Positions 1-53,890 of a stretch of DNA of 53,890 nucleotides are shown in pieces (the first letter of the stretch is position 1; each line of letters opens with the position of its first letter). The stretch comes from a virus. The DNA is taken from the UHGV virus genome UHGV-0213406. One strand, given 5' to 3'. The notes under the pieces were generated by a model. The model searched no databases. It was not told the origin of the DNA and saw nothing but the letters and a program-made list of their open reading frames with translations. The translations under genes and the position numbers were made by a program.

Positions 1-1461
1 ATGTACGACAGAATCCTAACGAGAAACAATAAGTTTTTCAGAGATATCGTAGAAGGAGAATATGGTCGCAGAGTATTGTATACAGATGTAGAAGAAATCA
101 CCAACGAAAACATCTTACAGGTTATAAGTAAGTGCGTTGGTGATTTTTATTGGAACAGAATGGTAATCAATTATCTCTGGCATTACTACAAGGGTGACCA
201 GCCAATTTTATATCGAACAAAAGTGTCAAGAGACGACATTATCAATAAAGTTGTGGAAAATCACGCTTATGAGTTCGTCCAATTTAAGACCGGGCAGACC
301 TACGGAGAACCAGTACAGTGCGTAAGCCGCAAGGATGATGAAAATATCAACCGGTCTGTCGATGAATTAAATGATTACTTACAGGATGCTGATAAGCACA
401 CGAAGGACATTAAGTCTGGCGAGTGGCAGTCAGCGACAGGAACATCGTTTAAAGCAGCACAGATTGTCAAAGGTGCAGATATTCCGTTCCGGATTGTTTC
501 CCCGTCACCGCTTAATACCTACATTATCTATTCCAGAATCACGGAAGAGCCAATGCTTGCGGTACAGGAGCTTAGAGACGAAAGCGGAAAGCCTTATAGT
601 AGATGTTTCACATCGACACATCAGTGTGACATCAAAGCTGGGAAAGTGATGGACTGGGAATTACACGCCTATGGCAGTATCCCGATTGTAGAATATCCAA
701 ACAATCATGAAAGAGTATCGGATATTGAGCTTGCAATAGAAATCCTTGATGCCATTAACAATATGCAGTCAAACAGAATGGACGGAGTAGAACAGTTCGT
801 ACAGTCGTGGGTAAAATTCGTGAACTGTTCCATTGATGAAGAAACATTCCAGAAGATGAAAACCAATGGAGCATTGGTTGTGAAGTCAAACAACGGTGAG
901 AACAAAGCTGATGTTGACATTATGACACAGGAGCTTAACCAGACAGAATCACAGGTTGCCAAGCAAGATTTATTGGACAATGCTCTAACGATTCTTGCTA
1001 TTCCGAACAAGCAGGGCAACACGGGCGGTGACAGCCAAGGCGCTGTAGAGCTTCGTAACGGATGGGATTTCAGCAAGACACGAGCAAAACTGAAGGACCC
1101 GCTTGTGAAATCAAGCGAGAAACGTCTGATCTCGGTTGTTCTTAACATCTTAAGAATCTATAAGGAAGACTTAAAGCTTACCTTGCGAGACTTTGATGTA
1201 CAGATTAACCACAGCCCTACTGACAATATGGTAGTGAAATGCCAGTCACTACAGTACTTGCTAGAGTGCGGTATCCACCCACTTGTAGCAATTCGCACTG
1301 TAGGCTTATGGGGTGACGCTGAGAAAGTATTTCTCCTGTCAAAGCCGTATCTCGACACCAAGTATCAGACAATCGAAGAGCAACAGGAGCAACAGGCAAG
1401 GCAGCTTCTTGATGACTTCCAGAAAAAGACTGGGGGTATAGGAGATGAAGGCGACTTATAG
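1..1461 (+). CDS. Portal protein (SPP1 Gp6-like)
   Basis: 486 aa; YYKGDQPI, IPIVEYPNN..R.SD.E, IDA.N..QS motifs; follows terL across the circular junction. Confidence 0.92.
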   Translation: MYDRILTRNNKFFRDIVEGEYGRRVLYTDVEEITNENILQVISKCVGDFYWNRMVINYLWHYYKGDQPILYRTKVSRDDIINKVVENHAYEFVQFKTGQTYGEPVQCVSRKDDENINRSVDELNDYLQDADKHTKDIKSGEWQSATGTSFKAAQIVKGADIPFRIVSPSPLNTYIIYSRITEEPMLAVQELRDESGKPYSRCFTSTHQCDIKAGKVMDWELHAYGSIPIVEYPNNHERVSDIELAIEILDAINNMQSNRMDGVEQFVQSWVKFVNCSIDEETFQKMKTNGALVVKSNNGENKADVDIMTQELNQTESQVAKQDLLDNALTILAIPNKQGNTGGDSQGAVELRNGWDFSKTRAKLKDPLVKSSEKRLISVVLNILRIYKEDLKLTLRDFDVQINHSPTDNMVVKCQSLQYLLECGIHPLVAIRTVGLWGDAEKVFLLSKPYLDTKYQTIEEQQEQQARQLLDDFQKKTGGIGDEGDL

Positions 1462-1747
1462 AACAATACAGGACGGGCAGGTATATGAAGCCGGTGAAGT
1501 AATACCATATATGGGGTCTATCGTATGTACAAAGATACGAAGTGGAGGGCGTGTAAGGGAATACACGTTTCTTTCGGAAGACTTTACATACCTACCTAAA
1601 TACGATTCTCTTGAAAGTGGCAGTAAGGCATATGCAACAGATACAGATGCAACCTATATCTATGATGTGTCTACGAAAAGCTGGCTAACAAGGGAAGAGT
1701 TATTTCCAATAACAATGGACGAATTAGACGAGATTTGTGAGGTGTAA
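1445..1747 (+). CDS. Small virion (head-fibre adaptor-like) protein
   Basis: Overlaps portal stop; N-terminal G.vY..GEvIP motif also seen in ORF 5536; C-terminal ITMDELDEIC motif. Confidence 0.6.
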   Translation: MKATYRTIQDGQVYEAGEVIPYMGSIVCTKIRSGGRVREYTFLSEDFTYLPKYDSLESGSKAYATDTDATYIYDVSTKSWLTREELFPITMDELDEICEV

Positions 1748-1749
1748 TT

Positions 1750-2838
1750 ATGGCATATCTTGATAAAGATGGCGTAAGGAAACTATGGTCGAAGATTATA
1801 GCATTATTCAATAAAGGGGTTACAGATATTTCCATCACTGGGAAAACTGTGACAATCACAAAAGGAGATGGAAGCAAAAGCACGCAAACCACAAAAGATA
1901 CGGAATATAGTGTATTTGGGGGAGCAACAAATTCGGCTGATGGAAGCAACGGTCTTGTACCAGCTCCAAAAAGTGGAAAACAAGACAGTTTCCTTAAAGG
2001 TGATGGTACTTGGGGAACACCAGAAAACACAAAATACAATGTTGTAAGCAAAACAGCTGCAGGACTTGCGCCACAACTTCCAAATGAAACGAGTACAACG
2101 AAGTACTTAAGACAGGACGGCACATGGGCGGTACCACCAAACCAAACTTACAATAAAGCAACACCGTCTTCTGATGGATTAATGGCAAAAGAAGACAAAA
2201 CAAAATTAGATGGCATTGAAGAAGGTGCTCAGAAGAACGTAGCTGCTTATTCTAATGTTGATGTAGACCACGGTTCAAATGGAACGACTGGGGCAATTAA
2301 TATACAGGATACATTGTCATTATTATCTGGTGATAATGTTAAGGTTGAGGTTGTTGTTGACAGTAGTGGTGGCGGTGATGGAAACAGTATTAAGTTTTCA
2401 GCTAAAGACACAACCTACAACGATGCAACACAAAGCTCACATGGTCTCATGACTGCTTCTGATAAAACGAAGCTTGATGGCTTGCCGAGCATGACAGAGT
2501 TAGAAAGTAACTTTTTAAGAAAGACAACTGCTTCTTCCACTTTTCTTTCGAAAGCAGATGCGTCTAGCACTTATTTGACACAGACCGCTGCAAACAATAC
2601 CTATGCTAAAAAGTCAGATATAACCAATATGTATGTATATAAAGGTTCAGTCGCAGATGCGTCAAAACTTCCAAAAACAGGACAGCAAGTTGGCTGGGTA
2701 TACAACATCGAGTCAGCCAGTGTTTATGGTGGCGCAGGAATGAATGTAGCATGGAACGGTACAGCATGGGATCCACTCGGTGAAATCTTTACAATCACAG
2801 CGATCACGAACGAAGAGCTTGATGAGATATGCGTATAA
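1750..2838 (+). CDS. Fibre protein (head/collar fibre-like) with GLM...DK.KLDG repeats
   Basis: Thr/Gly/Ser-rich; repeats GLMAKEDKTKLDG / GLMTASDKTKLDG and LKGDGTW / LRQDGTW typical of gut-phage fibres. Confidence 0.7.
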   Translation: MAYLDKDGVRKLWSKIIALFNKGVTDISITGKTVTITKGDGSKSTQTTKDTEYSVFGGATNSADGSNGLVPAPKSGKQDSFLKGDGTWGTPENTKYNVVSKTAAGLAPQLPNETSTTKYLRQDGTWAVPPNQTYNKATPSSDGLMAKEDKTKLDGIEEGAQKNVAAYSNVDVDHGSNGTTGAINIQDTLSLLSGDNVKVEVVVDSSGGGDGNSIKFSAKDTTYNDATQSSHGLMTASDKTKLDGLPSMTELESNFLRKTTASSTFLSKADASSTYLTQTAANNTYAKKSDITNMYVYKGSVADASKLPKTGQQVGWVYNIESASVYGGAGMNVAWNGTAWDPLGEIFTITAITNEELDEICV

Positions 2839-2850
2839 GGTGGTGATCTT

Positions 2851-3390
2851 ATGGGCTTTTTAAATAACGAAGGAGCCAGTACATTATGGGCGAAAATGAA
2901 AGCATACGTTGATGCTCATAGTTCTGGTGGACTGACACTTGACAAAGTATATCCGATAGGTAGTGTTTATATATCGGCTAACGGGGCAAATCCGAATGCC
3001 ATAATTGGTGGCACATGGGAAGAATTTGCAACTGGGAGAACATTGATAGGTTATGACCCATCTGATGATGATTTAACGGAAACTGGAATGACAGGTGGCG
3101 AAAAGACACATGCTCTTACTGTGGAAGAAATGCCATCACATAATCATAGTGCTTCAACTGGTGGTGCAGGTAAACACAAGCACACAGTTGGTTATAGAAA
3201 AAGGCAAGATGCATATGGAAAAGGAACACTTGATGCAATGCACTGGATTACAGGAACAGCTTCAACAATAGAGACAAGTGAGGTTGCAAATCATTCCCAC
3301 ACAGTAACAGTTGAAAGTACAGGTTCTGGAATGGCGCACAACAACATGATGCCATATATCACGGTGAGAATGTGGAAGCGTACAGCATAA
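2851..3390 (+). CDS. Fibre tip protein (Gp10-C/collar-like domain with His-rich tip)
   Basis: YPIGSVYIS..NP...GGTWE...GRTLIG, GGEKTHALTVEEMPSHNH, HNNMMPYITV..WKRTA motifs. Confidence 0.75.
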   Translation: MGFLNNEGASTLWAKMKAYVDAHSSGGLTLDKVYPIGSVYISANGANPNAIIGGTWEEFATGRTLIGYDPSDDDLTETGMTGGEKTHALTVEEMPSHNHSASTGGAGKHKHTVGYRKRQDAYGKGTLDAMHWITGTASTIETSEVANHSHTVTVESTGSGMAHNNMMPYITVRMWKRTA

Positions 3391-3406
3391 TTAAATATTT
3401 GATAGT

Positions 3407-3440
3407 GAAAGCAATCGTAGAAATACGGTTGCTTTTTCTT
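3407..3440 (+). terminator. Intrinsic terminator after fibre genes
   Basis: AAAGCAATCGTA-GAAA-TACGGTTGCTTT stem followed by T-rich tail. Confidence 0.7.
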
Positions 3441-3529
3441 ATACATTGCACCCATGCGTTAAATGGGAAAAGTAAAAATCCAAGCTGATAGAACAGCGAC
3501 AACAAATGTAGATAACGGAGGTAATCAAT

Positions 3530-4069
3530 ATGACAAGAGAAGAAGCAAAACAGAACTTACAGGCACTGGGGATTGAAGAACCATCAGAAGCACAGGTTAC
3601 AAACTATCTGAATCAGTTCCATTCAAGCAAACCAGAGCCAAAGCCAAACAACGAGCCGAAACCGAATAAAGAGCCGAAACCAGAGCCGGATGGCGAAATT
3701 GCAAAGTTGCAGGAAAAGATTGCACAGCTTGAGAAAGAGAGTGCAAGAAAAGACATCCGTGCATATGCGGCTGAAAAAGGAATTACAGGCGAGAAAGTAG
3801 AAAATGTCCTGTCTGTATTCCTTGATGATGTGGAAAAGGCAAAGACAGCTATCGATTCATTGTCTGAGATTATCGCAGATAGAGAAACAACTGCCGCAAA
3901 GAACAAGGAGAAAGAGATTGCCGATGGCACAAAGAGTCCGGGCGGTGGTGATCCAAAACCAAAGGGTGATGAAGAAAGGACAGAAGCTGAGAAGACCGCA
4001 GAGTCTATCGGTAAGTCTATGGCTGAATCATCTAAAGCAAGCAAGGCTGTATTAGACAGCTATCTGTAG
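3530..4069 (+). CDS. Capsid scaffolding protein
   Basis: Charged, helical; PEPKP repeats; C-terminal PGGG; precedes decoration and capsid genes. Confidence 0.8.
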   Translation: MTREEAKQNLQALGIEEPSEAQVTNYLNQFHSSKPEPKPNNEPKPNKEPKPEPDGEIAKLQEKIAQLEKESARKDIRAYAAEKGITGEKVENVLSVFLDDVEKAKTAIDSLSEIIADRETTAAKNKEKEIADGTKSPGGGDPKPKGDEERTEAEKTAESIGKSMAESSKASKAVLDSYL

Positions 4070-4084
4070 TAGGAGGTATAACCG

Positions 4085-4444
4085 ATGAAATTTACAGAAT
4101 CAAGCGTATCAACGCAGAAAGAAATCCTCAAGAGAAAGCTTGGCGGTGAACTCTTTGAGGAAATTACACTTGACGCTTCTGCTTTCACTAATGGCGTATG
4201 CAAAGCGGGAAACCCAATTGACGCAAACGGCAAAGCAGTAAACGGAAGAACAACAGGGGATTCCGGTGGGACAACTGATGCCGCACCAGTTGGAATCTTG
4301 CTTAGTGATGTATATGAGGGTAATCCGAACGGAACAATCGTCAAAGCGTTCGCATGTGTAAACGAAGCAAATGCAAATGCAAATGCAAACATCACGATCG
4401 CAGACAGTGTAAAGACAGCATTAAACCTTATTGTTTTTGAATAG
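4085..4444 (+). CDS. Head decoration protein
   Basis: 119 aa; KAGNPI and GILLSDV motifs; between scaffold and major capsid protein. Confidence 0.75.
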   Translation: MKFTESSVSTQKEILKRKLGGELFEEITLDASAFTNGVCKAGNPIDANGKAVNGRTTGDSGGTTDAAPVGILLSDVYEGNPNGTIVKAFACVNEANANANANITIADSVKTALNLIVFE

Positions 4445-4456
4445 GAGGAAAAGAGC

Positions 4457-5524
4457 ATGAATCTTAGAGACGCATATAGCGCAGAAGCAATCGCTCTTGT
4501 GCATACAGAAGCGGCAAGCAATAAACAGGCGTACTTAGGTGCCGGATTATTCCCGCCTAAAAAGAAAATGGGACTTGACCTTAAGTGGATTAAGACACAC
4601 AAAGGACTTCCAGTATCTATCGCACCATCAAACTTTGATGCCGTATCAACAATCAGAAGCCGTGAGGGCTTTAAAATGACTGAAACGGAAATGGCTTTCT
4701 TCCGTGAGTCTATGCTTGTAAAAGAGTCAGATGAACAGGAAATCATGAGAGCAAAGGATTCCACAGACCCGTATGCAGCAGAAGTCCTTGAAAGACTTTT
4801 TGACGATACTACAACACTTGTAGACGGTGCAAATGTTGTACCAGAACGTATGATTATGCAGTTGTTAGCACCAACAGATGGCTCTCCAAAAATTTCTATC
4901 CAGGCAAACGGTGTAACTTATTCTTACAACTACGACCCAAGCGGAGAGTACAAACAGAACAACTTTGCAACACTCTCTACAGATACAGACAAGTGGAGCG
5001 ACACAGAACACAGTGACCCGTTAAACGATGTAGCGAAAGCTCTTGATACAGTAGAAGCAAATACCGGAGAAAGACCGGAGATCATGATTGTGTCAAGAAA
5101 GACAATGGACTATCTGAAAAAGAACAAGACAATCCAGAGTGCTATCCTTGCACAGAACGCAACAGCAAACATTTTCATGACAGATGCAAGAGTCAAAGAT
5201 GTATTTTCAACTGAACTTGACGTGAAAATCGTTGTGTACTCTAAGCAGTATAAGAATGAAAGTGGCGTAGCTGCTAAATTCTATCCAGACGGACTTGCAA
5301 CTCTTGTACCAAATGGCGCTCTTGGAAACACTTGGTATGGAACTACACCAGAGGAAAGAACATTGATGGGAAAACCAGAAGCGGATGTATCTATTGTCAA
5401 CACTGGTGTTGCCGTATCCGTAACAACGTCCGAAGACCCGGTACAGACAAAGACTACCGTATCTGAGATCGTACTTCCGTCTTATGAAAGAATGGACAGC
5501 ACATACGTTATCAAGTGTTACTAG
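4457..5524 (+). CDS. Major capsid protein (lambda E / Phage_cap_E family)
   Basis: 355 aa; LFP..K..GL.L.WIK, FFRES, G.TWYGTTPEE motifs. Confidence 0.9.
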   Translation: MNLRDAYSAEAIALVHTEAASNKQAYLGAGLFPPKKKMGLDLKWIKTHKGLPVSIAPSNFDAVSTIRSREGFKMTETEMAFFRESMLVKESDEQEIMRAKDSTDPYAAEVLERLFDDTTTLVDGANVVPERMIMQLLAPTDGSPKISIQANGVTYSYNYDPSGEYKQNNFATLSTDTDKWSDTEHSDPLNDVAKALDTVEANTGERPEIMIVSRKTMDYLKKNKTIQSAILAQNATANIFMTDARVKDVFSTELDVKIVVYSKQYKNESGVAAKFYPDGLATLVPNGALGNTWYGTTPEERTLMGKPEADVSIVNTGVAVSVTTSEDPVQTKTTVSEIVLPSYERMDSTYVIKCY

Positions 5525-5535
5525 GAGGTTATATT

Positions 5536-5775
5536 ATGGTAGCAGAATGTATGACAAAGCATAAAGGCATTTGGTATCTTCCGGGAGAGATTATCCCGGA
5601 AGAGCCAGCAATGGAAGAACAGCCGGATGATGAACCAGTGTATACAAAGACAGCGATTAAGAGAATGCCTATTGATGAGCTTAAGAAACTGGCAAGCGAA
5701 AAAGGCATTGAAGACGCTGAAAACGCAACCGGTGAACAGTTAAAGGATGCATTGATCGCAATGATGGGACTGTAG
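5536..5775 (+). CDS. Small head-associated protein with HeH/Rho-N-like C-terminus
   Basis: M...ELKKLA.EKGI....TG.QLK..LI pattern; directly after MCP; GGAGG RBS. Confidence 0.6.
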   Translation: MVAECMTKHKGIWYLPGEIIPEEPAMEEQPDDEPVYTKTAIKRMPIDELKKLASEKGIEDAENATGEQLKDALIAMMGL

Positions 5776-5785
5776 GAGGAAGAGT

Positions 5786-6121
5786 ATGATAGCGGAATCA
5801 ATCAAGAAGAAAGCAACTGAATATTTCGACACGATACCAGAGCTGAAAGGTGAAGAACCATCTGCATTGCTGATTGATTTTGTTATCGAGAAGTATAAGC
5901 AGCAGAGGAATTTTCCACCACATTTCACAGAAACGCAGATTGAGAAAGATATGGAAGACCATCTTTCCACACTCGCTATGGCTGTGGTGGACTTAAAAGC
6001 GAAAGAAGGAGCAGAGGGAGAGACAACACACGGTGAAAACTCAACTTCACGCTCTTACGAAAACGCTTATATTTCTCTCTCGGTATTTAATGACATATTG
6101 CCTTATGTTCATACCTTTTAA
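5786..6121 (+). CDS. Head-tail adaptor/connector
   Basis: K.GAEGE..H.EN..SRSY motif; position after capsid genes. Confidence 0.8.
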   Translation: MIAESIKKKATEYFDTIPELKGEEPSALLIDFVIEKYKQQRNFPPHFTETQIEKDMEDHLSTLAMAVVDLKAKEGAEGETTHGENSTSRSYENAYISLSVFNDILPYVHTF

Positions 6122-6126
6122 GAAGA

Positions 6127-6200
6127 ATGTGCGTGGTTGTGGACATCTACAGCCGCAGGGCGCTCACTGTTGTGGTGGAGGGCGAGTGGGCAACTATTAA
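6127..6200 (+). promoter_or_regulatory. GC-rich two-hairpin intergenic element upstream of holin genes
   Basis: GGTTGTGGA/TCTACAGCC and GCTCACT/AGTGGGC stems in an AT-rich genome. Confidence 0.45.
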
Positions 6201-6216
6201 GAAAGGTGGTAATGCC

Positions 6217-6546
6217 ATGACTATACAGATTTCACTGGCTATTGTTGTGAGTATTATATCGCTTTGCTTTTCTGCGTATTTTGGATTGCGTAACAACAAA
6301 CGTTCCGACACAAAAGACTTAGAGGAAAGAGTCAAAAGTGATACAAGAATCAATATGAAGCTGGACAACATATCAGTTGCTGTAGCAGATGTAAAGAAAG
6401 AAGTTGCTTCTATGAGAGAAGATATTGCATCGCATAACGGGAGACTAATTAAATTGGAAGCAAGTGTCAAGAGCGCACATCACAGAATTGATTTTATGGA
6501 AAAGTGCTCTGGTATTGACACAAGAGAGAGATCAAGGGAGGAATGA
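6217..6546 (+). CDS. Membrane protein with coiled coil (holin-associated, XhlA-like)
   Basis: N-terminal TM helix, then heptads ending ...SVKSAHHRID; RBS GAAAGGTGG. Confidence 0.65.
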   Translation: MTIQISLAIVVSIISLCFSAYFGLRNNKRSDTKDLEERVKSDTRINMKLDNISVAVADVKKEVASMREDIASHNGRLIKLEASVKSAHHRIDFMEKCSGIDTRERSREE

Positions 6547-6767
6547 TTATGAGAGATTGGAAAAACTGGGGAAAATGTGCGTTTGTAAGAGCGACAAAGA
6601 CCGTAGCACAGACTCTTGTCGGCGTGATTGGTGCAAGCACCGTACTTGAGGGAGTTGACTGGCGTGTTGCGGTATCTTCTGCCGTTCTTGCCGGAGTCGT
6701 GTCCTTGCTGACAAGCATTGCGGGACTGCCGGAGGTGGAAAACAATGCGGACATTAAACCGGAATAA
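6543..6767 (+). CDS. Holin (r1t family)
   Basis: W.K.A.VRA.KTVAQT, VDW....S...LAGVVSLLTSIAGLPEV motifs. Confidence 0.88.
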   Translation: MIMRDWKNWGKCAFVRATKTVAQTLVGVIGASTVLEGVDWRVAVSSAVLAGVVSLLTSIAGLPEVENNADIKPE

Positions 6768-7188
6768 GCAGAAAATGAAGTATTCCATGCAAACAGATTC
6801 CGTCCCTGTCTATGATACAGACGATGAGGGGAATATCAAATACATGGAAATAGATGGAGAAATGCATCCAATCTATACAGGGGAGTATCAGCCTGGGTAT
6901 ACAGAACCGGTTGATTTCCGGTCTAATATTGCATCTACTCTTACAGAAGCTTATGTAAAGGCTTTTGGTGTAGACGATGCTTCGGACAAGGCTGTGATCG
7001 TCACGGATAAGGGAGCATATCCGTGGGTATCCGGAACAAGGATATGGCGAAAACGTGAAGTAGCATATACTGGTGGGCACGTAGACGGCGATTCCGCTGA
7101 TTACGAAGTTGTAGCAACAAATGACGAGTCATTGAACGAAGACAGCTATCTTCTAAAAAAACTCGTTCACGAGGGTAGAAATGGGTAA
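6745..7188 (+). CDS. Head closure / neck protein
   Basis: MRTL.RNKQKM.Y start and ADYEVV motif; neck module position. Confidence 0.65.
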   Translation: MRTLNRNKQKMKYSMQTDSVPVYDTDDEGNIKYMEIDGEMHPIYTGEYQPGYTEPVDFRSNIASTLTEAYVKAFGVDDASDKAVIVTDKGAYPWVSGTRIWRKREVAYTGGHVDGDSADYEVVATNDESLNEDSYLLKKLVHEGRNG

Positions 7189-7717
7189 GAAAGTAATATC
7201 ATTTGGACTGTCACAAAAGAGTATCAAAGAAGCAATCAGACAGATAGAAGAATACAAGGAAGAACTGAACCAAAAGATAGTTGAGTTCACAGAAGCACTT
7301 GCAAAAAAAGGTGAATTGGTTGCTTTAAGCAAGATAGAAGAATCTCCGCTTGGAAGAAAAACGATCACGCTAAGGAGCGAGACTACACAGGAAGATGCCG
7401 GATGCAAGGTAATTATTGTGGCAACTGGCAAAACGTTCTCCAGTGAAGATTATCCGTCATTCAACACACTTCTTGCTGTTGAGTTTGGCGCAGGTATTCA
7501 CCATAATCCAGAGCCGAATCCAAAAGCAAATGAGATGGGTTACGGAGTCGGCACATTTCCAGGACAGACACATGCATTTGAGGATGGATGGTACTATCTT
7601 GGAGAAGACGATAAATGGCATTATACGCACGGTGTCAAAGCAACAATGCCAATGTATAGTGCGACTGTTGAGATTGCTAATAAGATACAAGAAACAGCAA
7701 AAGAGGTGTTTGGATAA
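7181..7717 (+). CDS. Neck/tail completion protein (HK97 gp10-like)
   Basis: VEFGAG, GWYY...WHYTHG..ATMPMY motifs. Confidence 0.7.
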   Translation: MGKKVISFGLSQKSIKEAIRQIEEYKEELNQKIVEFTEALAKKGELVALSKIEESPLGRKTITLRSETTQEDAGCKVIIVATGKTFSSEDYPSFNTLLAVEFGAGIHHNPEPNPKANEMGYGVGTFPGQTHAFEDGWYYLGEDDKWHYTHGVKATMPMYSATVEIANKIQETAKEVFG

Positions 7718-8127
7718 TGGATAATTCATGGGTTTTTGACTTAGAAACAAAGCTATTGTCGCTTATAAAAGTAAAGACGGAAAGTATATTAAAAAAGAAA
7801 TATCCGGATATCTTTTACACAAACACGGATAGCCCAAAGGATGTAAGTACTCATTTTCCCACGGTCTATGTTCACGAACTGCCCGGTGTAGAAAAAGCAA
7901 AGACAACAGAGGGTAATAGCATAGAAAGTGTATTCTATTCGCTACAGGTAGAAGTCACTTCGCAAAAATCACAAAAAGAAACAAAGTATGTGTTGTCCAG
8001 AATCGCAGAAGTACTGAAAGATTCGGGATTTTCCATATCTTCCTTTCCAGAAGCGAGCAACGGTAAGACATATTACAGAAGTATTATGCGAGCAAGCCGA
8101 TTGATAGGAAGAACTGAAACATTGTAA
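7717..8127 (+). CDS. Tail terminator protein
   Basis: FPTVYVHELPG.E motif; immediately before major tail protein. Confidence 0.7.
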   Translation: MDNSWVFDLETKLLSLIKVKTESILKKKYPDIFYTNTDSPKDVSTHFPTVYVHELPGVEKAKTTEGNSIESVFYSLQVEVTSQKSQKETKYVLSRIAEVLKDSGFSISSFPEASNGKTYYRSIMRASRLIGRTETL

Positions 8128-8173
8128 CCAGAGAGTCTATACAGGCTCTTTTTTTATTGCAGGAGGTAATAAC

Positions 8174-8659
8174 ATGGCTTCAACAAGTTATAAAGCGAGA
8201 GTTATCATCAAGGAGCATACAGGTTCTGATAACGTTGTAACCGTAGCCGGAAAGTATAAACTGCTTATGGCTGCTAAATCTATTCCAGCACCGGCAAGCG
8301 CACCGAACACGGTAGAATCTACCACAATGGAAGATGATACACAGCGTTTTGAGATGGGTATTAAAACATCCGACTCAAAAGAGGTTACAGGAAACCTTGA
8401 AAAAGAGTATCTGGATGCTATTGAAAAGCTGAACGGTAAACGTTGCGACATCATCCAGTTATATGGAACAGACGGACTGGGTGGAGTAGCAAAATACGCT
8501 TATGTTGGTCAGGTAGTCGCTACGCCGTCAGATGTTGGTGGTGTAGATGAAATTCTCGAAATGACAGCAACAATTATTCCGAACAGTGCAGCAGTAAGAC
8601 TGGCTGATACTGTTACAGTTACAGAAAGCGCAGGAGAGTTCACTGTAGCGGAGGGGTAG
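8174..8659 (+). CDS. Major tail (tube) protein
   Basis: 161 aa; PNTVESTT.ED....E.GI motif; strong RBS; precedes chaperones and tape measure. Confidence 0.85.
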   Translation: MASTSYKARVIIKEHTGSDNVVTVAGKYKLLMAAKSIPAPASAPNTVESTTMEDDTQRFEMGIKTSDSKEVTGNLEKEYLDAIEKLNGKRCDIIQLYGTDGLGGVAKYAYVGQVVATPSDVGGVDEILEMTATIIPNSAAVRLADTVTVTESAGEFTVAEG

Positions 8660-8732
8660 CAAGTTCCGTATCAGAACAGTCAGCGAGATCACGGAGCGCA
8701 AAATATGTAGCTGACGAAGATATTATTTAGAC

Positions 8733-8772
8733 GGAACGGGGCGCACTTCGGTGCGTCCCTTCCTTTTATTTT
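8733..8772 (+). terminator. Intrinsic terminator after major tail gene
   Basis: GGGGCGCAC-TTCG-GTGCGTCCC stem plus T tract. Confidence 0.75.
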
Positions 8773-8793
8773 TGAAAAAGGAAGGTAACGAAC

Positions 8794-9138
8794 ATGAAAA
8801 CAATTACATTAAATGGTAATGCATATACAGCACGTGAGTTTGATTTTAACCTTATCTGCGAATTAGAGGATATGGGAATCACAATGGAAACAATGGAAAG
8901 CAAGGGCATGAGCTTTATCCGTGCGTACCTTGCACTCTGTATTGGTACAAACAGAGCTGTTGCTGGACAGGAAATCAATGCTCACATTGTAAATGGCGGT
9001 AAATTAGAGGATATCCTCACTACTGCCGAAGAAATGATGGAAGAGTCCGATTTTTTTCGCAGTCTCAGCGAGGACGAGGAAGAGAATGCTCCGGAGGATG
9101 CGAAAGAGAAAACAGCAAAGGAAACGAAAACAAAATAA
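8794..9138 (+). CDS. Tail assembly chaperone (G-like)
   Basis: Between major tail and tape measure genes; contains T TTT TTT slippery heptamer at 9051-9057. Confidence 0.82.
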   Translation: MKTITLNGNAYTAREFDFNLICELEDMGITMETMESKGMSFIRAYLALCIGTNRAVAGQEINAHIVNGGKLEDILTTAEEMMEESDFFRSLSEDEEENAPEDAKEKTAKETKTK

Positions 9139-9530
9139 TTGATTATAAATCGAAAAGGGAACTGTTCGAGAGAGAATGGTTCCCTAAAGTTGCGTCTATG
9201 GGCGTTACACTGGATGAATTTTGGCATCTGAACCCACATAAAATCTCTGTAATATCTGACGGATATAACGAAAAGATAAAACAGGAAATGATAATCACAG
9301 ACCGACTCAATTGGATGATGGGGCAATATGTCCTATCAGCACTTACGGTCGTGATGGATGGGTTCTCAAAGAGTCCAAAAGCAAAGTATATTGAAAAGCC
9401 TATGCTGTCTAACGAAATTACGGACGAAGAACAGGAAGAGCTTGAAATGAAGAAAGAAATAGAAGCTATGGAAAGATGGATTTCCAACGACAAACAGAGA
9501 GGTCTTCCGCAGACAACTATAAGGTGGTGA
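9051..9530 (+). CDS. Tail assembly chaperone C-terminal part (GT-like, -1 frameshift product; first in-frame ATG at 9198)
   Basis: -1 frame read codon by codon is open from the heptamer through 9198 to the stop at 9530; FW.LNP motif. Confidence 0.72.
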   Translation, partial: FFSQSQRGRGRECSGGCERENSKGNENKIIDYKSKRELFEREWFPKVASMGVTLDEFWHLNPHKISVISDGYNEKIKQEMIITDRLNWMMGQYVLSALTVVMDGFSKSPKAKYIEKPMLSNEITDEEQEELEMKKEIEAMERWISNDKQRGLPQTTIRW

Positions 9531-9534
9531 TAGC

Positions 9535-12500
9535 ATGGGAGCGGAAATGGATAGCTTAGAACTTCAAGTTGAGACATCGGCGAAAGGTGCGAATCGTGCC
9601 TTAAGCAACATGGAAAAGAAACTGGAAGCAATAGGAACGTCACTTGGTAAAATATCTGTATTATTGCCTACACTTGGGAAAGTAGGCGATACAAGTGCGT
9701 TAGAGGAACTCAAGGACGCTACAAGCGACATTGAGAAAGCCTTATGGAAAGTTGCAAAGCAGAAAGTAAAGCCGAGAGTAGACCGTAGTGACCTGAAATA
9801 TGCTGTGAAAGATATTGATGACCTGTTCAGAAAATTCCAGGACATAGGTAAAAATACCAATGTTAATGGAATGGGAATTGATGATTTAAGGAAGAAAATA
9901 TCATCTACAGAAAAAGATGTTGACCGATTATATTCAAGGCTTGAAAAGAAACTCGATACAGAGAATGTATCAACCTATGGCAAATCGTATGTGAGTCTTG
10001 TATATGATATTCAGAAAGCTACAGGCGCATTGGACGTATACAAGAAAGCATTGGCTAAGTTGGAAGGTGAAGCACCAAAAACGACATTTGACAGAGGGGA
10101 TTCTGATTCTAAACCTTATGAGCCGCCTAAACAGACAAAACCATATGATGCAAGTGCAGGCAACTACGACGCAAGCGCAATGAAAGCTGTTTATGGCACT
10201 TCTGATATCAAGAACTTCAATGATGCGGTGGAAAAGCTTGGCGGTAACGCAAAACAGGCTATGAGTTCCTTAAATAACATGAATGGTTCTTTTGATTCTG
10301 CCAAAGTGTCGTCCTATGAGACACAGATTGCAAAGCTTAGAAAAGAACTTGCTGATTTGCGCAAACAGGGACTTGGACAGGGCAACGCTGATTACGACAG
10401 GGTAGCACAAGAACTGGCAACTGTAACCGAAAGATTAAGGCAGTATAAATCAGAAGCAAAGAAAACTGCTAAGATAAAGATTGCAGAAGAAAATGATACA
10501 AAGCTAGGCAGACTGTCAAAGAAACTGGGAGAGGTATCATCCAAAGCGAAAGAGTTTGGCAAAACAACAAAAAGTGCACTTGGCTCATTATCTAAGTTTG
10601 CATCCTCTTGTGGCACACTTGGAAACATGCTGATGAAACCAATTTCCATGATTGGCAGACTCACCGGTTCAATCACAGGGCTGCGTAACCAGACCAATAA
10701 GGGCATGTCATGGGGGCGTATGATTGGTTCGTCTATTCTTTTTTCCACGGTATTCGGAGCAATCAGCGCAATCAAACAGGCAATTGCGGATGGGTCAAAC
10801 AACCTTGTGCAGTACAGCACTGCATATAATAATACGATTTCCTCTATCGTCACATCACTTCTGTACTTAAAGAACGCATGGGCGGCAGCATTTTCACCGA
10901 TTATCAGCGTGGTAGCACCATATCTGACAAGATTTATTGACATGTTAGCCGGTGCTCTTAATAAGGTTGGTCAGTTCTTCTCTGTACTCACTGGAAAGAG
11001 CATGGCAGTACAGGCGAAAAAGGTATGGAAAGACTATGGTAGAACGCTTGAAAGTACCGGAACAAGTGCAAACAAAGCCGCAAACGGACTCAAGAAAGCA
11101 AAGAAAGCCGCCAAAGAGTTCCAGACCTATACACTTGGTATTGATGAACTGAATGTACAGCCGAAGCAGTCAAAGAGTTCTGATACAGGAAATACAGGCT
11201 CTACAGGTGGTAGTGGTTCGCCTAGTGCTGGTAAATATGCAATAGACCCATCCACCATGTTTGAGACAGTCAAGCCAAAGAAAGCAATCTCTGACTACGC
11301 TAAACGTTTGAGAGAAGCATTTAAGGCACATGACTGGGAAAAGCTTGGTGCGATCATGGCAGAGGGCGTCAATAAGGGTATGTTAAAGCTCTATAACATT
11401 CTGGACTGGAATAAGAATGGAGCAAAGATTACATATTTTATCAACGCTTTCACTACGACCATGAACTCATTCACTGACCGTATCAACTGGTCACTTATCG
11501 GTGGTACCGTAGCGAATGGAATCAATACCATTGCTCATTCCTTTAATCTTCTGGCAGAGGGATATAATTTTGAAGCACTGGGAGAGAATGTCGGACTTGC
11601 GATTATGAACGCAATCCGCAATATAGAGTGGAAGAACCTTGGAAATGCTATCGGCAATTACTTTATGATTTCATGGAGATTTGCTGTTGGAGTTGTACGC
11701 CAGATACAGTGGGATGAACTGGGCACAAACCTTGCGATTGGATTCAACGGTATGTTGGAGAAAATCGACCTTGGAACAGTCGGTGAAACAGTCGGTCGTA
11801 TCGTTGGCGGTATCATCACAGCCTTTAAGAACTTTGTAGCAAAAGCAGACTGGGGAGAAGTAGCAAAGCAGTTAAAAGATGGTATCAAGAGCGCATTAAA
11901 GTATGCGTCAAACGGTGGAGAGAACAACGGTACTCTTGCCGCTATGCTTGGAATCGGTATTGGTGCTGGAGCATTAAAGGGTATCGGAACACTTGCAACT
12001 ACTCTTGAAAAGCTTTCACCGGGCATTGAGCTTTTGGGCAAGCTGAAAAAGAGACTGAAAGATAGCATTGACTTTGAGGATATTTCAGAAAAGTTAAAGC
12101 CGATTACAAATATCTTTTCCAAAATCGGAAAAGGTGTTGGAGAACTGGTAACGAAATTCCTTAATCTTGCACCTGTACAGAGTATTATCACGAAAGTAAG
12201 TACTGTGTTAGGCAACCTTGCGACAAAGTTTGCACCAATCACAAACTTTCTTACAAAGATAGGCGGTGCAATAGCCGGACTTCCTACAGGAGTCATTATT
12301 GCGGTAATCGCTCTGATAGCGGCTATGCTTATCAACCTGTGGAATACATCAAAGACATTCCGTGATAATGTAAAAAAAATGATTGATATGATCGTGGATG
12401 CATTATCAGAAGCAAAAACCATGATTTGGGATGAAACAATCCTGCCGTTGTGGGACAACTTGAAAGAGTTCTTTGCTTCTCTTGTGGAGATGTACGAATC

Positions 12501-14358
12501 TACAGGAATGAAAGATAAATTCGAGCTTATTGCAACAATTATTGGTAGAGTACTGGCAACAGCAATCACAATCGCAATCAAGGTGTTCGCTACACTGTTT
12601 AAGACAGTAGGTGGTGTGTTAAGTGGTATTTTAACCATACTCACTGGTGTGATCAAGTTTGTTACAGGCGTATTTACAGGAAACTGGAAACTGGCTTGGA
12701 ACGGAGTCAAAAATATTGTTAAGGGTATCGGAAAAGCCATTGGCTCTATTTTCTCTGGCTTATGGAAGACAATCACATCCATCTTCGAGCCGATTGCGGA
12801 GTGGTTCACAAAACTGTTCAAGAAAGCATGGAGCGGTATAAAGAGCGCATTTGCAAGTGCCGCTAAATGGGCGAGAGGTGTCTGGAAAGACATTACAAAT
12901 GTATTCAGCGGTGCAAAGAAGTGGTTTGGAGAAACATTCAGCCATGCGGCACATGCTGTGTGGAAAGCGTTCTCAAACGTAGGAAATGAGCTGAAAAAGA
13001 TTGCCAATGGTTGGTTGTCACTGATTGAGGGCGCTGTAAACGGTATCATAAAGGGTGTAAACTGGGTTCTTGGCAAACTTGGGTCAAAGAAGAAGCTTTC
13101 AACAGTCACAATTGAACGTCTGTCTGTAAAGAAACACGCCAAAGGTTCAAATGGTATACCAGAAGATACCGTAGGCATGGTAAATGACCAGCCAGGTAGA
13201 GTATATAAAGAGTTGATTGTACCACCGAATGGTAAGCCATTCATCCCAGAGGGAAGAAACGTGGTAATGCCACTTCAAAAGGGTACAAAGATTCTTCCGG
13301 CGAATAAGACCGCCGCACTCACAGAGAGTATGCCACACTTCAAAAAAGGTATCGGAGATTTTGTATCCGGTGCATGGGAGAAAGCAAAAGGCGTGGCAAG
13401 TAATATCTTCGAGTATGCTTCACATCCAAGTAAGCTCTTACAGCTTGCTATCAATAAATTTGTTTCAACAAATGGATGGATGGGAACTATCGGAGACATT
13501 GCCGGAGGTGCTGTAAAGACAATCTTCGGTTTGGCAAAAGACTTTATTGCAAAAATGCTGAAAAAGCTTGGTGGTGTAGGTCTGGAAAAGGCTTGCAACT
13601 GGGCGGTAGGCATTGCAAATGATGATAGCCACGGTTACGACCAGAAGCACAGATGGGGCACACCGGACTACGACTGTTCTTCTCTTGTTATTTCTGCTTT
13701 CCAGAAAGCCGGAATTAACCTTAAGAAGAATGGCGCATGGTCAACCAAGAATCTTCTTGAAGTAGCTCTTAAATCTGGTTTCAAGGATGTAACAAGCACG
13801 GTAAACCTTAGTAGCGCAAAGGGTATGAGACGTGGTGATATCCTCTTAAGAAAGGGTCACCATGTAGCGCTCTATCTTGGGAACGGTAAGGCAGTAGCAG
13901 CACACAAAAATGAAAAGGGAGGTATCGCCGGTGGTAAGCCGGGAGACCAGACCGGACATGAGATTGACGTGTATCCTTACTCAAATGCTCACTGGACTCA
14001 TATTCTCCGTTACACCAAAGGTTTCGCCAAAGGTATCGGAACTATCGGTCTTGGTGATTTGCCGAAGTATTCAACAGGTGGTTTCCCGGAAAATGGGTTG
14101 TTCATGGCAAATAGCAATGAGCTTGTCGGAAAATTTGGCGGTAAGAACGCTGTTGTCAACAATTACCAGATTGAGGGCGGTATCGAAGAAGCAACCTATA
14201 GAGGATTTATGCGTGCCCATGAGGAAACAAATAATGATTCTATGCTTCGTGAAATCTTACAGGCAATCAAAGCCGGTAAGTCTATCCAGATAGACGGAAG
14301 AGAAATCGTCCGTGCTTATGATTCACGAAAGAGTAGAAATGGATTTTCATTCACATAG
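9535..14358 (+). CDS. Tape measure protein with C-terminal NlpC/P60-like peptidoglycan hydrolase
   Basis: 1607 aa, helical W/F repeats; GYDQ..RWG.PDYDCSS and GDILL..GHHVALYLGNG catalytic motifs (~13600-14010). Confidence 0.92.
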   Translation: MGAEMDSLELQVETSAKGANRALSNMEKKLEAIGTSLGKISVLLPTLGKVGDTSALEELKDATSDIEKALWKVAKQKVKPRVDRSDLKYAVKDIDDLFRKFQDIGKNTNVNGMGIDDLRKKISSTEKDVDRLYSRLEKKLDTENVSTYGKSYVSLVYDIQKATGALDVYKKALAKLEGEAPKTTFDRGDSDSKPYEPPKQTKPYDASAGNYDASAMKAVYGTSDIKNFNDAVEKLGGNAKQAMSSLNNMNGSFDSAKVSSYETQIAKLRKELADLRKQGLGQGNADYDRVAQELATVTERLRQYKSEAKKTAKIKIAEENDTKLGRLSKKLGEVSSKAKEFGKTTKSALGSLSKFASSCGTLGNMLMKPISMIGRLTGSITGLRNQTNKGMSWGRMIGSSILFSTVFGAISAIKQAIADGSNNLVQYSTAYNNTISSIVTSLLYLKNAWAAAFSPIISVVAPYLTRFIDMLAGALNKVGQFFSVLTGKSMAVQAKKVWKDYGRTLESTGTSANKAANGLKKAKKAAKEFQTYTLGIDELNVQPKQSKSSDTGNTGSTGGSGSPSAGKYAIDPSTMFETVKPKKAISDYAKRLREAFKAHDWEKLGAIMAEGVNKGMLKLYNILDWNKNGAKITYFINAFTTTMNSFTDRINWSLIGGTVANGINTIAHSFNLLAEGYNFEALGENVGLAIMNAIRNIEWKNLGNAIGNYFMISWRFAVGVVRQIQWDELGTNLAIGFNGMLEKIDLGTVGETVGRIVGGIITAFKNFVAKADWGEVAKQLKDGIKSALKYASNGGENNGTLAAMLGIGIGAGALKGIGTLATTLEKLSPGIELLGKLKKRLKDSIDFEDISEKLKPITNIFSKIGKGVGELVTKFLNLAPVQSIITKVSTVLGNLATKFAPITNFLTKIGGAIAGLPTGVIIAVIALIAAMLINLWNTSKTFRDNVKKMIDMIVDALSEAKTMIWDETILPLWDNLKEFFASLVEMYESTGMKDKFELIATIIGRVLATAITIAIKVFATLFKTVGGVLSGILTILTGVIKFVTGVFTGNWKLAWNGVKNIVKGIGKAIGSIFSGLWKTITSIFEPIAEWFTKLFKKAWSGIKSAFASAAKWARGVWKDITNVFSGAKKWFGETFSHAAHAVWKAFSNVGNELKKIANGWLSLIEGAVNGIIKGVNWVLGKLGSKKKLSTVTIERLSVKKHAKGSNGIPEDTVGMVNDQPGRVYKELIVPPNGKPFIPEGRNVVMPLQKGTKILPANKTAALTESMPHFKKGIGDFVSGAWEKAKGVASNIFEYASHPSKLLQLAINKFVSTNGWMGTIGDIAGGAVKTIFGLAKDFIAKMLKKLGGVGLEKACNWAVGIANDDSHGYDQKHRWGTPDYDCSSLVISAFQKAGINLKKNGAWSTKNLLEVALKSGFKDVTSTVNLSSAKGMRRGDILLRKGHHVALYLGNGKAVAAHKNEKGGIAGGKPGDQTGHEIDVYPYSNAHWTHILRYTKGFAKGIGTIGLGDLPKYSTGGFPENGLFMANSNELVGKFGGKNAVVNNYQIEGGIEEATYRGFMRAHEETNNDSMLREILQAIKAGKSIQIDGREIVRAYDSRKSRNGFSFT

Positions 14359-14407
14359 AGGGTAGGTGTCAAAACCTATCCTCTATTTTTGCATGGAGGT
14401 GATATAT

Positions 14408-14794
14408 ATGCCAATGAGTGCATTTTTAAATGTCAACGGTGTAGACTTTCCACCACCGAGACGTGGGTTCTCGTGGACAATCTCTACTACTGTCACAGAG
14501 GGGCGCAATGTCAAAAATGTGGTGGTCGGTCAGAGAGTAGGGAGAGACCTTTACAAACTGGATAATCTGGAATGGGTAGGGCTTTCTCCAAAAACGAGGA
14601 AAAAGATGTTGAATGCGATCAAGCCATTCTATGTGCCGGTTACGTTTGAAGACCCTGCTAATCCGGGGCATCCAATCACGGTGACCATGTATCCCGGTGA
14701 CAGAAGCGGTGCACCACTGTTTGTGGATAAACTTACGCACATGGCTTTACAAGACGAAACATTGAAATTCAATCTGATTGATACAGGACGGTGA
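14408..14794 (+). CDS. Distal tail protein (Dit-like)
   Basis: Follows tape measure; GRN....VVGQ.VGR and MYPGDR motifs. Confidence 0.72.
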   Translation: MPMSAFLNVNGVDFPPPRRGFSWTISTTVTEGRNVKNVVVGQRVGRDLYKLDNLEWVGLSPKTRKKMLNAIKPFYVPVTFEDPANPGHPITVTMYPGDRSGAPLFVDKLTHMALQDETLKFNLIDTGR

Positions 14795-14798
14795 TTCT

Positions 14799-17018
14799 AT
14801 GCAGATGGTAAGTGACGCATATAGAAAGTCCATAAGACAGTTATTCAGAAACAGGGGATATATTAAAGGATCAATCGGAGTTATCAATACAGAAGCACAA
14901 GGAAACGCAAAAATAGCAGATACAAAGCTTGCTGCATGGAGCAATCCAGATATTTATGACAGCTCCGGTGCAAAAAAACTTTATGCGACCGCAGAGGAAA
15001 ACTTTACAAAGGCGAATGGAAGTTTTTACTTTGTGGATGATACCGTGACAGGAAATACAGGAGCAATCACCGATTCTATCATGGGTGCAATGACGTTCAT
15101 TTTCAATGGTGGGAAAGATTATAACATCAAAGGTCTGACGATTGATTTTGGTGATTGTTATCCAGAAGTATTCGTTCTACAAGTCAATGGAAGCGAAAAC
15201 CACACCTATAGTAATGCTTCACCCGTGTGGACTTGCACGGATGTATTTGACGGAGCAAGAAGTTTTAAAATCATACCGCAACAGATGTCAGACGAAGCAG
15301 AAGCAAGGCTTAGGATTTATTCCATTCAGTTTGGTATGGTAGACACATTCGGTAGTGATGAAGTGCTTTCCTGTTCTGTCAGTGAGTATGTATCACCGAT
15401 AGCAGAGAGCATACCGAGCAAGGATATTGATCTGAAATTGGATAATCTGGACGGTATGTACAGCCCAGATAACGATTCCAGTGCCGCTGCTTATCTGGAG
15501 CTTGGACAGGAGATACGGATTGCATTTGGATATGACATAGACGGGTTAGGAACAATTGAATGGTTGCCAGAGATAAAGTCCTATCTGAAATCATGGAGTG
15601 CGACCAAAACGGACGCAAGTTTCACATGTACCGACCTGTTTGACGGAACAATGGATAAAACATACTACGGTGGGAAATATAGCGAAACAGGAAAGACTTT
15701 GTATGTACTGGCAGAGGAAGTGCTTTCTGACGCAGGGGTTGCGGAAGAGGATTATTTTCTTGATGAATACTTGAAAGAAGTCACAGTCAATAACCCTGTT
15801 CCTGCGGTCAAACATTCCGAAGCATTACAGTTGATTGCCAATGCCGGAAGATGTGTGTTAAGGGACGATAGGGACGGAAGAATCTATATCCAATCATCCT
15901 TTACACCGGATGTAACAGCAACATCCGTAAATACGGATTCAGACCATAGCAATCTACAGGCAATCTTACAGGACGTAGGAGAGGCAAAGGCTTACGCAAT
16001 GTCTTCCAGAGATTTTGTGAAAGCAGATGGCTCTATGCTGTTTGATGGGGATAACCAGTCCAATATCGTTGTGAGCAATGTGTCAGCGGATATAGACGGT
16101 AATTTTACTTCCAATCCGTCCATTACATTATCGTATGAGCGTGTATTTGACGCATACGGCTTCGGTATTAACTTTGTCGGTAATTTCCCTAGTGAGTTTA
16201 CTGTAACGTCTTATTCTGGCGATATAGAGCTTGAGAAGATGGTGTGCAGTCCAGAAGATTTTATGTATCAGACATCCCATACGTTCTACAAGACAGATAA
16301 GCTTGTTTTTGAGTTCACAAAAGGCTCACCAGAATCCGTAGTAGCAGTTAGTAATCTCGCAGTCAACGGTGTGACAGATTATGACCTTGCGGATGGCGAT
16401 GACATCACAACAGAGCCGACCGTCACAAGGACGGAGAAACTAAGAAATCTTACAACCAACTATACAAAGTTTGTTCCATCCAGTAACGCAACAGAGATTG
16501 CGACACAGGACATGACAGTAACAGGGAATACAACCTATACGTTCTATTTCACAGACCCGTCATTCAACATGTTTGCTGTTGTGGAGGAAGATGGCAAGAG
16601 CAAAACAGCAATCAAAGCCAAAGTAATAGCGTCCAGTAACTACTACGCTACGGTTGCTATCACGGGTGTAACAGCAAAGGCGAAAATCAAGGTAACACTG
16701 AATGGAAACTACTACACCAAGAAAGTTTCCGCAAACACGGTCAATTACCAGAAGTCCGGCAATGATGTGACGTGGGATAATCCACTTGTCAGCACAAAAG
16801 AACACGCACAGGACTTAAATGAATGGCTGTCCACCTATTATCTTGGCAAGGTAGAGTATGAGATCGGGTGGCGTGGCGACCCTAGAACGGACGCAAACGA
16901 CATCTTCTACTATACCCGTGCTGACGGTGAAAAGTATAAAATCCGTGCCTATCAGAATGATTTGGATTTTGATGGTGGATTTTCTGGAAAGATTAAAGCA
17001 AGGATGGTGATAGAATGA
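14799..17018 (+). CDS. Baseplate hub/tail tip protein
   Basis: ~740 aa beta-rich; H.EALQLIANA and WRGDPR.DAND motifs; follows Dit. Confidence 0.75.
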   Translation: MQMVSDAYRKSIRQLFRNRGYIKGSIGVINTEAQGNAKIADTKLAAWSNPDIYDSSGAKKLYATAEENFTKANGSFYFVDDTVTGNTGAITDSIMGAMTFIFNGGKDYNIKGLTIDFGDCYPEVFVLQVNGSENHTYSNASPVWTCTDVFDGARSFKIIPQQMSDEAEARLRIYSIQFGMVDTFGSDEVLSCSVSEYVSPIAESIPSKDIDLKLDNLDGMYSPDNDSSAAAYLELGQEIRIAFGYDIDGLGTIEWLPEIKSYLKSWSATKTDASFTCTDLFDGTMDKTYYGGKYSETGKTLYVLAEEVLSDAGVAEEDYFLDEYLKEVTVNNPVPAVKHSEALQLIANAGRCVLRDDRDGRIYIQSSFTPDVTATSVNTDSDHSNLQAILQDVGEAKAYAMSSRDFVKADGSMLFDGDNQSNIVVSNVSADIDGNFTSNPSITLSYERVFDAYGFGINFVGNFPSEFTVTSYSGDIELEKMVCSPEDFMYQTSHTFYKTDKLVFEFTKGSPESVVAVSNLAVNGVTDYDLADGDDITTEPTVTRTEKLRNLTTNYTKFVPSSNATEIATQDMTVTGNTTYTFYFTDPSFNMFAVVEEDGKSKTAIKAKVIASSNYYATVAITGVTAKAKIKVTLNGNYYTKKVSANTVNYQKSGNDVTWDNPLVSTKEHAQDLNEWLSTYYLGKVEYEIGWRGDPRTDANDIFYYTRADGEKYKIRAYQNDLDFDGGFSGKIKARMVIE

Positions 17019-17419
17019 GCTGGACTGAACCAAAAACAAACTGGACAGAGAACGATTTTTTCAACATAAAAGATTACAATAGAATCAAGAACAATATCGC
17101 TTATCTTACGGAAGAGGTCAGTAATATTGTAGCGCCAGTAGACGGAACAGACATGGGAGAAGATGTCACCAGTACCCTTGTGGTATGGAAGAGTGACCAG
17201 TTCAACGCCATTGAAAACAACATGGATAAGGTTGTAGCAGCTATGGGTGATGAATTTGACAAAAGACGATACTTCCCGAACGGTGCGTTCATCAATGCGG
17301 ATTCACTGAACCGAATCGAACAGGCGTGTCTTGATACTTATAAGGCAGTCAAGAGCCAGACAACGTGCCTTACAAGGCTTGACTTCCGACTTGGTGATGT
17401 ACAACTTGGAAATTTGTAA
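17015..17419 (+). CDS. Minor tail/baseplate protein
   Basis: W..PKT.W...D.FN..DYNRIK.N and LNRIE motifs. Confidence 0.7.
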   Translation: MSWTEPKTNWTENDFFNIKDYNRIKNNIAYLTEEVSNIVAPVDGTDMGEDVTSTLVVWKSDQFNAIENNMDKVVAAMGDEFDKRRYFPNGAFINADSLNRIEQACLDTYKAVKSQTTCLTRLDFRLGDVQLGNL

Positions 17420-17431
17420 AGGAGTGGTGAT

Positions 17432-17935
17432 ATGAAAACAGATTATAAAAATGACATTCTGGCAGAATCCATGAACGGGTTGCGCAGATATGAAATGATA
17501 AACAATGACGATGGAACAGTGTCTTTTCGTGATGTGTCCGAGTACACGCAGACAGGTGACGGAGTGACAGCCGGAGTAATGAACAGCATTGGAACTCACA
17601 TAGAGGATATCGAAGATTTTCTGAAACTTGGATATTATGTCGGGGAAGTCAGCGTTCCGATTCCTCTTATAAGTGCCGGCAAAACTTTTAAAACAACGGT
17701 GGAAATCCCGTCTGCTGGACAATACGGCGCATATGTACCTGTCTTTTCGGCTGTAAAAGGAACTGGTAGCAACAACATTTACAACTACTATCAAGAGATA
17801 AGAACGGTCAGAGACGGCGAACAACACATTGTCGGATACACACTGTATTCAGAATGGAAAAATCCATCTTCAATACTTGTGGATAAAGCAACAGCAAAGA
17901 TAAACATTCTCTATTTGAGAGAATTCTTTTTTTAG
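17432..17935 (+). CDS. Minor tail protein (possible short receptor-binding protein)
   Basis: KTDYK.D.L......R.Y.MI.N.DGTVSF.DV..Y.Q.GD N-terminus; beta-rich C-terminus. Confidence 0.6.
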   Translation: MKTDYKNDILAESMNGLRRYEMINNDDGTVSFRDVSEYTQTGDGVTAGVMNSIGTHIEDIEDFLKLGYYVGEVSVPIPLISAGKTFKTTVEIPSAGQYGAYVPVFSAVKGTGSNNIYNYYQEIRTVRDGEQHIVGYTLYSEWKNPSSILVDKATAKINILYLREFFF

Positions 17936-17953
17936 TTTAAGGAGGGAATAATC

Positions 17954-18709
17954 ATGTCAATTATTTCAAAAATGTTCAAAATTAGAGCAAACAAAAAGAA
18001 CTACGGGGCAAAACGTAGCACAAAAAACATTAAATATATCCCCATTCATTTCACAGCAAATGACGGTGACCACGATACATCCAACGGAAACTACTTCAAG
18101 AACAACGTAGTAAAAGCGTCAGCACACTATTTCGTGGACTCCGACTCTATCACGCAGTCCGTACCAGACAATTATGTTGCATGGTCTGTCGGTGGTAGCA
18201 AGTACGGTGACTGCGCAAAGACAGGTGGTGGCAAGTTCTATGGCAAGTGCACCAATTCCAACAGTATCTCTATCGAGTTGTGTGACGATAAGAAGAACGG
18301 AAAAATCTATCCGTCACAGGAAACTATTGACAACGCATTGCTTCTCACAAAATACCTTATGAGGAAGTATGGAGTGCCGAGCGCAAGAGTCATCCGTCAC
18401 TTTGATGTGAACGGTAAGCGTTGCCCGGACTACTGGTGTGGAACGGCAGAGAAGAATCTGAAATGGAAAACAGCTTTCCACAACAAACTTACACAGCCAA
18501 CCAAAACTTCTGGCAGTTCATTTAAAGTAAAGACACTGCGCAGACTCTGTATTTACAAAGGCGTAGGAGTGAAAAAGACAGGTAAGAAAACAGATGTAGA
18601 TGTCTATACCATCACAAAAACAGCCTATAAAGGCAAAATGAAGTATGGCTATTTGAAATCTGGTGCCGGTTGGATTAAGATTGATAAGAAATATGTAGAC
18701 CGACTTTAA
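17954..18709 (+). CDS. Endolysin, N-acetylmuramoyl-L-alanine amidase (Amidase_2) with C-terminal cell-wall-binding domain
   Basis: IH.TAN.GD, ASAHYFVD, SISIELC, IRHFDV.GK.CP; C-terminal YG.LKSGAGWI. Confidence 0.92.
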   Translation: MSIISKMFKIRANKKNYGAKRSTKNIKYIPIHFTANDGDHDTSNGNYFKNNVVKASAHYFVDSDSITQSVPDNYVAWSVGGSKYGDCAKTGGGKFYGKCTNSNSISIELCDDKKNGKIYPSQETIDNALLLTKYLMRKYGVPSARVIRHFDVNGKRCPDYWCGTAEKNLKWKTAFHNKLTQPTKTSGSSFKVKTLRRLCIYKGVGVKKTGKKTDVDVYTITKTAYKGKMKYGYLKSGAGWIKIDKKYVDRL

Positions 18710-18750
18710 CACAAGGTCTACACAAGGTCTACACAAGGTATTACACAAGG
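18709..18750 (+). repeat. Tandem ~11-bp repeat ACACAAGG(TCT) x4
   Basis: Copies start at 18709, 18720, 18731 and 18743. Confidence 0.9.
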
Positions 18751-18787
18751 GGCTTGTAGGATAATTCTTACAAGCCTTTTTTATTTT
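18748..18787 (+). terminator. Late operon terminator
   Basis: GGCTTGTAGGA/TCTTACAAGCC stem plus T tract. Confidence 0.8.
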
Positions 18788-18859
18788 AAATTTACTCTTG
18801 ACTTTGTACGCCCAATCTGATAAATTATAGTTGGAAAGTACATAGAAGGGAGTGATTAT

Positions 18860-19045
18860 ATGTCACCAAAATTAGGGCAAAAGCTGACGGATAATCCTAA
18901 GAATGTAAAGTTGAATTTACGGCTTACGAAACAGGAAGCAAATGACATTCAGTATTGCGCTGACAAACTTCACACAACACGAGTTGATGTTGTAAACAGA
19001 GGAATCCAAAAATTGAAAAAAGAAATTGACAACAAAAAAGAGTAA
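18860..19045 (+). CDS. Small ribbon-helix-helix (CopG/Arc-like) regulator
   Basis: DNPK...L.LRL...E......CA.....TR.DVV..GI pattern. Confidence 0.65.
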   Translation: MSPKLGQKLTDNPKNVKLNLRLTKQEANDIQYCADKLHTTRVDVVNRGIQKLKKEIDNKKE

Positions 19046-19142
19046 TCGTTTCCGTTTGGCGACATTAACGATTACTCAGCCAAAGCGACATCCGTAAGGG
19101 ATATCTATATTCTATTATACGATACTCCTTACGGAAAGTCAA
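19034..19142 (-). ncRNA. Antisense sRNA (promoter plus terminator) opposing the antirepressor leader
   Basis: Minus-strand TTGACT-17-TATAAT (19142-19114); 11-bp terminator stem 19040-19077 with U tract. Confidence 0.6.
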
Positions 19143-19160
19143 ACAAGGAGGTAGTATATC

Positions 19161-19919
19161 ATGAACAATCTTCAAATTTTCAGCAATAATGAATTCGGAA
19201 ACATTAGAACTGCGACAATTGATGGTCAGGTATGGTTTATCGGGAAAGATATTGCAGAAGCATTGGGATACTCAAACGCAAGCAAAGCAGTTTCCACACA
19301 TGTAAACGCAAACGACCGTATTTTACAGACTTTAGAAGCAGATTCCCAAAATGGGAATGTGGTAAAAACTCAGACAGCACTTATTAACGAATCTGGATTA
19401 TATGCTCTTATCTTTGGCAGTAAGTTAGAATCGGCAGAACGCTTTAAACATTGGGTAACTTCTGAAGTCCTCCCTACACTTCGCAAAACAGGAAGTTACG
19501 GTATGCCACAAGGAAAAGAATTACTTGCCCTTGCTGTCATTGAAGCGCAGAAGACAATTGAAGAAAAGGACAAGGAAATAGAGCGTATGCGTCCGAAAGA
19601 AGTTTTTGCTGACGCTGTAGCATCTTCCAAAGACTCCATACTTATTGGAGAGTTGGCAAAGCTTATCTGCCAGAATGGATATAGCGTTGGTCAGAACCGA
19701 TTGTTCACTTGGATGAGAGACAATGGGTATCTGATGGTGCAGGGAGCATCAAGGAACATCCCAAAACAGAGATACGTTGAGCAAGGATTGTTTGAAATAA
19801 AAGAGAGTTCCATTGCCAATCCAGATGGCAGTGTAAGGCTGATTAAGACAACCAAAGTCACTGCCAAAGGACAGCAATACTTCATCCAGAAGTTTTTGCA
19901 GTTCCACCAGAGAGAATAA
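19161..19919 (+). CDS. ant: Antirepressor (BRO-N + KilAC/ANT domain)
   Basis: FGNIRT...WF.GKDIA.ALGY, INESGLY.LI, F..WVT.EVLP; RPKE.FADAV, T.VT.KGQ.YF. Confidence 0.9.
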   Translation: MNNLQIFSNNEFGNIRTATIDGQVWFIGKDIAEALGYSNASKAVSTHVNANDRILQTLEADSQNGNVVKTQTALINESGLYALIFGSKLESAERFKHWVTSEVLPTLRKTGSYGMPQGKELLALAVIEAQKTIEEKDKEIERMRPKEVFADAVASSKDSILIGELAKLICQNGYSVGQNRLFTWMRDNGYLMVQGASRNIPKQRYVEQGLFEIKESSIANPDGSVRLIKTTKVTAKGQQYFIQKFLQFHQRE

Positions 19920-19921
19920 AA

Positions 19922-20710
19922 TCAACGTATGCCCCATTTACCATCTGGAAATAGGAAACCGATAACATAACCAATCTTATCCACTATAAGGTTATCCGGA
20001 ATAACCACATTGGTATTGAGTGGAGAGTAGACATATATCTTCTTACCGTTCTCAATGATGTGTTTCTTGACAACTACGTGGATAGCACCTTTTGAGGTGA
20101 CAACGCAACGCTCGCCCTCGTGTGCTTTCCTGTCAGCCGATACAAGGATGATTTCATCCGGCAGATAGTATGGCATATAATAATCGCTTGGTATCCGAAT
20201 ACCAATATAAGCTTTTGCTTTAATATCTTCGGGTACGGAATCTATCATCATTGGTTCTACAGCGTTGGTAGTTGCGATTACACCGTTTACAATCTGAGGG
20301 CGCAGTATGGAAATGTAATCATGTTTCTTTGATAGCATGGAATGAATTTTCGCCTGGTGGCGAATGAAATAGCGAATAAGATAGACAGAGTGTTCTGGAA
20401 GTCCACGCACTAAGCGCACGGATTCCCTCATTTTCGGCTCAAAAGTGCCAGCACCAAGCAATTCGTCAACACTGATGTTTAAAGCCTTGGAAACGGCAAT
20501 CACAGTCGATACACGCACATCTGACGCATTACCATAGATAATCGTGTTGAGTGTGGCATAGGGAACGCCAGAACGTTCGGACAGTTCTTTGAGAGTGATC
20601 TCCGGGCACTGTAGGTACATATCAAGGTTCTTTCGGAAACTCGACATAAAGTCGGCATTGTTCTCCGTAAGTTCTGTCGATATTTTTGCAAGTTTTTCTT
20701 TGTCTACCAT
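19922..20710 (-). CDS. Xre-type HTH regulator with degenerate S24-like C-terminal domain
   Basis: TLKELSERSGVPYATL HTH; C-terminal YMPYY.P.EIILV resembles the S24 SM.P....D.vlV motif without the catalytic Ser; own promoter TTGACA-17-TAAAAT on minus strand. Confidence 0.72.
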   Translation of the reverse strand: MVDKEKLAKISTELTENNADFMSSFRKNLDMYLQCPEITLKELSERSGVPYATLNTIIYGNASDVRVSTVIAVSKALNISVDELLGAGTFEPKMRESVRLVRGLPEHSVYLIRYFIRHQAKIHSMLSKKHDYISILRPQIVNGVIATTNAVEPMMIDSVPEDIKAKAYIGIRIPSDYYMPYYLPDEIILVSADRKAHEGERCVVTSKGAIHVVVKKHIIENGKKIYVYSPLNTNVVIPDNLIVDKIGYVIGFLFPDGKWGIR

Positions 20711-20869
20711 ATTCCATTCCCCCTTAAGAATGACTAAAATGAATATATCCCTCAAAAGCGAGGGATTCAAGTTCTGGTAGGGGGATAGCGTTTTTTTGGG
20801 GCATTTCGCTATCCCTTGTTAGTATTTTAAATCTAGAACGGCAACCTGTCAATTTAGCACTTTGCATAA

Positions 20870-20898
20870 TTGACAAAGGCGAACGTATGTTCTAAAAT
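20870..20898 (+). promoter_or_regulatory. SigA promoter with Gram-positive LexA (Cheo) box in the spacer
   Basis: TTGACA-17-TAAAAT; CGAACGTATGTTCT at 20880-20893 matches GAAC-N4-GTTC. Confidence 0.8.
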
Positions 20899-20944
20899 TT
20901 ATCTATCGCTACCGATAGAATCGTGTATGAAAAGAGGTATCATT

Positions 20945-21121
20945 ATGAATGAAGATGTAAAAAAATTAGCTGCACTGAAAGAAGACATCTGTAATATTGT
21001 AAAATCAATGGATGATATTGAATCAGTGGTATATATATATTTGTTCTCCGGAATCATGAAAGATTCAGGAATCATGGCAGAGGAGGTAAAGAAAAATTGG
21101 AACAGAATTATTCAAGGATAG
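20945..21121 (+). CDS. Small SOS-inducible protein (possible repressor antagonist)
   Basis: First gene behind the LexA-boxed promoter; RBS AAGAGGT. Confidence 0.55.
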   Translation: MNEDVKKLAALKEDICNIVKSMDDIESVVYIYLFSGIMKDSGIMAEEVKKNWNRIIQG

Positions 21122-21345
21122 AAATTAAGTCCACGGACGGTATTTACGCTAAACTGTATATTGATGGGCATGTAGTCCACGGTGTCAGAAGTTTAAAGTT
21201 TGAGAAGAAAGCACTGGATATGCCAGTGCTTACCCTCGACCTTTTAGCACTCGATATTTCCATTGACTCACCTTCCATTATAAAGCAGGAAGGTCTTGAT
21301 GAGGAAATAGAAATTGTCTTTAAGGACAGAAATCAATCCATATAG
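21097..21345 (+). CDS. Hypothetical protein
   Basis: RBS GAGGAGG upstream; K.YIDG....GVRS..F pattern. Confidence 0.6.
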   Translation: MEQNYSRIEIKSTDGIYAKLYIDGHVVHGVRSLKFEKKALDMPVLTLDLLALDISIDSPSIIKQEGLDEEIEIVFKDRNQSI

Positions 21346-21511
21346 GACAATTGTCTCTCTGGCAGGTGTGTTGTGCGTTGTTGATGTCGCATATCACATC
21401 TGCTTTTGCGTAACCGGCTCCCTCTGTTGAACTTGCATCAATACAATTAATAGTGATCGTCTTCTCTTTTCCAGTTATCCTACAGCGTCCTGTAGCCTTT
21501 TTTCGCTCCAC
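21320..21511 (-). CDS. Small Cys-rich protein co-transcribed with repressor
   Basis: Starts 2 nt after the repressor stop; five Cys residues. Confidence 0.5.
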   Translation of the reverse strand: MERKKATGRCRITGKEKTITINCIDASSTEGAGYAKADVICDINNAQHTCQRDNCPIWIDFCP

Positions 21512-21512
21512 G

Positions 21513-21908
21513 TTAATCTTCCTTTCTTGAGCTTTCTATCACTGCTTTTATAACAGGTAATATTCTCTTCTGTGTTTCTTCCGGCAGCTCCATGAAATCT
21601 GAAAGCACTTTTCGGACATCATCATCCAAAGAATCTACATTTCCATCTGATGCGTCTATATTTCTCGCTCTTGGAACATCGAATCCCATGAGCCACGCTT
21701 CCGAAACGTCCAAAGCCATCCCTAAGATTACCAGTTTCTCTTGACTTGGCTTATTTTTCCCAGATACATATTGGCTTATATCCGGCTTTGTCATGCTCAC
21801 GCCATATTTTTTACAATATGGAAGAGATTTGTTTAGAATATCTGTCTGTCTCAATCCTCTTTCGCTCATGAGTTCCTTCAACCTTGTAGCTGTATTTTTA
21901 TCTTTCAT
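21513..21908 (-). CDS. cI: CI-like immunity repressor (Xre HTH, no S24 domain)
   Basis: RLKELM..RGLRQ.DI, ISQYVSGK..P.Q.KL..L..AL.VSEAWLMGFDVP; divergent from cro. Confidence 0.85.
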   Translation of the reverse strand: MKDKNTATRLKELMSERGLRQTDILNKSLPYCKKYGVSMTKPDISQYVSGKNKPSQEKLVILGMALDVSEAWLMGFDVPRARNIDASDGNVDSLDDDVRKVLSDFMELPEETQKRILPVIKAVIESSRKED

Positions 21909-21974
21909 TGTAGTATCCTCCCTATGAGTAGAATATAGCACTAATTGAACAAAAGTTCAATGCTTAAAACAAAG

Positions 21975-22052
21975 AAAGTTAAAAATCTTAAACTTTATAT
22001 TGACATAGAGCTATCGTTGGTGTATAGTTAAGGCAGTTAAAAGTTCTTAACT
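21975..22052 (+). promoter_or_regulatory. Lytic promoter and palindromic operators
   Basis: TTGACA-17-TATAGT (22000-22028) flanked by AAAGTTAAAAATCTTAAACTTT and AGTTAAAAGTTCTTAACT. Confidence 0.75.
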
Positions 22053-22069
22053 TTGAAAGGAGGTAAAAC

Positions 22070-22294
22070 ATGGCTTTTGATTATAGAAAGTTAAAAGGTC
22101 GTATTATTGAGAAATACGACAGTCAGCGTATGTTCGCAGAGGCTATTGGATTAAGTACGCGTTCTTTGTCACTAAAAATGACAGGTAAAAGAGCGTGGAA
22201 ACAGGAAGAAATTGTAAAAGCTTCTAAACTTCTTGATATTCCTGCGGATGAGATTAGCGCTTATTTTTTTACACTTAAAGTTAAAAGTTCTTAA
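22070..22294 (+). CDS. cro: Cro-like repressor (DUF739-like)
   Basis: FDY.KLKGRI.EKY..Q..FA..IG...EI..YFF. Confidence 0.85.
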   Translation: MAFDYRKLKGRIIEKYDSQRMFAEAIGLSTRSLSLKMTGKRAWKQEEIVKASKLLDIPADEISAYFFTLKVKSS

Positions 22295-22312
22295 CTTGAA
22301 AGGAGGTAAAGC

Positions 22313-22468
22313 ATGGAGTATAAAGAAAAAACTCTGGAAATCCTGTATAACCAGATAAAAGATTTAGAAAAGGAGTTCCAGGAACAGACTGATATTCAAA
22401 TTAAATTGAGAATATCTGATCGAATGGAGGACTTAGCCAGAGATATTCTCAATAATGCTCTTTATTAA
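22313..22468 (+). CDS. Hypothetical protein (51 aa)
   Basis: Strong RBS GAAAGGAGG; translated by hand (MEYKEKTLEILYNQ...). Confidence 0.6.
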   Translation: MEYKEKTLEILYNQIKDLEKEFQEQTDIQIKLRISDRMEDLARDILNNALY

Positions 22469-22486
22469 AGCGGGAAGGAGTGTTGT

Positions 22487-22657
22487 ATGAAACAGCCAAA
22501 GAAACTGAACAGGGGACAGAAGATATGCCTTAGTTCACACTATATGAACCCTAAAGAGTGGATGTTGGTAGAAGAGCTTGGTTCTTGCCTTAAAGTCATC
22601 CACAAGACCAGAGGGACAATCAAACTGGTTGATAAGCACATGAATATAAGGAGGTAG
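22487..22657 (+). CDS. Small conserved phage protein (DUF6906-like)
   Basis: MKQPKKL.R.QK...S...MNP.EWMLV.E translated by hand; RBS GGAAGGAG. Confidence 0.6.
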   Translation: MKQPKKLNRGQKICLSSHYMNPKEWMLVEELGSCLKVIHKTRGTIKLVDKHMNIRR

Positions 22658-22660
22658 ACC

Positions 22661-22783
22661 ATGAAAAAGAGAAAAAGCATTTGGGATTCCACCATTGCCG
22701 GATTCGGAATTGGAGTAACACTTGGGATTCTGTTCATGTTTATACTGCTTGAGTATTGCGCAAGAGTAGGAACTATTTTTTAG
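22661..22783 (+). CDS. Small membrane protein
   Basis: MKKRK followed by a hydrophobic helix; RBS AAGGAGG. Confidence 0.5.
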   Translation: MKKRKSIWDSTIAGFGIGVTLGILFMFILLEYCARVGTIF

Positions 22784-22798
22784 AGAGGAGAAAGAGGA

Positions 22799-23521
22799 AT
22801 GAACGAATTACAGATTTTTGAGAATGAAGAGTTCGGTGCAATCCGGACAGTAACTATTGATAATGAGCCGTTTTTCTGTATGACAGATATTTGCAAAGCC
22901 TTGGAAATATCAAATGTGAGTCAAGCGAAAACAAGACTGAATCAAGATGGGGTCATTTCAAATGAGGTCATCGACAATATCGGTAGAAAGCAGAACGCTA
23001 ATTTTATCAATGAATCTAATATGTATAAATTGATTTTTCAAAGTAGGAAAGAATCGGCAGAACGTTTTACTGATTGGGTAACCGGTGAAGTCCTACCATC
23101 CATCAGAAAAACAGGTGCTTATCATCCAATGTCTACAGATGAAAAAATACAGGTGCTTGCACAGGGGAATATCGAATTGAATAAAAAGGTGGATAACCTT
23201 AATAAGGATTTACAGGAGTTCAAACAGGATATGCCACTTCTCGCTCTGGAATGTCAGAGAATCACAAGAGCAAAGAACCAGAAAGTTGTACCACTGATGG
23301 GCGGTAAGAACGCACCGGCATATAAGAATAAGAGCCTAATGAGGAAAGTATACAGCGATATTGACAATCAGCTCAGAAGAGAGTTTGGAGTCAATACCTA
23401 TAAAGCGATCAAGCGTAACCAGTGCGATTTAGCTGTGGAAATCATCAAGGGATATGATTTGCCAATCTGTCTGAAAGAAGAAATTGAAACCGAAAATTCA
23501 CAGATGAGTTTAAGCGTATAA
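22799..23521 (+). CDS. Antirepressor-like protein (BRO-N + ORF6C domain)
   Basis: BRO-N motifs; C-terminal VYSDI..QL.REFGV.TYKAIKR.Q.D.A. Confidence 0.85.
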   Translation: MNELQIFENEEFGAIRTVTIDNEPFFCMTDICKALEISNVSQAKTRLNQDGVISNEVIDNIGRKQNANFINESNMYKLIFQSRKESAERFTDWVTGEVLPSIRKTGAYHPMSTDEKIQVLAQGNIELNKKVDNLNKDLQEFKQDMPLLALECQRITRAKNQKVVPLMGGKNAPAYKNKSLMRKVYSDIDNQLRREFGVNTYKAIKRNQCDLAVEIIKGYDLPICLKEEIETENSQMSLSV

Positions 23522-23532
23522 GGAGTAATAAC

Positions 23533-23745
23533 ATGATTAAGTGCAAGACGAAAAAAAGAATTGCAAATATATCCATAGAGGGAGAAGCAATTGAAACTAT
23601 CGCTGAATACTCTGCCATTACTTCAAGTATGTATAACTGGCTTACAAACATTCACCTTATGAGTGGCAAGGAAGCAAGAGCTAAATTAAGACAGGCAGTT
23701 GACGTTGGTATTGCTCTTAGCAAGATGCCGGAAGATGTGAGGTGA
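23533..23745 (+). CDS. Hypothetical protein
   Basis: RBS AAGGAG; operon packing. Confidence 0.55.
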   Translation: MIKCKTKKRIANISIEGEAIETIAEYSAITSSMYNWLTNIHLMSGKEARAKLRQAVDVGIALSKMPEDVR

Positions 23746-23749
23746 GTAT

Positions 23750-24406
23750 ATGGAAGAATTGGTATATCTGAGTAAGAAAGACGAAGCAGTGTGTAGCAGC
23801 TTACAGGTTGCGGAAAAGTTTGGTAAGAGACACGACAATGTAATACAGGCGATAAGGGGTCTCCTTAAAAATGAGGGAACCCATGAAATGTTCAGAAAAA
23901 GCTCATACATAGAAGAACAAAATGGTCAAAGTTATCCAATGTACCTTATGAACAGAGACGGTTTTTCACTGTTGGTTATGGGATTCACCGGTAAGAAAGC
24001 GTTGGAGTGGAAATTACAGTACATTAAGGCTTTCAACAAAATGGAAGAGTTTATCAAAGAAAAGAAGTCTCAGAAGTGGATTGATGAAAGAAAAGCAGGA
24101 AAGCTTACTAGAAAGTCAGAAACAGACACGATCAAAAGACTTGTGGAGTATGCGAAAGAACAGGGTAGCACACATTCAGAAATGCTGTACACGGTGTATT
24201 CAAAACTTGCAAACAGTATGGCAGGAGTTAAAAGCAGAGACGAAGCAACCAGAAGAGAACTTAATAACCTGTCTCTGATGGAACATATCATTCTCTGTGA
24301 AATTGACAAAGGCATTGTGGCAAATAAGCCATATAAAGAAATCTATAAAGATTGTAAGGAACGTCTTGAGACAGTAAAAGAACTTGCATATCTGGAGATA
24401 GCATAG
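23750..24406 (+). CDS. rha: Rha family regulatory protein
   Basis: SL.VAE.FGK.H..V...IR, Y.MNRDGFSLLVMGFTGKKALEWKL.YI.AFN.ME. Confidence 0.9.
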   Translation: MEELVYLSKKDEAVCSSLQVAEKFGKRHDNVIQAIRGLLKNEGTHEMFRKSSYIEEQNGQSYPMYLMNRDGFSLLVMGFTGKKALEWKLQYIKAFNKMEEFIKEKKSQKWIDERKAGKLTRKSETDTIKRLVEYAKEQGSTHSEMLYTVYSKLANSMAGVKSRDEATRRELNNLSLMEHIILCEIDKGIVANKPYKEIYKDCKERLETVKELAYLEIA

Positions 24407-24418
24407 GAGGTATATAGA

Positions 24419-24649
24419 ATGAATAAAACACAGTGGTTAAAGTATGGAAATGAAATTCACGATTCTTTGAAAGAGCTTCGGAGAATATCGCAGAAATATG
24501 GTGTTGGTTATGCGACAATCAACATCATGAAAAGTGGGATTTTATATATTGACGCAGAGGGAAAAGAAGAAAAGGGTGTTGAACTTTCCGGGACGCTTGA
24601 ACAAGAAGGACTCAAGCTTACTGTGAAAGATACGACATATATAAAGTAA
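24419..24649 (+). CDS. Hypothetical protein
   Basis: RBS AGGAGG; operon packing. Confidence 0.55.
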   Translation: MNKTQWLKYGNEIHDSLKELRRISQKYGVGYATINIMKSGILYIDAEGKEEKGVELSGTLEQEGLKLTVKDTTYIK

Positions 24650-24723
24650 GCCCGATACCATAGGTAAACGGGCATACCAAAACAAACCAATATTAATATA
24701 TCAGAGAGGACGTGTATTGTCAA

Positions 24724-24894
24724 ATGATACCTGGTTATGATGCATGGAAACAACGTGTCCCAGATGAACCAGAACCAGTTGAAGTCTGCACATGTTGCGG
24801 GAAGGAACTTTTTACAGGAGATTACATCTACACGATAGACGGAGAAAAGTTGTGTGAGGATTGTATAAATGATGAATACAGGAGGATGTTATGA
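24724..24894 (+). CDS. Small zinc-finger protein
   Basis: GYDAWK...P, CxxC...CxxC. Confidence 0.65.
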   Translation: MIPGYDAWKQRVPDEPEPVEVCTCCGKELFTGDYIYTIDGEKLCEDCINDEYRRML

Positions 24895-25067
24895 CAAGAC
24901 TTGAAGCATTGAAAACCTTTGACCGGAAAGCCATAGCGGAAATGCTCTGCTACGTCACACGAAAACCTGGTGCAGAGTGTGAAAAATGCATTGCGTATGC
25001 ACACTGCCATTTATGGCACACAGGATTTCTGGATTGGTTAGATGAAGAATATGAAATGGAGGAATAA
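24891..25067 (+). CDS. Hypothetical Cys-containing protein (58 aa)
   Basis: ATGA overlap with previous stop; translated by hand. Confidence 0.5.
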   Translation: MTRLEALKTFDRKAIAEMLCYVTRKPGAECEKCIAYAHCHLWHTGFLDWLDEEYEMEE

Positions 25068-25072
25068 AAGGT

Positions 25073-25645
25073 ATGAAAAAATTTGAATTAACAACAGACA
25101 CAAAAATGCATTTAGGGCTGAAGTTGTTCCGAATTAAGGCACTTGTGAGCTTTGGAGATGTAGAAAAAGGAACTCTCGGTGGATACGTGGAGAAAGAAGA
25201 AAACTTAGATCATGAAGGCAACGCATGGGTGTATGACGACGCATGGGTGTGTGGCAACGCTAAGGTGTGTGGCAACGCTAAGGTGTATAGAAACGCTAAG
25301 GTGTGTGGCAACGCTGATGTGTATGGAAACGCTTTTGTGTGTGGCAACGCTAAGGTGTGTGGCAACGCTGATGTGTGTGGCAACGCTATGGTGTGTGACA
25401 ACGCATGGGTGTCTGACAACGCTGATTACGCTACTGTAAAAGGCTTTGGAACGCAATGCAGAGCAACTACATTCTTTAAATGCAAAGACAGAAAAATTCA
25501 TGTTGCATGTGGGTGTTTCAAAGGAACAATTGAAGATTTCCGAAAACAGGTCAAAGCGACCAGAACAGGCAAGATTGAAAAAGAATACCTGATGATAGCA
25601 GACTTAATGGAATTACATTTTGAGAAAGATGAAAGCGAGGAATAA
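25073..25645 (+). CDS. Hexapeptide (GNAxV) repeat beta-helix protein
   Basis: LFRIKAL..FG.V..G.LGGYVEKE.NL, about 12 GNA.V[C/Y] repeats, V.CGCF.G. Confidence 0.8.
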   Translation: MKKFELTTDTKMHLGLKLFRIKALVSFGDVEKGTLGGYVEKEENLDHEGNAWVYDDAWVCGNAKVCGNAKVYRNAKVCGNADVYGNAFVCGNAKVCGNADVCGNAMVCDNAWVSDNADYATVKGFGTQCRATTFFKCKDRKIHVACGCFKGTIEDFRKQVKATRTGKIEKEYLMIADLMELHFEKDESEE

Positions 25646-25647
25646 AC

Positions 25648-26247
25648 ATGGAGATCAAAGAGAAATTATCAATGATTCAACAGAAATTGAAAGCGCCGAA
25701 GAATTTATACAATTCTTTTGGCAAGTATAACTATAGAAATGCAGAGAGTATTTTGGAAGCATTTAAGCCATTTGAGGACGAATACAATGTTGCACTGATT
25801 GTGTTTGATGAAATCGTGGAAATTGGTGGCAAGAATTATGTAAAAGCAACAGCACAACTTATCGACTGCGAATCAATAAATACTTTTAAAGTGACTGCTT
25901 ACGCAAGAGAACCTGTCGAGAAGAAGGGCATGGATGAAGCACAGATTACCGGAGCGACATCAAGTTATGCGAGAAAATATGCTCTTAACGGTCTGTTCTT
26001 GCTGGATGATACAAAAGATGCTGATTCTGACGAATACAAGAAGCAGGAGAAACACGGTGAAAAAGAAGACAATGACAGGGTGAAACGGATTGCCCTTAAA
26101 AAAAAGTGCATCGAGGAAAAATGTAAGAAGCATGGCATTGATGCAGTAATGATTGCTTCTGGTAATGGATATTCATGGAGCGAAATGACAGAGACGCAGC
26201 TTGAAAATATGCTTGCATCTCTTTGCAAGAAATTTGGTGAGGAGTAA
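25648..26247 (+). CDS. erf: ERF-family single-strand annealing protein
   Basis: LKAPK..YNSFGKY.YR.AE.IL, GMD.AQ.TGA.SSYARKYAL.GLF..DD.KDAD. Confidence 0.92.
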   Translation: MEIKEKLSMIQQKLKAPKNLYNSFGKYNYRNAESILEAFKPFEDEYNVALIVFDEIVEIGGKNYVKATAQLIDCESINTFKVTAYAREPVEKKGMDEAQITGATSSYARKYALNGLFLLDDTKDADSDEYKKQEKHGEKEDNDRVKRIALKKKCIEEKCKKHGIDAVMIASGNGYSWSEMTETQLENMLASLCKKFGEE

Positions 26248-26249
26248 AT

Positions 26250-26798
26250 ATGGACTTTACAGGCACTTTTAGTGATTTAATGGTGGATTTCTCAACTGGT
26301 AAGCAAAAAGCCGTTCTGACACTGAATGAGGACGCTAGACAGACGTTTGAGAACCTTAAAGACAAGGAGCTGTCAATCTCTATCAAGAAATACAGGAAAA
26401 AGAGGAGCCTGGATGCCAATTCTTACTTTCATGTCCTTGTGGGAAAGATTGCTGATGTGATTGGTAACTCCAAACCGGCGGTAAAAAATATATTGCTTGC
26501 TAAGTATGGGCAGTATGCAACAGACGAAAATGGAATTATCCACATGATTATCCGTGACGATTACGATGTATCGGAGAGGGAAGATATCCACCTGTCTCCG
26601 ACATCCAATGTAAAGGTCTTGGATGATGGAAAGCTGTACAGAGTATACCGACTCATGCGTGGCTCACATGAATACGATACTGCGGAAATGGCAAAGCTAA
26701 TTGACGGAACTGTATCAGATGCAAAGGAACTTGGTATTGAGACCATGACTCCGACCCAGCTGAAAGAAATGAAAGAGAGGTGGAAGATAAATGTCTAA
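26250..26798 (+). CDS. NinB-like recombination protein
   Basis: KRSL.AN.YFH.L..KIA, GS..YDT.EM..LIDG....AKELGIET. Confidence 0.75.
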   Translation: MDFTGTFSDLMVDFSTGKQKAVLTLNEDARQTFENLKDKELSISIKKYRKKRSLDANSYFHVLVGKIADVIGNSKPAVKNILLAKYGQYATDENGIIHMIIRDDYDVSEREDIHLSPTSNVKVLDDGKLYRVYRLMRGSHEYDTAEMAKLIDGTVSDAKELGIETMTPTQLKEMKERWKINV

Positions 26799-27087
26799 GA
26801 AGTTATGGAGCGTATTCACAGATGATATGGAACATTGCTATTTTACAGGGACTCCATATTGCCACCGACACCATATATTTTATGGCTCCAGAAGAGACTT
26901 ATCTGAAACCTATGGGTATGTGATTCCTATAGCAAGCTATCTACATGAGTTCGGAATTAACTCGGTTCACGATAATCCGAATCACGGATTGGATTTGGAA
27001 TTAAAGCAAATGGCACAGAAACATTTTGAAAGCAATCACGGAACAAGAGAAGATTTCATAAATGTTTTTGGAAGAAGTTGGATGTAA
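26791..27087 (+). CDS. HNH-like/Zn-binding recombination-associated protein
   Basis: CY..G.....HHIF.G..R..SE.YG, LK..AQ..FE...G.RE.F...FG.SW. Confidence 0.65.
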   Translation: MSKKLWSVFTDDMEHCYFTGTPYCHRHHIFYGSRRDLSETYGYVIPIASYLHEFGINSVHDNPNHGLDLELKQMAQKHFESNHGTREDFINVFGRSWM

Positions 27088-27189
27088 CAAATTAACTATA
27101 GATTCATGGTCGGGTGTAACTTTTCATGTCAAACAAGTGTATCACAAAAGCCTGTGGATACCGACCACCACAGGCAGAAAGGAGACGTT

Positions 27190-27498
27190 ATGGGAAAAGA
27201 ACAGGCTAAGGATTACTTTAACCGAATTTCAGATGGACACAGAAATGCAATCAAGCGTCCGTGGGATAAGGTTACTGATCGCTCTTTAAGAGCGATCATA
27301 GAGAAAGCAAACAGAAACGGAGACTGCATTATCAACGTTGGTGACGGAATATTCCGACCGATACCTGGCGACCCGGTAGATGAAGCAGCGCTCAATAAAT
27401 ACCTTGCGAAAGAATTACACAGAGCGAGGGCTGTACAGCTTAAAAGGCTGTGCATGAAACAAACATTTGAGGGGTGGAAGAATTGCGCTACACCTTAG
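27190..27498 (+). CDS. Hypothetical DNA-binding protein
   Basis: I..GH.NAI.R, DR..R..IE, IIN.G.G.FRP; RBS GAAAGGAG. Confidence 0.65.
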   Translation: MGKEQAKDYFNRISDGHRNAIKRPWDKVTDRSLRAIIEKANRNGDCIINVGDGIFRPIPGDPVDEAALNKYLAKELHRARAVQLKRLCMKQTFEGWKNCATP

Positions 27499-27854
27499 TG
27501 ATAAAAGGGAAACTGAGCAACTTAAATGATTACATTACCGCCTGCCGGACAAATCATTATAAGGGAGCGTCAGTGAAAAAGAAGAACGAGAACATCGTTA
27601 AATGCGCCATATACGAACAATTAGGGCGATTACGTATAAAAGGTAGGGTATACATGGAATATCGCTGGTATGAGCCAAATAGACGGCGTGATTTGGATAA
27701 TATCAGTTCATTTGGACGCAAAGTCATACAGGATGCGCTTGTAGAGACAAGAGTTCTTGAAAATGATGGGTGGAAGAATATAGTCGGATTCTCCGATGAA
27801 TTTTACACCGATACAGAAAATCCGAGGATAGAGGTGGTGATAGAAGAGGTATGA
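27483..27854 (+). CDS. rusA: RusA-family Holliday junction resolvase
   Basis: RRD.DNI....K.I.DAL...VL..D acidic motif; PRIEV.I. Confidence 0.85.
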   Translation: MRYTLVIKGKLSNLNDYITACRTNHYKGASVKKKNENIVKCAIYEQLGRLRIKGRVYMEYRWYEPNRRRDLDNISSFGRKVIQDALVETRVLENDGWKNIVGFSDEFYTDTENPRIEVVIEEV

Positions 27855-28681
27855 ATGAACATGAGGGATGGATAAAACTCCACAGGAAAACATTAGACAA
27901 TCCTGTTTGTTTGAAAGATGCAGAGTGTTTTGCAGTTTGGTGCTGGTTACTTTTGAATGCTTCATATGCCCCGGAAACACAATGGTTTAAAGGAGAAATG
28001 ATAGAGCTGAAAGAGGGGCAAATACTCACAACTTTGGACGAAATTAGCCGTGTTTTGAAGATAAAACAGAGTAAAGTAAATAGAATCTTAAATTTGCTAA
28101 AAAACGAAAAACAAATTGAAAAACAAACAAGCAACCGAAACACCTTAATTTCCGTGGTTAATTGGGAAAAATTCCAGTCAAGTGAAAAACAAAATGAAAA
28201 GCCAGTGAAAACCGAGCGAAAAACCAGTGAAAAACCAGTGGAAAACCTTCCTATTATAAAAGAATATAAAGAATATAAAGAAGGGGGTGTGGGGGGAGAA
28301 CAACGTTTTTGTTACGCGACGCACTCCAATGTCCAAAATCTTGACCACGTAATCAGCAATCATATTCATGTTGACAGTGAGAACATACAAGCTGATGAAG
28401 AATTATATCGGTGCTTAAGAGAGTGGATGGAATACAAGGACGGTAAACAACCAAAGACACAACACCATTACGGAACAGAAATCGGAATCAAGAAATTGAT
28501 AACCAGTTTCTACAGAGCGTATACGGAATATGGTATCGCTAAAGTAATACAGGTCGTTGACTATTCTATCAGCAATAACTATTCTGGCGTGATCTGGAAC
28601 AAGCTAAAAGAGCAAAATAGCAACAACTCATACATGGACGCTGTGAGAGACAGGGTAAGCATGGTGGATGATTGGGTTTGA
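27851..28681 (+). CDS. Replication initiator protein with internal iterons
   Basis: GWIKLHRK N-terminus, T.I.V.NW..FQ; GTGAAAA(A)CC repeats at ~28181-28247. Confidence 0.82.
   Translation: MNEHEGWIKLHRKTLDNPVCLKDAECFAVWCWLLLNASYAPETQWFKGEMIELKEGQILTTLDEISRVLKIKQSKVNRILNLLKNEKQIEKQTSNRNTLISVVNWEKFQSSEKQNEKPVKTERKTSEKPVENLPIIKEYKEYKEGGVGGEQRFCYATHSNVQNLDHVISNHIHVDSENIQADEELYRCLREWMEYKDGKQPKTQHHYGTEIGIKKLITSFYRAYTEYGIAKVIQVVDYSISNNYSGVIWNKLKEQNSNNSYMDAVRDRVSMVDDWV
28181..28247. repeat. Iteron-like repeats (putative origin)
   Basis: About six copies of (CCA)GTGAAAA(A)C within the initiator gene. Confidence 0.6.
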
Positions 28682-28697
28682 GAAGGGAGGAAAAAGA

Positions 28698-29360
28698 GTG
28701 ACCAGAGAAGAGTTCTCAAAAATTGCAAAAGGAATGAAAGCGGTCTATAGCGCTCCTACATTCATAGCAGATAAAGATGCTCTCGATGTTTGGTATGCAT
28801 TGCTGCAAGACCTGCCATACGATGTTGCGAGCATGGCAACGCAAAAGCACATGATGTCCAGTAACAGGATTCCAACTCCGGCAGACATAAGGGCAGAAGC
28901 AGTGAAGCTGTCGATGCCGGACGAGCCAAATGAAACAGAAGCGTGGACACTTGTAAGCAAGGCAATACGGAATAGTAGTTATAACAGCATACATGAATTT
29001 TCAAAACTCCCACAACTTGTACAGAAAGCAGTTGGGCAGCCAAGCCAACTGGAACAATGGGCAATGGATGAAGATTACAACGAAAATGTAGTAGCATCAA
29101 ACTTCATGAGGACGTACCGTGGAGAGGTTATAAGAGCAAAAGAATATAATAAACTGCCGGAGAAAATGAGAACACTAATCGGGGCAGTTAATAAAAACTC
29201 GTATTCGGCTCAAATAGCGAGAAATAACATCGATATGATAAAATCCTCGAAAGAAGATAAAAAATTAAAAATAGGGGCAAATACGGACGCCACAGACGCA
29301 TGTATGAGCGAAGAAATAATGGAAAAGTTAGAAAAAGCAAAATCAAAGCTTAGATTATAG
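28698..29360 (+). CDS. Helicase loader/inhibitor (SPP1 G39P-like N-terminus)
   Basis: TREE...I...MKAVY, W...L.DLPY, P.PADIR; follows initiator. Confidence 0.72.
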   Translation: MTREEFSKIAKGMKAVYSAPTFIADKDALDVWYALLQDLPYDVASMATQKHMMSSNRIPTPADIRAEAVKLSMPDEPNETEAWTLVSKAIRNSSYNSIHEFSKLPQLVQKAVGQPSQLEQWAMDEDYNENVVASNFMRTYRGEVIRAKEYNKLPEKMRTLIGAVNKNSYSAQIARNNIDMIKSSKEDKKLKIGANTDATDACMSEEIMEKLEKAKSKLRL

Positions 29361-29365
29361 GAGGA

Positions 29366-30130
29366 ATGACAATGAAAGGATATAAAGCATTTTACAAAAA
29401 CATGATTTTCAAAGGCGATGGATACGAAAAGCAGTACGAGGAAAACACAACTTACGAAGAGAACGGCAACGAAGTGTGCAAAAGTGGGGTAATGCATTTT
29501 TGCGAAAATCCATTTGATGTGCTTAATTATTATCCACTTGTTGACGACAACTGTAATGTTGCAGAGTTCGCAGAAGTTGAAGCGCTAGGAGATACGTTTA
29601 AAAAAAGTGTCGCAGATGACAAGACAGCGACAAACAAATTGCATATTGGCGCAAAGCTTAATCTAAAGGGATTTATAAAAGCGTGCATTGACTTTTCACT
29701 TGAGAAAACGAAAGTAGAAAACAAAAGCAGTGGTTACTATGCAAAACTGGCAAGCAGTGGTAACTATGCAAAACTGGCAAGCAGTGGTAACTATGCACAA
29801 CTGGCAAGCAGTGGTTACTGTGCAAAACTGGCAAGCAGTGGTTACGGTGCACAACTGGCAAGCAGTGGTGACTACGCAAAACTGGCAAGCAGTGGTGACA
29901 ATGCAAAACTGGCAAGCAGTGGAGAAGATTCCGTAGTATGTGCGGCAGGCATTAATTCTATCGCAAAAGCCATGATTGGAAGTTGGATTACCCTTTCGGA
30001 GTGGAAGTATGAAGAAGATAAAGGAAGATGCGTACCAGTATGTGTCAAAACGGAACAAGTAGACGGAGAAAGAATCAAGGAAGATACGTTCTACAAGCTT
30101 GAGAATGGTGAATTTGTGGAGGTGAAATAG
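29366..30130 (+). CDS. Repeat protein with 9-aa SSGxxA(K/Q)LA repeats
   Basis: KGYKAF, G.HFCENP.DVL.YY, seven 27-nt repeats at ~29727-29920, VDGE.IK.DT.Y.L.NGEFV. Confidence 0.8.
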   Translation: MTMKGYKAFYKNMIFKGDGYEKQYEENTTYEENGNEVCKSGVMHFCENPFDVLNYYPLVDDNCNVAEFAEVEALGDTFKKSVADDKTATNKLHIGAKLNLKGFIKACIDFSLEKTKVENKSSGYYAKLASSGNYAKLASSGNYAQLASSGYCAKLASSGYGAQLASSGDYAKLASSGDNAKLASSGEDSVVCAAGINSIAKAMIGSWITLSEWKYEEDKGRCVPVCVKTEQVDGERIKEDTFYKLENGEFVEVK

Positions 30131-30132
30131 AT

Positions 30133-30456
30133 ATGGAGAAAAACAAGTATGAGGTTGAGATCGGAAGAAAATTAGAACCGAAGAGAGAAATGTATATCAC
30201 GACATCATATGGTGAAAAATACAAAATAAAAGATGTGTTAGAAACACTTGTTTTTATCTCTCCCAAAAGAGTTTGTAACGTGTTTAAATTTAATATCTCT
30301 GGGAGACTAAAACCGATTTATGGAAGAGAAGTTGTAAACGTCAACGGAGTAGAACTTGAGGTGTACAGGGGAGAAAAATGTTTCGTTACGACACACTCAT
30401 TAAAACCAAAAGAGCGAGAAAAAATAGGAAAAATATGGAGCGAGGTAACACAATGA
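30133..30456 (+). CDS. Hypothetical protein
   Basis: RBS GGAGGTG; operon packing. Confidence 0.55.
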   Translation: MEKNKYEVEIGRKLEPKREMYITTSYGEKYKIKDVLETLVFISPKRVCNVFKFNISGRLKPIYGREVVNVNGVELEVYRGEKCFVTTHSLKPKEREKIGKIWSEVTQ

Positions 30457-32108
30457 AATTCATAGACTGGTTTGCCGGTGTTGGTGGTTTCCGAAGAGGA
30501 ATGGAGCTTGCAGGGCATGAATGTGCCGGGTTCTGTGAATTTGATAAATTCGCAACTGCAAGTTATATATCCATGCATCTACTTACAGACGAGCAAAGAA
30601 AAAAATTAGAATTGCCACTAAAAAAACGACAAAAGGAGATTTTAAAAGATGAATACAGAAATGGAGAATGGTACGCAAATGACATTAGAAGAGTGTATGC
30701 CTGGGATATTCCGAAAGCCGACTGTTGGTGCTTCGGATTTCCATGCCAGGACATATCAGTTGCCGGAAAACAACTTGGATTTCAAGGAAACCGTTCAAGC
30801 CTGTTTTTCAGAGTTATGTACCTTATCGGACAGCTCAAAGAAGAAGATAAACCCACTTACCTTTTCATTGAGAACGTTAAGAATCTGCTTAGTGTTAATG
30901 GAGGATGGGATTTCGCCAGGATGCTCATTGAAATGGACAAGGGGGGGTATGATGCAGAATGGCAAGTTCTCAATTCAAAAGATTTTGGAGTGCCACAAAA
31001 CAGGGAGAGGTGTTTCGTTATCGGACATCTTAGAGGGAGAAGTTCTTCAAAAGTATTTCCTGTCGAAAGAGCAGACAGAGAAAATAGTGTTTCAATAATT
31101 GGCCACAGAGACGGATACCGGAGAAATACACAAGTATTTTCACAGGAAGGAATTACTGAAGCACTGGACACGGGACAAGGCGGTGGAAGGGGGCATCATG
31201 TTGCATTGCCATGTTTCATAGATTTATGTTACCAGGGATCGCAAATGACGGACACTGCAAGATGTTTAAAAGCAAGATACTACAAAGGCGTAGCGAACCA
31301 CGCCGGACAGGATAGCGGAATTGCAATAAAAGTCATAGGAGAAGTTAATTCGTCACAAGACGGAAAAGTGCTTGGAATTGATGGAATCGCAAAATGCCAT
31401 TCGGCAGGACATAACAACAGTCCGAAGATAGCTCTTCCAGTTCTGACACCGGATCGAGTAGAAAAACGTCAGAATGGAAGACGATTCAAAGAAGATGGAG
31501 AACCAATGTTCACACTGACAAGTCAAGATAGACACGGAGTTGCGTTTGAACCACTTGGAGTGCTGCGGAATGTTCGGAGTGATTACGGGAAAAAAATCAG
31601 AAGGGACTATGAAGCTGGAAATATTGAAATTTCCAGACATAAATTCCTTGAAAGTGAAGTTAGAGATGATGGGGTAGTGAATACATTATCTACTGTACAA
31701 AAAGATAATCAACTTGCAGTGAAAGTAGCAGAAGCGACAAAACAAGGATATGCGGAATGTAGAGTAGGGGTGGACAGCGTGAATCTTACTGTCCCAGGTA
31801 GTGCTACAAGAAGAGGTCGAGTAGGACATGGCGTAGCAAATACACTTGACACAAGCTGTAATCAAGGAATATTTGTCAAGGTATCTGACGAATTGATTGT
31901 GTATGCAATCTGGTATGAAAAATATCAATGCTATATAGCAATCCGAAAACTGACACCGAAAGAATGTTTTAGGCTGCAAGGATGGACGGATGATTATTTT
32001 AAAAAAGCACAGTTTGTAAATTCAGATAGTCAATTATATAAGCAAGCTGGAAATGGTGTGACTGTACCAGTTATAAAAGCAATAGCGGAAAGGATGAAGA
32101 TTGAATGA
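30453..32108 (+). CDS. DNA (cytosine-5)-methyltransferase with large multi-TRD variable region
   Basis: FAGVGG (I), GFPCQD (IV), ENVKNL (VI), PQNRER (VIII), RKLTP.EC.RLQG (IX), YKQAGNGV (X). Confidence 0.93.
   Translation: MKFIDWFAGVGGFRRGMELAGHECAGFCEFDKFATASYISMHLLTDEQRKKLELPLKKRQKEILKDEYRNGEWYANDIRRVYAWDIPKADCWCFGFPCQDISVAGKQLGFQGNRSSLFFRVMYLIGQLKEEDKPTYLFIENVKNLLSVNGGWDFARMLIEMDKGGYDAEWQVLNSKDFGVPQNRERCFVIGHLRGRSSSKVFPVERADRENSVSIIGHRDGYRRNTQVFSQEGITEALDTGQGGGRGHHVALPCFIDLCYQGSQMTDTARCLKARYYKGVANHAGQDSGIAIKVIGEVNSSQDGKVLGIDGIAKCHSAGHNNSPKIALPVLTPDRVEKRQNGRRFKEDGEPMFTLTSQDRHGVAFEPLGVLRNVRSDYGKKIRRDYEAGNIEISRHKFLESEVRDDGVVNTLSTVQKDNQLAVKVAEATKQGYAECRVGVDSVNLTVPGSATRRGRVGHGVANTLDTSCNQGIFVKVSDELIVYAIWYEKYQCYIAIRKLTPKECFRLQGWTDDYFKKAQFVNSDSQLYKQAGNGVTVPVIKAIAERMKIE
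30649..31098 (+). CDS. Overlapping alternative-frame ORF, M.EcoHK31I beta-polypeptide-like
   Basis: 149 aa in +1 frame inside the MTase; AAGGAG RBS ~10 nt upstream; ends SLSDILE.EV..KYFLS. Confidence 0.55.
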   Translation: MNTEMENGTQMTLEECMPGIFRKPTVGASDFHARTYQLPENNLDFKETVQACFSELCTLSDSSKKKINPLTFSLRTLRICLVLMEDGISPGCSLKWTRGGMMQNGKFSIQKILECHKTGRGVSLSDILEGEVLQKYFLSKEQTEKIVFQ

Positions 32109-32290
32109 CATTAAAAGATTTCTTAGAAAATTATTATTCGGGAAAGCATGTAAGGATATATGTTGACGAAAGAGCAACCGTAGCAGGTACAACGAGACAG
32201 GTTCTTGAACATGTGAAAAGAAACCAGTTGGATAAGCCAATAAAACAAATAGCACCGGTAAACGATGAAATGATAGATATAGCAATATAG
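32105..32290 (+). CDS. Hypothetical protein
   Basis: ATGA overlap with MTase stop. Confidence 0.5.
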   Translation: MTLKDFLENYYSGKHVRIYVDERATVAGTTRQVLEHVKRNQLDKPIKQIAPVNDEMIDIAI

Positions 32291-32343
32291 GAGGGGCAGA
32301 TGGAGCTATCAGAATTTATTGATTATTAAAGCGTGGTGATTAT

Positions 32344-32562
32344 ATGGCAAAAAGAGTAAGACCTAATACTACAGTATTCTATTCCATCGAAGCTCAAACA
32401 AGATTCGGTGGTTGGGCAAGAGTAGATGTAACTGTATATCCGCAACAGACATGGGAAGCGGAAAGAGACCGTGGAAGTATGATTTTGAGAAATTATAAAA
32501 AGCATATAACAATGAGAATCCCAATGAGCGAATATGAAAATCATTGGGTAGAAAAGGAGTAG
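32344..32562 (+). CDS. Hypothetical protein
   Basis: RBS GGTG; operon packing. Confidence 0.5.
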   Translation: MAKRVRPNTTVFYSIEAQTRFGGWARVDVTVYPQQTWEAERDRGSMILRNYKKHITMRIPMSEYENHWVEKE

Positions 32563-32567
32563 ATATT

Positions 32568-33491
32568 ATGAAATTTAAAGTTGGAGATAAGGTGAAGGTA
32601 GTAAGAAATGATGTAAACAGAAACGCAAGAGACGCAATTATCGGGGCGGTTGGAGTTATAAAACACATCGACACATGTGTTACAAAACTTCCTTATGCGG
32701 TTGAGTTTATAGAAGAAAATATTTGGTACAACGATTGCTTTGGATATTGTGAAAAAGAAAGAGGTTACTGGTGTTGTGATGAAATGCTTGAACTGGTTAG
32801 AAGAAAGCCAAACGAATGTATCGTAATCTATCGCAAAGATTCTGACGTAATCGCATTGGATAAGCGTACAGGGGAGAAATCAATAGCAAAGTGCAGTCCA
32901 GATGATGAATTTGATTTCAACATTGGAGCGAAATTAGCATTTGAGAGATTGGGAGAGAAAAAATATAGAATTGTAAAGCAGAAAAAGTACGAAGTAGGGG
33001 ACAAAGTAAAATTTGTAGACAAATGGAACACTGGTACAAATGAAGATTATTTTGGAAGACATGATGACTTTCTTGGAGATATTTTAACTATAGAGGATGC
33101 AAGGATTGTACTAAGAACCGTGTATTATAAAATCAAAGAGAGTCACAGGAAAGAAGGAATACTGAAAAAATGGTGGTTTAACGATAATTGCATTGAGGGG
33201 AAAGCAGTTGAAATTAATGAATCCGATGAAATTAAAGTTGGTGATTATGTAAAAGTGGTAGATTGCGGAAAACTGTATCCGTATTATCACCAAAAAGTAA
33301 AAGAGATTGCAAACAATAATGCAGATGTTCTTGCAAAATTCAGATATGGAATGGATTTCATGATGAACAAAGGGCTGATTCACGGAACAAGAATGAAAGT
33401 ATACGCTGTGAAAGGTGATTTTTACTTGCTGGAAAGTGGAGACGGTAGTTATATACTTGTTGGCGGTAAAGGAATTGAAAAATGCGAGTAG
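32568..33491 (+). CDS. Multi-module SH3/KOW-like protein (xKVGDxVK repeats)
   Basis: FKVGDKVKV, YEVGDKVKF and IKVGDYVKV modules; AKCSP.D.FDF..GAKLAF.RL motif. Confidence 0.65.
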   Translation: MKFKVGDKVKVVRNDVNRNARDAIIGAVGVIKHIDTCVTKLPYAVEFIEENIWYNDCFGYCEKERGYWCCDEMLELVRRKPNECIVIYRKDSDVIALDKRTGEKSIAKCSPDDEFDFNIGAKLAFERLGEKKYRIVKQKKYEVGDKVKFVDKWNTGTNEDYFGRHDDFLGDILTIEDARIVLRTVYYKIKESHRKEGILKKWWFNDNCIEGKAVEINESDEIKVGDYVKVVDCGKLYPYYHQKVKEIANNNADVLAKFRYGMDFMMNKGLIHGTRMKVYAVKGDFYLLESGDGSYILVGGKGIEKCE

Positions 33492-33499
33492 GTGAGACA

Positions 33500-33745
33500 A
33501 TGGCAGATAAAAGGAAATGCGCTATATGCGGGAAAGTGTATGTGCACGACAACAATTGGAGAGCTACAAAGTATTGCAGTGAGAAGTGTAAAAGAGAAGG
33601 GCTTAGAAGATGCGAATCGGAAGCACGAAAAAGAAGGAAAACAGGAATAAAAAAAGCGAAAAATACAGGAATAAATAACCTTGCAATGATGGCAAGAAAG
33701 GGAGGTATGAGTTATGGACAATATGTTGCAAAACACGGATGTTAG
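33500..33745 (+). CDS. Zinc-finger protein
   Basis: CAICGK...KYCSEKC; A...GMSYGQYV. Confidence 0.65.
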   Translation: MADKRKCAICGKVYVHDNNWRATKYCSEKCKREGLRRCESEARKRRKTGIKKAKNTGINNLAMMARKGGMSYGQYVAKHGC

Positions 33746-34025
33746 ACCAACACACTACAAGGATACAAGCCTTGAGTGCAAAGATGTAATGAGAATCATG
33801 TTTGGGGATGTGGAATATATGTACTTCTGCATGATGAATGCATTCAAGTATTTGTGGAGACACAGACAAAAAGGTGAAAAAACAGACCTTGAAAAAGCAA
33901 TGTGGTATATCAACGAAGCTGGAGACATTGCTATGAAGTCTGGAATCACACCACCTGTAGAACTGGAAGGGATGAACACAATACTAAAGCAGGAGATGGA
34001 TAAATATGCGGAACATGAGAAGTAG
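33714..34025 (+). CDS. DUF3310 (SaV-like) protein
   Basis: P.HY....ECKD, F...NAFKYLWR...KG..DL.KA.WY. Confidence 0.85.
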   Translation: MDNMLQNTDVRPTHYKDTSLECKDVMRIMFGDVEYMYFCMMNAFKYLWRHRQKGEKTDLEKAMWYINEAGDIAMKSGITPPVELEGMNTILKQEMDKYAEHEK

Positions 34026-34277
34026 AAAAGAAAGACGTATGGACAGCCAGACCCATTATGGTGGATTGGAAAGCAAGGTTTCTTCAAAAGCAAGAGAAGA
34101 GTTTAAAAGACCGGCATTTTCTGCAAGGCAGCTTATCAGGGCACAGGTAAAAGCCGAAAGCCCGGAAGAGTGAATGATAAGACTTGGGTATAATGTATCA
34201 AAAGCGATATAGAGGGAGAAAAAAATGCAGACACGTTATTAAAAGAATCTGAAGAATAATTAAGGAGAACATAATTT

Positions 34278-34553
34278 ATGATAATACCAAAAGTAAAAGC
34301 TAGTGAATTCAAGAAGTTCGGATTTAAAAGATGCAAAGGAATTCCAAAAGAATCAGAGTGCTATTATCTCTGTATTGCAAGAGGATGTAAGATGCTATTT
34401 GTCAGTGATTCATATTTTGGTGTAAATGATTGGGATAAAAATGATCCAAGAATACATAAGAATGCGAACTGCCGATACAGAGACAATAGAACAGCACTGG
34501 ATATAATCTATGAACTAATTAAAGCAGATATGTTGAAAAGTGAATGGGAGTGA
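34278..34553 (+). CDS. Hypothetical protein
   Basis: EF.KFGFK.C, YYLC.ARG; RBS AAGGAG. Confidence 0.6.
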   Translation: MIIPKVKASEFKKFGFKRCKGIPKESECYYLCIARGCKMLFVSDSYFGVNDWDKNDPRIHKNANCRYRDNRTALDIIYELIKADMLKSEWE

Positions 34554-34558
34554 GATTG

Positions 34559-34744
34559 ATGGAAAAATTGAAGCCTTGTCCGTTTTGCGGAAAAGAAGGT
34601 GAACTGTTCTCTCATGAAGCTCCGCAGGTATTAGGCGGTGGAACTAGATATATGGTGGTATGCAGTAGATGTTTCGAACGAGCTGGCAACGTTGATACAA
34701 GAGATGGAGCAATAAAAATGTGGAATAGGAGAAGAAAGGAATGA
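34559..34744 (+). CDS. lar: Lar-family restriction alleviation protein
   Basis: LKPCPFCG ... CxxC ... AI..WNRR. Confidence 0.8.
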   Translation: MEKLKPCPFCGKEGELFSHEAPQVLGGGTRYMVVCSRCFERAGNVDTRDGAIKMWNRRRKE

Positions 34745-34887
34745 TTAGTTGAGTATATTATGTTTTATGTTTCTGATGTATTGTTACGACAAGAATCCTG
34801 ATATGGTCAGTGATCTTAATTTGTTAATGATACCGATATTTTACATTGGAGATTGTATCTTATATAAGCTTAAATAGGAGTAAAAAG

Positions 34888-35199
34888 ATGAGACTGATTG
34901 ATGCGGATTTGTTGATAAGAAGATGCGAAAAATGGTTAAAGCCAAAACCAGACGAAGATGAAATGGTTTCGTTGGCAGATATTGCAGTATCTATGCTTAT
35001 GGAAATAGAAGAGCAGCCGACAGCGTTCAATGTGGAGAAAGTTGTTAAGCAACTTGAAGAAGAATTAAAATTAGCAGATGATGAAAAATCCAGATGCATA
35101 AAAGAAAATCCAATGCAGTTTGATTCTGCAAAGGGTTATGCACATGGTATTGCAGTAGCCATTGAAATTGTGAAACGAGGTGGAAGAGATGAAGAATAA
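34888..35199 (+). CDS. Conserved phage protein (MRLIDAD family)
   Basis: MRLIDAD, I.EQPTA..VEKVV.QLEE, AIEIVK.GG. Confidence 0.65.
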   Translation: MRLIDADLLIRRCEKWLKPKPDEDEMVSLADIAVSMLMEIEEQPTAFNVEKVVKQLEEELKLADDEKSRCIKENPMQFDSAKGYAHGIAVAIEIVKRGGRDEE

Positions 35200-35647
35200 A
35201 GAGAAGTTTGCAAAAGAGATTTTGGAGATTGCTTGTGACGGCAATAGTATTGCAATAGCAAGTAATAGCGGTAAATTGGTGCGGTGTAGAAATATTAAAT
35301 GCTGTGAATGCTTGTTTGATTTTGCAAATTGCGAAAATGATACAAGAGAGTGGGCAGAATCAGAGTACATTGAAAAGCCAGTTATAAGCAAGAGAGATAG
35401 AGCATTTTTGGAGTATATTAAAGAAGAGTTTAAGTATATTGCAAGGGATGATATAAATGAGCAGTTGTTTGCATGGAGCGCAAAGCCCAAAAGAGGATTT
35501 ACAACAAACGAATGGCTGAACACGAACGGTTATTCGATAGGACTTTACGGTTTTAACCTAGACCTACCAATGATCAAATGGGAAGACGAAGAACCGTGGC
35601 TTATCGAGGACTTGAAGAAGTTAGAGGTAGTAGACGAATATGAGTAG
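35189..35647 (+). CDS. Hypothetical protein
   Basis: KNKEKFAKEI, EWAESEY.E, KYIARD, IKWEDEEPW. Confidence 0.65.
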   Translation: MKNKEKFAKEILEIACDGNSIAIASNSGKLVRCRNIKCCECLFDFANCENDTREWAESEYIEKPVISKRDRAFLEYIKEEFKYIARDDINEQLFAWSAKPKRGFTTNEWLNTNGYSIGLYGFNLDLPMIKWEDEEPWLIEDLKKLEVVDEYE

Positions 35648-35685
35648 AGAAATACTTTTTAGAATGAAGATTGGAGAATAGAATT

Positions 35686-36264
35686 ATGAAATTTAAAGTT
35701 GGAGATAAAATTAAAATTGTCAGAGCAACTTTTGGTTGTCGTGGCGCAGAAGGAAAAATTGGTACAGTAACGAATGAGCATTCTACAAATGGTCTTGAGT
35801 GTTACGAAGAAGGTTTTAACGTAGATTGCAGTAATGGAAATATTTGGAGAATTGGTTTTGAATCGGAGTGCGAACTATTAGACGAACTGACAGCGGAAGA
35901 AGCGATTAAAATTCAAGCTGAGATGTGCAAAAGTATGAGTAGTTGTGCAAATTGTCTAATCTATAAAGAAAAAGGTGATTGTTGGTGCAACTCCTTCAGG
36001 ATGGAAAATCCTGAAAGAGTAGTCGAGATCATTAAACAGTGGAAAGCAGACCATAAGAAAAAGCCGATTGAGACTGAAATCGTATATCTTATCAGGGTTA
36101 TGAAAGAAGAAGGTGATTCTGAGACTTGCATATATGCTTGTGAAATTGATGCAAACAGAGAAAAAATAGACAAGAAACTGGACGAGTTGACAAAACGGTA
36201 CTGCGAAGAAAATGGTGGTAAAATTTACGCTAAAATTGAGCGTATTTGTAGGGTGAAAAGTTAA
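35686..36264 (+). CDS. Hypothetical protein (FKVGD module plus Cys cluster)
   Basis: MKFKVGDKIKI start; RBS GGAG. Confidence 0.6.
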   Translation: MKFKVGDKIKIVRATFGCRGAEGKIGTVTNEHSTNGLECYEEGFNVDCSNGNIWRIGFESECELLDELTAEEAIKIQAEMCKSMSSCANCLIYKEKGDCWCNSFRMENPERVVEIIKQWKADHKKKPIETEIVYLIRVMKEEGDSETCIYACEIDANREKIDKKLDELTKRYCEENGGKIYAKIERICRVKS

Positions 36265-36554
36265 TGAAATGTCGATTTCATCAAAAGATGGTGTAACAGT
36301 GTGGCTTAAATAGTTATCCGTTACGTGAGCCTAATAGCAGCGTCTCAAGATCGGAACAGCCATCAAGTTGGAGGTAGTAGAAGAGTATGAAAAATAATAA
36401 GAACAATCCAATAGATTATACAATTGTAAGCAAACCTGCTTTCGTAAATTTCATGTGTCCTCATTGTTTCAATGATGTAGAAGTTCAGGATACGGAAGAT
36501 ACCATATAGAATCAGTCAATTAAAAACATAGGAAAATAAAAGAGGGTGAATAAA

Positions 36555-37283
36555 ATGGAGGAATTGTTAAAGATTAATTATGATACAGAACAGCCGACAG
36601 TATCGGCAAGAGATTTACATGAAAAATTGAATATTGAGAGCAACTTCACAACGTGGTTTAAGCGTATGTGCGAATATGGATTTGATGAAGGAAGAGACTT
36701 TTTTCCAAAAATGGAAGAAAGTACAGGGGGTAGACCGTTAAAAGAATTTATTATTTCCGTAAACATGGCAAAAGAAATATGCATGATTCAGAGATCTCCG
36801 GAAGGAAAGTAAATTCGCCAATATTTCATAGACTTAGAAAAAGCATGGAATACACCGGAACAGGTATTTGCAAGAGCATTAAAAATGGCAGATAAAACCA
36901 TTGAATCTCTGAAAAAAGATAATGCGGTATTGATGTCTGACAATGAGCGTATGAGACCAAAAGAAATCTTTGCCGACGCTGTATCAGCAAGTCATACATC
37001 TATTCTGGTAGGAGACCTTGCAAAGCTTTTACAACAGAACGGAGTAAATACAGGTGCAAAAAGGCTGTTTGAATGGCTTAGAAACAATGGATATCTAATC
37101 AAGCGAAAGGGAACTGATTGGAATATGCCAACGCAAAAATCTATGGAGAAAGGATTATTTGAAGTAAAGGAATCAACAGTAAGTAATCCGGATGGCAGTA
37201 TTAGAGTGAATAAGACACCAAAAGTAACAGGAGCAGGACAACAGTATTTTGTAAACCTATTGCTCAGAGAAAAAACTGCATAA
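36555..37283 (+). pseudogene. AntA/AntB + KilAC antirepressor interrupted by one in-frame TAA (36810-36812)
   Basis: VSARDLH...MAKEICMIQR..GK*IRQYFIDLEKAWNTPEQ...RPKEIFADAV: both halves in the same frame. Confidence 0.85.
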
Positions 37284-37297
37284 AGGGAGAACGGCTT

Positions 37298-37525
37298 ATG
37301 AGACTTTCAAAGTTGACGAAGCCAGAACTTGAAGAAATATATAAAAATGCCAATTTTACAGAAGAGGAAGAAGAGATTTATCATCTTCTGTGCAGAGGAA
37401 AGACAATCAAAGAGATATCTCAAAAAACACATGTATGCGATCGCACAGTAAACAGAAGAATAGCAGCTATCAACAAAAAAATAGAAAGATTGGAGGACGG
37501 TAATCATGGTAAAGATTACACTTAA
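37298..37525 (+). CDS. LuxR/GerE-type HTH regulator
   Basis: NFTEEE..IY.LL.RGKT..EI......RTV.RRI..I..KI. Confidence 0.75.
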   Translation: MRLSKLTKPELEEIYKNANFTEEEEEIYHLLCRGKTIKEISQKTHVCDRTVNRRIAAINKKIERLEDGNHGKDYT

Positions 37526-37604
37526 CGGAACAGAAATACAGCCAGAGGATGTAGAGCTGAGTGAAGAAGCAAAGAAAATGATTGCCGAGTTGCTCAATCA
37601 TTGA
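37506..37604 (+). CDS. 32-aa protein, candidate recombination directionality factor
   Basis: GGAGG RBS; MVKITLNGTEIQPEDVELSEE...; immediately upstream of integrase. Confidence 0.45.
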   Translation: MVKITLNGTEIQPEDVELSEEAKKMIAELLNH

Positions 37605-37629
37605 CAATTAACCAGTGAAAGGATAGAAT
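37601..37629 (+). promoter_or_regulatory. Integrase promoter
   Basis: TTGACA-17-TAGAAT; inverted repeat 37622-37662 over the -10 and leader. Confidence 0.7.
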
Positions 37630-37680
37630 GTGCTATACACAGGAAGTACGGCACGTTCTATCTTTAAGGAGGGATAGATA

Positions 37681-39042
37681 GTGGAATGTGTCGCATATAT
37701 GCGTGTTTCTACAGAAAAACAGGCAGAAGAGGGGAATGGACTCGACAGTCAAAAAAGAGATATACAGAATTATTGTAGAAAAAATAAATTAATAATAACG
37801 GACTGGTACATTGATGATGGATATACCGGTTCTAATATGGACAGACCAGAACTACAAAGACTTATCAGTGATTGCTCAAAAAAAAGAGTAAAGTGTGTAG
37901 TAGCTTTCAAACTGGACAGATTATCCAGGAGCATGATAGACGGAATCTACATGATAGAGAGAATCTTCCAACCGAACAATATAGAGTTCTATTGCGTGCA
38001 TGACAGTGTAAGTTACGATAGCCCGATGGAACAGGCGTACACACAGATGATGGCGGTATTCTCGCAGCTTGACAAGAATACAATGTTACTAAGAATGCGT
38101 GGCGGTATGCTTGAAAGAGTGAAAAAAGGGTATTGGATGGGAGGTGGAAATACGCCTTACTGTTACGAATATGATAAAGAGCAAGGTATATTAGTTCCAA
38201 TACCGGAAAAAGCAGAACAGGCAAGACAGGCATTAGAGTTGTTCATTGATGGATATTCCGACAGGAGCATATCAGATATGTTGCATTTTTCGAGTGATAT
38301 TGTAGTAAGCAGAATACTTACATCACCGGTCAACATAGGGATGATACCTTATAAAGGGAAAATGTATCAAGGACTGCATCAGCCAGTGTTTCAGAGAGAC
38401 AGATTTGAACTTGCACAAGAAGTTAGGAAGTCCAGAAGAAAGAACAGAACATACAGAAAAACAGAACCGAATCTATTGACAGGATTATGTTATTGTGGTG
38501 TGTGTGGATGTAAGATGCGCTACCAGAAATGGGGATGCGAAAAGCAAAAAATCCATTGCTGTTCCAGAGATAAATATTTGCAGTATCTTCCTAATTATAA
38601 TGCGAATTGTGACAACATGGCTATTTGGGCTGATGAAATTGAAAAGCAAGTGGAAGAAGAAATTATAAAAATCTCGCTGAACCTGTCAGAATACAAGCCA
38701 AAGCAGAAAGAAAGTAAAATAGAAATCATGCAGAAGAACCTTAATCGGGAGAGAACAAAACTGAAACGACTGTACAATCTTTATGCGGAAGGCAATGACA
38801 CAGTTCTTGAAATGATAAAGGAAATCGAAAAGACTATCGGAGAGTCAAAGAAAAGAATCGAAGAAGAATATAAAAACATTGGCAATACGAACAAGAAAGA
38901 ATATGTCTATGAGAATATAAACAGTCTCGCTGACGTCTGGAACACGATCAGCAAGACTGGTAAAAATAGCATATTAAAGAGTATAGTAGAGAAAATCGTA
39001 ATAGTCAATGGAGATGTAGAAATTGTATTAAAGAACTTTTAG
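37681..39042 (+). CDS. Large serine recombinase (integrase)
   Basis: Y.RVST..Q, RP.LQ, DRLSR, recombinase domain, LLTGL.YCG.CG Zn-ribbon, coiled coil. Confidence 0.95.
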   Translation: MECVAYMRVSTEKQAEEGNGLDSQKRDIQNYCRKNKLIITDWYIDDGYTGSNMDRPELQRLISDCSKKRVKCVVAFKLDRLSRSMIDGIYMIERIFQPNNIEFYCVHDSVSYDSPMEQAYTQMMAVFSQLDKNTMLLRMRGGMLERVKKGYWMGGGNTPYCYEYDKEQGILVPIPEKAEQARQALELFIDGYSDRSISDMLHFSSDIVVSRILTSPVNIGMIPYKGKMYQGLHQPVFQRDRFELAQEVRKSRRKNRTYRKTEPNLLTGLCYCGVCGCKMRYQKWGCEKQKIHCCSRDKYLQYLPNYNANCDNMAIWADEIEKQVEEEIIKISLNLSEYKPKQKESKIEIMQKNLNRERTKLKRLYNLYAEGNDTVLEMIKEIEKTIGESKKRIEEEYKNIGNTNKKEYVYENINSLADVWNTISKTGKNSILKSIVEKIVIVNGDVEIVLKNF

Positions 39043-39084
39043 CACAGACATACTGCACGTCCGATGGCGGTAGTTTATGCTAAA
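39038..39084. other. Putative attP site
   Basis: Imperfect inverted repeat TTTAGCACAGACATACTGC ... GCGGTAGTTTATGCTAAA overlapping the integrase stop. Confidence 0.65.
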
Positions 39085-39190
39085 CGCCGTATTTCCTGTG
39101 TTTGCGAATAGTGGTTGTCGCTTATGTGGCATGATTTTGACGCTGAGAGCGTCTTTTTTTGTGCGAAAATTCAAATAAAGGGGTGGTGAT

Positions 39191-39370
39191 ATGTTTTCAG
39201 ATGTGCTTTTAGAAAAAATATTTTGTGACGAAAGAATGAGACATATTCCACTCGAATATCAGTCAACAGTTGTTCATGTAGTTGAAGATGCTATGGAAAA
39301 GAGATTCTATACAGAAAATCCATACATGAGCAAAGAAGAAATGTTAAACGAAGTATGTAGCAGAGGGTAG
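39191..39370 (+). CDS. Hypothetical protein (59 aa), first gene of Cys/Gly cassette
   Basis: MFSDVLLEKIF...IP..YQST.VH translated by hand; RBS GGTGGTG. Confidence 0.6.
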   Translation: MFSDVLLEKIFCDERMRHIPLEYQSTVVHVVEDAMEKRFYTENPYMSKEEMLNEVCSRG

Positions 39371-39374
39371 GAGG

Positions 39375-39824
39375 ATGATTATGTACGAAAATCCATATAT
39401 GGGAAACCCATACATGCAGAACAGGTATTATGGACAACAGTATCAACCAGTGCAACAGCAAACGATACAACAGCCGGTTGCACAGCTGGTCGGAAGACCG
39501 GTAGACAAACAGGAGTCCATACAGGCAAGTGACGTACCTATGAATATGCCATATGCCTTGTTCCCGAAGAATGACCTGTCAGAGATATACCTTAAGTCAT
39601 GGAATGCAAACGGAACGATACAGACGGTCGTATTTAAGCCTATGAATAATTCTATGGTAAATTCTATGCCTAATGGGGAAAATAGCAATACAGGGGCAAA
39701 TACGGACGCTACAGAGGAAATTATGAGAAGATTGGACGAATTATCGAACCAAATTCAAGAAATCGGAAATTCCATACCCAAACCGAGGACGGTAAAAGCT
39801 AAAAAGGACGGTGATTCTGAATGA
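39375..39824 (+). CDS. Q/N/Y-rich conserved phage protein
   Basis: Low-complexity N-terminus; VPM....A.FP..D.S.IY.KSW..NGTI domain. Confidence 0.75.
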   Translation: MIMYENPYMGNPYMQNRYYGQQYQPVQQQTIQQPVAQLVGRPVDKQESIQASDVPMNMPYALFPKNDLSEIYLKSWNANGTIQTVVFKPMNNSMVNSMPNGENSNTGANTDATEEIMRRLDELSNQIQEIGNSIPKPRTVKAKKDGDSE

Positions 39825-40024
39825 ATCCAATGCAGATGATTTTAAACCAGATGATAAACTCACCACAGGTAAAAAGTAATCCTATGGCTCAAAATGCATT
39901 GAAGATGTATCAGAGTGGAGATACACAAGGATTAAAAGAAATGGCAGAAAACTTATGTAAAGAAAACGGAACAACGGCAGAAGATGTGAAGAAAAATATC
40001 ATGAGCCAGTTTGGAATGAAATAG
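39821..40024 (+). CDS. Small Met/Gln-rich helical protein
   Basis: MNPMQM, NPMAQNA..M...GD..GL..MA.NLCKE.G. Confidence 0.75.
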   Translation: MNPMQMILNQMINSPQVKSNPMAQNALKMYQSGDTQGLKEMAENLCKENGTTAEDVKKNIMSQFGMK

Positions 40025-40088
40025 TACATTTTGGGGTGCACATAATAACCGGTTCCCATTTGTAAATACACAAATGGAGGTACACAAA

Positions 40089-40859
40089 ATGTTTAGTAAT
40101 CAACCAAGCCTTGCAGATATTGCAGCAGTAACAGGAAACAACAGAAACGATGGTATGTTTGGTGGAGATGGTTGGTGGGCAATTATCATCTTTGCTATGA
40201 TTTTTGGCTGGGGTGGCTTCGGCGGTAATGGCTGGGGCAACAACGGCGGTGGAGCTTTACAGGGATACGCTACACAGTCAGACATCCAGAGAGGATTCGA
40301 TACATCAAATATCGTTGGGAAACTGGACGGAATCTCAAGCGGTCTCTGTGATGGATTTTATGCACAGAACACTACATTGATGAATGGCTTTCATGGCGTA
40401 GACAACGCTATCTGCAATATGGGATACCAGACACAACAGGGATTTAACAACACAAACGTAGCTCTTATGCAGGGACAGAACGCATTACAGGCACAGCTTG
40501 CCGATTGTTGCTGCCAGAACAGAGAAGCTATTTCACAAGTCAGATTTGACATGGCACAGGATACTTGTGCATTGCAGAACACAATGAACACCAACACAAG
40601 AGATATCATTGATAGCCAGAATGCAGGAACGAGAGCTATATTAGATTACCTTTGCAACGAAAAAATCTCCAGCTTACAGGCTGAGAACAATGATCTTCGC
40701 AGAGCTGCATCACAGGATAGACAGAGTGCTCTCCTTACTACACAGATGGCTGCACAGACACAGCAGATCATCAATGCTGTGAATCCAGCACCGATTCCGG
40801 CATATTCTGTTCCGAACCCGAACGTATATTACGGATGTAACAACGGATGTGGATGTTAG
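40089..40859 (+). CDS. Membrane-anchored Gly/Trp-rich coiled-coil protein with CCC motif and Cys-rich tail
   Basis: GDGWWAIIIFAMIFGWGGFGG, DIQRGFD, LADCCC, C-terminal GCNNGCGC; RBS GGAGG. Confidence 0.8.
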   Translation: MFSNQPSLADIAAVTGNNRNDGMFGGDGWWAIIIFAMIFGWGGFGGNGWGNNGGGALQGYATQSDIQRGFDTSNIVGKLDGISSGLCDGFYAQNTTLMNGFHGVDNAICNMGYQTQQGFNNTNVALMQGQNALQAQLADCCCQNREAISQVRFDMAQDTCALQNTMNTNTRDIIDSQNAGTRAILDYLCNEKISSLQAENNDLRRAASQDRQSALLTTQMAAQTQQIINAVNPAPIPAYSVPNPNVYYGCNNGCGC

Positions 40860-41015
40860 TTAAAAACAAAATATGTTGTAACTTAACCAAGAATTTAACC
40901 AAGGTTATGTCTGCATAAGCAGTATTACAAGGGAAAGGGCAGACTTAACGGTTTGCCCTTTTGCACATTGAAAACAGAATATCAGTTGGTGTATAATCAA
41001 GCTAGAGGTGATTGC

Positions 41016-41336
41016 ATGGATAATTTCAAAGCAATATACAAGATATTAAAGGAACTGGAAAAGCATATGGGGGATGATAACTTTTCTCTGAGTTGTATAT
41101 CGGCAGAGAAATTGAAACTTCCATATGGCAGATGGGAACAGATTCTTATACTAATGCAAGATGACGGATATATAAAGGGGCTTGTGGTTGATAGAACGAC
41201 AGAAAGCCCATTAAGGCACATTGTGGAACCTGTATTTCCTCAGATAACGATAAAAGGACTTGAGTACCTTGCGGAAAACAGCCTTATGGCAAAAGCAAAA
41301 GAAGCATTAAAAATGGCGGGAGAAATCATCAACTGA
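41016..41336 (+). CDS. YjcQ-family winged-helix protein (moron-like insertion)
   Basis: MDNFK.IYKIL..LE, GYIKG, IT.KGLEYL.ENS.M.K; own TTGAAA...TATAAT promoter and 3' hairpin. Confidence 0.8.
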   Translation: MDNFKAIYKILKELEKHMGDDNFSLSCISAEKLKLPYGRWEQILILMQDDGYIKGLVVDRTTESPLRHIVEPVFPQITIKGLEYLAENSLMAKAKEALKMAGEIIN

Positions 41337-41373
41337 TATTTGGTTGATGATTTTTTATTGGAGGTAAAATATT

Positions 41374-41796
41374 ATGGCTGAATATGTAGCAGTTGCCAAT
41401 CAAAGTGTGGCAACAAATGGGAATGTGGTATTCACAAACACAGCGGTACATGGAAGTAATTGTATCAAACACAGAGAGGGTAGTGGAATTATAACCTTAA
41501 GAGGAATTACGAATCAGTGTAGAGCAAGATTTTTTGTAGAATTTTCTGCAAATATCGCAGTACCTACAGGTGGAACAGCCGGAGCAATCTCACTTGCGAT
41601 TGCGATCAGTGGCGAACCGGTTCTTTCTTCACAGATGATTTCAACACCGGCTGCTGTTGAACAGTTCAACAATGTATCTGCCGGTATTTATGTAGATGTT
41701 CCTGCCGGCTGTTGCGTAAACATTGCGGTAGAAAACACGAGCAATCAAGCAATTGATGTAGCCAACGCAAACATCATTGTAACAAGAGAAGCATAG
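41374..41796 (+). CDS. Beta-sandwich protein (BclA-CTD/C1q-like jelly roll by inference)
   Basis: 140 aa of small/beta-branched residues; HREGSG..TLRG, V.F.ANI, GE......I.TPAA, CC, NANI.V. Confidence 0.65.
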   Translation: MAEYVAVANQSVATNGNVVFTNTAVHGSNCIKHREGSGIITLRGITNQCRARFFVEFSANIAVPTGGTAGAISLAIAISGEPVLSSQMISTPAAVEQFNNVSAGIYVDVPAGCCVNIAVENTSNQAIDVANANIIVTREA

Positions 41797-41809
41797 GGAG
41801 GTGGCAGGT

Positions 41810-42448
41810 ATGCATATCAAACATATTCATGAATTGATTGAAAAGTTATCAGAAAGTGCTTGCTACGAACTTTGCAACGGCATTGAGAATGTCGATACTT
41901 GCGAGATGGGCGCAGTGGTAGACATGATTAAAGACCTTGCCGACGCTGAATATCACGCAAGAATCGCAAAAGAAATGGAAAAAGCCGAAGAAGAGGACAA
42001 AGAGGAAGAAAAATATCTTTTGAAAATGTTCAAAGAAGAATACGGGGAAGAAGATGGAAGACGTTACTATGATGATTGGCGTTATTCTTCCGGAAGATTC
42101 GCTCCGAAAGGCAGAGGAAGAAGAATGTTTGAAGAGCGTGCCGATTGGCATATGACACCGGAGATGTACAGAGACATGGATATGAAAAGCGGGAGAATGT
42201 ACACGGATACGCCAAGAAAGCATTATACCGAAGAAGAGTGTAAGTACGCAAAGGCAATGAAGAAGTATAAGGATGCAAGAAACCGGCATACGGGCGGTAC
42301 ACAGGAAGATGTAGACGCAAAACTTCACGAACTGGAATGTTATATGGGCGAACTGACGCATGATGTTGTGGGACTTATCGGAGAAATGACACCGGAAGAG
42401 AGAACCATGACAAAAGCAAAGCTCTCTACGCTTGTATCTAAAATCTGA
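41810..42448 (+). CDS. Charged helical protein with RYYD..RY.SGRFAPKGRG motif
   Basis: EMG.V.DMIKDL..AEY...I.K.M; acidic and Met-rich. Confidence 0.75.
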   Translation: MHIKHIHELIEKLSESACYELCNGIENVDTCEMGAVVDMIKDLADAEYHARIAKEMEKAEEEDKEEEKYLLKMFKEEYGEEDGRRYYDDWRYSSGRFAPKGRGRRMFEERADWHMTPEMYRDMDMKSGRMYTDTPRKHYTEEECKYAKAMKKYKDARNRHTGGTQEDVDAKLHELECYMGELTHDVVGLIGEMTPEERTMTKAKLSTLVSKI

Positions 42449-42765
42449 TGGTGATTAATGGTGTGTGGTGGGATGTATGTTTCGTTTCACCACACAGCAA
42501 GAAATTAATCCGTTCTGATGGCTCTTATAGCGTAGGGGTGACGGACAGCACAGACCAGACCATATACATTTCGGATATGCTACAGGGTGCGTTCTTAAGG
42601 AAAGTAATTTGCCATGAGATTGTGCACGCTTTTATCTTTTCAAATGGGATTTATATACCGCTTGAGGAAGAAGAGCGCATAGCAGATTTTGTAGCAAGCT
42701 ATGGTGGAGAGATACTGGACATTACAGAAACGGTATTGGCAGAGATAAGGAGAAGTTATGCTTAA
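42448..42765 (+). CDS. Small HExxH metallopeptidase (ImmA/IrrE-like)
   Basis: GVTD....IYI, KV.CHEIVHA, EE..ADF. Confidence 0.78.
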   Translation: MVINGVWWDVCFVSPHSKKLIRSDGSYSVGVTDSTDQTIYISDMLQGAFLRKVICHEIVHAFIFSNGIYIPLEEEERIADFVASYGGEILDITETVLAEIRRSYA

Positions 42766-42907
42766 GGAAGAGGACGTTCTGGAGTACGTGAAAAGGACGA
42801 ATCCAGACATTACGGACGAACGATTGAAAGAAGAGATATGCCGGAATAATTCTACAGCAAGCGCACTTATCCACATTATTTGGGTAGAAAAATATCTTTT
42901 TTCTTGA
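42758..42907 (+). CDS. Hypothetical protein (49 aa)
   Basis: LEYV.RTNP..T.E.L.EE translated by hand; RBS AAGGAG. Confidence 0.5.
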   Translation: MLKEEDVLEYVKRTNPDITDERLKEEICRNNSTASALIHIIWVEKYLFS

Positions 42908-42929
42908 TACAAGATATAGTATAATGAAG

Positions 42930-43190
42930 TAGTACAAGTAATTCATTCATACATTGCATTTCTAATACCCAACCTTCCAGTGAAGATACTGGATACCTAT
43001 GCACGGAGCGGAGCCTATTGATTTAGACTCCGCTAAAACATTACAATTTATCGTGATATCCGGTCGGATAAAACCTAGCAGCCGGAAACGTAGTCGCCAA
43101 TGAATCCGCAGGTTTAAAAACAGAGTCAGTCGGGTTAGATTATACTGGTGTTGTGACGCACAAGTTGTGTTACAGCACCAGTATTTTTTT
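42930..43190 (+). ncRNA. Candidate structured ncRNA (~250 nt) with strong terminator
   Basis: TATAAT at 42920; four internal hairpins closed by 42961-42973/43129-43139; long terminator 43142-43190. Confidence 0.5.
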
Positions 43191-43560
43191 ATATATACCT
43201 TGCCTATATAGTAGCTTAATAATATAAATAATTTTGGTGACTTGGACTTTTCCGATTTAAAATCGGGAAACATCGTGCTGTAAGAGAACATATAAAGAAA
43301 TATAAGAGTGATATAGGAATTTGAAAGTTTCCTCATTTCAAATGAGGAAAGTGCAGAAGAAAGACCGATGGAAGTTCAATGTAAGGAGAAAAATTATGCT
43401 TCAAGGCATATAATACAAAAAATACGAGGCTATTCTAGAAAAGGTTACATTTAAAATTTAACCTTTAAAAAGCGGTAAGAAAGAAAAGGTTCATATTTTA
43501 AACAAGGAACAGCGCAATGTGCTTTATAATCAGCAGTTCACAGAAAAGGAGAATGTAAAA

Positions 43561-43749
43561 ATGAAAATAAAGATTTTTAGCAAAAAAGATACTTTGGAAC
43601 TAGAAAAAGAAGTTAATAGTTTCATGGAAGAAAGAGTAGTAATGGATGTGAAGTATCAATCTATGTATGTTGCAACGAAGTATAACGGGGATGGCATACC
43701 GATCGAGGGGAAAATAATAGACCGTGCGATGGTAATATATGCAGAATAG
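43561..43749 (+). CDS. Small protein (Cse60/DUF2758-like pattern)
   Basis: MKIKIF......LE.EVN.F.....V.DVKYQ...AMVIY. Confidence 0.55.
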   Translation: MKIKIFSKKDTLELEKEVNSFMEERVVMDVKYQSMYVATKYNGDGIPIEGKIIDRAMVIYAE

Positions 43750-43804
43750 TTCAAATAAAGTAAAGGATAAGCCCATCTGAAAAGGTGGGCTATTATAATG
43801 TGGA

Positions 43805-44017
43805 TTATATAGTACATCATATATAAATACCGTTATATAACTCTATTAGCTAACATACGTTATATAACTACAGATATATAACAGAGTTATAAGTGAAAAT
43901 AGTATAAAGCCTGTAAAATCAATGGATTTACAATATTTTGAAAATCTAACGTTCGTTATATTGACACTATCTAACAGTAGTTATATAATAGAGTTATATA
44001 ACAGACATATATAACGG
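43805..44017. repeat. Array of GTTATATAAC palindromes and variants around a consensus promoter
   Basis: Exact copies at 43832, 43859 and 43993; TTGACA-17-TATAAT at 43961-43989. Confidence 0.8.
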
Positions 44018-44034
44018 TAGTTAGGAGTGAAAAA

Positions 44035-44388
44035 ATGAGTAAGACGCTTGATTCTCAGATTAAAGCAGTAAGGAAATACGAGAACGAAAGAGATGTAATT
44101 AGAGCTGTTCTTCCAAAAGGAACAAAGGAACGAATTAAACGGACTGGCTATAGCATTAATGCATTTGCGAATGAAGCAATATCCCGTATGCTTGATGATA
44201 TAGAGGGAATAAGACCAGTTACGGAAGAAAGTGCACCTGTAATCGACCAAGAGGGTAAAAAGACGTCTCTGGAAGAATTACAGGCTATCATAGATGAAAG
44301 AAAAAGAGAAAACAATCGGATAAAGGGTGATAAGGAAGAGACAAGGGAACTCAGCAAACTGCACGCAAAAAGAGAGATGGGTGATTAA
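44035..44388 (+). CDS. Arc/RHH-like DNA-binding protein
   Basis: KA..KY....D.I...LPKGTKERIK..G.S.NAF..EAI...L. Confidence 0.65.
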   Translation: MSKTLDSQIKAVRKYENERDVIRAVLPKGTKERIKRTGYSINAFANEAISRMLDDIEGIRPVTEESAPVIDQEGKKTSLEELQAIIDERKRENNRIKGDKEETRELSKLHAKREMGD

Positions 44389-44817
44389 ATGGAATACATA
44401 CACTACGGTCACAAGCATTTTGAAGTAAATGAATTTGAACCTATAAGTAATAGAGAGTTATTTCCGAAACCATTTGGTGGATTTTGGGCTTCACCTGTGA
44501 ACGCTGAGTACGGATGGAAAGATTGGAATGAAGCAGAACATTTCCGAGAGTGCAAGTCGGAAAACAGCTTCACATTTCGGCTGAAGGAAAAAGCAAAAGT
44601 GCTTCGGATAAAATCAGTAAATGATTTAGAACAGTTGCCAAAGGCTCAAAATGGATTCGGACACATTGTAATATTAGATTTTGAAAAGTTGGCGGAGCAA
44701 TACGATGCTATAGAAGTGACAATAGGATTTGACAGAGACCTATACTTTGCACTATATGGATGGGATTGCGACAGCATACTGATTATGAATCCAGATGTTG
44801 TGGTGGAATGTAAATAG
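44389..44817 (+). CDS. Hypothetical enzyme, ADP-ribosyltransferase-like motif order
   Basis: YIHYG, KP.GG.WASP, DFE.L...YDAI, LYGWDCDSILI. Confidence 0.55.
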   Translation: MEYIHYGHKHFEVNEFEPISNRELFPKPFGGFWASPVNAEYGWKDWNEAEHFRECKSENSFTFRLKEKAKVLRIKSVNDLEQLPKAQNGFGHIVILDFEKLAEQYDAIEVTIGFDRDLYFALYGWDCDSILIMNPDVVVECK

Positions 44818-44975
44818 CATTCTGCAACGAAAAAAGAGACAAACAATGAATATTAAACATATGATGGATGAGAAGTAATATTTGTTATTTCATCTTTCTT
44901 TTTTTGCAAAATTACTTGCCAATTGCATCTGGAATACTTACAATGTAATAAAATATAAAAAAAGGAGGACAAAGC

Positions 44976-45539
44976 ATGAAAAAAATAATATGCATGCTTC
45001 TTACCATTACGATAGTTTTTTCAGCAGTGGCGTGTTCATCAAATAAAAGTAATGATAGTAAGAAAGAAAAAAGTAAAAACGAGGAAGTAAAAAAAGAGAA
45101 AGAAAACATTACGGACGACGGGTATTCAATTGTAGACAATATAAATATTGATACAGATGAGATGACTGTTAAGTACGTAGGAAACAAACTGAGAAAAGGA
45201 AAGGACGAGGACGGAAATAATATAGACCAAGCTATAATATATTTTGAATATACAAATAAGACAAGTAATCCGGTTAGTTTCGACAATGCAGCAATAATAC
45301 AAGTATTTCAAAACGGAGAAGAAATGGAAGGATATGCTCCGCTTGAAGCCGGAATAAAAGAACTTGAAAATACTAGTAAGGAAATTATGGACGGAAAAAC
45401 AATTAAAATAGCTGTCGTTTTTGGAGTGTCAAGCACGAAAGATAATATAACAATAAAAGCTACAAATGAAGAGTCCGACTTGCTTGGAGAATCTGGTGAA
45501 ACGGTTTTACAGCAACAGGAAGCGCAACTTAGCAAGTAA
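44976..45539 (+). CDS. Lipoprotein (DUF5067-like), possible superinfection exclusion moron
   Basis: Signal peptide with lipobox AVAC; F.YTN.....S......FQNG.E, I..GKT. Confidence 0.75.
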   Translation: MKKIICMLLTITIVFSAVACSSNKSNDSKKEKSKNEEVKKEKENITDDGYSIVDNINIDTDEMTVKYVGNKLRKGKDEDGNNIDQAIIYFEYTNKTSNPVSFDNAAIIQVFQNGEEMEGYAPLEAGIKELENTSKEIMDGKTIKIAVVFGVSSTKDNITIKATNEESDLLGESGETVLQQQEAQLSK

Positions 45540-45550
45540 AAATCATATGC

Positions 45551-45690
45551 TTGACAAAAATACATAAAGAGTATATGATATTTACATCACTAATCTATTT
45601 ATATTTGAGAGTGATGCAAAAGTTTAATATAGTACTTAAACGTGATGTAATGGCTGTTCTTTCGAAAGATGGGACAGCCACTTTCAATTT
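45551..45690 (+). ncRNA. Candidate ~100-nt sRNA with own promoter
   Basis: TTGACA-17-TATGAT (45551-45579); CATCAC/GTGATG pairings; TGGCTGTTC/GGGACAGCCA terminal hairpin; no ORF. Confidence 0.45.
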
Positions 45691-46496
45691 AACAGGGAAA
45701 AAAGAAAAATAATTTTTGAAAAAGTTCTGGCTGAAAGTCGCGCGTTTTTATAGCATTTTTTCCTCCGGGAAAAGTCGCCAAAAAAAGATGTCACCCTAAA
45801 ATGAAATGGGGAAAAATCTGGACGCAGAAACAATTTGCCCTGAAACTACACTTTGTCTGACAATTTCAGCTACTCCGGCACGTGCTAGCATATACCCGGA
45901 GCGCTATATATATAGCCGTATTCCTGCGATATTTGAAACGCTATAGATGTTACCGCATAAAGCTATAAACACGCTAGAAAAGGCATATACAAGCGCATAA
46001 AAGAAAAGCGCAAAAAGAATATTATAAATAATCATATCACAGCGAAGCCGGGAACGCAAGAAAGCCGAACAGACGCAGCTGTGCAGCAAAGTTATAGCTT
46101 GATGTATTTTATTGTCAAGGTACAAGAAACAAGCCCATCATGAAAAAATGAAATCATGAAAAGCAATGGCTTAGTATTCTTTTTTTGCGATCTGGTCACG
46201 GGAGATCACGCCGGGCGCATTCTGTTTTTGCTCTGGACTGCACCAAGTCCAGCAATGCCAGGACGATTATAAGGCGTTCCCGGTCTCGAGCCTGTAAAAG
46301 TCTAACGCTCTTTTTTGCGTTCCGTTCTTTTCTTTAATCCGTAACAAGAGCCGGAAAAGGTCACGAGATGCCATTCTTTACCGCTGGCATCTGCGGACGT
46401 ATAAAATTATACGCCAATTACACCGTGAAGCATAAAGCCACGGGAAAAGCCACCCGCCAGAAACGAACCGGCGCAAGTTCCAAAAGTGGCAACGAC

Positions 46497-46530
46497 AAAA
46501 AGCCCAACTAATATAGTTAGGCTTTCTTTT
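46497..46530 (-). terminator. Bidirectional-looking terminator
   Basis: AAGCCCAACTA/TAGTTAGGCTT stem with A and T tracts on each side. Confidence 0.7.
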
Positions 46531-46791
46531 TTAAATGCAAACAAAATCCCCTTGCATCCCTGTAGATATTATATAGTTGCCGTCGGACTTCCGGCGGTAA
46601 ACAACGCCGCACCCGTCCATAGTTGACCATACAAGCCAACCCGGCGGAGTGGATGCAGTCCCGGTCTTGTAATACATCCACGCAAAAGATGGACGGATAC
46701 CGGCGCGCTCTTGTTCCTTTGCGTTTTCAATTATTTGATCGGCAGTATATAACTTGCTGCCGTTTCTTGTCCTTATGATATATGTTTTCAT
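46531..46791 (-). CDS. Hypothetical protein downstream of hammerhead
   Basis: RBS GAAAGGGG; PPGWLVWS..DG.GVVYRR. Confidence 0.7.
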   Translation of the reverse strand: MKTYIIRTRNGSKLYTADQIIENAKEQERAGIRPSFAWMYYKTGTASTPPGWLVWSTMDGCGVVYRRKSDGNYIISTGMQGDFVCI

Positions 46792-46805
46792 TGTTTCCCC
46801 TTTCT

Positions 46806-46867
46806 GGTCTGCCATCTTCAGCACCGGGAGACCGTCCCACGGTGGACGCCCTTTCGGGCGTTTCGGC
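46806..46867 (-). ncRNA. Type II hammerhead ribozyme
   Basis: GCC-GAAA-CGCCC(GAAA)GGGCG-UC-CACCG(loop)CGGUG-CUGAAGA-UGGC; loop-I GGUCU pairs with 3' AGACC. Confidence 0.9.
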
Positions 46868-47232
46868 TAAAACTTGTCGGCGTATTCTTCCAACACTTCC
46901 GCTATACACTGCGAAAGTATATAGCAACGGATTGTAACGTCCATCCACTCCCAGTCCTCGGCTAGAAAGTGCGTTCCTATATCTGCGGAGTCAATGCCGA
47001 ATTCCTCAACTGCTTCTTCCAATAAGTCCATGTTATCAAGAACATATAAGGAAGCCTGTACACGGTTGAAAGTGTACGAGCCGGAAGCGTTCCCGGTTAC
47101 GCTGTCCTCTGTCCAGAGAGTATCATTTAAATACTGCTCAAGCTCTTCCAAGTCTTCAAACTCGGAAAAATTAACTTCTTCGTTAATATAGTTTTCGATG
47201 TCCTCTTTTACTGTCTCATAATAGTTATACAT
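46867..47232 (-). CDS. Highly acidic small protein (Ocr-like DNA mimic candidate)
   Basis: 121 aa, 31 Asp/Glu versus 4 Lys/Arg (hand count); DSVTGNASGSY motif. Confidence 0.7.
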   Translation of the reverse strand: MYNYYETVKEDIENYINEEVNFSEFEDLEELEQYLNDTLWTEDSVTGNASGSYTFNRVQASLYVLDNMDLLEEAVEEFGIDSADIGTHFLAEDWEWMDVTIRCYILSQCIAEVLEEYADKF

Positions 47233-47234
47233 TC

Positions 47235-47331
47235 TTTTCACCTATTCGAATCTATGTTATAATAGATTCGCCTTTCTTATTTGATTGGTGCCGATCGGGT
47301 TTAGTTGTGAGCTGTTCCGATCGGCTTTTTT
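47235..47331 (+). ncRNA. Antisense sRNA opposing the leader of the acidic-protein operon
   Basis: Extended -10 TGnTATAAT (47255-47263); GCCGATCGG/CCGATCGGC terminator plus T6. Confidence 0.55.
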
Positions 47332-47357
47332 GTTATCTTGTTTCTATGGTTATAATA

Positions 47358-47398
47358 TACACTAATTTTGGTATAATGTTAATACTAAAATTAGTGTA
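47358..47398. promoter_or_regulatory. Operators TACYAAwATTAGTsTA (third copy 47712-47727)
   Basis: Copies lie in or next to the spacers of the divergent promoters flanking the Xre gene. Confidence 0.65.
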
Positions 47399-47466
47399 TT
47401 TTAGTATTGACATTTTGGGCGCCAGATGTTACATTATATATATGAAAGGAAAGGAGGGATGTAAAC

Positions 47467-47694
47467 ATGATTAATTATAAAATAGATGTATTCAAAGCAC
47501 TAAAGGGCATGGGATATAATCAAACAAAGATACAGAGGGAAAACCTTTTACCACGTCAGACAATGCAGAATATAAGAGCCGGTAAAAGTATTACATTGGA
47601 AACACTTAATAAAATTTGTATCATGCTAAAGATGCAACCGGGGGACATAATAGAAGTAGTACCGACAGACGAGGAAAAAATAAAATACTATTAA
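47467..47694 (+). CDS. Xre/Cro-like HTH regulator (HTH_26-type)
   Basis: LK..GY....I....LL...T.Q.IR.GK.I.L.TL..IC..L..QPGDIIE. Confidence 0.85.
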   Translation: MINYKIDVFKALKGMGYNQTKIQRENLLPRQTMQNIRAGKSITLETLNKICIMLKMQPGDIIEVVPTDEEKIKYY

Positions 47695-47778
47695 TAAAGT
47701 TGTTGACAATATACCAATATTAGTCTATAATAATACTTGTAAGGAACAAACTTACAAGTAAGAAAGGAAGGAGAAAAC

Positions 47779-47931
47779 ATGGAACAAATGACAGAGAAAG
47801 AGAGAAAAGACGTACAAAAAGCGGTTGTGTATGATATCCGCCTAGCTGTAGACGCTGACAGCAAAGAAGAGTACACAAAAGAGGAAATTCTTAAAATGCT
47901 GGATGCGTTCGTGAGAGCAAGAGAAGAGTAA
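47779..47931 (+). CDS. Hypothetical protein (50 aa)
   Basis: Behind TTGACA-17-TATAAT (47703-47731); RBS AAGGAG; translated by hand. Confidence 0.6.
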   Translation: MEQMTEKERKDVQKAVVYDIRLAVDADSKEEYTKEEILKMLDAFVRAREE

Positions 47932-47998
47932 ACAAAAACAACTAAATACCGGAGACGGGGGCGAAAGCCCCCACGATATATAAACGGAGGTAATTGCT

Positions 47999-48319
47999 AT
48001 GACAAGAATTAAATTCGTAGAAGGATTTGGACAAAGTTCAGAAAGTTTTAAAAATTTTGCTTTAGATATACAAGAAGAAATTAATTCTGATCAAGAAATT
48101 CTTGATAGAGCTGACAAATGTAACGAGGATTTTGCGAATAGAATTAAAGAGAAACTAGATAAATATAAGTCCTATAAAGATATGGGGATTATTGTATCAG
48201 AAATTCAAAGGAATACACCACGTTATATGTACATAAAACACAGAGAACACAACGGAAAGAAATATCTGGTAGATATTGACTTACTGGAAAGAAATTTTTC
48301 AATAGTAGAAGAAGAATAA
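47999..48319 (+). CDS. Hypothetical protein
   Basis: RBS GGAGG; followed by terminator at 48330-48358. Confidence 0.6.
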   Translation: MTRIKFVEGFGQSSESFKNFALDIQEEINSDQEILDRADKCNEDFANRIKEKLDKYKSYKDMGIIVSEIQRNTPRYMYIKHREHNGKKYLVDIDLLERNFSIVEEE

Positions 48320-48483
48320 TAAGAAGATAGAAGCGGATAAAAAACCGCTTCTTTTTTTATGCCTAAATACTTGTTTATAGATAATATCTATGATATAATA
48401 CTTATAGAAGATATCTATAAGCAATACAAGCGACCAGAGAAAAGGGAACGCTTGTTATAATGATGTAAAGGAGGACGGCGGAC

Positions 48484-49098
48484 ATGGCAAGAAAGAGAGC
48501 GACTACAATAGTAGAAGACTTGCGACCGGTAGACATGGACAGCTTGCAGAGCGTCGTAGACGATGAAATATCTTTATATGCTGCCGACCTTGGCATTGAT
48601 GAAAAGGATATAGATGCGAGACAATGGAATGATGTATTAGACACGATCCAGCGTCACTTGTTCGGGAAAAGAAAGAAGCTGTTAAAAGTAGACGGCGGTC
48701 AATATGGACAGTATGACGGTAACAAGGTTATGGAAGCATACCGTATATATAAACGAATATGCAATAGGCACAGCAAGACTATAAGCTTAACAGGCTTTGA
48801 ATACTTTACTGGCATAGAACACCAGACGCTTTACAACTGGGATACTGATTGCAGTTATAAACGTGATGACTTGACGGGGCTAAATGGCGCGCCCTTAGAT
48901 TTTCGCAAAGTTATTATGAGAGACAACGAAGAGAGTCTACAAGCGCTATTAGAATCCGGGAGAGGAAACCCAGTCGGAACGCTGGCAAGGCTTAACCGCT
49001 ATCATAACTGGAACGTGCCTGGCATACGGAACGACCAAGAAGAGAGAAAAGCGCTCCCGGCATCGGCTTTACCGCGTTTAGATGGGGAAAAAGATTGA
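48484..49098 (+). CDS. terS: Probable terminase small subunit
   Basis: Y..IC....K..S..GF..FTGI...TLY.W HTH-like region and NPVG.LA.LN....W; upstream of terL. Confidence 0.6.
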   Translation: MARKRATTIVEDLRPVDMDSLQSVVDDEISLYAADLGIDEKDIDARQWNDVLDTIQRHLFGKRKKLLKVDGGQYGQYDGNKVMEAYRIYKRICNRHSKTISLTGFEYFTGIEHQTLYNWDTDCSYKRDDLTGLNGAPLDFRKVIMRDNEESLQALLESGRGNPVGTLARLNRYHNWNVPGIRNDQEERKALPASALPRLDGEKD

Positions 49099-49227
49099 TA
49101 TATTTTAATATTTTAGAAATATCGTTACAAATGATTAAATAATATCATTGACATTGTAACGATATTAATTTTTAACCTGTTTATCTATAGTTCAAATATG
49201 TATTTGTCGTATAGATGGAACAGAGTA

Positions 49228-49241
49228 AGAACGTATGTTCG
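49228..49241. promoter_or_regulatory. Second LexA (Cheo) box
   Basis: AGAACGTATGTTCG, same 12-bp core as at 20881. Confidence 0.55.
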
Positions 49242-49352
49242 ATAGATGGGGAGGGTGTCTGTAGGGAATCCAAAAACTGGCCTTTTAAGTCCTCCAAATT
49301 CCCAAAAAACAAAAAGACCCTCCAAATTCAAAAAAATAAAAAGGAGTCAAAA

Positions 49353-49514
49353 ATGGTAACAACAGTATTAGCAATCGTGTATATAGCACTAGCCTTAACG
49401 GTAATACCGGCAGTGATAGAGAGCGCAAAGAAACAGGAAGATACAATGACAGGGTTCATGAGTGCATTGTTCTTTGTCTTTGTAGCAACAGCATACATAT
49501 TCTTGAGGTGGTAG
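49353..49514 (+). CDS. Small two-TM membrane protein
   Basis: RBS AAGGAG; two hydrophobic helices. Confidence 0.6.
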   Translation: MVTTVLAIVYIALALTVIPAVIESAKKQEDTMTGFMSALFFVFVATAYIFLRW

Positions 49515-49516
49515 TA

Positions 49517-49732
49517 ATGAGAGTAATCAACCAGAGGAGAGATAGATCAATCAATATAGATAGATATGACATCAGCGTAGACGATAACCATGTATACGCC
49601 ATAGGTAGTGGTGGGCGAACGGTGCTTCTTGGCGACTATGAGGACAGTGAAAAAGCAAGGGGAGCATTTGACAGTCTCATGAAAGCTTATGACACGAAGT
49701 TTGTAACAACATATCAGATGCCGACGCAGTAG
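49517..49732 (+). CDS. Hypothetical protein
   Basis: MRVI.Q....SI, LG.Y...EKA..A...L...Y, Y.MP. Confidence 0.65.
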   Translation: MRVINQRRDRSINIDRYDISVDDNHVYAIGSGGRTVLLGDYEDSEKARGAFDSLMKAYDTKFVTTYQMPTQ

Positions 49733-49765
49733 GTTCATTTTCAATGGATCTCCTTTCATTATATT

Positions 49766-49815
49766 GCCTGCTAGTGGAACGCTGAATAAAGGGAGTGTCA
49801 AAACTCCCGGCAGGC
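49766..49815 (+). ncRNA. tRNA top-half mimic (acceptor + T arm)
   Basis: 7-bp GCCTGCT/GGCAGGC stacked on 5-bp GGGAG/CTCCC. Confidence 0.5.
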
Positions 49816-49945
49816 TTTGGGTGTTGTAGCCCTCCTTAATTATTCGTAAGTTGTGAAACTCAAGCCTTTTAAGACCGTATAGCCGGAGACAGTATAGGTG
49901 TCACAACCTGTACTGTCAATCGTTGAAAATGTACATAAGTAAACG

Positions 49946-50058
49946 ACCGATAGCATAGTGTGAGTATGGTTCGATTCCATAGCTAGGTGCGGGAGGATTC
50001 CTCCTGGTGGTTCAATTCCACTGCTAGGCGTGAGTGCGGTGCAAGTCCGCATGTCGGT
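49946..50058 (+). ncRNA. tRNA-like RNA with three tandem T-arm hairpins
   Basis: 7-bp ACCGATA/TGTCGGT enclosing TATGG-TTCGATT-CCATA, GGTGG-TTCAATT-CCACT and TGCGG-TGCAAGT-CCGCA. Confidence 0.6.
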
Positions 50059-50116
50059 TTCGAGTTTGCGTGGTACTCTTCCGGTACTTATCTGCCTTTC
50101 ACCGGCAAACCACGTA

Positions 50117-50203
50117 ACCGTCTTAAGATAGGAGCCACAGAGTTTATTTTTGCTTTCTTTTCTTTTTCCTCTGCGGTGGTCGGTGCAAGTCCGACAGACG
50201 GTT
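50117..50203 (+). ncRNA. tRNA-like RNA with 26-nt U-rich loop in place of the anticodon
   Basis: ACCGTCT/AGACGGT acceptor, GTCGG-TGCAAGT-CCGAC T arm, CCACAGAG/CTCTGCGG stem. Confidence 0.6.
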
Positions 50204-50728
50204 TTGCAAATAGGATGAACTCAGTGAAGAAAGGTTTTTCAGCCTTGCTGAGATGCATAGCATACTAGGAAGTACAGGTGGGGATACCTGCCTGTAGGAC
50301 TGACTGAGTGCCTTTGAGGGCATGATGGTGTATGGGAACCATGCACGGACGCTGTGTAGTGTATCCTCATAGAGGAATCAATAGCAGAACCCTTGTGGTC
50401 GGCGAATAATAGACGCTTGCGGTGCAAGAATAATCCGCTTGGACGTGGTGTGAGAGACTACGGGAAGAGCGGAAAACTCAAAAGAAGCCGATATGCCTTG
50501 AAATAATCGCAAGAGGTTTGTGAGAGTAGCGGAACGGCAAAAAAAGGATGTTTTGCAAAAACAAAAAATCTGAAAGAACCGTGAAATCTACAGGTATCAG
50601 TCCTGTGCGTGCTTATGACAGCGGTAAGAAGCCAAGGGTCGCACCCGAACGCTCAGACTTATCGTCACGCTGGCAGAAAATGATCCCTACCTTGAGGGAT
50701 AAGGGGAAACCCTCATTCAAATTTGCAA
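50204..50728 (+). ncRNA. Large structured ncRNA, probably ROOL family
   Basis: ~525 nt, hairpin-rich; terminal helix TTGCAAATAGGATGA/TCATTCAAATTTGCAA; 3' GGTCGCACCC...GCTCAGAC...TGGCAGAA resembles ROOL as recalled; phage and tRNA-like context. Confidence 0.62.
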
Positions 50729-50874
50729 TTTTTCTTTGGATCATGCCACGGAGTCCAAAACGTAACAAAAAACAAAGCAATTACATGCATCTTTTGCAAA
50801 ATATAGGTTTTTTAATCTTCTATGTACAATTCCAATCAACATTATTCGTGGCTATGCGGTCATGCGACCGCTTA

Positions 50875-50961
50875 CGGAACATAGTTTAAAGTAAAATGCC
50901 CTGCCAAAAAAAATAAAGCTGTCTTAAAAGGGCGATGCCGGCTCATAACCGGCTGTTCCGA
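50875..50961 (+). ncRNA. tRNA-like RNA with 26-nt A-rich loop in place of the anticodon
   Basis: CGGAACA/TGTTCCG acceptor, TAGTTTAAAGTAAAA D-arm remnant, GCCCT/AGGGC stem, GCCGG-CTCATAA-CCGGC T arm. Confidence 0.65.
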
Positions 50962-50979
50962 TTTATGGAGGTATGATAC

Positions 50980-51177
50980 ATGAGAAAGATATTCTATACG
51001 CTTGTGATAGCAATGCTTACGATATTGTTCTGCATGCTTGGTTTTGCGTTTGTAGCGGTGCTTGTGAAGTTGATATGCTGGTGCTTTGGTCTGGTTTTTA
51101 ATATAAAAGTAGCACTTGGTATTTATGCGGTGATTGTACTGATTCGGTGGGTGATGCCAGATGGAAAGAATGATTAG
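50980..51177 (+). CDS. Small membrane protein
   Basis: Two hydrophobic helices; RBS GGAGG. Confidence 0.65.
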   Translation: MRKIFYTLVIAMLTILFCMLGFAFVAVLVKLICWCFGLVFNIKVALGIYAVIVLIRWVMPDGKND

Positions 51178-51304
51178 TGAGAGAATTATCAAAGAATCGG
51201 TCAATATGGCAAAACTAATCACAAAAGGCTACACTGTGACAATCAGACCGACAAGAGGTGGCGTTAAGATTACAAGCCACAAAGAGAAAGAAATAAAGAG
51301 CTGA
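51170..51304 (+). CDS. Hypothetical protein (44 aa)
   Basis: Overlaps previous stop; KG..V.IR....GVKI pattern; translated by hand. Confidence 0.5.
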   Translation: MISERIIKESVNMAKLITKGYTVTIRPTRGGVKITSHKEKEIKS

Positions 51305-51368
51305 GAACCGAGTGCGGTTCCGGGACAGGGGAGTGCCTCTTAACTTTTTTAGTTAGGGGGCTTTTTTT

Positions 51369-53114
51369 ATGGCAAGCAAATATCTGATGGATGCTGTAAA
51401 AGGATATGATGCGTATCTTTTGAAGCATGGACTTGATGAATCTGTGCTACAAGCCTACGTTCTCGCTACACAGACTGCCTATAAGGATGAGAAAGACATA
51501 CAGTACGGGAAAATGGTAGCTGCGAAAGCAAAACAGCTTGTAAACGACATGATACGGGTGCAGACAGGCGGTACATTCGCACAGCTTGAAGAATTTGCGC
51601 AAGAGAACAAGACAGATTATAAGATTCTCGATACTTACTATGACATCTTAAAGATTGAAGCAAGAGATATCCTTGACAGCTATATGCTGTATGTGGAGAA
51701 GGATAGAAAGCGACGGGAACGCTTCTATGAGCCACGTAGAAAGACATTAAAGCTTGTTACGGACAGACTACAAGCACTTGAAGATGATGAATTGGACGAA
51801 CTATTTGTGCATTTGCCCGCAAGAACAGGAAAATCACAGGAGCTTACACTTGCTACATCATGGAAGTGCGCAAGGAATACCGAAGCAAGTAACCTGTATG
51901 TGACCTATAAAGAGGGACTGGGCGGTGCTTTCCTTGATGGTGTTATGGAAATATGGACAGACCCCATCTATTGTTTCTCTGATGTGTTTCCTGAAGCAAT
52001 CATTGTAGACACGGATGCAAAAAACAATAAGGTGGACTTGCAACGAAAGAAAAAATATAAGTCCCTGTCCGGTAAAGGTCTAACTTCTGGTCTGAATGGT
52101 GAGTATGATGCTTTGGGATGGCTTATCATTGACGATATCCTTGAGGGAATCCAGGACGTGTTAAGCCCGGATGTATTAAGAAGAAAGCAGATCATCTTCG
52201 ACAATAACGTCATGAAGCGTAAAAAAGAGAAGTGTAAAGTTGTCTATAACGGTACAATCTGGAGTCTGCACGATATCTATATGAACAGGCTTGACTTTCT
52301 GGAGAACAACCCGGAAGCAAAGGACATCCGATGGGACGTGCTTAAGATACCGGCTCTTGACCCTGTGACGGATGAAAGCAACTTCAATTATGAATACGGA
52401 GTAGGATTCTCCACAGAGTATTACAGGAGAGAGCGTGCAAAGTTCGAAGAAAATGACGACATGGCAGGATGGTATGCACAGTGCCAGCAAGAACCAATCG
52501 AGAGAGATGGTGCGGTGTTCAACCCGGAACACATGAAATTCTATAACGGAGTACTTCCGACCGAAGAACCATATAGAATCACTGCCGCCTGTGATGTGGC
52601 TCTTGGTGGAGAGGATAATCTGGCATTTGCCGTAGCTTATATGTATGAGGACGGTTCGGTATATATTGATGATGTCGTGTTTGATAGCTCAGAGAAGAAA
52701 ATCACCAAACCAAAAGTCACGGATATGATTATCGACCACGATGTAGGCAGTGCGTTTTTCGAAGCGAACCAAGGTGGAGAGGGCTATAAGGATGAAGTAG
52801 ACGAAATGCTCAGAGAAAAGGGTAAGAAAATCAACCTTGTATCACAGTATGCACCAACCAGTATGAGAAAATCACAAAGAATATGGGACAAAGCTGGAAC
52901 AATCAGAGAATGGTATTTTCGTGATGTAGGCTGTAGAAGCAGGGAATACCGTGCATTTATGCGAAACCTGTATTCGTTCACGATCAAAGGCAAGAATAAG
53001 CATGAAGATGCGGCTGACTGCCTTGCATCATTAGCTTATTTCATTGAGGGAACATGGGAACCGGCAAAAGTAGAAGCCGTAAGTAATCCATTCAGAGGGG
53101 GCAGAAGATGGTAG
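51369..53114 (+). CDS. terL: Terminase large subunit
   Basis: P.RTGKS Walker A, LIIDD Walker B, GT.W, ACDVA.GG.D and H.DA.D nuclease motifs. Confidence 0.93.
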   Translation: MASKYLMDAVKGYDAYLLKHGLDESVLQAYVLATQTAYKDEKDIQYGKMVAAKAKQLVNDMIRVQTGGTFAQLEEFAQENKTDYKILDTYYDILKIEARDILDSYMLYVEKDRKRRERFYEPRRKTLKLVTDRLQALEDDELDELFVHLPARTGKSQELTLATSWKCARNTEASNLYVTYKEGLGGAFLDGVMEIWTDPIYCFSDVFPEAIIVDTDAKNNKVDLQRKKKYKSLSGKGLTSGLNGEYDALGWLIIDDILEGIQDVLSPDVLRRKQIIFDNNVMKRKKEKCKVVYNGTIWSLHDIYMNRLDFLENNPEAKDIRWDVLKIPALDPVTDESNFNYEYGVGFSTEYYRRERAKFEENDDMAGWYAQCQQEPIERDGAVFNPEHMKFYNGVLPTEEPYRITAACDVALGGEDNLAFAVAYMYEDGSVYIDDVVFDSSEKKITKPKVTDMIIDHDVGSAFFEANQGGEGYKDEVDEMLREKGKKINLVSQYAPTSMRKSQRIWDKAGTIREWYFRDVGCRSREYRAFMRNLYSFTIKGKNKHEDAADCLASLAYFIEGTWEPAKVEAVSNPFRGGRRW

Positions 53115-53548
53115 ACAGAAAGTTTTTGGAACAATATGCGGATATGGTAAGTGAAATACCGGAATTGGAAGCAAAAATAGACCGACTGGAAGCGCAGATA
53201 GCAAAAATCGAAGCAGAAGGCGCAGTAAAAGACACTGTGAGCGGTGGGAATGGTGGAACGCAGCACTTTGTGATAGAGGGATTCCCGATACCGGAGTATA
53301 AAAAGAAGAGAACAAGACTTCTTTCTGTAAAAATGTCCTATGAACAGTTGAAAAACGATGTAGAAGAGAAAGTTGCGGAGATTGAAACGTTCATTGCCGG
53401 TATTGATGACTCCAGAATCCGAAGAATTATCACCATGAAGTATATCGATGGGCTTTCGTGGACGGAAACAGCTGAAAAACTAGGAAGATATGCCACTGCG
53501 GACAGTGCAAGGAAAGAATTTGAACGGTATTTTCAAAGAATGTCCTAA
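53108..53548 (+). CDS. RinA/ArpU-like late transcription regulator
   Basis: Coiled coil, then I.DSR.R.II..KY.DGLSW...A..LG sigma-region-4-like HTH. Confidence 0.75.
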   Translation: MVDRKFLEQYADMVSEIPELEAKIDRLEAQIAKIEAEGAVKDTVSGGNGGTQHFVIEGFPIPEYKKKRTRLLSVKMSYEQLKNDVEEKVAEIETFIAGIDDSRIRRIITMKYIDGLSWTETAEKLGRYATADSARKEFERYFQRMS

Positions 53549-53644
53549 CTGTCCTGTATGTCCGTTTCTAATATGATAATATTAGAATGGAAACAGAAAC
53601 AAAGATACTGTTTTATCATTCCTCTTTATATATGGTACATTCAG

Positions 53645-53678
53645 AAAAAAGAACTGTCGTAAATGGCGGTTCTTTTTT
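53645..53678 (+). terminator. Terminator downstream of putative late promoter and short leader RNA
   Basis: AAAAAAGAACTGTC-GTAAAT-GGCGGTTCTTTTTT. Confidence 0.65.
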
Positions 53679-53695
53679 CGTATAGGAGAGAAAAC

Positions 53696-53887
53696 ATGGG
53701 AATTAGCATATATTGTCCGAAATGCGGTCGCAAAGTCGGTACGCATGATGGAAAATCAAAAATCAACCTTACACGTCAGTGCAAGAATTGCAAAATAAGA
53801 GTCGTTTTTAACCGTATTACAGGTGAAACAAGGGTAAGACCGCTCACAAAGAGAACTACAAGCAGTGGCGTGACGTTTGGAGTGTAA
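53696..53887 (+). CDS. Zinc-ribbon protein (Mu Com-like)
   Basis: YCPKCGRKV ... CKNCK; RBS AGGAGAG; directly precedes portal on the circle. Confidence 0.7.
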   Translation: MGISIYCPKCGRKVGTHDGKSKINLTRQCKNCKIRVVFNRITGETRVRPLTKRTTSSGVTFGV

Positions 53888-53890
53888 TTT

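Follow-up and report, generated by a model that had tools for sequence, protein, structure and literature searches.

A putative three-elbow, tRNA-like RNA with predicted crossed docking from a temperate phage's non-coding island

We analysed a stretch of 53,890 nucleotides from the viral genome UHGV-0213406 (hereafter the window), which we read as the DNA of a temperate tailed phage with genes for a portal, major capsid protein, repressor, serine integrase and terminase large subunit. A non-coding island separates a 204-residue open reading frame of no assigned family (48484–49098) from the terminase gene (starting at 51369), and within this island lies the subject of the present work, a putative RNA built around three structures resembling the elbow of tRNA. 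About 11 kb separate it from the integrase gene, and a ROOL RNA begins 140 bases downstream. ARAGORN calls no tRNA genes in the window, and a promoter scan returned 10 sites against 5.4 expected, among them a 9-of-12 site at 49738–49765 that was given no weight. The features of the island and its downstream landmark are as follows.

49766–49816, plus strand: a further tRNA-top-like element that lacks a canonical T-loop; shared by several terminase relatives
49920–49945, plus strand: loosely conserved purine-rich 5′ leader; a TGAAA-type word lies 12–30 bases upstream in 23 of 36 family sequences
49946–50058, plus strand: whole three-elbow RNA, 113 bases; the discriminator is 50059 and CCA is not encoded
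49946–49952, plus strand: acceptor-like stem, 5′ strand; two-sided changes in 7 of 7 pairs, 100% of alignment cells paired
49953–49961, plus strand: mini D-arm D1; its loop has A at 49957 (equivalent to position 18) followed by G at 49958; docking with T3 predicted
49965–49981, plus strand: T-arm T1; loop 49970–49976, U55; predicted docking site of D3, with predicted base-to-base stacking on T2
49982–49990, plus strand: mini D-arm D2; GG at 49986–49987; docking with T2 predicted by elimination; the least conserved arm
49992–50004, plus strand: variable hairpin in the anticodon-arm position; 13 bases, 3-nucleotide loop; pairing probability 0.90–0.93
50006–50022, plus strand: T-arm T2; loop 50011–50017, U55
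50023–50031, plus strand: mini D-arm D3; GG at 50027–50028; predicted to dock with T1
50035–50051, plus strand: T-arm T3; loop 50040–50046, G55; runs into the 3′ strand of the acceptor
50052–50058, plus strand: acceptor-like stem, 3′ strand; pairs with 49946–49952, with two-sided changes
50117–50202, plus strand: D-armless tRNA-like neighbour; 7-bp acceptor, G55 T-arm with its loop at 50184, AG in the connector
50196–50733, plus strand: neighbouring ROOL RNA (RF03087), 272 bits, E = 3e-61
51369–53114, plus strand: terminase large subunit gene (phrog_38, E = 3.5e-45), landmark downstream of the island

Several of these neighbours deserve a word of their own. The element at 50117–50202, which ARAGORN does not call, carries a long pyrimidine-rich loop on the arm in the anticodon position, and its 3′ end abuts the first helix of ROOL. 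Counterparts of the 49766–49816 element are found in L129 (2827–2869) and in L137 (about 1803–1852), where the counterpart directly abuts ROOL. The conserved leader, with its TGAAA-type word and purine run, may resemble the boxA or processing-stalk word of Firmicutes rRNA operons; the base immediately before the acceptor (−1) is U in 29/36 family sequences and G in the window. Elsewhere in the window a type II hammerhead ribozyme (46803–46868, minus strand, 55 bits) overlaps the end of a 124-residue minus-strand open reading frame. A theta- or HDV-like ribozyme at 50064–50115, proposed by eye, had no Rfam support and was discarded.

The element is closed by a 7-bp stem that pairs 49946–49952 with 50052–50058 and encloses three 5-bp T-arms, whose 7-nucleotide T-type loops start at 49970, 50011 and 50040, just where the initial annotation had placed them. 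Five T-arms of this type occur on the two strands of the window, four of them within 49970–50190; in 200 dinucleotide shuffles the count was 0.29 ± 0.55 (maximum 2) and two T-arms never fell within 100 bases of one another (0/200). The T-arm cluster of the element is not due to chance. Its folding energy is ordinary (z = −0.88, with 37/200 shuffles equally good). Ensemble pairing probabilities are 0.46–0.99 for the closing stem and 0.57–0.93 for the T-stems; the mini D-stems, computed without tertiary contacts, reach just 0.02–0.06, and the three-elbow structure model lies 6.4 kcal/mol above the minimum-energy fold. T3 and the acceptor form a continuous 12-bp acceptor/T helix (7 + 5 bp) with two-sided changes, which are also seen in 4/5 pairs of the T1 stem. 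Model R1 scores 49946–50058 at 107 bits, as it must by construction. The initial annotation had described three copies of a short repeat, each leading directly into a T-arm: units 2 and 3 follow the repeat pattern exactly and unit 1 is one base shorter, and the direct succession breaks down at unit 2, where the hairpin at 49992–50004 intervenes. The connectors themselves read as mini D-arms with a stem of 2–3 bp and a 5-nucleotide loop.

Relatives were collected with patterns that fixed T-loop letters and left the stems free, and a parser filter then required at least 6 of the 7 acceptor pairs. One scan produced 44 viral matches (39 full trimers, four without the 5′ third and one two-unit form), and a second produced 31 metagenome matches (26 trimers, one two-unit form and four unrelated sequences). 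A strict three-T-loop scan returned 108 loci, three of which are members (L081, L086 and L097); the others were rejected as tandem repeats, as tRNAs followed by T-loop-rich RNAs or as a separate two-elbow family. The family set holds 36 distinct sequences of 113–143 bases, forming 13 clusters at 90% identity, with a lowest pairwise identity of 44%. All 36 share the helix order acceptor, D1, T1, D2, variable hairpin, T2, D3, T3, acceptor, each D being a mini-hairpin of 2–4 bp with AG or GG in its loop. In the family alignment (A1), 95.6% of cells are paired, against 80.0% after shuffling and 29–52% for slid partners, and 22 of 31 pairs show two-sided changes, a level reached in 0/500 shuffles in a test that is inflated by relatedness. 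RNAalifold recovers the same helices from the alignment unaided. No family sequence departs from C56 or A58 in any of the three T-loops, or from G19 in D3, and the variable hairpin is long and often internally looped in the relatives, giving a T1–T2 stretch of 24–54 bases. The alignment argues that the three-elbow element is a real, conserved RNA family, bearing out the multi-elbow architecture across 13 lineages. The initial annotation had named fused, decayed tRNA genes without conserved architecture as the finding that would undo it, and the architecture in the alignment is conserved; the variation in unit number that it proposed looking for does occur, as one-, two- and three-unit forms.

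Some features are confined to parts of the family or lie beside it. In four lineages (L383, L381, L397 and L413) the variable arm shares an inner hairpin flanked by purine-rich internal loops, absent from the window, which is possibly a protein-binding motif. In L081 and L097, a long tRNA-Leu-like element with an AG D-loop and a G55 T-loop lies 30–130 bases upstream of the trimer and receives no default ARAGORN call; elements with similarly long arms occur among the matches of another pattern scan.

Trimers are placed within tRNA arrays or close an array off, and several of the metagenome records that bear family members are labelled as human gut. Every record searched (22/22) has one strong copy. 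By eye, the trimer lies 1.1–5.3 kb upstream of the terminase gene and on the same strand in 20/20 records with both, the terminases being 31–39% identical to that of the window. Among 80 closer terminase relatives one has a trimer, namely the near-identical L109 (up to 5 kb upstream was examined, less on short contigs). Because of this scarcity, and because four contigs lack the 5′ third and two carry a two-unit deletion form, the element appears to be dispensable and patchy. The T2–D3–T3 pattern has no match in GTDB genomes, and the trimer is absent from the cultured phages of the INPHARED set. Neither the 22 carrier records searched nor the 60 window ORFs scanned yielded a Ro60/TROVE protein, and no partner gene for the trimer was seen in carrier records or in the window. 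In G003 and G007 the terminase match falls in pieces inside a single open frame of 928–946 residues, which suggests an intein.

A one-elbow relative of the trimer appears, from pattern searches, to be widespread. These elements of 43–47 bases comprise an outer stem, a mini D-arm with the D1 motif and a single T-arm; many lie between phage genes, some twice per contig, one abuts ROOL (in L230), and cultured Mycobacterium and Gordonia phages carry them, examples being Phantastic, Rockstar, VanLee and Morgana. The monomer pattern finds 23 loci in GTDB genomes, seven of them with stems, in several phyla, and Rfam matched 0/20 one-elbow loci. In a set of 58 distinct monomers, one stem lengthens as the other shortens, and their sum is 11–13 bp in 57, given a filter floor of 10 bp and a sample in which related monomers are not independent. 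L540/L541, L547/L548, L267/L268 and L511 have recurring mini-tRNAs in the gaps between small phage genes, and a stop codon is often no more than 10 bases away. An unannotated two-elbow family of about 85 bases was also seen, with the order acceptor, D, T, hairpin, D, T, acceptor and a compensatory acceptor change; it occurs in L001 (1490–1573, minus strand), L006, L071, L094, L102 and Streptococcus agalactiae prophages such as Javan5, and in L001 it lies downstream of GOLLD and tRNA-Ser. Separately, L022, L014, L037, L084 and L015 have a T-loop-rich structured stretch right after a tRNA, which is common in large phages. This stretch has no match to GOLLD or any other Rfam family at E up to 0.01 and may be either a 5′ domain of GOLLD-like type or a large RNA absent from the catalogues.

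The elbow of tRNA is held by a G18–U55 bond and a G19–C56 pair (described in PMC7470943 and PMC10424219), and the corresponding letters were compared across the relatives. With the D-loop A fixed and position 55 left free, 103 matches comprised 47 monomers (45 with G55, two with U55), 17 multi-unit elements and 39 others (10 G, 29 U). With the D-loop G fixed there were at least 122 matches; among the matches listed, all 44 monomers had U55 and none had G55, and the 78 others divided into 72 U and 6 G. These counts give a monomer rule in which an A in the D-loop is accompanied by G55 in the T-loop, and a G in the D-loop by U55. The A-type monomers represent about ten unrelated lineages, one of them heavily resampled, and the pairing of A with G55 is the informative half of the rule because U55 is the default state.

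In the trimers, the A of D1 is accompanied by G55 in T3 in 36/36 sequences (both letters being largely fixed by the search patterns), while D3 and T1 co-vary, with 29 sequences having G with U55 and seven having A with G55. The seven form a single clade (support 82/80) whose sister, L448, has G with U55, and the D3–T1 coupling is therefore one event; a second, independent change (L441) was considered and not upheld by the tree. A crossed docking scheme is predicted on this basis, with D1 on T3, D3 on T1 and, by elimination, D2 on T2. This scheme fits 36/36 trimers, whereas docking in order, as expected of the simple tandem units envisaged in the initial annotation, fits only 7/36 (the A/G55 rows) and is not supported. 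Geometry would lead to the same inner pairs: the monomer D-arm appears to leave the nick in the stacked helices on the strand leading into the T-arm, and if T1 and T2 are stacked base to base then this nick rule would direct D2 to T2 and D3 to T1.

Contigs from RNA runs also cover parts of the locus. In run X1, one contig spans 48402–50432; its depth is flat and equals that of other contigs over the terminase gene, making the signal indistinguishable from DNA. Of six further runs none covers the element, and five have contigs on parts of ROOL only, starting at 50219 and 50223 (one study) and 50233 (a second study). These starts hint weakly at a ROOL RNA that accumulates on its own and have no bearing on the three-elbow element.

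The initial annotation had not recognised a described family, and Rfam searches of the window and of the relatives are likewise negative for the element. Over 49600–51400, with E allowed to rise to 10, no Rfam model matches it, and the best tRNA-clan score is 16.7 bits against a threshold of 47. Where tRNA has an anticodon arm with a 7-nucleotide loop, the element has a 3-nucleotide loop and its relatives a variable arm. The Rfam Y RNA models give no match at E up to 10 in the same interval or at gathering scores in 10 trimer loci, neither ARAGORN nor Rfam calls a tmRNA with a tag reading frame in the window, and the RF03087 model covers 50196–50733 only, with the three-elbow element outside it. 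By these comparisons the element would fall outside the tRNA, Y RNA, tmRNA and ROOL classes; identities as an attachment-site scar, ROOL subunit, Y RNA or tmRNA were weighed and rejected. It does share two attributes of a t-element, namely a T-arm on an acceptor-like stem of RNase P length and a position at an RNA boundary.

The three-elbow RNA cannot decode, and aminoacylation seems unlikely because the discriminator (A in 22/36, U in 14/36) and every acceptor pair vary. The reading we favour, quite possible but held tentatively, is that host RNase P and RNase Z cut the element out of the island's long transcript, an excision that would determine the termini of the RNAs on either side and free a stable, rigid product locked by its inner elbows. 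The outer unit (acceptor, T3 and D1) would serve as a mini-tRNA cut signal: its helix of 7 + 5 bp has the length that RNase P measures, and substrates that have no D or anticodon domain are cut by that enzyme, as described in PMC4797305. No family sequence encodes CCA (0/36) or has a C right after the discriminator (0/36), and a C at that position is described as suppressing RNase Z (PMC7479834); across the 13 lineages, such ends hint weakly at suitability for RNase Z. In place of the anticodon arm there would be a two-fold symmetric module, with T1 and T2 stacked base to base, D2 on T2 and D3 on T1. Its elbows would stay uncut because they have no free acceptor end, and would likely lock the fold while exposing two extra elbow faces. 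As to the neighbouring RNAs, Rfam int-alpA RNA begins 4 bases past the trimer stem in three lineages, tRNA-Glu begins about 7 bases past it in another, and a tRNA-like piece directly precedes ROOL in 5/6 ROOL loci read by eye. The 45-base monomer occupies the same kind of slot, however, so cutting alone leaves three elbows unexplained, and the retention of the inner pair points to some role beyond cutting.

That role might be exercised in trans, in line with the sponge idea of the initial annotation, the released RNA acting as a multivalent decoy whose uncuttable inner elbows titrate a host elbow reader; this reader might be RNase P or RNase Z, a modification enzyme, the L1 stalk of the ribosome or a defence protein. 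We consider this unlikely, even though each of the three elbows is preserved whole and the intervening arm is free to vary, a pattern that indicates selection on the elbows, and even though a monomer would suffice for cutting and an accessory gene would show just such a patchy presence. The invariant C56 and A58 of the three loops and G19 of D3 would suit a binding role, but the same letters are required for folding and so do not imply binding. The known tRNA-cutting defence nucleases mostly cleave anticodon loops, which are absent from the element. Titrating RNase P would seem self-defeating since the carrier phages' own tRNAs depend on host RNase P and RNase Z, and no partner gene is seen. 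T-box leaders, for their part, are described as requiring anticodon–specifier pairing (PMC10424219), and the arm in that position here is variable and has no fixed 7-nucleotide loop. A related idea, which we rate as somewhat unlikely, is a trivalent elbow RNA built from the 45-base module, in which one cuttable elbow and a symmetric uncuttable pair about one helical turn apart would act in trans through avidity for a host elbow reader, be it a processing enzyme, the ribosome or a defence sensor.

Alternatively, the element might never be cut, and its knot of T-loops and receptors might remain in the transcript to block exonucleases and shield the adjoining RNA. T-loops with an intercalated base are described as bolting together many non-tRNA folds, including nuclease-resistant viral RNA (PMC12248019), and structured RNA lies close behind the element in most lineages, as judged partly from hairpin folds taken without a control. 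Such a barrier would have no need of a tRNA-like outer geometry of 7 + 5 bp or of a free 3′ discriminator, both of which are kept, and we regard it as improbable. Proximity to ROOL, 140 bases away in the same kind of island, raises the idea of a scaffold, in which elbow stacking faces would build RNA-only multimers or dock onto a ROOL cage; ROOL and GOLLD are reported to form cages and to lie near tRNA islands (PMC12286853). We think this quite improbable, with ROOL present in only 1/25 trimer records searched plus L448, and in 0/15 of those in that search at ≥90% completeness, and with no conserved self-complementary loop noticed in A1. Finally, functionless fused fragments of decaying tRNAs, or integration scars, might be suspected where real and degenerate tRNA genes surround the element, where truncated and deleted forms exist and where relaxed ARAGORN settings give inconsistent tRNA calls on pieces of it. 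This explanation is hardly credible: the helix order is constant in 13 lineages, every long helix has compensatory changes, there are no remnants of an anticodon arm and the integrase gene is far off, so that decay already appears largely refuted by the family alignment.

Excision by tRNA-trimming enzymes would give a testable handle on how the ends of ROOL and other island RNAs are formed, and the one-elbow relative in cultured mycobacteriophages makes the idea of a cut signal testable in a laboratory host. The three-elbow RNA is small, so that its synthesis, probing and structure determination would be easy, and the exchange of A18–G55 for G18–U55 offers compensatory mutants at once. Known tRNA mimics have one elbow, and a crossed three-elbow RNA of 113–143 bases would add a new fold to those found in nature; its existence would also mean that the tRNA islands of phages contain non-decoding RNAs overlooked by standard annotation. 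The trivalent, in-trans reading, if true, would add a new class to the RNA regulators that phages encode, the element being part of a modular series with one, two or three elbows. A literature search, with most subscription journals outside its reach, found no description of a three-elbow RNA, and the text files searched from the candidate RNA catalogues of Fremin 2021 and 2023 had no match to the motif. An unnamed earlier listing in such catalogues is possible, above all in the one based on IMG/VR. Apparently, then, the three-elbow form is an undescribed variant of the tRNA-like RNAs of phages.

Comparison with known systems places the element among, and apart from, several structured RNAs. 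ROOL (RF03087), GOLLD (RF02032) and the trimer are all RNAs of phage tRNA islands, and ROOL adjoins the trimer in the window, although the trimer is about a fifth of the size of ROOL and most of its carriers have no ROOL. RNA C and RNA D of phage T4 are stable non-decoding RNAs of 120–140 bases from a phage tRNA cluster, matured by tRNA enzymes; to our knowledge no multi-elbow fold has been ascribed to them, and the likeness to the trimer is one of description only. The FMN riboswitch has two T-loop/receptor domains in pseudo two-fold symmetry, which the predicted inner module of the trimer would resemble. Unlike that riboswitch, the trimer has no Rfam match and no visible ligand junction or expression platform, and it sits in a tRNA array, not in a 5′ leader.

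Closer parallels are found among RNAs that pass through the tRNA-processing machinery. Like canonical tRNA (RF00005) and the model substrates of RNase P described in PMC4797305, the trimer sets a 7-bp acceptor on a 5-bp T-arm and would use the 18–55 and 19–56 contacts, and its CCA-less end is like those of other phage tRNAs in these islands. Unlike tRNA, it has no anticodon loop, a D-arm of 2–3 bp, an outer elbow of the A18–G55 type and two inserted elbows. YrlA, a Y RNA of bacteria and phages, is described as mimicking the D arm, T arm and acceptor stem of tRNA without an anticodon, and a YrlA-type RNA of M. smegmatis with a 7-bp acceptor as being cut by RNase P (PMC4201824; Chen et al. 2014). 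Its order of T before D resembles the predicted T1–D3 pair of the trimer. YrlA has, however, one elbow, a Ro60-binding stem and an adjoining Ro60 gene in that account, whereas carriers of the trimer have no TROVE protein and the trimer no Rfam match. Plant mitochondrial t-elements are tRNA-like structures that RNase P and RNase Z cut, thereby setting the ends of the RNAs alongside (PMC1920247; Forner et al. 2007). As described in PMC1920247, they too are non-decoding and bear a T-arm, and the released piece can be stable; they are, however, organellar and have one T-arm without repeated mini D-arms, whereas the phage RNA has three elbows and its cleavage is predicted.
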